Translations under genes and position numbers: made by a program
Assembly (NCBI RefSeq): GCF_054482595.1
Contig: NZ_CM137008.1
Direction: 5' to 3' (one strand)
Length of the DNA: 64,000 nucleotides
Shown here: positions 1 through 64,000 of the stretch, one piece after another
Layout of the letters: every line of letters begins with the position of its first letter
Position numbering within the stretch: the first letter of the stretch is position 1
The notes under the pieces: model-generated
Databases searched by the model: none
Seen by the model: only the letters and a program-made list of their open reading frames with translations
What the model was told of the DNA's origin: nothing

Positions 1-182
1 GTGTTCAGGGGGCGGATATGAAGACGCTGGCACAAATTAGCGTTCGTCAGCCTTTGCCTCTGCAAGGATTACAATTCCGTGAACTGTTTAGCTGGTTATC
101 CAGTTCGCTGCGTTCGGTTTCCCGCTCCACGCCGGGAACGGAAGTTGTGCTGGAAGCGCCAAAAGGCTGGACGTCAGTGTGA
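1..182 (+). CDS. yegL: vWA-domain protein YegL, 3' end only (partial)
   Basis: Frame 3 is open from the window edge to TGA at 180-182; position upstream of yegK matches K-12 order; stop overlaps the GTG start of next gene. Confidence 0.6.
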
Positions 183-940
183 GCTGGCGTCTGGTCTATG
201 CATCAACCGTTGGAACGTCGCACATCAGCGCGGACTTGCCTTGTCAGGATGCCTGCCAGATGCAGATTGCCTGGTTAAATGACCAGCAGCCATTATTGTC
301 GGTATTTGTCGCTGATGGCGCAGGCAGTGTCTCGCAGGGTGGCGAAGGCGCGATGCTCGCCGTCAATGAAGCGATGGCTTATATGTCGCAAAAAGTGCAG
401 GGCGGGGAATTGGGGCTTAATGATGTCCTCGCCACAAATATGGTACTGACCATTCGTCAACGACTTTTTGCCGAGGCGGAAGCCAAAGAATTAGCGGTTC
501 GCGATTTTGCCTGCACATTTCTGGGACTGATTTCATCGCCTGACGGCACCTTGATTATGCAGATTGGCGATGGCGGCGTGGTGGTAGATTTGGGTCACGG
601 TCTGCAATTGCCTCTCACGCCGATGGCGGGTGAATATGCCAACATGACGCATTTCATTACCGACGAAGATGCCGTTTCCAGACTGGAAACTTTCACCAGC
701 ACTGGGCGTGCGCACAAAGTTGCAGCATTTACGGATGGTATCCAGCGACTGGCGTTAAATATGCTGGATAATTCTCCTCATGTGCCTTTCTTTACCCCGT
801 TTTTCAATGGACTGGCGGCAGCAACGCAGGAACAACTCGATTTATTACCTGAATTGTTAAAGCAGTTTTTGTCCAGCCCGGCGGTAAACGAGCGTACGGA
901 TGATGATAAAACGTTGGCACTGGCGCTGTGGGCAGAGTGA
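179..940 (+). CDS. yegK: PP2C-family Ser/Thr protein phosphatase
   Basis: 253-aa ORF with GTG start; metal-binding motifs typical of PP2C (VADGAGS, DG near C-term); K-12 yegK/pphC length and position. Confidence 0.85.
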
Positions 941-949
941 GTTTCTCAT

Positions 950-977
950 GGCGGTTGAAGACAACAATTCAACCGCC
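950..977. terminator. Hairpin between convergent yegK and yegJ, possible bidirectional terminator
   Basis: 10-bp inverted repeat ggcggttgaa / ttcaaccgcc with 8-nt loop; weak T-run. Confidence 0.4.
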
Positions 978-1004
978 AGTTTAAACAATAAATATAACGG
1001 CTGA

Positions 1005-1466
1005 TTAGCGAACTAATTTTGCTCTTAGCTCGTCGGCTTCTTCTTTTGGATAGGTGACCAATAAAGGATCAATGGTATAACCGCCGTAAATTTTATCCCC
1101 GCGCGTATACATCCAGTCTGAAATATCTTCTTTCTTGATTTTCCACTCCTGGCCATATTCTACGTTTGTAACAATACCAGGGTCATTGCTGATTACGCCA
1201 ATAAACATGCCGTTAGAATAAGTGACATCCGTAAGCCAGAAATGCTCGGTTCTTCCGTGATCGGTTATCGGGGCTTTGACTGCGAAAGTATCGGCATCTT
1301 TTTTATTCATAACCTCGATGAATTTATCGGTTTCTTTCCGCGCATGTTTAATCGCGTCAGACATCGCTTGTTTATCATAACCTCCCGTCACTAACGTATC
1401 CGAAACTTCACTAAAGCCCGCGGTAGTAAAAAATAGCAGACTCAACATAAGTAATATCTTTTTCAT
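1005..1466 (-). CDS. yegJ: Exported DUF2314-like protein with N-terminal signal peptide
   Basis: 153-aa ORF, hydrophobic N-terminus MKKILLMLSLLFFTTAGFS; K-12 yegJ length and position. Confidence 0.85.
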   Translation of the reverse strand: MKKILLMLSLLFFTTAGFSEVSDTLVTGGYDKQAMSDAIKHARKETDKFIEVMNKKDADTFAVKAPITDHGRTEHFWLTDVTYSNGMFIGVISNDPGIVTNVEYGQEWKIKKEDISDWMYTRGDKIYGGYTIDPLLVTYPKEEADELRAKLVR

Positions 1467-1665
1467 TTTTTCTCCAGAATCCCTTTGTAGTCAAAGTTAG
1501 CAAAAACCTGTGGAAGTTAATCATTATCAGGCCGAAATTGAATTGTATCCTGATAAAATTGCATTATCATTTTTATTCTTGAGTGGGTTTTCCCCATATA
1601 GAAATAATTTTAATGGTTAGTTGTTATTATTCATTGAAATATAATATAACTACCCGCGAAATATT

Positions 1666-3612
1666 ATGAAAACAAATATAAAAGTATTTACATCGACAGG
1701 TGAATTGACCACTCTTGGCCGTGAACTGGGCAAAGGTGGTGAAGGCGCGGTTTATGATATCGAGGAGTTTGTCGATAGCGTCGCCAAGATTTATCACACG
1801 CCGCCACCCGCCTTAAAACAGGACAAACTTGCCTTTATGGCTGCGACAGCTGACGCGCAGTTGTTGAATTATGTCGCCTGGCCGCAGGCAACGCTTCACG
1901 GTGGACGAGGCGGAAAAGTTATCGGTTTTATGATGCCAAAAGTTTCTGGTAAAGAACCGATTCATATGATCTATAGCCCGGCACATCGTCGCCAGAGTTA
2001 CCCTCATTGTGCGTGGGATTTTCTACTCTATGTTGCGCGCAATATTGCTTCATCTTTTGCTACGGTTCACGAGCACGGGCACGTCGTGGGTGACGTAAAC
2101 CAGAACAGTTTTATGGTAGGTCGCGACAGCAAAGTGGTACTGATTGATAGCGACTCCTTTCAGATTAACGCCAATGGCACACTGCATTTATGCGAAGTCG
2201 GCGTGTCGCATTTTACGCCGCCAGAGCTACAAACCTTGTCGTCATTTGTCGGCTTTGAACGCACAGAAAATCACGATAATTTTGGCCTTGCGTTGCTGAT
2301 TTTTCACGTCTTGTTTGGTGGCCGGCATCCTTATTCTGGTGTGCCGCTTATCTCTGATGCGGGTAATGCGCTGGAGACGGATATTACCCATTTCCGTTAT
2401 GCCTACGCGTCAGATAATCAGCGACGTGGTTTAAAACCGCCGCCACGATCGATTCCGCTATCGATGTTACCGAGTGATGTTGAAGCCATGTTTCAGCAGG
2501 CATTCACGGAAAGTGGCGTGGCAACCGGGCGTCCGACGGCTAAAGCGTGGGTAGCGGCACTTGATTCTCTGCGCCAACAGTTAAAGAAATGTCCCGTTTC
2601 GGCAATGCATGTTTATCCCGCTCATTTGACCGACTGCCCGTGGTGTGCGCTGGATAATCAAGGCGTTATCTATTTTATTGATCTCGGCGAAGAGGTCATT
2701 ACCACCAGCGGTGATTTTGTGCTGGCGAAAGTCTGGGCGATGGTGATGGCGTCAGTAGCACCGCCAGCATTGCAATTGCCATTACCCGATCATTTCCAAC
2801 CGACTGGCAGGCCGCTTCCTTTAGGCCTGTTACGGCGCGAATACATCATTCTGATTGAGATCGCACTGTCAGCGTTATCGCTGTTGCTTTGCGGCCTTCA
2901 GGCAGAACCGCGTTATATTATTTTGGTTCCTGTGCTGTCGGCTATCTGGATTATTGGCAGTCTGACAAGCAAAGCGTACAAAGCAGAAGTTCAGCAACGC
3001 CGTGAGGCATTTAATCGCGCGAAAATGGACTATGACCATTTAGTCAGCCAGATCCAACAGTTGGGCGGGCTGGAAGGTTTTATCGCCAAACGGACGATGC
3101 TCGAAAAAATGAAGGACGAAATGCTCGGGTTACCGGAAGAAGAAAAACGTGCTCTGGCAGCACTTCACGACACCGCAAGGGAACGGCAGAAGCAGAAGTT
3201 TCTGGAGGGATTTTTTATTGATGTTGCCTCTATTCCCGGCGTTGGCCCTGCGCGTAAAGCGGCGTTACGGTCCTTTGGTATTGAAACAGCAGCGGATGTT
3301 ACCCGTCGTGGGGTTAAGCAAGTGAAAGGGTTTGGTGATCATCTGACCCAGGCAGTTATCGACTGGAAAGCAAGTTGCGAACGCCGTTTTGTGTTCAGGC
3401 CGAATGAAGCGGTAACGCCAGCAGACAGACAAGCGGTAATGGCGAAAATGACCGCCAAACGACATCGGCTGGAATCGACGTTGACTGTCGGCGCGACAGA
3501 GTTGCAGCGATTCCGCCTTCATGCTCCAGCACGGACCATGCCGTTGATGGAACCGTTACGTCAGGCGGCAGAAAAACTGACTCAGGCGCAGGCTGATTTA
3601 AGCCGCTGCTGA
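1666..3612 (+). CDS. yegI: Ser/Thr protein kinase-like protein with two predicted TM helices and C-terminal helix-hairpin-helix
   Basis: 648-aa ORF; kinase-like N-terminal region (GKGGEGAVY glycine loop, HGHVVGDVN catalytic-loop-like); hydrophobic segments ~2836-2970; HhH-like IPGVGPARKAALRSFGIETAADV. Confidence 0.9.
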   Translation: MKTNIKVFTSTGELTTLGRELGKGGEGAVYDIEEFVDSVAKIYHTPPPALKQDKLAFMAATADAQLLNYVAWPQATLHGGRGGKVIGFMMPKVSGKEPIHMIYSPAHRRQSYPHCAWDFLLYVARNIASSFATVHEHGHVVGDVNQNSFMVGRDSKVVLIDSDSFQINANGTLHLCEVGVSHFTPPELQTLSSFVGFERTENHDNFGLALLIFHVLFGGRHPYSGVPLISDAGNALETDITHFRYAYASDNQRRGLKPPPRSIPLSMLPSDVEAMFQQAFTESGVATGRPTAKAWVAALDSLRQQLKKCPVSAMHVYPAHLTDCPWCALDNQGVIYFIDLGEEVITTSGDFVLAKVWAMVMASVAPPALQLPLPDHFQPTGRPLPLGLLRREYIILIEIALSALSLLLCGLQAEPRYIILVPVLSAIWIIGSLTSKAYKAEVQQRREAFNRAKMDYDHLVSQIQQLGGLEGFIAKRTMLEKMKDEMLGLPEEEKRALAALHDTARERQKQKFLEGFFIDVASIPGVGPARKAALRSFGIETAADVTRRGVKQVKGFGDHLTQAVIDWKASCERRFVFRPNEAVTPADRQAVMAKMTAKRHRLESTLTVGATELQRFRLHAPARTMPLMEPLRQAAEKLTQAQADLSRC

Positions 3613-3623
3613 GCCATTTTCTT

Positions 3624-4976
3624 TTAACGAAATACCACTTCTGCCCAGCGTGCCAGCCCGGCGGTGACGGAGCCAAAGTCATCGCCGCCTGCAATCGGAA
3701 TGCCCGGCAACTGTTCTGCCAGCGCTTTTTTAATCAGCGGCGAACGGGCGCTACCGCCGGTCAGGTAGATAACGTCCGGTTTTTCCTGGGCGTTATCCAG
3801 CGCCAGTTGCACCTGTTCCAGAATCCGCGCCAGTGGCTGGCTGAGGGCGCTTTCCAGCCCTTGCTGGCTAATCAGCGTAGCCAGTTCATCGCTGATAAAC
3901 GGCAGTGAGGCGCGGGTTTCCGCAGTGCTTGAAAGGGCGATTTTGCTCTCTTCTGCGCTACGCACCAGGCGATAGCTTAAACGCTGACGCCAGACTTTCT
4001 GTAACAGGGCCACTTTTTCCGGTTCGCGGGCATCGCGTACCAGATCGTTAAGCAGACGACCGTTGGCACTACTGTAGAAATCACTCTGTGCAGGAACGTC
4101 GTTGATGGCAACCGCATTCCACCACGGCAGAATCGGCAGGGCGATGCCTTTTTCGGTTTCGCCACCCATGCCCAGTAACGGCATCAGGTTTTTAAACGCC
4201 AGCGCGATATCCAGATCGTTACCGCCAATACGGCAACCACTGTGACCCAGCAGGCTGGCTTCACGATCGAGACGCGAACGCCACTGCGGCCCCATCAGCA
4301 GCAATGAACAGTCAGTCGTACCACCGCCGATATCCACCACCAGCACCCGTTTTTCTTCCTGCAAGGTGGCTTCGTAATCCAGCCCAGCCGCGACCGGCTC
4401 GTACTGGAATACCACGTCCCTGAATCCGGCACGCTTCGCCGCGCGTTCCAGAATCCCTTGCGCCTGGGTGTTTGCTTCATCACCGCCCAGCCCCTGGAAG
4501 TTGATCGGACGACCAATCACCGCCTGAGTAATCGCTTCTGGCAGCTGTGCCTGCGCCTGCTGGCGAATGTGCAACATCATTGCGCAGACCAGATCCTCAA
4601 ACAGCGCTACCTGCTGCGGTTTTAAGCCGCTGGCACCGAGGAACGATTTTGGTGATTTCACAAACCACACTTCTTCTGGATCATCAATGTACTGTGCCAG
4701 TGAGGAAAGACCGAACTGCACGCTTTTCGCCGTAACATCGATATCTTCTTCGCGGTTATAACGAATCGCCCGACGTAACAGCGCCTGCGTTTCATCGTCG
4801 TCTGCCGGAACATCATGATGGCGGTACAGCCATTCGCTTACCGCTTCACGCGTTGGCGCGCAAAGCATTGAAGGCAGCAGCGTGCTGTCGTTTTCCATTT
4901 TTAGCAAATGCGGTTTACCGTCACGCATGACCGCCACTGAACAGTTTGCTGTACCGTAATCAAAACCAATAAACAC
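3624..4976 (-). CDS. yegD: Hsp70-family (actin-like ATPase) chaperone YegD
   Basis: 450-aa ORF, N-terminal FIGFDYGTANCSVAV phosphate-1 motif of Hsp70/actin fold. Confidence 0.9.
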   Translation of the reverse strand: MFIGFDYGTANCSVAVMRDGKPHLLKMENDSTLLPSMLCAPTREAVSEWLYRHHDVPADDDETQALLRRAIRYNREEDIDVTAKSVQFGLSSLAQYIDDPEEVWFVKSPKSFLGASGLKPQQVALFEDLVCAMMLHIRQQAQAQLPEAITQAVIGRPINFQGLGGDEANTQAQGILERAAKRAGFRDVVFQYEPVAAGLDYEATLQEEKRVLVVDIGGGTTDCSLLLMGPQWRSRLDREASLLGHSGCRIGGNDLDIALAFKNLMPLLGMGGETEKGIALPILPWWNAVAINDVPAQSDFYSSANGRLLNDLVRDAREPEKVALLQKVWRQRLSYRLVRSAEESKIALSSTAETRASLPFISDELATLISQQGLESALSQPLARILEQVQLALDNAQEKPDVIYLTGGSARSPLIKKALAEQLPGIPIAGGDDFGSVTAGLARWAEVVFR

Positions 4977-5109
4977 GAATTAATCCCCATGCCGGTGAAG
5001 AAGGGGCGTGACTTTAGCGAAATGTTGCCGTCGCGACAACCGGAATATGAAAGCAAAGCGTAGCGTCTGAATAACGTTTATGCTGAAAGCGGATGAATAA
5101 GGAGATGCG

Positions 5110-5958
5110 ATGTATACCCTGAACTGGCAGCCGCCGTATGACTGGTCGTGGATGTTGGGATTTCTCGCCGCCCGTGCGGTGAGCGGTGTGGAAACGGTCG
5201 CGGACAGTTATTATGCCCGTAGTCTGGCGGTGGGCGAATATCGCGGCGTGGTGACTGCTATTCCGGATATAGCCCGCCATACTCTGCACATAAATTTAAG
5301 TGCAGGTTTAGAACCTGTTGCCGCAGAGTGTCTGGCGAAAATGAGCCGCCTGTTTGATCTGCAATGTAACCCACAAATTGTTAACGGTGCGTTGGGCAGG
5401 TTAGGCGCGGCGCGGCCCGGATTGCGTTTACCCGGCAGTGTTGATGCTTTTGAGCAGGGCGTGCGGGCGATTTTAGGCCAACTGGTGAGCGTGGCGATGG
5501 CGGCAAAATTGACTGCCAAAGTGGTACAGCTTTATGGCGAACGGCTGGATGATTTTCCGGAGTATATCTGCTTCCCCACGCCTCAGCGGCTGGCAGCAGC
5601 CGACCCGCAGGCATTAAAAGCGTTAGGTATGCCGTTGAAACGGGCAGAGGCGCTGATTCATCTGGCAAATGCGGCGCTGGAGGGCACCTTACCAATGACA
5701 ATACCGGGCGATGTGGAGCAGGCGATGAAAACGCTGCAAACTTTTCCGGGTATCGGGCGCTGGACGGCGAATTATTTTGCTTTGCGTGGCTGGCAGACGA
5801 AAGATGTTTTCCTGCCGGATGATTATCTGATTAAACAGCGATTTCCGGGAATGACACCGGCACAAATCCGCCTTTATGCCGAACGCTGGAAGCCCTGGCG
5901 TTCTTATGCGCTGTTGCATATCTGGTATACGGAAGGCTGGCAACCAGACGAAGCATGA
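5110..5958 (+). CDS. alkA: 3-methyladenine DNA glycosylase II
   Basis: 282-aa ORF, HhH-GPD glycosylase region (FPGIGRWTANYFALRG), matches AlkA. Confidence 0.9.
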   Translation: MYTLNWQPPYDWSWMLGFLAARAVSGVETVADSYYARSLAVGEYRGVVTAIPDIARHTLHINLSAGLEPVAAECLAKMSRLFDLQCNPQIVNGALGRLGAARPGLRLPGSVDAFEQGVRAILGQLVSVAMAAKLTAKVVQLYGERLDDFPEYICFPTPQRLAAADPQALKALGMPLKRAEALIHLANAALEGTLPMTIPGDVEQAMKTLQTFPGIGRWTANYFALRGWQTKDVFLPDDYLIKQRFPGMTPAQIRLYAERWKPWRSYALLHIWYTEGWQPDEA

Positions 5959-5965
5959 CGTTGGT

Positions 5966-6050
5966 CGCCGGATGCGGTGCGAGCGCCTTATCCGGCCTGG
6001 AGAATGAGCGATTTGTAGGCATGATAAGACGCGTTAGCGTCGCATCAGGC
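5966..6050. repeat. REP (repetitive extragenic palindrome) pair between convergent alkA and dgcE
   Basis: gccggatgcg...cgccttatccggcc and gtaggc...gataagacgcg...cgtcgcatcaggc REP consensus. Confidence 0.7.
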
Positions 6051-6066
6051 GATGGGGAAGCACGCC

Positions 6067-9000
6067 TCAGTTAATCGCGAAATAACTACTATTCACCAGC
6101 AAATCCAGCGGTTGGGCATCGGCAATCACATCACCATAAATCAGATCGACGCCGATGCCAGAAAGCGTATCCATCACTAAGGGTAAAACGACTGGCCCGG
6201 CGATGGTTTTCATCCCGAGTCGCTGAGCGTGCCCCTGAATAATCGTAATCAGCATCTCATCCATCAAATTACCCTGCACGTTGGCGCATAACTCACCATC
6301 AAGTAGCAGGTAATCTGCCATATTCGCTTTCAGCGAGTTGAAGATTTGCAGATCGCGGCCCACCTGGCTGAGTATTATCCGACATCCCGCCAGCCGCAGT
6401 TTTTGCACGCTTTCTGCGTGATCTAAAATCGCTTCAGCCGGAATAATCAGATGTAATAACCGTGGTGGTAGAGGGCTATTTTCCAGCTGCTCAAGCAGAT
6501 CATTCACCAGCGTGGCGCTACTCAAACCGGCAACGGAAAGGGGGAGGGCGATGCTTATGCCTTTACTGGCAACCGCTTTTGCGGCCTGCTGGAAAAATTC
6601 GTGGAATACCCGGCGGTCAAAAGCATGGCTAAGCGCCGGATCGCTGAAGCTACGACGAAATGTTTGTTCATCAATAATCTCGCCTTCGCAACTCCAGAGC
6701 TTAAGTGAAATCAGCCACAAATTACGCGCTTCCGGGATCCGTGGCGAAGCGACACCGTGGGCCATCATCATCAACTGATTCTCTTTAATCATCCGCCACT
6801 GTTCATCAAGCGACATCGCCGCCCGTTCGCTATGTGCGGCAGCTTGCTGCGGTTCGTAAACCGTCACCCGGCCCCGGCCACCATTTTTGGAGGCATAACA
6901 GGCGATATCAGCCTGCGACATCACTTCTGCCGCCTGATGATTGTTGTCATCGATCAAGGTAATCCCGGCGCTGGCACCTACCCGATGTACACGTCCTTCC
7001 CAGATAAAGTGATAGTCATTCACAGCACTGATAATACGTGTAGCGATAAAACGCGCACTTTCGACATTGCAGTCTGGCAGCAGCAGACCAAATTCATCAC
7101 CGCCGAGCCGCGCCAGCACGTCGCTGGAGCGCAGCATGCTCAGCATCAACGACGCCAGTTCGCGCAGCAAAGCGTCGCCAGCGGCATGCCCGGCGCTGTC
7201 ATTCACCGCTTTAAAGCGATCAAGATCGATAAACACCAGTGCATGTCGCTGATGCGTACTGTTTACCGTTTGCAGCAGGATACGCAGTTGTTTCTCAAAA
7301 CTGGCGCGGTTGGCGAGATGCGTCAGTGCATCATGGGAGGCGCTGTAGCTCAGCTGGCGCAGCATTTTGCGTGATTCGGTAACGTCCTGAATCACCAGAA
7401 CCGAACCAATATTGCTGCCGTCCAGAGTACTTAACGGCGTAATACTGTAATGCACGTCGTAACTGCCGCCGCTCCGACAGTGCAACACCACATCTTGTTC
7501 GATCGCGGAACGTGAGGTGTCGGCACTGTAAATGTTCTCCATTAATGGTCCGTTGTCGCCAAAAGTAATATGCAACACCGTCAGGAGCGGAACACCTAAC
7601 GCTTCTTCCTGCGTCCAGCCGCTCATCTTCTCCGCCACTGGATTCATAAAGGTAATTTTCATCGCCATATCAATACAGACCACGGCTTCGCCGATGGAGT
7701 CCAGCGTAATGTGCAGGCGCTCTTTTTCCTGAAACAATGCCTCGTTAAGCTGTTTAACCTCGGTCATATCCATATTAATGCCGAGCAGGCGTTCGACTTC
7801 GCCTTCTTTATTCAGTACCCGGTTGGCGAGGGCGCGGATATGGCGGATGCCATCTTTCACGGCAATGCGAAATTCCAGCTTAAAGGGCGAGCGTGATTGC
7901 AACGAATCACGAATCACTTTTTCGGCATGCTGGCGATCTTCCGGCAGCACGCACTCGTACCACACCTGCCAGTTCGGTTTGATATGCGGAGGAATTTCAT
8001 ACAGCTCGAACATCCGCTTATCCCAGCTAAAAATATTCGGCTTCAACTCCCACTCCCAGATGCCAATCCCGCCCGCTTCGTTAGCCAGCGTGATGCGTTC
8101 CATCAGTTGCTGATTCACCTGTTCGGTGCGTTTTAGCTCGTTAATGTCTTCAATCTGAGCGATAAAATAGAGCGGCGTGCCATCCGTGTGGCGCACCAGT
8201 GAGACGGCAAGCAACGCCCAGACAACATCGCCATTACGGTTGTAGTAGCGTTTTTCCATTGAATAGGTGTTTATTTCACCGCTTATCAGCTTTTCAACCT
8301 GTTGGAGATCTTTATTGAGATCCTCCGGCCAGGTCAGTTGCTGAAAGGTGAGTCCGCGCAGCTCTTCCTGACTGTAACCGAGAAACTGGCAGAGTGCTTT
8401 GTTGGATTGCAGCCATTGTCCCTCGGTGCCCACTAATGCCATGCCGATGGCGGAATATTCCATGGCGTTCCGAAAGCGGGTTTCGCTTTCGGAAATGTGT
8501 TTGCGTTCCGCACGAAAGGCATACATCACCATGGTCATGATGTTGGCGGGCAGCAGGATCAGCAAAAACGGTAGCCACGGCATATGGGTCATCAGGTACG
8601 TACGCGGCGTAGCAAGCAGGGAGGGATCCGCGGCCATCATCAGCGACACCATCATCACCGTGGTAAGGAAGATCAAAAAGGCTTCCATTCGTGGCAGGCG
8701 CACGGCGCTCCACATCAACAGCACAATAATGAAAGTAAAAGGCCACGGCAGATACAGCATCGAAAGCCAGCTTAACGTCAGTGTGATGGCTAACGTAAGC
8801 AGCGACTCAAAAAGCAATCGTGGGTTGCGATGGCGCAGCAGATAGTGTGGTTTAAATAACAATCCCAGCGGCACCAGTGCCAGAGCGCCGATGGATTCTG
8901 ACAGTACCCATATCAAAAATGCCCTGAGAGGATCGTCTCCGGGCGTCAGCAGGACAACCAGAACACCCCCCAACAGAGGCGGAACAATGGCGCTGCCGAG

Positions 9001-9384
9001 TGCCAGACGCAGCCAGTCAGCCAGATTTTGCAAGGGGTTATACCACGGCAGCAATTTACGTAGCAGCACTGCCCCGACCACGGCTTCAACAATATTGATG
9101 GTCGTCCAGGTCATGTTCAGCGAGCTGGTGGAAAAAAGCAGGATGGATGCGGCGATATTTCCCAGCGAACAGCTCAGCGCAATTCCCGGCCACATGCGCC
9201 CGGCATGGCGATAAAACGCCACCATCATGATGGACGTCGGGAACCACAGTGGGGCGAGTTGGGTGCCAAACTGCGAAAGCTCAAGCGAGAAAAGGGTGAA
9301 GATAAACGAGACTAAACCTAAACTGACCAGGTGAAGCAGCGGGTGGGGCAGGGCAATTAATACATGCTGTGATTGTTTGCTCAT
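6067..9384 (-). CDS. dgcE: Diguanylate cyclase DgcE (MASE1-PAS-GGDEF with EAL-like C-terminus)
   Basis: 1105-aa ORF; multi-TM N-terminus, PAS regions, RLGGDEFGLLL GGDEF motif; K-12 yegE length. Confidence 0.9.
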   Translation of the reverse strand: MSKQSQHVLIALPHPLLHLVSLGLVSFIFTLFSLELSQFGTQLAPLWFPTSIMMVAFYRHAGRMWPGIALSCSLGNIAASILLFSTSSLNMTWTTINIVEAVVGAVLLRKLLPWYNPLQNLADWLRLALGSAIVPPLLGGVLVVLLTPGDDPLRAFLIWVLSESIGALALVPLGLLFKPHYLLRHRNPRLLFESLLTLAITLTLSWLSMLYLPWPFTFIIVLLMWSAVRLPRMEAFLIFLTTVMMVSLMMAADPSLLATPRTYLMTHMPWLPFLLILLPANIMTMVMYAFRAERKHISESETRFRNAMEYSAIGMALVGTEGQWLQSNKALCQFLGYSQEELRGLTFQQLTWPEDLNKDLQQVEKLISGEINTYSMEKRYYNRNGDVVWALLAVSLVRHTDGTPLYFIAQIEDINELKRTEQVNQQLMERITLANEAGGIGIWEWELKPNIFSWDKRMFELYEIPPHIKPNWQVWYECVLPEDRQHAEKVIRDSLQSRSPFKLEFRIAVKDGIRHIRALANRVLNKEGEVERLLGINMDMTEVKQLNEALFQEKERLHITLDSIGEAVVCIDMAMKITFMNPVAEKMSGWTQEEALGVPLLTVLHITFGDNGPLMENIYSADTSRSAIEQDVVLHCRSGGSYDVHYSITPLSTLDGSNIGSVLVIQDVTESRKMLRQLSYSASHDALTHLANRASFEKQLRILLQTVNSTHQRHALVFIDLDRFKAVNDSAGHAAGDALLRELASLMLSMLRSSDVLARLGGDEFGLLLPDCNVESARFIATRIISAVNDYHFIWEGRVHRVGASAGITLIDDNNHQAAEVMSQADIACYASKNGGRGRVTVYEPQQAAAHSERAAMSLDEQWRMIKENQLMMMAHGVASPRIPEARNLWLISLKLWSCEGEIIDEQTFRRSFSDPALSHAFDRRVFHEFFQQAAKAVASKGISIALPLSVAGLSSATLVNDLLEQLENSPLPPRLLHLIIPAEAILDHAESVQKLRLAGCRIILSQVGRDLQIFNSLKANMADYLLLDGELCANVQGNLMDEMLITIIQGHAQRLGMKTIAGPVVLPLVMDTLSGIGVDLIYGDVIADAQPLDLLVNSSYFAIN

Positions 9385-9701
9385 TACCGCTTTATCCGCA
9401 AGACCTGGTCGCCAGTATTCGTTTCTGTGTTTATGCTAGTACAAAAGTTTTACATTTTATATGCGAATTGCTCATAAAGTGACGTAAAGGCGGATAATTT
9501 GCGCAACTGCGTATAACATTTTTTACCTTACATAAAACTGATCAATGTAATTTGCCACCGGGAATTCTTCGTCAACAATTAACTCTGAGCGCGCGGCAAC
9601 GCTATTCGACTGGTATCAGGCGGATGAAATCCCTATAATTGCCGCGTTTGGCGCTTCGTCGCCCCCTTCCTAACATCCAGGTTAATCAGGTCGCTAAATA
9701 T

Positions 9702-10343
9702 ATGACTGATCAGTCTCATCAGTGCGTCATTATCGGTATCGCTGGCGCATCGGCTTCCGGCAAGAGTCTTATTGCCAGTACCCTTTATCGTGAATTACGT
9801 GAGCAAGTCGGTGATGAACACATCGGCGTAATTCCCGAAGACTGCTATTACAAAGATCAAAGCCATCTGTCGATGGAAGAACGCGTTAAGACCAACTACG
9901 ACCATCCCAGCGCGATGGATCACAGCCTGCTGCTTGAGCATTTACAAGCGTTGAAACGCGGCTCGGCAATTGACCTGCCGGTTTACAGCTATGTTGAACA
10001 TACGCGTATGAAAGAAACGGTGACGGTTGAGCCGAAGAAGGTCATCATTCTCGAAGGCATTTTGTTGCTGACGGATGCGCGTTTGCGTGACGAACTTAAC
10101 TTCTCCATTTTCGTTGATACCCCGCTGGATATCTGCCTGATGCGCCGCATCAAGCGTGACGTTAACGAGCGTGGGCGTTCAATGGATTCAGTGATGGCGC
10201 AATATCAAAAAACCGTGCGCCCGATGTTCCTGCAATTCATTGAGCCTTCTAAACAATATGCGGACATTATCGTGCCGCGCGGCGGGAAAAACCGCATCGC
10301 GATCGATATATTGAAAGCGAAAATAAGTCAGTTCTTTGAATAA
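9702..10343 (+). CDS. udk: Uridine/cytidine kinase
   Basis: 213 aa from ATG at 9702 ([23 protein letters not shown]-loop); the track ORF start at 9639 is an upstream extension. Confidence 0.95.
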
Positions 10344-10434
10344 GCTTGATAAATTGTGTACCGTTCAGTGATAACCTGGTATGCCCTTGACGTAATTGGC
10401 GTTAAGGGAGTGATGCGCGAAAGGAGAAAATGCC

Positions 10435-11016
10435 ATGCGTCTGTGTGACCGAGATATTGAAGCCTGGCTTGATGAAGGCCGTTTGTCGATCAACCCACGT
10501 CCGCCAGTGGAGCGTATTAACGGCGCGACGGTGGATGTACGCCTGGGCAATAAATTTCGTACCTTCCGTGGTCACACGGCAGCGTTTATCGATCTGAGCG
10601 GTCCCAAAGATGAAGTGAGCGCCGCGCTTGACCGCGTGATGAGCGATGAGATCGTTCTCGACGAGGGCGAGGCGTTCTATCTTCACCCAGGAGAGCTGGC
10701 GCTGGCGGTGACGCTGGAGTCGGTGACGCTGCCAGCCGATCTGGTGGGCTGGCTGGACGGGCGTTCCTCACTGGCGCGTCTGGGGCTGATGGTGCACGTC
10801 ACCGCGCACCGTATCGATCCGGGCTGGTCTGGTTGCATTGTGCTGGAGTTCTACAACTCCGGTAAGCTGCCGCTGGCGCTGCGTCCGGGCATGTTAATTG
10901 GTGCGCTGAGCTTTGAGCCGCTTTCCGGCCCGGCGGCGCGACCTTACAACCGCCGTGAAGATGCGAAATATCGCAACCAGCAGGGCGCGGTAGCCAGCCG
11001 AATCGATAAAGACTAA
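10435..11016 (+). CDS. dcd: dCTP deaminase
   Basis: 193-aa ORF matching Dcd. Confidence 0.95.
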
Positions 11017-11037
11017 TTCAGGCCCATTGAGGATACC

Positions 11038-12891
11038 ATGAGACGATTTCTGACGACGCTGATGATACTCCTGGTCGTGCTGGTGGCCGGGTTATCTGCG
11101 TTAGTGTTGCTGGTGAATCCGAATGATTTCCGCGACTATATGGTCAAGCAAGTTGCTGCACGTAGCGGTTATCAATTGCAGCTCGACGGGCCACTGCGTT
11201 GGCACGTCTGGCCGCAGCTTAGTATCCTCTCCGGGCGAATGTCTCTCACCGCCCAGGGCGCAAGCCAGCCACTGGTTCGCGCCGACAACATGCGTCTGGA
11301 CGTGGCGCTTTTACCACTACTGAGTCATCAACTGAGCGTTAAGCAGGTGATGCTAAAAGGGGCAGTGATCCAACTGACGCCGCAGACGGAAGCGGTGCGC
11401 AGTGAAGACGCTCCGGTTGCACCGCGCGACAATACCTTGCCGGATCTGTCAGACGATCGCGGATGGTCGTTTGATATATCCAGTCTTAAGGTGGCGGACA
11501 GCGTGCTGGTGTTCCAGCATGAAGATGACGAGCAGGTGACAATCCGCAATATTCGCCTGCAAATGGAACAAGATCCCCAACATCGTGGTTCATTTGAGTT
11601 CTCCGGGCGGGTTAATCGCGATCAGCGCGATCTCACGATATCCCTTAACGGTACGGTAGATGCTTCTGATTATCCGCATGATTTAACGGCGGCTATTGAA
11701 CAAATTAACTGGCAGTTGCAGGGTGCCGATTTACCAAAACAAGGTATTCAGGGGCAGGGGAGTTTCCAGGCCCAGTGGCAGGAGTCACATAAACGCCTTT
11801 CATTTAACCAAATTAGTTTGACCGCCAATGATAGTACGCTAAGCGGGCAAGCACAGGTTACGCTGACAGAGAAACCGGAATGGCAGCTGAGGCTGCAATT
11901 CCCGCAACTGAATCTTGACAACCTCATCCCGCTTAATGAAACCGCGAATGGTGAAAACGGTGCCGCGCAGCAGGGGCAGAGCCAATCAACGTTGCCGCGC
12001 CCGGTCATTTCTTCGCGTATTGATGAACCGGCCTATCAGGGACTGCAAGGCTTTACGGCTGATATTTTGTTGCAGGCCAGTAACGTGCGCTGGCGCGGAA
12101 TGAATTTTACAGATGTTGCCACGCAAATGACCAACAAGTCGGGTTTGCTGGAAATTACTCAACTGCAGGGCAAACTTAACGGTGGACAGGTTTCACTGCC
12201 GGGCACGCTGGACGCGACATCAATAAATCCGCGGATAAACTTCCAGCCACGGCTGGAAAACGTTGAGATTGGTACCATTCTGAAGGCGTTTAACTATCCG
12301 ATTTCGTTGACCGGAAAAATGTCACTGGCTGGTGATTTCTCCGGTGCTGACATAGATGCCGACGCATTCCGCCACAACTGGCAAGGACAGGCACATGTCG
12401 AAATGACCGACACGCGCATGGAAGGGATGAACTTCCAGCAGATGATTCAGCAAGCGGTAGAGCGTAATGGCGGTGATGTGAAGGCCGCTGAAAACTTTGA
12501 TAACGTGACGCGGCTTGACCGCTTTACCACCGATTTGACGTTGAAGGATGGCGTCGTGACGTTAAACGACATGCAAGGTCAATCGCCTGTGCTGGCGCTG
12601 ACAGGGGAAGGCATGTTGAATCTGGCAGATCAAACCTGCGACACCCAGTTTGATATTCGGGTCGTGGGTGGCTGGAACGGGGAAAGCAAACTGATTGATT
12701 TCCTGAAAGAAACGCCAGTACCGCTGCGGGTTTATGGCAACTGGCAGCAACTCAATTACAGCCTGCAAGTGGATCAGTTACTGCGCAAACATCTACAGGA
12801 CGAAGCGAAACGTCGCCTGAATGACTGGGCCGAGCGGAATAAAGATTCCCGTAATGGCAAAGATGTGAAGAAGTTGCTGGAGAAGATGTAG
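11038..12891 (+). CDS. asmA: Outer-membrane assembly protein AsmA
   Basis: 617-aa ORF with N-terminal membrane anchor; K-12 asmA follows dcd. Confidence 0.9.
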   Translation: MRRFLTTLMILLVVLVAGLSALVLLVNPNDFRDYMVKQVAARSGYQLQLDGPLRWHVWPQLSILSGRMSLTAQGASQPLVRADNMRLDVALLPLLSHQLSVKQVMLKGAVIQLTPQTEAVRSEDAPVAPRDNTLPDLSDDRGWSFDISSLKVADSVLVFQHEDDEQVTIRNIRLQMEQDPQHRGSFEFSGRVNRDQRDLTISLNGTVDASDYPHDLTAAIEQINWQLQGADLPKQGIQGQGSFQAQWQESHKRLSFNQISLTANDSTLSGQAQVTLTEKPEWQLRLQFPQLNLDNLIPLNETANGENGAAQQGQSQSTLPRPVISSRIDEPAYQGLQGFTADILLQASNVRWRGMNFTDVATQMTNKSGLLEITQLQGKLNGGQVSLPGTLDATSINPRINFQPRLENVEIGTILKAFNYPISLTGKMSLAGDFSGADIDADAFRHNWQGQAHVEMTDTRMEGMNFQQMIQQAVERNGGDVKAAENFDNVTRLDRFTTDLTLKDGVVTLNDMQGQSPVLALTGEGMLNLADQTCDTQFDIRVVGGWNGESKLIDFLKETPVPLRVYGNWQQLNYSLQVDQLLRKHLQDEAKRRLNDWAERNKDSRNGKDVKKLLEKM

Positions 12892-12911
12892 GTTACCAGG
12901 TGACCAGTCCT

Positions 12912-12948
12912 GTAGGCCTGATAAGACGCGTAAAGCGTCGCATCAGGC
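12912..12948. repeat. REP element downstream of asmA
   Basis: gtaggcctgataagacgcg...cgtcgcatcaggc. Confidence 0.7.
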
Positions 12949-13164
12949 GTTCGTGGCGGCATCATTATATTCTGAATATGTAAGATCGAAGGCTGTTCCG
13001 TTCACTTGATGTTCCTCGCTACTATGGAACGCTCAAGCCGGTGAACGTGCCAGGGTGGCTCAATCTCCACCACCCTGGCAACCCGGGCTCCCGGCGGTAA
13101 ATCGCCGATGGCGCGGTTCCCTCATCTTATTCCTTTCGGCTATTGGGTAAAATGACCGATACCA

Positions 13165-14748
13165 TCACACCTCGTACTCCATCTCGCCATCCTTACGCAG
13201 CGGTATAATCTGCACCTTCTGCACGCGATGGCTTTCTACCTGCAACGTTTTAAGCAAATAATCCCCCACCTGAACTTCTTCGCCAGGTTTTGGAATACGC
13301 TGCAAATACTCCATCAACAGCCCGGCAATGGTGTGATATTCACGTTTTTCATCCAGCGGCAGCGGCACATATTGCACCAGATCCTCCAGCGGCATATGAC
13401 CATTCGCCGTCCAGGAACCGTCCGCATTCTTCTGAATATCATGGCGGGCGTCGATCTCTTCCACTTCGTTCGGTAAGTTACCGGCAATGGTTTCAGTGAC
13501 GTCACTTAATGTCACAATCCCTTCCACCGAGCCAAACTCATCCACCACAAAAGCAAAGTGCGTGCGGGCATTACGGAACTGCTCCAGGGCAGGTAACAAC
13601 GGCAAGGTTTCCGGGAACACCAGCGGCTGGCGAATCAACACCCGCAGGTTGAGCGGTTCGCCGCGCAGAGACTGTTGTAGCAGGTCGATAACGTGAACAA
13701 CACCGAGCAAATCTTCTGCGTCATCACCGTCGGTAACCACCAGCCGCGTATGCTGATTTCGCTCCAGCAACTGGCGGATTTCTTCTTCCGGCGCGTTGAG
13801 ATCGATATGCTCAATATCGTGGCGCGACGTCATAATGCTGCTGACGGTACGCTGGTTAAGATTAAGTACCCGCTCAATCATCCGCCGTTCCTGCGGATTA
13901 AAGATCTGCTGGTTACCATGATCCACCAGCATGGACGCGGTTTCGGCGTCCAGTTCCGCATCTTCTTTTTGCCCGCTAAGCAGGCGCATTACCGCTTCGG
14001 TAGTCCGCTGGCGCAGCGTCTGGTTAGCGGAAAGAAAACGTCGCCGGTTAAAGATAGCCAACTGATTGAGCGCCTCGATCATCACCGAGAAACCAATGGC
14101 AGCGTACAGGTAGCCTTTCGGAATGACGAAGCCGAAACCTTCTGCCACCAGGCTAAAGCCAATCATCAACAGGAAGCTTAAGCAGAGAATAACGATGGTC
14201 GGGTGACTGTTAACAAATTGCGTTAACGGCTTGCTGGCCATCAACATCAGGCTGATAGCGATAACCACGGCGGCCATCATGACCAGTAAATGGTCGACCA
14301 TCCCGACGGCGGTAATCACTGAGTCGAGTGAGAAAATGGCGTCCAGTACCACAATTTGCGTCACCACGCCCCAGAACTTCGCACCTTTGCGTTGTGTGGG
14401 ATTATTGCTGTCTTTCCCTTCCAGCCGTTCGTTCAGCTCCATCGTGGCTTTGAACAACAGGAAGAAACCACCAAACAGCATGATTAAGTCGCGGGCGCTA
14501 AAGGTAAACGAGCGGAAGCTGAACAGCGGTTGAGTCAGGGTGACCAGCCAGGAGATTGACGCCAGCAGTAACAGGCGCATTAACATTGCCAGCAGCAGCC
14601 CGGTAACCCGTGCGCGGTCACGCTGCTTCGGCGGTAGTTTTTCGGCGAGGATGGCAATAAAGACCAGGTTATCAATGCCGAGGACCAGTTCGATCACAAT
14701 CAGCGTGATTAACCCGGCCCAGATAGACGGATCGGCAATCCATTCCAT
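13165..14748 (-). CDS. yegH: TerC-family membrane protein with CBS and CorC domains (YegH)
   Basis: 527 aa from ATG at 14748 ([10 protein letters not shown]); the track ORF extends to a TTG at 14814. Confidence 0.85.
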
Positions 14749-15190
14749 AGTAAGTACAAAACCTATTCGTTGTATGACAAATGTCACAATTCGATCATGG
14801 ATAAATCGGGGCAAAAATGCAATGTTGTAGCACTATTTATCTCATATTATTTGAGGGTAATAACCTCACATTATCCCTGAATTAAAAGTGGTAATAATAA
14901 AACATTATTTAAGAAATATCGCATGTGGAGACACTATATTAAATATTGTCAACCTAAAGAAACTCCTAAAAACCATATTGAATGACACTTAATATAATTC
15001 TTAAAAATAGCCAATTACCGAATTGTTATCTTGCCTGCTATTCCGTTAGCTGTAACACTTCCTCCTGCATTATTGGAAAGCCAATATTCAATTACCATAA
15101 TGTCACCTTATATTCGGAAGTTAATTTCCGTAATAACCCTTTCTCATCAACGACTGCATGCTGAGAGGGTGTGAAAAATTAAACTAAATC

Positions 15191-15229
15191 AGTGTATTGG
15201 TAGCTAAAAAGCCAGGGGCGGTAGCGTGT
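15191..15229 (+). promoter_or_regulatory. JUMPStart element with ops (RfaH recruitment) site in the wza leader
   Basis: cagtg...ggtagc...agccaggggcggtagcgtg; ops core GGCGGTAGCGTG at 15217-15228. Confidence 0.8.
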
Positions 15230-15406
15230 CTGGATGCCTGAAAGACCAGTCTGAATTATTCTGTCAATAGCCTGCGGATGAAATCAATTTTTTTAGGACT
15301 GATGCCAGTTAAATTTTTATTCAATTAACTGCAAGGTAAATGTGCATGGCGACATTGCTATTAATAGTGCACAGGATAATTACTCTGCCAAAGTGATAAA
15401 TAAACA

Positions 15407-16546
15407 ATGATGAAATCCAAAATGAAATTGATGCCATTATTGGTGTCAGTAACCTTGATAAGCGGTTGCACAGTACTTCCGGGCAGCAATATGTCGACGA
15501 TGGGCAAAGACGTCATCAAACAGCAGGACGCTGATTTCGATCTCGACAAAATGGTGAATGTTTATCCGCTGACCCCGCGCCTGATTGACCAATTACGCCC
15601 ACGCCCGAATGTAGCGCGCCCCAATATGACGCTGGAAAGTGAGATCGCGAATTACCAGTATCGCGTCGGGCCGGGGGACGTTCTTAATGTCACCGTCTGG
15701 GATCACCCGGAACTCACCACGCCAGCCGGTCAGTACCGCAGCTCCAGCGACACCGGCAACTGGGTACAGCCTGACGGCACTATGTTTTACCCGTATATCG
15801 GCAAGGTCCACGTAGTCGGGAAAACGCTCGCTGAAATCCGCAGTGATATTACCGGGCGCTTAGCGACGTACATCGCTGACCCGCAGGTGGACGTTAATAT
15901 CGCCGCCTTCCGCTCACAAAAGGCCTATATCTCCGGTCAGGTGAATAAATCCGGTCAACAGGCGATCACCAACGTGCCACTGACTATTCTCGACGCCATC
16001 AACGCCGCAGGTGGCCTGACCGACACCGCTGACTGGCGCAACGTGGTGCTAACACACAATGGTCGTGAAGAGCGCATTTCTTTGCAGGCGCTGATGCAAA
16101 ACGGCGACCTCAACCAGAATCGCCTGCTTTACCCCGGCGATATTCTCTACGTGCCACGTAATGATGATCTGAAAGTATTTGTGATGGGTGAAGTGAAGAA
16201 ACAGAGCACCCTGAAAATGGACTTTAGCGGCATGACCCTGACTGAAGCCCTGGGCAATGCTGAAGGCATCGACATGACCACCTCCAACGCCAGCGGCATC
16301 TTTGTCATTCGTCCGCTGAAAGGCGAGGGCGGGCGTAACGGCAAGATTGCCAATATCTACCAGCTGGATATGTCCGATGCCACGTCGCTGGTGATGGCGA
16401 CAGAATTCCGCCTGCAACCTTATGACGTGGTGTATGTCACCACCGCCCCGGTTTCCCGCTGGAACCGTCTGATCAATCAGTTGCTGCCAACTATTAGCGG
16501 TGTCCGTTACATGACGGATACAGCCAGCGACATTCATAACTGGTAA
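15407..16546 (+). CDS. wza: Colanic acid outer-membrane polysaccharide export lipoprotein
   Basis: 379-aa ORF, lipoprotein signal (LISGCT), matches Wza. Confidence 0.95.
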
Positions 16547-16551
16547 TCGTC

Positions 16552-16995
16552 ATGTTTAACAACATCTTAGTTGTCTGTGTCGGCAATATTTGCCGTTCCC
16601 CGACGGCGGAACGCTTACTGCAACGTTATCACCCGGAGCTGAAAGTGGAGTCCGCTGGACTCGGCGCGCTGGTCGGTAAGGGCGCTGATCCTACCGCTAT
16701 CAGCGTCGCCGCAGAACATCAACTGTCTCTGGAAGGTCACTGTGCCCGTCAAATCAGCCGCCGTCTGTGTCGCAACTACGACCTGATTTTGACCATGGAA
16801 AAGCGCCATATCGAACGCTTATGCGAGATGGCACCGGAGATGCGCGGCAAAGTGATGCTGTTTGGTCACTGGGATAACGAATGTGAAATCCCCGATCCGT
16901 ATCGCAAAAGCCGGGAAACGTTTGCAGCGGTGTACACATTACTTGAACGGTCTGCCCGCCAGTGGGCGCAGGCATTGAACGCAGAGCAGGTATAA
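16552..16995 (+). CDS. wzb: Low-molecular-weight protein-tyrosine phosphatase
   Basis: 147-aa ORF, CVGNICRSP active-site P-loop. Confidence 0.95.
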   Translation: MFNNILVVCVGNICRSPTAERLLQRYHPELKVESAGLGALVGKGADPTAISVAAEHQLSLEGHCARQISRRLCRNYDLILTMEKRHIERLCEMAPEMRGKVMLFGHWDNECEIPDPYRKSRETFAAVYTLLERSARQWAQALNAEQV

Positions 16996-16997
16996 GA

Positions 16998-19160
16998 ATG
17001 ACAGAAAAAGTAAAACAACATGCCGCTCCGGTAACGGGCAGTGATGAAATCGATATTGGTCGCCTGGTCGGCACCGTCATTGAAGCGCGCTGGTGGGTGA
17101 TTGGCATCACCACCGTATTCGCCCTCTGTGCCGTGGTTTACACCTTCTTCGCCACGCCGATTTATAGTGCCGACGCACTGGTACAAATCGAGCAAAACAG
17201 CGGCAATTCGTTAGTGCAGGACATTGGTTCGGCATTAGCCAACAAACCGCCTGCATCGGACGCCGAGATCCAGTTGATTCGTTCGCGTCTGGTGCTTGGT
17301 AAAACGGTGGACGATCTCGACCTCGATATTGCAGTGAGCAAAAACACGTTCCCGATTTTCGGTGCGGGCTGGGATCGCCTGATGGGACGTCAGAACGAGA
17401 CGGTGAAAGTGACCACCTTTAACCGCCCGAAAGAGATGGCGGATCAGGTGTTTACGCTTAATGTGCTGGACAACAAAAACTACACCCTGAGCAGCGACGG
17501 CGGCTTTAGCGCCCGGGGGCAAGCGGGCCAGATGCTGAAAAAAGAAGGCGTCACGCTGATGGTTGAAGCCATTCACGCCAGCCCGGGCAGTGAGTTTACC
17601 GTCACCAAATACTCCACGCTGGGGATGATCAACCAACTGCAAAACAGCCTGACGGTAACGGAGAACGGCAAAGACGCTGGCGTTTTGAGCCTGACTTATA
17701 CCGGTGAAGATCGTGAACAGATCCGCGACATTCTTAACAGCATCGCCCGTAACTATCAGGAACAAAATATTGAGCGCAAATCGGCGGAAGCGTCGAAAAG
17801 CCTCGCCTTCCTCGCGCAACAGTTACCGGAAGTACGTAGCCGCTTGGATGTTGCCGAAAACAAACTGAATGCCTTCCGTCAGGATAAAGATTCTGTTGAT
17901 CTGCCGCTGGAAGCGAAAGCGGTGCTCGATTCGATGGTGAACATCGACGCCCAGTTGAACGAACTGACCTTTAAAGAGGCGGAAATCTCCAAGCTGTACA
18001 CCAAAGTTCACCCGGCGTACCGCACGCTGCTGGAGAAACGTCAGGCGCTGGAAGACGAAAAAGCCAAACTTAACGGTCGCGTAACGGCGATGCCGAAAAC
18101 CCAGCAGGAGATTGTCCGTCTGACCCGCGATGTCGAGTCTGGTCAGCAGGTCTATATGCAACTGCTGAATAAAGAGCAGGAGCTGAAAATCACCGAAGCC
18201 AGCACCGTCGGCGATGTGCGCATTGTTGACCCGGCAATCACCCAGCCAGGTGTACTGAAACCGAAGAAAGGGCTGATTATCCTTGGGGCGATTATTCTTG
18301 GCCTGATGCTCTCTATCGTGGGTGTGCTGCTGCGCTCGTTGTTTAATCGCGGCATCGAAAGCCCGCAGGTGCTGGAAGAACACGGTATCAGCGTCTATGC
18401 CAGCATCCCGTTGTCGGAATGGCAGAAAGCGCGCGATAGCGTCAAAACCATCAAAGGGATTAAACGCTATAAACAGAGCCAGCTACTGGCGGTGGGGAAT
18501 CCAACCGATCTGGCGATTGAAGCCATCCGCAGTCTGCGTACCAGTCTGCACTTCGCGATGATGCAGGCGCAGAACAATGTGTTGATGATGACCGGGGTTA
18601 GCCCGTCAATCGGTAAAACCTTTGTCTGCGCCAACCTGGCGGCGGTGATCAGCCAGACCAATAAACGCGTGTTGTTGATCGACTGCGATATGCGCAAAGG
18701 CTACACCCACGAGCTGTTGGGCACCAATAACGTCAATGGCCTGTCGGAAATTCTGATTGGTCAGGGCGATATTACTACCGCAGCTAAACCGACCTCTATT
18801 GCCAAATTTGACCTGATCCCGCGCGGTCAGGTGCCGCCAAATCCTTCTGAACTGTTGATGAGCGAACGCTTTGCCGAACTGGTGAACTGGGCGAGTAAAA
18901 ACTATGACCTGGTGTTGATTGATACGCCGCCGATTCTGGCAGTGACCGATGCGGCAATTGTTGGTCGTCATGTCGGAACCACATTAATGGTGGCGCGTTA
19001 TGCGGTCAACACATTGAAAGAAGTGGAAACCAGTCTGAGCCGCTTTGAGCAAAACGGTATTCCGGTGAAAGGGGTGATTCTGAACTCCATCTTCCGCCGC
19101 GCCAGCGCGTATCAGGATTATGGCTATTACGAATACGAATATAAGTCGGATGCGAAATAA
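16998..19160 (+). CDS. wzc: Tyrosine autokinase / polysaccharide co-polymerase (BY-kinase)
   Basis: 720 aa from ATG at 16998; Walker A GVSPSIGKT; C-terminal tyrosine cluster YQDYGYYEYEYKSDAK. Confidence 0.95.
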   Translation: MTEKVKQHAAPVTGSDEIDIGRLVGTVIEARWWVIGITTVFALCAVVYTFFATPIYSADALVQIEQNSGNSLVQDIGSALANKPPASDAEIQLIRSRLVLGKTVDDLDLDIAVSKNTFPIFGAGWDRLMGRQNETVKVTTFNRPKEMADQVFTLNVLDNKNYTLSSDGGFSARGQAGQMLKKEGVTLMVEAIHASPGSEFTVTKYSTLGMINQLQNSLTVTENGKDAGVLSLTYTGEDREQIRDILNSIARNYQEQNIERKSAEASKSLAFLAQQLPEVRSRLDVAENKLNAFRQDKDSVDLPLEAKAVLDSMVNIDAQLNELTFKEAEISKLYTKVHPAYRTLLEKRQALEDEKAKLNGRVTAMPKTQQEIVRLTRDVESGQQVYMQLLNKEQELKITEASTVGDVRIVDPAITQPGVLKPKKGLIILGAIILGLMLSIVGVLLRSLFNRGIESPQVLEEHGISVYASIPLSEWQKARDSVKTIKGIKRYKQSQLLAVGNPTDLAIEAIRSLRTSLHFAMMQAQNNVLMMTGVSPSIGKTFVCANLAAVISQTNKRVLLIDCDMRKGYTHELLGTNNVNGLSEILIGQGDITTAAKPTSIAKFDLIPRGQVPPNPSELLMSERFAELVNWASKNYDLVLIDTPPILAVTDAAIVGRHVGTTLMVARYAVNTLKEVETSLSRFEQNGIPVKGVILNSIFRRASAYQDYGYYEYEYKSDAK

Positions 19161-19169
19161 CGACATCCG

Positions 19170-19280
19170 CTGTCGGATGCGATGCTGACGCATCTTATCC
19201 GACCTACCTTCACGCCGCATCCGGCAAGCAAACCAGCTCCGTAGGCCGGATAAGGCGCTCACGCCGCATCCGGCAACAGA
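19170..19280. repeat. REP/BIME cluster between wzc and wcaA
   Basis: Several REP-like palindromes (gatgcgacgc / cttatccg / gccggatgcggcgtg types). Confidence 0.65.
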
Positions 19281-19337
19281 ACCCGTAAACAAGCTTATAA
19301 ACCGGCAGAACATCTCGATACTCCGGGAGAACAACCT

Positions 19338-20177
19338 ATGAAAGACAATCCGCTGATCTCAATCTATATGCCGACCTGGAACCGCCAACAACTGGCGATT
19401 CGGGCGATAAAATCGGTCCTGCGCCAGGACTACAGCAACTGGGAGATGATCATCGTGGATGATTGCTCCACCTCCTGGGAACAACTGCAACAGTACGTCA
19501 CCGCCCTCAACGATCCGCGTATTACCTACATTCACAACGACATTAACAGCGGGGCGTGCGCGGTACGTAACCAGGCGATTATGCTGGCGCAAGGGGAATA
19601 CATTACCGGGATCGATGACGATGATGAATGGACGCCCAACCGCCTGAGCGTCTTCCTCGCCCATAAACAGCAACTGGTCACTCACGCCTTTTTGTACGCT
19701 AACGACTACGTATGCCAGGGAGAAGTTTATTCCCAACCGGCAAGCTTACCACTGTATCCCAAATCGCCGTACTCACGCCGCCTGTTCTATAAACGCAATA
19801 TCATTGGCAATCAGGTTTTTACCTGGGCGTGGCGTTTCAAAGAGTGCTTGTTCGATACCGAACTGAAAGCAGCACAGGATTACGACATCTTCCTGCGGAT
19901 GGTGGTGGAGTATGGCGAGCCGTGGAAAGTGGAAGAGGCGACGCAGATCCTGCATATCAATCACGGTGAAATGCAGATCACCTCGTCACCGAAAAAATTC
20001 TCCGGGTACTTCCACTTTTACCGCAAGCACAAAGATAAATTTGACCGTGCAAGCAAAAAATATCAGCTGTTTACCCTCTACCAGATCCGCAATAAACGTA
20101 TGACCTGGCGCACTTTGCTGACGCTGCTTTCGGTGCGTAACGGCAAACGTCTGGCTGATGGTATTCGGGGGCGCTAA
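19338..20177 (+). CDS. wcaA: Colanic acid glycosyltransferase (GT2)
   Basis: 279-aa ORF; GT2 DxD region IVDDCS ... DDDDEW. Confidence 0.9.
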   Translation: MKDNPLISIYMPTWNRQQLAIRAIKSVLRQDYSNWEMIIVDDCSTSWEQLQQYVTALNDPRITYIHNDINSGACAVRNQAIMLAQGEYITGIDDDDEWTPNRLSVFLAHKQQLVTHAFLYANDYVCQGEVYSQPASLPLYPKSPYSRRLFYKRNIIGNQVFTWAWRFKECLFDTELKAAQDYDIFLRMVVEYGEPWKVEEATQILHINHGEMQITSSPKKFSGYFHFYRKHKDKFDRASKKYQLFTLYQIRNKRMTWRTLLTLLSVRNGKRLADGIRGR

Positions 20178-20179
20178 AG

Positions 20180-20668
20180 ATGCTGGAAGATCTGTGCGCC
20201 AACAGCTGGAGTTTACGTCCGTGCTGCATGGTTCTAGCCTATCGCGTCGCTCATTTTTGTTCGGTGTGGCGCAAAAAGAACGTCCTCAACAATATTTGGG
20301 CGGCCCCGCTGCTGGTGCTGTATCGCATTATCACCGAATGCTTTTTCGGTTATGAAATCCAGGCTGCCGCGACCATTGGCCGCCGCTTTACTATCCATCA
20401 CGGTTACGCCGTAGTGATCAATAAAAACGTGGTGGCGGGGGATGATTTCACCATTCGCCACGGCGTCACTATCGGCAATCGTGGTGCCGATAACATGGCA
20501 TGTCCACATATTGGCAACGGCGTCGAACTCGGTGCCAACGTTATTATTCTTGGTGATATCACGCTTGGTAACAACGTCACCGTGGGTGCGGGCAGCGTGG
20601 TGCTCGACTCTGTCCCGGACAACGCGCTGGTGGTGGGAGAAAAAGCGCGAGTGAAGGTAATTAAATGA
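20180..20668 (+). CDS. wcaB: Colanic acid acetyltransferase (hexapeptide repeat)
   Basis: 162-aa ORF with left-handed beta-helix hexapeptide repeats. Confidence 0.9.
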   Translation: MLEDLCANSWSLRPCCMVLAYRVAHFCSVWRKKNVLNNIWAAPLLVLYRIITECFFGYEIQAAATIGRRFTIHHGYAVVINKNVVAGDDFTIRHGVTIGNRGADNMACPHIGNGVELGANVIILGDITLGNNVTVGAGSVVLDSVPDNALVVGEKARVKVIK

Positions 20669-21882
20669 ATATTTTGCAATTTAATGTGCGACTGGCGGAA
20701 GGCGGGGCAGCAGGTGTGGCGTTAGATCTCCACCAGCGTGCGCTGCAACAGGGGCTAGCGTCACATTTTGTCTACGGTTACGGCAAAGGCGGCAAAGAGA
20801 GCGTCAGCCATCAAAACTATCCGCAGGTCATCAAACATACGCCGCGGATGACCGCGATGGCGAATATTGTCCTGTTTCGTCTGTTTAATCGCGATCTGTT
20901 TGGCAATTTCAATGAGTTATATCGCACCATTACTCGCACACCGGGTCCGGTGGTCCTGCATTTTCATGTGCTGCACAGCTACTGGCTAAATCTTAAGAGC
21001 GTGGTGCGCTTTTGCGAAAAAGTGAAAAACCATAAACCGGACGTCACTCTGGTCTGGACGCTGCACGACCACTGGAGTGTTACCGGACGCTGCGCCTTTA
21101 CCGACGGTTGCGAAGGCTGGAAAACAGGCTGCCAGAAATGCCCGACCTTAAATAATTATCCGCCGGTGAAGATTGATCGGGCGCACCAGCTGGTGGCGGG
21201 CAAACGCCAGTTATTCCGTGAGATGCTGGCGCTGGGCTGTCAGTTTATTTCCCCCAGCCAGCATGTGGCTGACGCTTTCAATAGCCTGTACGGTCCAGGG
21301 CGTTGCCGGATTATCAATAATGGCATTGATATGGCAACCGAAGCGATTCTGGCGGACTTGCCTCCGGTGCGCGAAACCCAGGGTAAGCCGAAAATCGCGG
21401 TGGTGGCGCATGACCTGCGTTACGACGGCAAAACTAACCAGCAACTGGTGCGTGAGATGATGGCGCTGGGCGACAAAATCGAACTGCATACCTTTGGTAA
21501 GTTCTCGCCGTTCACCGCTGGTAACGTGGTTAATCACGGCTTTGAAACCGACAAACGTAAGCTGATGAGCGCGCTCAATCAGATGGATGCGCTGGTGTTC
21601 AGTTCTCGCGTCGATAACTACCCGCTGATTTTGTGTGAGGCGCTATCGATTGGCGTGCCGGTGATTGCCACCCATAGCGATGCGGCGCGTGAAGTGCTGC
21701 AAAAATCCGGCGGTAAAACCGTCAGTGAAGAAGAGGTGCTGCAACTGGTGCAGTTAAGCAAACCGGAAATCGCGCAGGCGATATTTGGTACCACGCTGGC
21801 TGAGTTCAGCCAACGCAGCCGCGCCGCCTACAGTGGACAACAGATGCTGGAGGAGTATGTCAACTTCTATCAGAATCTGTAG
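20665..21882 (+). CDS. wcaC: Colanic acid glycosyltransferase (GT1-like)
   Basis: 405-aa ORF, position and length match WcaC. Confidence 0.9.
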   Translation: MNILQFNVRLAEGGAAGVALDLHQRALQQGLASHFVYGYGKGGKESVSHQNYPQVIKHTPRMTAMANIVLFRLFNRDLFGNFNELYRTITRTPGPVVLHFHVLHSYWLNLKSVVRFCEKVKNHKPDVTLVWTLHDHWSVTGRCAFTDGCEGWKTGCQKCPTLNNYPPVKIDRAHQLVAGKRQLFREMLALGCQFISPSQHVADAFNSLYGPGRCRIINNGIDMATEAILADLPPVRETQGKPKIAVVAHDLRYDGKTNQQLVREMMALGDKIELHTFGKFSPFTAGNVVNHGFETDKRKLMSALNQMDALVFSSRVDNYPLILCEALSIGVPVIATHSDAAREVLQKSGGKTVSEEEVLQLVQLSKPEIAQAIFGTTLAEFSQRSRAAYSGQQMLEEYVNFYQNL

Positions 21883-23074
21883 CTACCTGCTGCTGCCGCT
21901 GATCTACCTGCTGGTTAACGTCAAAATCGCCCAGCTTGGCGAAAGTTTCCCCATCACTATCGTCACTTTTTTACCTGTCTTGTTACTGCTGTTTTTAGAA
22001 CGCATCAGCGTTAAAAAATTGATGATTGCCTTAGGGATTGGTGCGGGACTCACGGCGTTTAACTACCTGTTTGGTCAGTCGCTGGATGCCGGTAAATACG
22101 TCACTTCAACCATGCTGTTTGTCTATATTGTGATCATTATTGGCATGGTGTGGAGTATTCGTTTTAAAACAATTTCGCCACACAACCATCGCAAGATATT
22201 ACGTTTCTTTTATCTGGTGGTCGGGCTGGTGGTGGCGCTGGCGGCGGTGGAGATGGCACAAATTATCCTCACCGGTGGCAGCAGTATTATGGAGTCGATT
22301 TCGAAATATCTGATTTACAGCAACAGCTATGTGCTGAATTTCATTAAATTCGGCGGCAAGCGCACGACAGCACTTTATTTCGAACCGGCATTTTTCGCTC
22401 TGGCATTAATCTCAATTTGGCTCAGCATCAAACAGTTTGGTATCAAAACGCCTAAAACAGATGCTATGATTCTCGCAGGGATAATATTATCCGGATCGTT
22501 TTCAGGGGTTATGACCTTTATCCTGTTTTATTTGCTGGAGTGGGCATTTCAATATCTGAATAAAGAGGCGATTAAGAAAAAGTTACCGTTAGCATTGATT
22601 TCTCTGGCTGTATTCCTGGTTGGTGTGGTAATCGCGTTTCCTTATATTTCCACCCGTCTGGGCGATTTAGGTACGGAAGGATCGTCATCATATTATCGTA
22701 TTGTCGGTCCGCTGGTGATGGTCGGTTATTCTTTGACCCATATTGACGGTGTAGTCAGATTTGGCTCACTTTATGAATATGTCGCATCATTCGGAATATT
22801 TAACGGTGCGGATGTCGGAAAAACCATAGACAATGGTTTGTATCTGCTGATTATTTATTTTTCCTGGTTCGCAGTGTTTTTATCGCTGTGGTACATGGGG
22901 AAAGTGATAAAAATGATGATCAACGCTTTTGGTGATAACCGCAATTTTCGCGTGCAATTATATCTTTTTACTCCGGTGTCGCTGTTTTTTACCGGTTCGA
23001 TATTTAGCCCGGAATATGCATTTTTAATCGTCTGTCCGTTTATTTTGCGAAAAGCGTTAAATATTACGAGGTAA
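21857..23074 (+). CDS. wcaD: Colanic acid polymerase (Wzy-like)
   Basis: 405 aa from ATG at 21857 preceded by GGAGG; polytopic membrane protein; overlaps wcaC 3' end. Confidence 0.9.
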
Positions 23075-23084
23075 GAATAAGAAC

Positions 23085-23831
23085 ATGTTGCTTAGCATAA
23101 TCACTGTCGCGTTTCGTAACCTCGAAGGGATAGTCAAAACACATGCCTCGCTGGCGCATCTGGCGCAGGCGGAAGATATCAGCTTCGAATGGATTGTTGT
23201 CGATGGCGGTTCCAATGACGGCACCCGTGAGTATCTGGAAAATCTCAATGGTATCTATAACCTACGCTTTGTCAGCGAGCCAGATAACGGTATCTACGAC
23301 GCCATGAACAAAGGCATTACGATGGCACAAGGCAAGTTCGCGTTGTTTCTCAATTCGGGCGATATTTTTCATCAGGATGCCGCAAATTTTGTCCGTAAGT
23401 TAAAAATGCAAAAAGATAACATGATGATCACCGGCGATGCGCTGCTGGATTTTGGCGACGGGCATAAAATTAAACGTAGCGCCAAACCGGGCTGGTATAT
23501 TTATCACAGCCTGCCCGCCAGTCATCAGGCGATATTTTTCCCTGTATCCGGCTTGAAAAAATGGCGTTATGACCTGGAATATAAAGTTTCTTCCGACTAC
23601 GCGCTGGCAGCCAAAATGTATAAAGCCGGTTATGCATTTAAAAAACTCAATGGCCTGGTGTCTGAATTTTCCATGGGTGGGGTATCTACCACCAATAATA
23701 TGGAATTGTGCGCGGACGCCAAAAAAGTCCAACGGCAAATATTACATGTGTCTGGCTTCTGGGTTGAATTATCCTGGCATTTACGCCAGCGCACGACGGG
23801 TAAGACTAAAGCCTTATATAACAAAGTCTGA
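23085..23831 (+). CDS. wcaE: Colanic acid glycosyltransferase (GT2)
   Basis: 248-aa ORF, GT2 motifs ([10 protein letters not shown]). Confidence 0.9.
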
Positions 23832-23846
23832 ATATAAGGAATACCA

Positions 23847-24395
23847 ATGCAAGATTTAAGCGGTTTCTCGGTGCCGAAAGGATTCCGGGGCGGCAACGCT
23901 ATTAAAGTGCAATTATGGTGGGCAGTACAGGCAACAATATTTGCCTGGTCGCCACAAGTATTGTATCGCTGGCGGGCATTTTTATTACGTTTATTCGGGG
24001 CAAAAATAGGAAATAACGTAGTTATTCGTCCGTCAGTAAAAATTACCTATCCGTGGAAATTAACCTTAGGTGATTACGCGTGGGTCGGCGATGACGTCAA
24101 TTTATATACCCTCGGTGAAATAACCATTGGCGCACATTCGGTGATATCGCAAAAAAGTTATTTATGCACCGGGAGCCACGACCATGCAAGTCAACATTTC
24201 ACCATAAACGCCACGCCCATTGTGATTGGCGAGAAATGCTGGCTGGCAACCGATGTTTTTGTTGCTCCTGGCGTCACGATCGGCGACGGCACCGTCGTGG
24301 GTGCGCGAAGCAGTGTTTTTAAATCGCTTCCGGCAAATAGAGTTTGTCGGGGGAATCCCGCAGTGGTGATACGCGAACGCGTTGAAACTGAATAA
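23847..24395 (+). CDS. wcaF: Colanic acid acetyltransferase (hexapeptide repeat)
   Basis: 182-aa ORF with hexapeptide repeats. Confidence 0.9.
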   Translation: MQDLSGFSVPKGFRGGNAIKVQLWWAVQATIFAWSPQVLYRWRAFLLRLFGAKIGNNVVIRPSVKITYPWKLTLGDYAWVGDDVNLYTLGEITIGAHSVISQKSYLCTGSHDHASQHFTINATPIVIGEKCWLATDVFVAPGVTIGDGTVVGARSSVFKSLPANRVCRGNPAVVIRERVETE

Positions 24396-24421
24396 ATTCA
24401 AAAAATACAGAGGAATAAGAC

Positions 24422-25543
24422 ATGTCAAAAGTCGCTCTCATCACCGGTGTAACCGGACAAGACGGTTCTTACCTGGCAGAGTTTCTGCTGGAAAAAGGTT
24501 ACGAGGTGCATGGTATTAAGCGTCGTGCATCGTCATTCAACACCGAGCGCGTGGATCATATTTATCAGGATCCGCATACCTGTAACCCGAAATTCCATCT
24601 GCATTATGGCGACCTGAGTGATACCTCCAACCTGACGCGTATTTTGCGTGAAGTGCAGCCGGATGAAGTGTACAACCTGGGCGCAATGAGCCACGTTGCG
24701 GTTTCTTTTGAGTCACCGGAATATACCGCTGACGTCGACGCGATGGGTACGCTGCGCCTGCTCGAGGCGATCCGCTTCCTCGGTCTGGAAAAGAAAACCC
24801 GTTTCTATCAGGCTTCCACCTCTGAACTGTATGGTCTGGTGCAGGAAATTCCGCAGAAAGAAACCACGCCGTTCTACCCGCGATCTCCGTATGCGGTCGC
24901 CAAACTGTACGCCTACTGGATCACCGTTAACTACCGCGAATCCTACGGCATGTACGCCTGCAACGGTATTCTCTTCAACCATGAATCCCCGCGCCGTGGC
25001 GAAACCTTCGTTACCCGCAAAATAACCCGCGCAATCGCCAACATCGCCCAGGGGCTGGAGTCGTGCCTGTACCTCGGCAATATGGATTCCCTGCGTGACT
25101 GGGGCCACGCCAAAGACTACGTAAAAATGCAGTGGATGATGCTGCAACAGGAACAGCCAGAAGATTTCGTTATTGCTACCGGCGTTCAGTACTCCGTGCG
25201 TCAGTTCGTAGAAATGGCGGCAGCACAGCTGGGCATCAAACTGCGCTTTGAAGGCACGGGCGTTGAAGAGAAGGGCATTGTGGTTTCCGTCACCGGGCAT
25301 GACGCGCCGGGCGTTAAACCGGGTGATGTGATTATCGCTGTTGACCCGCGTTACTTCCGTCCGGCTGAAGTTGAAACGCTGCTCGGCGACCCGACCAAAG
25401 CGCACGAAAAACTGGGCTGGAAACCGGAAATCACCCTCAGAGAGATGGTGTCTGAAATGGTGGCTAATGACCTCGAAGCGGCGAAAAAACACTCTCTGCT
25501 GAAATCTCACGGCTACGACGTGGCGATCGCGCTGGAGTCATAA
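24422..25543 (+). CDS. gmd: GDP-mannose 4,6-dehydratase
   Basis: 373-aa ORF; Rossmann [13 protein letters not shown] catalytic YAVAK. Confidence 0.95.
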
Positions 25544-25545
25544 GC

Positions 25546-26511
25546 ATGAGTAAACAACGAGTTTTTATTGCTGGTCATCGCGGGATGGTCGGTTCCGCCA
25601 TCAAGCGACAGCTCGAACAGCGCGGTGATGTGGAGCTGGTATTACGCACCCGCGATGAACTGAACCTGCTGGACAGCCGCGCGGTGCATGATTTCTTTGC
25701 CAGCGAAAGCATTGACCAGGTCTATCTGGCGGCGGCGAAAGTGGGCGGCATTGTTGCCAACAACACGTATCCGGCGGATTTCATCTACCAGAACATGATG
25801 ATTGAGAGCAACATCATTCACGCCGCGCATCAGAACGACGTGAACAAACTGCTGTTTCTCGGATCGTCCTGTATCTACCCGAAACTGGCAAAACAGCCGA
25901 TGGCAGAAAGCGAGTTATTGCAGGGCACGCTGGAGCCGACCAACGAGCCTTATGCCATTGCCAAAATTGCCGGGATCAAACTGTGCGAATCTTACAACCG
26001 CCAGTACGGACGCGATTACCGCTCAGTCATGCCGACCAACCTGTATGGCCCGCATGACAACTTCCACCCGAGTAATTCGCATGTGATCCCAGCATTGTTG
26101 CGTCGCTTCCACGAGGCGACGGCACAGAATGCGCCGGACGTTGTGGTATGGGGCAGCGGTACACCGATGCGTGAATTCCTGCACGTCGATGATATGGCGG
26201 CGGCCAGCATTCACGTGATGGAGCTGGCGCACGAAGTCTGGCTGGAGAACACCCAGCCGATGCTGTCGCACATTAACGTCGGTACCGGTGTTGACTGCAC
26301 TATCCGCGAGCTGGCGCAAACCATCGCCAAAGTGGTGGATTACAAAGGTCGGGTGGTTTTTGATGCCAGCAAGCCGGATGGTACGCCGCGCAAACTGCTG
26401 GATGTGACGCGCCTGCATCAGCTTGGCTGGTATCACGAAATCTCACTGGAAGCGGGGCTTGCCAGCACTTACCAGTGGTTCCTTGAGAATCGAGACCGCT
26501 TTCGGGGGTAA
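25546..26511 (+). CDS. fcl: GDP-L-fucose synthase
   Basis: 321-aa [15 protein letters not shown](P)-binding motif. Confidence 0.95.
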
Positions 26512-26513
26512 TG

Positions 26514-26993
26514 ATGTTTTTACGTCAGGAAGACTTTGCCACGGTAGTGCGCTCCACACCGCTTGTCTCTCTCGACTTTATTGCCGAGAACAGTCGCGGC
26601 GAGTTTCTGCTTGGCAAAAGAACCAACCGCCCGGCGCAGGGTTACTGGTTTGTGCCGGGAGGGCGCGTGCAGAAAGACGAAACGCTGGAAGCCGCATTTG
26701 AGCGGCTGACGATGGCGGAACTGGGGCTGCGTCTGCCGATAACAGCAGGCCAGTTTTACGGTGTCTGGCAGCACTTTTATGACGATAACTTCTCTGGCAC
26801 GGATTTCACCACTCACTATGTGGTGCTCGGTTTTCGCTTCAGAGTCGCTGAAGAAGATCTGATACTGCCGGATGAGCAGCATGACGATTACCGCTGGCTG
26901 ACGCCGGACGCGCTGCTCGCCAGTAACGATGTTCACGCTAACAGCCGCGCCTATTTTCTCGCTGAGAAGCGTGCCGGAGTACCCGGATTATGA
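26514..26993 (+). CDS. gmm: GDP-mannose mannosyl hydrolase (Nudix)
   Basis: 159 aa from second ATG (MFLRQEDF...); Nudix-type fold; start overlaps fcl stop. Confidence 0.9.
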
Positions 26994-28213
26994 AAATACT
27001 GGTCTACGGCATTAACTACTCGCCGGAGTTAACCGGTATCGGCAAATACACCGGCGAGATGGTGGAATGGCTGGCGGCGCAAGGTCATGAGGTGCGGGTT
27101 ATTACCGCACCGCCTTACTACCCGCAGTGGCAGGTGGGCGAGAACTATTCCGCCTGGCGCTACAAACGAGAAGAGGGGGCCGCCACGGTGTGGCGCTGCC
27201 CGCTGTACGTGCCAAAACAGCCGAGCACCCTGAAACGCTTGTTGCATCTCGGCAGTTTTGCCGTCAGCAGTTTTTTCCCGTTGATGGCGCAACGTCGCTG
27301 GAAGCCGGATCGCATTATCGGCGTGGTGCCAACGCTGTTTTGCACGCCGGGAATGCGCCTGCTGGCGAAACTCTCTGGTGCACGTACCGTGCTGCATATT
27401 CAGGATTACGAAGTGGACGCCATGCTGGGGCTGGGCCTTGCCGGAAAAGGCAAAGGCGGCAAAGTGGCACAGCTGGCAACGGCGTTCGAACGTAGCGGAC
27501 TGCATAACGTCGATAACGTCTCCACGATTTCGCGTTCGATGATGAATAAAGCCATCGAAAAAGGCGTGGCGGTGGATAACATCATTTTCTTCCCCAACTG
27601 GTCGGAAATCGCCCGTTTTCAGCATGTTGCAGACGCCGATGTTGATGCCCTTCGTAACCAGCTTGGCCTGCCGGATAACAAAAAAATCATTCTTTACTCC
27701 GGCAATATTGGTGAAAAGCAGGGACTGGAAAACGTTATTGAAGCTGCCGATCGCCTGCGCGATGAACCGCTGATTTTTGCCATTGTCGGGCAGGGCGGCG
27801 GCAAAGCGCGGCTGGAAAAAATGGCGCAGCAGCGTGGACTGCGCAACATGCAATTTTTCCCGCTGCAATCGTATGACGCTTTACCCGCACTGCTGAAGAT
27901 GGGCGATTGCCATCTGGTGGTGCAAAAACGCGGCGCGGCAGATGCCGTATTGCCGTCGAAACTGACCAATATTCTGGCAGTAGGTGGTAACGCGGTGATT
28001 ACCGCAGAGGCCCACACAGAACTGGGGCAGCTTTGCGAAACCTTTCGGGGCATTGCGGTTTGCGTAGAACCGGAATCGGTCGAGGCGCTGGTGGCGGGGA
28101 TCCGTCAGGCGCTTCTGTTGCCCAAACACAACACGGTGGCACGTGAATATGCCGAACGCACGCTCGATAAAGAGAACGTGTTACGTCAATTTATAAATGA
28201 TATTCGGGGATAA
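26990..28213 (+). CDS. wcaI: Colanic acid glycosyltransferase (GT1)
   Basis: 407-aa ORF matching WcaI. Confidence 0.9.
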
Positions 28214-28215
28214 TT

Positions 28216-29652
28216 ATGGCGCAGTCGAAACTCTATCCAGTTGTGATGGCAGGTGGCTCCGGTAGCCGCTTATGGCCGCTTTCCCGCGTACTTTACCCCA
28301 AGCAGTTTTTATGCCTGAAAGGCGATCTCACCATGCTGCAAACCACCATCTGCCGCCTGAACGGCGTGGAGTGCGAAAGCCCGGTGGTGATTTGCAATGA
28401 GCAGCACCGCTTTATTGTCGCGGAACAGTTGCGTCAACTGAATAAACTTACCGAGAACATTATTCTCGAACCGGCAGGGCGTAACACTGCACCTGCCATT
28501 GCGTTGGCGGCGCTGGCGGCAAAACGTCATAGCCCGGAGAGCGACCCGTTAATGCTGGTGCTGGCGGCGGATCATGTGATTGCCGATGAAGACGCGTTCC
28601 GTGCCGCCGTGCGTAATGCCATGCCATATGCCGAAGCGGGCAAGCTGGTGACCTTCGGCATTGTGCCGGATCTACCTGAAACCGGATATGGCTATATTCG
28701 TCGCGGTGAAGTGTCTGCGGGTGAGCAGGATACGGTGGCCTTTGAAGTGGCGCAGTTTGTCGAAAAACCGAATCTGGAAACCGCCCAGGCCTATGTGGCA
28801 AGCGGCGAATATTACTGGAACAGCGGTATGTTCCTGTTCCGCGCCGGACGCTATCTCGAAGAACTGAAAAAATATCGCCCGGATATTCTCGATGCCTGTG
28901 AAAAAGCGATGAGCGCCGTCGATCCGGATCTTGATTTTATTCGTGTGGATGAAGAAGCGTTTCTCGCCTGCCCGGAAGAGTCGGTGGATTACGCGGTCAT
29001 GGAACGTACGGCAGATGCTGTTGTGGTGCCGATGGATGCGGGCTGGAGCGATGTTGGTTCCTGGTCTTCATTATGGGAGATCAGCGCCCACACCGCCGAG
29101 GGCAACGTTTGCCACGGCGATGTGATTAATCACAAAACTGAAAACAGCTATGTGTACGCCGAATCTGGCCTGGTCACCACCGTCGGGGTGAAAGATCTGG
29201 TAGTGGTGCAGACCAAAGATGCGGTGCTGATTGCCGACCGTAACGCGGTGCAGGATGTGAAAAAAGTGGTCGAGCAGATCAAAGCCGATGGTCGCCATGA
29301 GCATCGGGTGCATCGCGAAGTGTATCGTCCGTGGGGCAAATATGACTCTATCGACGCGGGCGACCGCTACCAGGTGAAACGCATCACCGTGAAACCGGGC
29401 GAGGGCTTGTCGGTACAGATGCACCATCACCGCGCGGAACACTGGGTAGTGGTCGCGGGAACGGCAAAAGTCACCATTGATGGTGATATCAAACTGCTTG
29501 GTGAAAACGAGTCCATTTATATTCCGCTGGGGGCGACGCACTGCCTGGAAAATCCGGGGAAAATTCCGCTCGATTTAATTGAAGTGCGCTCCGGCTCTTA
29601 TCTCGAAGAGGATGATGTGGTGCGCTTCGCGGATCGCTACGGACGGGTGTAA
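28216..29652 (+). CDS. cpsB: Mannose-1-phosphate guanylyltransferase
   Basis: 478-aa ORF; nucleotidyltransferase [11 protein letters not shown] motif plus C-terminal cupin. Confidence 0.95.
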
Positions 29653-29653
29653 A

Positions 29654-29755
<102 letters not shown>

Positions 29756-29844
29756 ATGAATGCGAAACCGAGATGTAAATAACGACAAAAACAAAATTGG
29801 CCGTTTCGGTCAGGGCCAACTATTGCCTGAAAAAGGGTAACGAC

Positions 29845-31215
29845 ATGAAAAAATTAACCTGCTTTAAAGCCTATGATATTCGCGGGAAATTAGGCGAAGA
29901 ACTGAATGAAGATATCGCCTGGCGCATTGGTCGCGCCTATGGCGAATTTCTCAAACCGAAAACCATTGTGTTAGGCGGTGATGTCCGTCTCACCAGCGAA
30001 ACCTTAAAACTGGCGCTGGCAAAAGGTTTACAGGATGCGGGCGTTGACGTGCTGGATATCGGTATGTCCGGCACCGAAGAGATCTATTTCGCCACGTTCC
30101 ATCTCGGCGTGGATGGCGGCATTGAAGTCACCGCCAGCCATAATCCGATGGATTATAACGGCATGAAGCTGGTGCGCGAAGGGGCTCGCCCGATCAGCGG
30201 TGATACCGGACTGCGCGATGTCCAGCGCCTGGCTGAAGCCAACGACTTTCCTCCCGTCGATGAAACCAAACGCGGTCGCTATCAGCAAATCAACCTGCGT
30301 GACGCTTACGTTGATCACCTGTTCGGTTATATCAATGTCAAAAATCTCACGCCGCTCAAGCTGGTGATCAACTCCGGGAATGGCGCAGCGGGTCCGGTGG
30401 TGGACGCCATTGAAGCCCGCTTTAAAGCCCTCGGCGCGCCCGTGGAATTAATCAAAGTACACAACACACCGGACGGCAATTTCCCCAACGGTATTCCTAA
30501 CCCGCTGCTACCGGAATGTCGCGACGACACCCGCAATGCGGTCATCAAACACGGCGCGGATATGGGCATTGCCTTTGATGGCGATTTTGACCGCTGTTTC
30601 CTGTTTGACGAAAAAGGGCTGTTTATCGAGGGCTATTACATTGTCGGCCTGCTGGCAGAAGCATTCCTCGAAAAAAATCCCGGCGCGAAGATCATCCACG
30701 ATCCACGTCTCTCCTGGAACACCGTTGATGTGGTGACTGCCGCAGGTGGCACGCCGGTAATGTCGAAAACCGGACACGCCTTTATTAAAGAACGTATGCG
30801 CAAGGAGGACGCCATCTACGGTGGCGAAATGAGCGCTCACCATTACTTCCGTGATTTCGCTTACTGCGACAGCGGCATGATCCCGTGGCTACTGGTAGCC
30901 GAACTGGTGTGCCTGAAAGAGAAAACGCTGGGCGAACTGGTACGCGACCGGATGGTGGCGTTTCCGGCAAGCGGTGAGATCAACAGCAAACTGGCGCAAC
31001 CCGCTGAGGCGATTAACCGCGTGGAACAGCATTTTAGCCGTGAGGCGCTGGCGGTGGATCGTACCGATGGCATCAGTATGACCTTTGCCGACTGGCGTTT
31101 TAACCTGCGCTCCTCCAACACCGAACCGGTGGTGCGGTTGAATGTGGAATCGCGCGGTGATGTGCCGCTGATGGAAGCGCGAACGCGAACTCTGCTGACG
31201 TTGCTGAACGAGTAA
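29845..31215 (+). CDS. cpsG: Phosphomannomutase
   Basis: 456 aa from ATG at 29845 ([14 protein letters not shown]); active-site TASHNP. Confidence 0.95.
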
Positions 31216-31269
31216 TGTCGGATCTTCCCTTACCCCACTGCGGGTAAGGGGCTAATAACAGGAACAACG

Positions 31270-32664
31270 ATGACAAATCTAAAAAAGCGCGAGCGAGCGA
31301 AAACCAATGCATCGTTAATCTCTATGGTGCAACGCTTTTCAGATATCACCATCATGTTTGCCGGACTATGGCTGGTTTGCGAAGTGAGCGGCCTGTCATT
31401 CCTCTACATGCACCTGTTGGTGGCACTGATTACGCTGGTGGTGTTCCAGATGCTGGGCGGCATCACCGATTTTTATCGCTCATGGCGCGGTGTTCGGGCA
31501 GCGACAGAATTTGCTCTGTTGCTACAAAACTGGACGTTAAGCGTGATTTTCAGCGCCGGACTGGTGGCGTTCAACAATGATTTCGACACGCAACTGAAAA
31601 TCTGGCTGGCGTGGTATGGGCTGACCAGCATCGGACTGGTGGTTTGCCGTTCATGTATTCGTATTGGGGCGGGCTGGCTGCGTAATCATGGCTATAACAA
31701 GCGCATGGTCGCCGTAGCGGGGGATTTAGCCGCCGGACAAATGCTGATGGAGAGCTTCCGTAATCAGCCGTGGTTAGGGTTTGAAGTGGTGGGGGTTTAC
31801 CACGACCCGAAACCGGGCGGCGTTTCTAACGACTGGGCGGGTAACCTGCAACAGCTGGTCGAGGATGCTAAAGCGGGTAAGATTCATAACGTCTATATCG
31901 CGATGCAAATGTGCGACGGCGCGCGAGTGAAAAAACTGGTCCATCAACTGGCGGACACCACCTGTTCGGTGCTGCTGATCCCCGATGTCTTTACCTTCAA
32001 CATTCTCCATTCACGTCTCGAAGAGATGAACGGCGTTCCGGTGGTGCCGCTGTATGACACGCCGCTTTCCGGGGTTAACCGCCTGCTAAAACGTGCGGAA
32101 GACATTGTGCTGGCGACGCTGATCTTGCTGCTGATCTCCCCGGTGCTGTGCTGTATTGCGCTGGCGGTGAAACTCAGTTCACCTGGGCCGGTTATTTTCC
32201 GCCAGACTCGCTATGGCATGGATGGCAAGCCGATCAAAGTGTGGAAGTTCCGTTCCATGAAAGTGATGGAGAACGACAAAGTGGTGACTCAGGCGACGCA
32301 GAACGATCCGCGCGTCACCAAAGTGGGGAACTTTCTGCGCCGCACCTCGCTGGATGAACTGCCGCAGTTTATCAATGTGCTGACCGGGGGGATGTCGATT
32401 GTCGGTCCACGTCCGCACGCAGTAGCGCATAACGAACAGTATCGCCAGCTCATTGAAGGCTACATGCTGCGCCACAAAGTGAAACCGGGCATTACCGGCT
32501 GGGCGCAGATTAATGGCTGGCGCGGCGAAACCGACACGCTGGAGAAAATGGAAAAACGCGTCGAGTTCGACCTTGAGTACATCCGCGAATGGAGCGTCTG
32601 GTTCGATATCAAAATCGTTTTCCTGACGGTGTTCAAAGGTTTCGTTAACAAAGCGGCATATTGA
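31270..32664 (+). CDS. wcaJ: UDP-glucose:undecaprenyl-phosphate glucose-1-phosphate transferase
   Basis: 464-aa ORF; bacterial sugar transferase C-terminal domain (PRPHAVAHNEQY...GITGWAQINGWRG). Confidence 0.95.
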   Translation: MTNLKKRERAKTNASLISMVQRFSDITIMFAGLWLVCEVSGLSFLYMHLLVALITLVVFQMLGGITDFYRSWRGVRAATEFALLLQNWTLSVIFSAGLVAFNNDFDTQLKIWLAWYGLTSIGLVVCRSCIRIGAGWLRNHGYNKRMVAVAGDLAAGQMLMESFRNQPWLGFEVVGVYHDPKPGGVSNDWAGNLQQLVEDAKAGKIHNVYIAMQMCDGARVKKLVHQLADTTCSVLLIPDVFTFNILHSRLEEMNGVPVVPLYDTPLSGVNRLLKRAEDIVLATLILLLISPVLCCIALAVKLSSPGPVIFRQTRYGMDGKPIKVWKFRSMKVMENDKVVTQATQNDPRVTKVGNFLRRTSLDELPQFINVLTGGMSIVGPRPHAVAHNEQYRQLIEGYMLRHKVKPGITGWAQINGWRGETDTLEKMEKRVEFDLEYIREWSVWFDIKIVFLTVFKGFVNKAAY

Positions 32665-32665
32665 T

Positions 32666-34144
32666 ATGAGCTTACGTGAAAAAACCATCAGCGGCGCGAA
32701 GTGGTCGGCGATTGCCACGGTGATCATCATCGGCCTCGGGCTGGTGCAGATGACCGTGCTGGCGCGGATTATCGACAACCACCAGTTCGGCCTGCTGACT
32801 GTGTCGCTGGTGATTATCGCGCTGGCAGATACGCTTTCTGACTTCGGTATCGCTAACTCGATTATTCAGCGAAAAGAAATCAGTCACCTTGAACTCACCA
32901 CGTTGTACTGGCTGAACGTCGGGCTGGGGATCGTGGTGTGCGTGGCGGTGTTTTTGTTGAGTGATCTCATCGGCGACGTGCTGAATAACCCGGACCTGGC
33001 ACCGTTGATTAAAACATTGTCGCTGGCGTTTGTGGTGATCCCCCACGGGCAACAGTTCCGCGCGTTGATGCAGAAGGAGCTGGAGTTCAACAAAATCGGC
33101 ATGATCGAAACCAGCGCGGTGCTGGCGGGCTTCACTTTTACGGTGGTTAGCGCCCATTTCTGGCCGCTGGCGATGACCGCGATCCTCGGTTATCTGGTCA
33201 ATAGTGCGGTGAGAACGCTGCTGTTTGGCTACTTTGGTCGAAAAATTTATCGCCCCGGTCTGCATTTCTCGCTGGCGTCTGTGGCACCAAACTTACGTTT
33301 TGGTGCCTGGCTGACGGCGGACAGCATCATCAACTATCTCAATACCAACCTTTCAACGCTGGTGCTGGCGCGTATTCTCGGCGCGGGCGTGGCAGGGGGA
33401 TACAACCTGGCGTACAACGTGGCCGTTGTGCCGCCGATGAAGCTGAACCCAATCATCACCCGTGTGTTGTTTCCGGCGTTTGCCAAAATTCAGGACGATA
33501 CCGAAAAGCTGCGCGTCAACTTCTACAAGCTGCTGTCGGTGGTGGGGATTATCAACTTTCCGGCGCTGCTCGGGCTGATGGTGGTGTCAAATAACTTTGT
33601 ACCGCTGGTATTTGGCGAAAAGTGGAACAGCATTATTCCGGTGCTGCAATTGCTGTGTGTGGTGGGGCTACTGCGCTCCGTGGGTAACCCGATTGGTTCG
33701 CTGCTGATGGCGAAAGCGCGGGTCGATATCAGCTTTAAATTCAACGTATTCAAAACATTTCTGTTTATTCCGGCGATTGTTATTGGTGGGCAGATGGCGG
33801 GCGCAATCGGCGTCACGCTCGGTTTCCTGCTGGTGCAGATTATCAACACCATTCTGAGTTACTTCGTGATGATTAAACCGGTTCTTGGTTCCAGTTATCG
33901 CCAGTACATCCTGAGTTTGTGGCTGCCGTTTTATCTCTCGTTGCCGACGCTGGTGGTCAGTTATGCGCTGGGCATTGTGCTGAAAGGGCAACTGGCGCTG
34001 GGGATGCTGCTGGCGGTGCAAATAGCCGCGGGCGTGCTGGCGTTTGTGGTGATGATTGTGCTGTCGCGCCATCCGCTGGTGGTGGAAGTGAAGCGTCAGT
34101 TTTGTCGCAGCGAAAAAATGAAAATGCTTTTACGGGCGGGGTGA
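32666..34144 (+). CDS. wzxC: Colanic acid repeat-unit flippase (Wzx/PST family)
   Basis: 492-aa polytopic membrane ORF. Confidence 0.9.
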   Translation: MSLREKTISGAKWSAIATVIIIGLGLVQMTVLARIIDNHQFGLLTVSLVIIALADTLSDFGIANSIIQRKEISHLELTTLYWLNVGLGIVVCVAVFLLSDLIGDVLNNPDLAPLIKTLSLAFVVIPHGQQFRALMQKELEFNKIGMIETSAVLAGFTFTVVSAHFWPLAMTAILGYLVNSAVRTLLFGYFGRKIYRPGLHFSLASVAPNLRFGAWLTADSIINYLNTNLSTLVLARILGAGVAGGYNLAYNVAVVPPMKLNPIITRVLFPAFAKIQDDTEKLRVNFYKLLSVVGIINFPALLGLMVVSNNFVPLVFGEKWNSIIPVLQLLCVVGLLRSVGNPIGSLLMAKARVDISFKFNVFKTFLFIPAIVIGGQMAGAIGVTLGFLLVQIINTILSYFVMIKPVLGSSYRQYILSLWLPFYLSLPTLVVSYALGIVLKGQLALGMLLAVQIAAGVLAFVVMIVLSRHPLVVEVKRQFCRSEKMKMLLRAG

Positions 34145-34187
34145 GTTGTTGTTTTCGGTTCCGACAACGGTTGCCGGGTGCAGCGTA

Positions 34188-34358
34188 AAACGCCTTATCC
34201 ATCCTACGGTTCTGTGCTCGGGTCTTGTAGGCCTGATAAGACGCGTCAGCGTCGCATCAGGCACTGAATGCCGGATGCGGCGTGAACGCCTTATCCGGCC
34301 TACGGTTCTGTGCTCGGGTCTTGTAGGCCTGATAAGACGTGCCAGCGTCGCATCAGGC
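34188..34358. repeat. BIME: two near-identical ~72-bp REP-containing units in tandem
   Basis: Unit at 34191-34262 and unit at 34287-34358 differ at only a few positions. Confidence 0.75.
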
Positions 34359-34419
34359 AAAAAACGGCAACGAACACAACAAACACAGCCTCACCTGGCA
34401 TCAAATTTATGAGGAAAAA

Positions 34420-45228: not shown

Positions 45229-46244
45229 AAGTTGATGCAGTAATCTTATGGGTAGATGGTAATGATCCAAAATGGCAGGAAGAATACAATAAATATTGTA
45301 AGCCGGCCTCTCGAATTGAGAATGGTGTACAAAGATATAGAGATTGGGATACACTACGATATGTAATTCGTGGAATAGAATATAACCTTCCTTGGATTGA
45401 CAAAATACATTTTGTGACATGTGGTCAAAAGCCAAGTTGGATGGTTGGATATCATCCAAAACTCAATTTTGTACATCATAACGATATTTTTGAGAATGAT
45501 ACATTTTTACCCACATTTAATTCAAGTGCAATAGAGTTAAATCTGTCAAGGATAAAGGGATTAAGTGAGAGGTTTATATATTTTAATGATGATATGCTTG
45601 TGCTTAAAAACACTCCTCTTCAGAGGTTTTTTGTAAATGATTTACCGGTGGATTTTTTAATTGAAGCTTTCCCACGGCGTGGGTTATTGTATGAAAAAAT
45701 ACGTTCCAACTCAACTTGGGTTTCAATGATAAATAATTGCACTTCGCTCATAAATAGAGTGTATCACAAGAATAAATATATACAGGATAATCGTAATTTA
45801 TATTATAACATGAACTATGGACGACATGTCATTGCTAATGTACTGGCGTCCCCTTTTAAGCAGTTTTTGGCTTTTAAACACTATCATCATCCTCAAGCAT
45901 ATCTTAAAAAGACATTACAATCCGTTGAGCGTGAGTTCCCAGTGGAGTTTAACTTAACATGCAAATCTAGATTCCGAGAACATGATAATATCTCACAGGC
46001 GTTGTTTAGATATTACCAATTGGTAACTGGTAGTTTTTATCCGTGCTATTATAATGATCATGCCTGTGTTAATGTAGTAAATAAAAAATCTGCAAGCCAG
46101 TGTATTGAAGCTCTTCATCAAAAACGATTTGTGTGTATAAATGATGAGATTAATGACGACTTAGATGATAGTTCAATTTTAATAAATGATATAATTAAAG
46201 AGTTGGATTTGATTCTTCCAAATAAATCAAGTTTTGAGATCTAA
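45225..46244 (+). CDS. Stealth-family hexose-1-phosphate transferase (glycosyl-phosphotransferase)
   Basis: 339-aa ORF; Stealth CR1-like DAVILWVDGNDPKW, CR2-like TLRYVIRGIEYNLPWIDKIHFVT, CR3-like YFNDDM. Confidence 0.75.
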   Translation: MKVDAVILWVDGNDPKWQEEYNKYCKPASRIENGVQRYRDWDTLRYVIRGIEYNLPWIDKIHFVTCGQKPSWMVGYHPKLNFVHHNDIFENDTFLPTFNSSAIELNLSRIKGLSERFIYFNDDMLVLKNTPLQRFFVNDLPVDFLIEAFPRRGLLYEKIRSNSTWVSMINNCTSLINRVYHKNKYIQDNRNLYYNMNYGRHVIANVLASPFKQFLAFKHYHHPQAYLKKTLQSVEREFPVEFNLTCKSRFREHDNISQALFRYYQLVTGSFYPCYYNDHACVNVVNKKSASQCIEALHQKRFVCINDEINDDLDDSSILINDIIKELDLILPNKSSFEI

Positions 46245-46250
46245 ATTAAT

Positions 46251-47069
46251 ATGAATTCGTTTGATGAGTTTAATGTGCTACTATCTCTTTATAAAAATGA
46301 GAGCCCCGATAATCTGGATGCGTGTTTTCAAAGCATAAGCACTCAATCTTTGAAAAGATTTAAAATAATACTTGTCATAGATGGTCCTATTTCTTCTGAG
46401 TTAAATGAGGTTGTCGGAAAGTGGAAGTCACTATTACCTATTAAAATTATCAATCTCGAACGTAATGTTGGCTTAGGTAATGCTTTAAATATAGGTTTGA
46501 AATATTGCAGTTGTGATTATGTGTTTCGTATGGATACAGATGATATTTGTCATCCGGATAGGTTTTCCATACAATTTAGTTATCTGAGGAAACACCCCGA
46601 TATTGATTTGCTTGGTGGACAGATTGTAGAATTCCATGAATGCATAGAGGAGCCTAACGGTATGCGGTTAGTACCTTCTAAATATGAGGAAATTCTTCAG
46701 TATTGTAAACTTAAAAACCCATTTAATCATATGACAGTTGTGTTTAAAAGAGAGAGTGTACTTAAGGTCGGTGGATATAAACATCATTTATATATGGAGG
46801 ATTATAATCTTTGGCTTCGTATGATATCAATTGGTTGCAAAGTGGAAAATTTAGATGATGTGATTGTTTTTGCCCGAACAGACGTGAATTCATTAATGAG
46901 ACGTAGAGGGTGGCAATATGTTAAAAGTGAATGGAAATTAGCACTGTTAAAAATAAAGTTAAGAATAAATAATCCTATTGTTTCTTTATCTGTTTTTATC
47001 CTCCGATCTATACCTCGATTATTACCTATTATGTTGATTCGTAGAATTTATGCCCACAACCGCAAGTGA
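46251..47069 (+). CDS. Glycosyltransferase family 2
   Basis: 272-aa ORF; FNVLLSLYKNE ... VIDGP ... MDTDD motifs. Confidence 0.8.
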   Translation: MNSFDEFNVLLSLYKNESPDNLDACFQSISTQSLKRFKIILVIDGPISSELNEVVGKWKSLLPIKIINLERNVGLGNALNIGLKYCSCDYVFRMDTDDICHPDRFSIQFSYLRKHPDIDLLGGQIVEFHECIEEPNGMRLVPSKYEEILQYCKLKNPFNHMTVVFKRESVLKVGGYKHHLYMEDYNLWLRMISIGCKVENLDDVIVFARTDVNSLMRRRGWQYVKSEWKLALLKIKLRINNPIVSLSVFILRSIPRLLPIMLIRRIYAHNRK

Positions 47070-47217
47070 ATTTTTTTAAGTCATATTGAGTAATTGAGTA
47101 ATAGTTTTCCTATGTAATCAAAATTAACTATCAGTTTTATTATTAGTTGGGTAATATCTCTCTATATCTCAACCAGTGCAGTCATTGCATGGTGAACACC
47201 CCTGACAGGAGTAAACA

Positions 47218-48624
47218 ATGTCAAAGCAACAGATTGGCGTCGTCGGTATGGCAGTGATGGGGCGCAACCTTGCGCTCAACATCGAAAGCCGTGGTTATAC
47301 CGTCTCTATTTTCAACCGTTCCCGTGAAAAGACGGAAGAAGTGATTGCCGAAAATCCAGGCAAAAAACTGGTTCCTTACTATACGGTGAAAGAGTTTGTT
47401 GAATCTCTGGAAACGCCTCGTCGCATCCTGTTAATGGTGAAAGCAGGTGCAGGCACGGATGCTGCTATTGATTCCCTCAAGCCATACCTCGATAAAGGTG
47501 ACATCATCATTGATGGTGGTAATACTTTCTTCCAGGACACCATTCGTCGTAACCGTGAACTTTCTGCCGAAGGCTTTAACTTCATTGGTACCGGTGTTTC
47601 CGGTGGTGAAGAAGGCGCGCTGAAAGGGCCTTCCATTATGCCTGGTGGCCAGAAAGAAGCCTATGAACTGGTTGCACCGATCCTCACCAAAATCGCCGCA
47701 GTGGCTGAAGACGGTGAGCCATGCGTTACCTATATTGGTGCCGATGGAGCAGGTCACTATGTGAAGATGGTTCACAACGGTATTGAATACGGCGATATGC
47801 AGCTGATTGCTGAAGCCTATTCTCTGCTTAAAGGTGGCCTGAATCTTTCCAACGAAGAACTGGCGCAGACGTTTACCGAGTGGAATAACGGTGAACTGAG
47901 CAGCTACCTGATCGACATCACCAAAGATATCTTCACCAAAAAAGATGAAGACGGTAACTACCTGGTTGATGTGATTCTGGATGAAGCAGCAAACAAAGGT
48001 ACGGGCAAATGGACCAGCCAGAGTGCGCTGGATCTCGGCGAACCGTTGTCGCTGATTACCGAGTCTGTGTTTGCTCGTTATATCTCTTCTCTGAAAGATC
48101 AGCGTGTTGCCGCATCTAAAGTTCTCTCTGGCCCGCAAGCACAGCCAGCAGGCGACAAGGCTGAGTTCATCGAAAAAGTTCGTCGTGCGCTGTATCTGGG
48201 CAAAATCGTTTCTTACGCCCAGGGCTTCTCTCAGCTGCGTGCTGCGTCTGAAGAGTACAACTGGGATCTGAACTACGGCGAAATCGCGAAGATTTTCCGT
48301 GCTGGTTGCATCATCCGTGCGCAGTTCCTGCAGAAAATCACCGATGCATACGCCGAAAATCCGCAGATCGCTAACCTGCTGCTGGCTCCGTACTTCAAGC
48401 AAATTGCCGATGACTACCAGCAGGCGCTGCGCGATGTCGTCGCTTATGCGGTACAGAACGGTATCCCGGTTCCGACCTTCGCCGCTGCGGTTGCCTATTA
48501 TGACAGCTACCGCGCCGCAGTTCTGCCTGCGAACCTGATCCAGGCACAGCGTGACTATTTCGGTGCGCATACTTATAAGCGCATTGATAAAGAAGGTGTG
48601 TTCCATACCGAATGGTTGGATTAA
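47218..48624 (+). CDS. gnd: 6-phosphogluconate dehydrogenase (decarboxylating)
   Basis: 468-aa [22 protein letters not shown]-binding motif. Confidence 0.95.
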
Positions 48625-48650
48625 TCTGATCTAACCAACAATAAATTTAG

Positions 48651-48678
48651 GCCCGGCGTATATTGCGCCGGGCTTTTT
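48651..48678 (+). terminator. GC-rich hairpin plus T-run after gnd (gnd terminator or IS200 left-end terminator)
   Basis: gcccggcg / cgccgggc stem with 7-nt loop, then TTTTT. Confidence 0.6.
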
Positions 48679-48821
48679 GTGCACAGAAAACCCCCAGCTA
48701 GGCTGGGGGTTCCGGAAAGCTATCAGCTTTGAGCCAGTTATTAAAACCCCTTTTGATTTGTTAAAACACCTTGCGGTCTGGCAACTGCAAGTGTCAAACA
48801 AGAAATCAAAAGGGGGTCCCA

Positions 48822-49280
48822 ATGGGGAACGAAAAGAGCTTAGCGCACACCCGATGGAACTGTAAATATCACATAGTTTTTGCGCCAAAATACTGAAGAC
48901 AAGTGTTCTACAGAGAGAAACGTAGAGCAATAGGCAGTATTTTGAGAAAGCTGTGTGAGTGGAAAAGCGTACGGATTCTTGAAACTGAATGCTGTGCAGA
49001 TCATATCCATATGCTTGTGGAGAGCCCGCCCAAAATGAGCGTATCCGGCTTTATGGGATATCTGAAAGGGAAAAGCAGTCTGATGCTTTACGAGCAGTTT
49101 GATGATTTGAAATTCAAATACAGGAACAGGGAGTTCTGGTGCAGAGGGTACTACGTCGATACGGTGGGTAAGAACACGGCGAAGATACAGGATTACATAA
49201 AGCACCAGCTTGAAGAGGATAAAATGGGAGAGCAGTTATCGATTCCCTATCCGGGCAGCCCGTTTACGGGCCGTAAGTAA
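48822..49280 (+). pseudogene. tnpA: IS200 tnpA (Y1 HuH transposase) interrupted by an in-frame TGA at codon 25
   Basis: MGNEKSLAHTRWNCKYHIVFAPKY, TGA at 48894-48896, then the same frame continues through HIHMLVE (HuH motif) to the stop at 49280. Confidence 0.75.
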
Positions 49281-49361
49281 CGAAGTTGGATGCAAATGTC
49301 AGATCGTGTGCGCCTGTTAGGGCGCGGCTGGTAAGAGAGCCTTATAGGCGCATTTGAAAAA

Positions 49362-49392
49362 CCTCCGGCTATGCCGGAGGATATTTATTTTT
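49362..49392 (+). terminator. Hairpin plus T-run at the IS200-like right end
   Basis: cctccggc / gccggagg stem with 3-nt loop, followed by atatttattttt. Confidence 0.55.
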
Positions 49393-49573
49393 GCCAATTA
49401 TCTTATAGACTAAATTTCACTGCTTAATATTAACTTAATAAATATCAGCTATTCTTATAAAGAAAATCTGAATTGTTTTTCGTTGCGTTGACCATCTGAC
49501 AACGTAGCGTTAAAACTTTTAGCTCTTATCAGGATGCTAAAAACATCATGATTCACAGTTAAGTTAATTCTGA

Positions 49574-50749
<1,176 letters not shown>

Positions 50750-50759
50750 CATCCTGTTA

Positions 50760-50790
50760 TCAGGGCGATTTTCGCCCTGATTCTCTTATG
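50760..50790 (+). terminator. Putative terminator hairpin after ugd
   Basis: atcagggcg / cgccctgat stem with 5-nt loop, then a U-rich tail. Confidence 0.5.
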
Positions 50791-50895
50791 TTCCCTTTGT
50801 AATAATTCATTATTTTTATCATTTATCCTATAGCATTCATGGCGATTATCGCTAAACTATGGCGACTTAAAATTATTTCGTCCGTTAGGGTAATG

Positions 50896-51876
50896 ATGAG
50901 AGTAGAAAATAATAATGTTTCTGGGCAAAACCATGACCAGGAACAGATTGATTTGATTGATTTACTGGTGCAGTTGTGGCGTGGCAAGATGACAATTATC
51001 ATCTCTGTCATTGTTGCTATTGCCCTGGCTATTGGGTATTTGGCGGTAGCGAAGGAGAAATGGACGTCAACAGCAATTATCACTCAGCCTGACGTGGGGC
51101 AAATTGCTGGCTATAACAATGCCATGAATGTTATCTATGGTCAGGCTGCACCTAAAGTGCCGGATTTACAGGAGGCGTTAATTGGTCGCTTCAGTTCTGC
51201 CTTCTCTGCATTAGCAGAAACGCTGGATAATCAGAAAGAACCAGAAAAACTTACCATCGAACCTTCTGTAAAGAACCAGCAATTACCATTGACTGTTTCT
51301 TATGTTGGGCAAACTGCAGAGGACGCACAAATGAAATTGGCCCAATACATTCAGCAAGTTGATGATAAAGTAAATCAAGAGCTAGAAAAGGATCTCAAGG
51401 ACAACCTTGCTTTGGGACGGAAAAACTTGCAGGACTCTTTAAGAACTCAGGAAGTGGTTGCGCAGGAGCAGAAAGATCTGCGTATCCGTCAGATTCAGGA
51501 AGCGTTGCAGTATGCGAATCAGGCGCAGGTGACAAAACCGCAGATTCAACAGACTGGCGAAGATATCACACAAGATACGTTGTTCCTTTTGGGGAGCGAA
51601 GCGCTGGAGTCGATGATTAAGCATGAGGCAACTCGTCCGTTGGTGTTTTCGCCAGACTACTATCAGACTCGTCAAAACCTGCTGGATATCGAAAACTTAA
51701 AGGTTGACGATCTTGATATTCATGCTTACCGTTATGTGATGAAACCGACGTTACCTATTCGTCGCGATAGCCCGAAAAAGGCAATTACCTTGATTCTGGC
51801 GGTGCTGCTGGGCGGCATGGTTGGCGCGGGGATTGTGTTGGGGCGTAATGCTCTGCGTAATTACAACTCGAAGTAA
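50896..51876 (+). CDS. wzzB: O-antigen chain-length determinant (polysaccharide co-polymerase 1)
   Basis: 326 aa from ATG at 50896 (MRVENNNVSG); two TM segments flanking a periplasmic coiled-coil region. Confidence 0.9.
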   Translation: MRVENNNVSGQNHDQEQIDLIDLLVQLWRGKMTIIISVIVAIALAIGYLAVAKEKWTSTAIITQPDVGQIAGYNNAMNVIYGQAAPKVPDLQEALIGRFSSAFSALAETLDNQKEPEKLTIEPSVKNQQLPLTVSYVGQTAEDAQMKLAQYIQQVDDKVNQELEKDLKDNLALGRKNLQDSLRTQEVVAQEQKDLRIRQIQEALQYANQAQVTKPQIQQTGEDITQDTLFLLGSEALESMIKHEATRPLVFSPDYYQTRQNLLDIENLKVDDLDIHAYRYVMKPTLPIRRDSPKKAITLILAVLLGGMVGAGIVLGRNALRNYNSK

Positions 51877-51898
51877 TCTTTTCGGTTTTAAAGAAAAT

Positions 51899-51931
51899 GG
51901 GCAGGGTGGTGACACCTTGCCCGTTTTTTTT
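51899..51931. terminator. Bidirectional rho-independent terminator between convergent wzzB and hisI
   Basis: gggcaggg / ccttgccc stem followed by TTTTTTTT on the plus strand; U-rich on the minus strand as well. Confidence 0.65.
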
Positions 51932-51972
51932 GCCGGATGCGACGACAATATCGCATCCGCTTACCCCGCAAC

Positions 51973-52577
51973 TCACTGATGCCGTTTACGCAGGTTCTCA
52001 ATCACCGTCGTTAAGTCCAGATCCTGATCCTGCAATAGCACCAGCAGGTGATACATCAAATCAGATGCCTCGTTGGTCAGCTCAAAGCGGTCATGTACTG
52101 TCGCTGCCAGTGCGGTTTCCACGCCTTCTTCGCCCACTTTCTGCGCAATGCGCTTGGTGCCGCTGGCATACAGTTTGGCGGTATAGGAGGTTTCCGGGTC
52201 GGCAGATTTACGTTCGGCGAGCAGTTGTTCCAGTTGATACAGGAACAGCCACTGGTGAGCGGTGTCGCCGAAGCAGCTGCTGGTGCCTTTGTGGCAGGTC
52301 GGGCCGATGGGATTCGCCAGCAACAGTAACGTGTCGTTGTCGCAGTCCGGCGTAATATTTACTACGTTGAGGAAATTGCCCGACGTTTCGCCTTTGGTCC
52401 ACAGTCGCTGTTTAGTGCGCGAGAAGAAGGTGACTTTGCCGCTTTCGATGGTTTTGTCCAGGGCTTGCGGGTTCATATAGCCCAGCATTAACACTTCACC
52501 GGATACCGCGTGTTGCACAATCACCGGCATAAGTCCGTCGGTTTTTTCCCAGTCCAGTTCGCGACGTTGTTGTTCTG

Positions 52578-52584
<7 letters not shown>
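51973..52584 (-). CDS. hisI: Bifunctional phosphoribosyl-AMP cyclohydrolase / phosphoribosyl-ATP pyrophosphatase
   Basis: 203-aa ORF matching HisIE. Confidence 0.95.
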
Positions 52585-54662
<2,078 letters not shown>

Positions 54663-54663
<1 letters not shown>

Positions 54664-55729
54664 TACAGCACTCCTTTCGACGAGGGCAGGGTATCGCCTT
54701 CCACGCGGATGGCCTGGCGCAGGGTGCGACCAAAAGCTTTGAACAGGCTCTCTACACGGTGATGATCGTTTTTACCTTTGGTTTTCAGGTGCAACGTCAC
54801 GCCCATGGTGTAAGAGAGCGAACGGAAGAAGTGCTCGATCATTTCAGTGCTGAGATCGCCCACGCGCTGGTAGGTAAATTCAGCTTTATATTCCAGGTGC
54901 GGGCGACCAGAGATATCCAGTGCGCAGCGGGCAAGGCATTCGTCCATCGGCAGCACAAAACCAAAGCGGCAAATACCGCGTTTGTCGCCAAGAGCAATTT
55001 TTAACGCTTCGCCCAGCGCCAGGCCGGTATCTTCGACGGTGTGGTGATCGTCGATATAGAGGTCGCCTTTGACGTTGATTTCCATCCGGAAACCGCCGTG
55101 GGTGGCGATCTGATCCAGCATGTGATCAAAGAAGCCAACGCCGGTGTTAATCTTGCTGCCACCTTCGCGATCCAGCCACACCTGGACGTCAATTTGCGTC
55201 TCTTTGGTGTTGCGCACCACATGGGCGTAACGGTCTCGTTTAGTGAGCTGCTCGCCAATCATTGGCCAGTTCAGGGTTTCGCGGTCATAGCGTAAACCAT
55301 TAATGCCCATGTTTTCCGCCAGTTGAATGTCGGTCGCGCGATCGCCAATCACATAACTGTTGGCACGGTCCATCGCTTGCTCAGCCAGATAACGCTCTAC
55401 CAGTTTTACTTTCGGCTTACGGCAGTCGCACTCATCGGCGGGCAGGTGCGGACAAATCAGCACTTCATCAAACTGCACGCCTTGCGAGGTGAAGATCTGC
55501 ATCATCAGGTTGTGCGGGCCATCAAAATCCGCCTGCGGGAAACTTTGTGTTCCCAGACCATCCTGATTAGTGATCATCACCAGCTTGTAGCCCGCTTTTT
55601 GCAGCTTCAGTAGCTCCGGGATCACGCCCGGTTCAAAGGCGAGTTTGTCAAAACGGTCCACCTGAAAATCACTCGGCGGTTCGCTAATCAGGGTTCCATC
55701 GCGATCGATAAAAAGATACTTCTGACTCA

Positions 55730-55730
<1 letters not shown>
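54663..55730 (-). CDS. hisB: Bifunctional histidinol-phosphatase / imidazoleglycerol-phosphate dehydratase
   Basis: 355 aa from [14 protein letters not shown] (HAD motif). Confidence 0.95.
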
Positions 55731-58101
<2,371 letters not shown>

Positions 58102-58106
58102 GGCGA

Positions 58107-59006
58107 TCACTCCATCATCTTCTCAATCGGCAGGACCAGGATTGAACTGGCACCCAGCGCTTTCAGTTTTTCCATGGTTTCCCAGAACAGGGTTTCGCTA
58201 CTGACCATGTGCATCGCTACGCGCTGTTGATCACCCGCCAGCGGTAGAATAGTTGGGCGTTCGGCACCTGGCAGCAGGGCGATGACTTCATCCAGACGTT
58301 CGGTCGGTGCGTGCATCATGATGTATTTTGATTCGCGCGCCTGGATCACACCCTGAATACGGGTCAGCAGTTTGTCGATCAGTTGCTGTTTGGATTCTTC
58401 CATTTCGCCATCGCGCTGGATCAGGCAGGCTTTCGAGCGGTAGATAACTTCGACTTCGCGCAGGCCGTTAGCTTCCAGCGTGGCACCGGTGGAAACCAGA
58501 TCGCAAATCGCATCCGCCAGTCCGGCACGCGGGGCGACTTCAACAGAACCGTTCAGTAAGCAGGATTTAAAAGAGATGCCTTTCTGGTCGAGATAACGCT
58601 TGAGCAGGTGAGGATAAGAGGTGGCGATACGTTTACCGTTTAAGGAGAGCGGGCCGTCCCAGGCTTCATCAACTGGCGTTGCCAGCGAAAGACGGCAGCC
58701 GCCGAAATCCAGACGACGCAGGGTAAAGTAGCGTGGATCTTCACCCTGGGCGCGGCGGTTAAGCAGCTCTTCTTCCAGCACGTTTTCGCCGATAATCCCA
58801 AGGTCTACCACGCCATCCATTACCAGACCGGGAATGTCGTCGTCACGCACGCGCAGAATATCAATCGGCATGTTTTCTGCCATCGCGATCAGGCGCTGGG
58901 TGTGAAGATTGATTTTAATGCCACAGCGCGCCAGCAATTCGCGTGAGTCATCACTTAAACGGCCGGATTTCTGCATAGCTATGCGTAAACGAGTGTTGTC
59001 TGTCAT
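58107..59006 (-). CDS. hisG: ATP phosphoribosyltransferase
   Basis: 299 aa from [18 protein letters not shown]. Confidence 0.95.
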
Positions 59007-59061
59007 TTTCTTATTCCTCTTTAAACCTGTCTGAACCGTTATCAACCGCGCAATAAAAAAG

Positions 59062-59094
59062 CCCCCGGAAGGTGATCTTCCGGGGGCTTTCTCA
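59062..59094 (-). terminator. his attenuator terminator hairpin
   Basis: Minus strand reads agcccccggaag-atcac-cttccgggggct followed by UUUUUAUU, between hisL and hisG. Confidence 0.85.
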
Positions 59095-59151
59095 TGCGTT
59101 CATGCACCACTGGAAGATCTGAATGTCTTCCAGCACACATCGCCTGAAAGA

Positions 59152-59202
59152 CTAGTCAGGATGATGGTGATGATGGTGGTGTTTAAATTGAACGCGTGTC
59201 AT
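59152..59202 (-). CDS. hisL: his operon leader peptide
   Basis: Minus strand encodes MTRVQFKHHHHHHHPD-stop, with seven consecutive His codons. Confidence 0.9.
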   Translation of the reverse strand: MTRVQFKHHHHHHHPD

Positions 59203-59452
59203 AAAAGTCTCTGTGAATGTTTATTCAACTGATGTCTTTTAACCTAAACCACTTTCACGTTAGAAAGCAAGGGCTTTTTTATATATTTTATGGCGATGGA
59301 TTTGTTTAATGAATGAGCGGGGAAAGGAGGGCGCTAAGAGGACTGTCCTCTAACCTGACGGTACCCAAAATAGCGAAGCCTGGATTTTTCGTCTCACTGA
59401 CAATGTCTTGATCTACAAACTAATTAATAAATAGTGAATCAACGTCTATCAT

Positions 59453-59470
59453 TGTACAATAAGCTGTACA
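59453..59470. promoter_or_regulatory. yefM-yoeB operator (paired TGTACA motifs)
   Basis: tgtacaataagctgtaca, 15 nt upstream of the yefM ATG. Confidence 0.65.
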
Positions 59471-59485
59471 AAAGAGGAGATTGAC

Positions 59486-59737
59486 ATGCGTACAATTAGT
59501 TACAGCGAAGCGCGTCAGAATTTGTCGGCAACAATGATGAAAGCCGTTGAAGATCATGCCCCGATCCTTATTACTCGTCAGAATGGAGAGGCTTGTGTTC
59601 TGATGTCACTCGAAGAATACAACTCGCTGGAAGAGACGGCTTATCTACTGCGTTCCCCCGCTAACGCCCGGAGATTGATGGACTCAATCGATAGCCTGAA
59701 AGCAGGCAAAGGAACGGAAAAGGACATTATTGAGTGA
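59486..59737 (+). CDS. yefM: Antitoxin YefM (Phd family)
   Basis: 83-aa [18 protein letters not shown]; 4-bp overlap with yoeB. Confidence 0.95.
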
Positions 59738-59988
59738 AACTAATCTGGTCTGAGGAGTCATGGGATGATTATCTGTACTGGCAGGAAACAGATAAGCGAA
59801 TTGTTAAAAAGATCAATGAACTTATCAAAGATACCCGCAGAACACCATTTGAAGGTAAGGGGAAGCCAGAACCCCTGAAGCATAATTTGTCAGGCTTCTG
59901 GTCCCGACGCATTACAGAGGAGCACCGTCTGGTATACGCGGTTACTGACGATTCACTGCTCATTGCAGCATGTCGTTATCATTATTGA
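59734..59988 (+). CDS. yoeB: Toxin YoeB (RelE-family ribosome-dependent mRNA interferase)
   Basis: 84-aa ORF matching YoeB. Confidence 0.95.
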
Positions 59989-60070
59989 ACAGATTCATTC
60001 ATAGAATGAATTGTCAGTTTTGATACGCTAGCGTAGCCTTATAGATCTAAGGTGTATCAGGAGATAACGG

Positions 60071-64000: not shown

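Follow-up and report, generated by a model that had tools for sequence, protein, structure and literature searches.

Sequence evidence for an intact yefM-yoeB toxin-antitoxin operon at its canonical chromosomal locus in Escherichia coli

The window analysed in this study is the whole 64-kb stretch of DNA. Near its right-hand end, at positions 59453-59988, a pair of short genes follows an operator-like sequence on the plus strand. An earlier note on this DNA had described the segment as a yefM-yoeB toxin-antitoxin pair next to the his operon. The ORF list and the sequence display a two-gene operon on one strand, antitoxin gene first, with overlapping stop and start codons. The gene order is that of a K-12-type genome and of strain E2863: hisG and hisL, then, in the divergent direction, yefM, yoeB, yeeZ, yeeY, yoeI, and plaP. 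The genes and the RNA feature around the module are as follows.

56797-58110, minus strand: hisD (ORF list and annotation)
58107-59045, minus strand: hisG, longest ORF (ORF list and annotation)
59053-59176, minus strand: histidine operon leader RNA, 131.6 bits (Rfam)
59152-59202, minus strand: hisL (annotation transfer)
59486-59737, plus strand: yefM, ATG start, 83 aa, predicted antitoxin of the Phd/YefM family and autorepressor (ORF list, profiles, and alignments)
59734-59988, plus strand: yoeB, GTG start, 84 aa, predicted ribosome-dependent mRNA endonuclease toxin with a RelE-type fold (ORF list, profiles, and alignments)
60071-60895, plus strand: yeeZ (ORF list and annotation)
60941-61870, plus strand: yeeY (ORF list and annotation)

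The limits assigned to the module in the earlier note are exact: the first operator hexamer begins at 59453, and the yoeB stop codon ends at 59988. The pair does lie beside the his operon, with the hisL start codon 283 bp from the module. The earlier description of the module as abutting an O-antigen/his variable region is right for the his operon and holds only loosely for the O-antigen genes. These extend from wzx to the last glycosyltransferase (40961-47069), at a distance of about 12.4 kb, and are separated from the module by gnd, an IS200-family remnant, ugd, wzzB, and eight his genes (hisIE through hisG). The O-antigen cluster at 40961-47069 is of the O160 type and comprises wzx, wzy, three glycosyltransferases, and a Stealth-domain protein. 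With a 25-kb query that includes this cluster (39001-64000), nearly full-length matches were confined to about nine of the complete E. coli genomes, at about 98.4% identity. The insertion sequence remnant is an IS200/IS605-family tnpA (48822-49280, plus strand) between gnd (47218-48624) and ugd (49583-50749). It has an in-frame stop at codon 25 (48894-48896), and the annotation of the closest O160-type genome includes this pseudogene as well.

When 58800-60300 was searched at permissive E-values, the histidine leader was the only genuine Rfam match, and no RNA family was found within the module. The remaining matches in that interval overlap the terminator hairpin of the His leader, score far under the gathering scores, and were rejected. 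Early in-vitro studies of K-12 had noted a cryptic transcript running divergently from the his promoter, which was probably that of the yefM-yoeB operon (PMC1802561).

The yefM stop codon TGA (59735-59737) lies inside the start region of yoeB, whose GTG start codon occupies 59734-59736. The shared bases GTGA, read directly from the sequence, give the 4-bp overlap that had been reported. An AAGGA stretch is located 9 nt ahead of the GTG.

YoeB of the window is 100% identical to chain E of PDB entry 2A6Q over the 83 residues compared (2-84; E = 7e-56), and the same sequence occurs in eight PDB entries, including the ribosome complexes 4V8X and 6OXA. Pfam PF06769 scored 146.3 bits (cut-off 27) and the NCBIfam equivalog TIGR02116 (Txe/YoeB) scored 132.8 bits (cut-off 51.8). 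Glu46, Arg59, Glu63, Arg65, His83, and Tyr84 are catalytic or contact the substrate in YoeB (PMC3814384). A check of the catalytic residues had been proposed in the earlier note; by direct numbering of the translation and because the protein is identical to 2A6Q chain E, all six are there. Against a K-12-type O16:H48 genome, yoeB carries six substitutions, all synonymous, and no indel.

YefM is 82/83 identical to chain A of 2A6Q, with S73A as the sole difference. It was matched by Pfam PF02604 over residues 1-74 (97.1 bits; cut-off 29.8) and by the NCBIfam equivalog NF008499 over residues 1-83 (185.6 bits; cut-off 121), and its Phd-type N-terminal domain was matched by TIGR01552. Compared with the same O16:H48 genome, yefM has four substitutions, three of them synonymous and the fourth S73A, and no indel; the two genes together have ten, of which nine are synonymous. 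The alignment thus excludes the frameshift or truncation that the earlier note had named as grounds for withdrawal. It agrees with the description of an intact Phd-type antitoxin and toxin, both ORFs being full length.

S73A results from T to G at 59702, codon 73 being GCA (59702-59704). Residue 73 belongs to the C-terminal part of YefM, which we take to be the YoeB-binding segment of the 2A6Q structure. With a 68-base probe, A73 was found in 0 of 4,186 complete RefSeq genomes with a matching yefM stretch, all matches being at most 98.5% identical. The closest complete genome, that of the bovine strain E2863, differs from the window by one base in 868, at 59702. In its RefSeq annotation, the coordinates of yefM and yoeB agree exactly with those found here (the coordinate in the locus of that genome plus 53399 equals the window coordinate). 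A sequencing error at this base is ruled out, because the exact A73 protein occurs on 102 contigs of public draft assemblies at the same locus. The four such loci that were fetched have the same neighbours, and one of them, in GCA_036290925.1, is identical to the window across 6,252 bases. Hence, A73 is a genuine but rare lineage allele.

Judged from these sequence comparisons, 59453-59988 is almost certainly the chromosomal type II toxin-antitoxin operon yefM-yoeB of E. coli, intact and at its canonical locus; no result speaks against this identification. The earlier note had called it a known module, and rightly so in view of the identity of the toxin and the near identity of the antitoxin to the crystallised K-12 pair; it is an already known module with essentially the reference sequence. 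What is unusual here is only ordinary allelic variation (one operator base and one conservative residue) and the presence or absence of the whole cassette among genomes.

The distribution of the module was evaluated in 5,426 complete E. coli genomes. A 601-bp query covering the module has a match of at least 95% identity in 4,216 of them. The module is nearly always single-copy and always chromosomal, never on a plasmid in this collection, and among the matches listed it is annotated as yefM/yoeB. About 22% of the genomes (~1,210/5,426) are without it. A 2-kb query from hisG to yeeZ matches 5,423 genomes but covers at least 80% of its length in only 4,215; among the matches listed, the alignment of the genomes below 80% is split into two parts, neither of which includes the module. 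Alignment to two module-negative genomes, in which nothing is annotated between hisL and yeeZ, defined the segment that is present or absent and a hairpin at its right-hand boundary.

59341-59993, plus strand: present-or-absent cassette, 653 bp (alignment to two module-negative genomes)
59994-60010, plus strand: hairpin TTCATTC-ATA-GAATGAA just past the yoeB stop codon, followed by TTGTCAGTTTTG (folding)

The cassette comprises 112 bp upstream of the operator, the promoter/operator, yefM, yoeB, and 5 bp past the stop codon. The two module-negative genomes have 210-211 bp of unrelated sequence in its place (loci L003 and L004, at about 841-1051), between flanks that align with those of the window. 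Within this stretch are GCCGGATGCGGCGTGAATGCCTTATC.GGTCTACA and an inverted counterpart, presumably a REP-type extragenic palindrome pair. A divergent Escherichia (NZ_CM149565.1, ~85% identical; locus L005, 3489-3668) has hisL and the yeeZ homologue separated by only 178 bp, with neither the toxin-antitoxin cassette nor the REP-like segment; yeeY is not annotated there. In this genome the equivalent of about 59281 is joined directly to that of about 59996. This short spacer suggests that it is the ancestral state and that both fillings seen in E. coli were acquired as insertions. A repeat search of 59330-60075 revealed no terminal direct or inverted repeats of the kind that mark a transposon-like insertion flanking the cassette or its replacement; there were only short two-copy matches at chance level.

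The hairpin has a perfect 7-bp, AT-rich stem and directly adjoins the right-hand end of the cassette. A 71-nt fold at this site gave -17.9 kcal/mol (z = -3.1). It appears to be conserved backbone, since it is kept in genomes with and without the module; related sequence is present in the spacer of the divergent Escherichia. It may act as a weak 3' end structure or mark a recombination boundary. No terminator was found after yoeB by a consensus terminator scan.

The population data show that the module, which is missing from about a fifth of complete genomes, is dispensable and behaves as a discrete cassette. This raises a reading in which the module has no host function, being a selfish addiction cassette that was inserted between hisL and yeeZ, persists as it is hard to lose, and at most stabilises the neighbouring, often exchanged gnd/O-antigen/his region. 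The sharp exchange of 59341-59993 for the REP-like sequence in two genomes, the many genomes lacking the module, and the short spacer of the divergent Escherichia all speak for it. However, the coding sequence is consistent with purifying selection, nine of the ten substitutions being synonymous and the toxin protein invariant, and the module is found in single copy at one chromosomal locus, with no plasmid-borne copy in the collection. Furthermore, Lon- and heat-dependent activity of YoeB has been demonstrated in vivo in K-12 (PMC4554461). On balance we regard such a cassette without host function as unlikely. The question bears on the biological role of the module only, not on the identity of its genes. 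No published phylogroup distribution specific to yefM-yoeB was obtained in a literature search.

The identification of the locus as yefM-yoeB extends to its control region. The yefM-yoeB operator of K-12 has been defined experimentally. It consists of a long (L) repeat, 5'-TCATTGTACAATGA-3', and a short (S) repeat, with TGTACA cores 12 bp apart centre-to-centre; the -10 box lies within the footprint, and the yefM ATG is at +21 (PMC1802561). The promoter, pyy, has a -35 hexamer TaGttA, a 17-bp linker, a -10 hexamer TAcAAT, and a G at +1, with the L repeat over the -10 box and the S palindrome around the start site (PMC7730913). The promoter of the window was positioned relative to the yefM ATG, taken as +21 (PMC1802561), with the elements of PMC7730913, which gave the following features.

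59432-59437, plus strand: -35 hexamer of pyy, TAGTGA (TAGTTA in K-12; G for T at 59436), placed from the yefM ATG, with the difference from K-12 taken from the alignment
59449-59462, plus strand: L operator repeat, predicted primary YefM site, TCATTGTACAATAA (sequence compared with PMC1802561)
59455-59460, plus strand: -10 hexamer TACAAT, within the L repeat as in K-12 (PMC7730913 and sequence)
59465-59470, plus strand: S operator repeat core TGTACA, spanning +1 (G59466), 12 bp centre-to-centre from the L core (unique match, PMC1802561, and PMC7730913)
59474-59479, plus strand: Shine-Dalgarno sequence GAGGAG, 6 nt ahead of the yefM ATG (sequence); the ribosome binding site in K-12 is 6 bp from the ATG (PMC1802561)

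The TGTACA-N6-TGTACA operator ahead of the genes, also pointed out in the earlier note, is TGTACAATAAGCTGTACA (59453-59470). It is the sole match to this pattern on either strand of the 64-kb window. About 0.004 matches are expected by hand arithmetic for a 12-base palindromic pattern, and none occurred in 100 dinucleotide-preserving shuffles of the window. As an operator we counted two TGTACA cores 12 bp apart centre-to-centre, lying over a -10 box and start site and no more than 80 bp from an ATG. The two cores here have that spacing and placement, and they end 27 bp (59453-59458) and 15 bp (59465-59470) ahead of the yefM ATG.

The control region is not identical to that of K-12. The L repeat, TCATTGTACAATAA, differs from the perfect K-12 palindrome, TCATTGTACAATGA, by one mismatch, G to A at 59461, which breaks one outer pair of the palindrome and leaves the core at 59453-59458 intact. 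The operator spacer is ATAAGC instead of the ATGAAC of K-12. The exact 76-base allele spanning the promoter, the operator, and the 5' part of yefM is found in 200 of the 5,426 complete genomes. Spacer and flanking sequences differ widely between natural yefM-yoeB operators (PMC1802561). Because both cores and their spacing are intact and natural spacers and flanks are variable, normal repression would be expected from this operator.

Upstream of the L repeat, C to T at 59447 relative to K-12 changes CATCAT to TATCAT and creates a second promoter-like sequence, TTAATA-N17-TATCAT (59424-59452), whose predicted start would fall within the L repeat. This site came from a consensus scan that missed the mapped promoter, and it was set aside; it is probably a chance consensus match, as the region yielded two promoter-like sites against 2.0 expected from shuffles.

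These differences could be read as a shift in the regulatory set-point. The imperfect L palindrome, the TAGTGA -35 hexamer, and S73A would together loosen autorepression or alter antitoxin stability, so that the basal or stress level of YoeB would differ from that of K-12. The extra palindromic bases around the core may underlie the preference of YefM for the L repeat (PMC1802561), and one of them is lost here; the additional promoter-like site and the rarity of A73 among complete genomes point the same way. Against this, both cores, the 12-bp spacing, the -10 box, and +1 are all unchanged, and wide variation in spacers and flanks is natural in operators of this family (PMC1802561). The operator allele is an ordinary population variant, since 200 complete genomes share it, Ser to Ala is a conservative change, and the count of promoter-like sites is that of shuffled sequence. 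A shifted YoeB level thus seems quite improbable. That the allele as a whole (L mismatch, -35 hexamer, second promoter-like site, and S73A) differs measurably from K-12 in autorepression set-point or antitoxin stability is, in our judgement, very improbable; if it did, it would be a natural regulatory variant of yefM-yoeB.

The full-length ORFs, the identity of YoeB, and the single conservative change in YefM refute, to near certainty, a reading of the locus as decayed or inactive, for example through mutation of the toxin active site or truncation of the antitoxin, and neither the ORF list nor the alignments of both genes and proteins gave evidence of decay.

For an intact yefM-yoeB operon, the mechanism established in K-12 can be carried over by sequence identity. 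A weak sigma-70 promoter (TAGTGA, 17 bp, TACAAT, +1 at G59466) would give rise to a single yefM-yoeB message, and the 4-bp overlap would couple translation of the two genes. A YefM dimer would bind the L repeat, over the -10 box, first and then the S repeat, over the start site. YoeB would serve as a corepressor that tightens YefM binding, resulting in autorepression of the operon. This follows K-12, in which YefM dimers repress via the L and then the S repeat and YoeB enhances repression (PMC1802561). The C-terminal part of YefM would keep YoeB inactive until Lon degrades the antitoxin, for example at high temperature, and sets YoeB free. In K-12, Lon-dependent loss of YefM at elevated temperature activates YoeB in vivo (PMC4554461). 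Free YoeB would enter the ribosomal A site and cleave mRNA after the second codon position, with Glu46 as the general base, His83 as the general acid, and Arg65 and Tyr84 stabilising the transition state. Cleavage at that position in the A site and acid-base catalysis by Glu46 and His83 have been described for YoeB (PMC3814384). Toxicity and its neutralisation, autorepression, and Lon dependence are thus predicted for the pair of the window because its proteins are identical, or nearly so, to those studied in K-12. The physiological role of chromosomal yefM-yoeB is debated, since heat-activated YoeB did not cause growth arrest (PMC4554461) and about a fifth of strains are without the module.

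Few type II systems are as well characterised as yefM-yoeB, for which there are crystal structures and ribosome complexes, a promoter and operator that have been mapped, and an identified activating protease. The copy in the window has little significance beyond correct annotation, and the useful outcome is a negative one: the region needs no more attention. The cassette data are mildly useful for work on the turnover of chromosomal toxin-antitoxin modules. The 653-bp cassette and its 210-bp alternative could be a useful example in which to follow gain or loss of such a module via exchange of flanking DNA near the recombination-prone O-antigen/his region.

Among known systems, the closest is YefM-YoeB of K-12 (yefM b2017 and yoeB b4539; PDB 2A6Q, 2A6R, 2A6S, and 4V8X). 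The window shares with it the locus, gene order, gene lengths, 4-bp overlap, GTG start, YoeB protein, TGTACA cores, 12-bp spacing, -10 hexamer TACAAT, +1, and Shine-Dalgarno spacing. It differs in S73A, the L mismatch (G to A at 59461), the -35 hexamer TAGTGA, nine synonymous coding changes, and several substitutions upstream of the operator. Axe-Txe of the Enterococcus faecium plasmid pRUM is a homologous pair whose operator likewise has L and S repeats with TGTACA cores at a 12-bp spacing (PMC7730913). Distinct from the module of the window, Axe-Txe is plasmid-borne and has a much stronger promoter (-35 TTGCTT), an operator positioned differently relative to the -10 box, and an extra upstream promoter (PMC7730913). 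The module of the window is the chromosomal E. coli orthologue, not Axe-Txe. The pairs of Staphylococcus aureus (6L8E) and Mycobacterium tuberculosis (RelJ-RelK, 3OEI) belong to the same two families by sequence and are distant relatives, with E-values of 1e-26 to 8e-25 for the toxin and 1.8e-15 to 3e-13 for the antitoxin.

The earlier note had termed the toxin RelE-type. This is correct at the level of the fold, which YoeB shares with RelE (PMC6821326), but not in the sense of a RelE orthologue. YoeB of the window matches models of the RelE/ParE superfamily weakly (PF05016 and TIGR02385), with TIGR02385 (RelE_StbE) at 23 bits, below its cut-off of 27.9. The antitoxin is of the Phd/YefM type, whereas RelB is a ribbon-helix-helix antitoxin. 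YoeB is therefore not a RelE orthologue, and the pair is not RelBE in the strict sense. With Phd-Doc of phage P1, the likeness is confined to the antitoxin: TIGR01552 matches a Phd-type domain at the N-terminus of YefM, and the toxin Doc, a kinase, is not related to YoeB.
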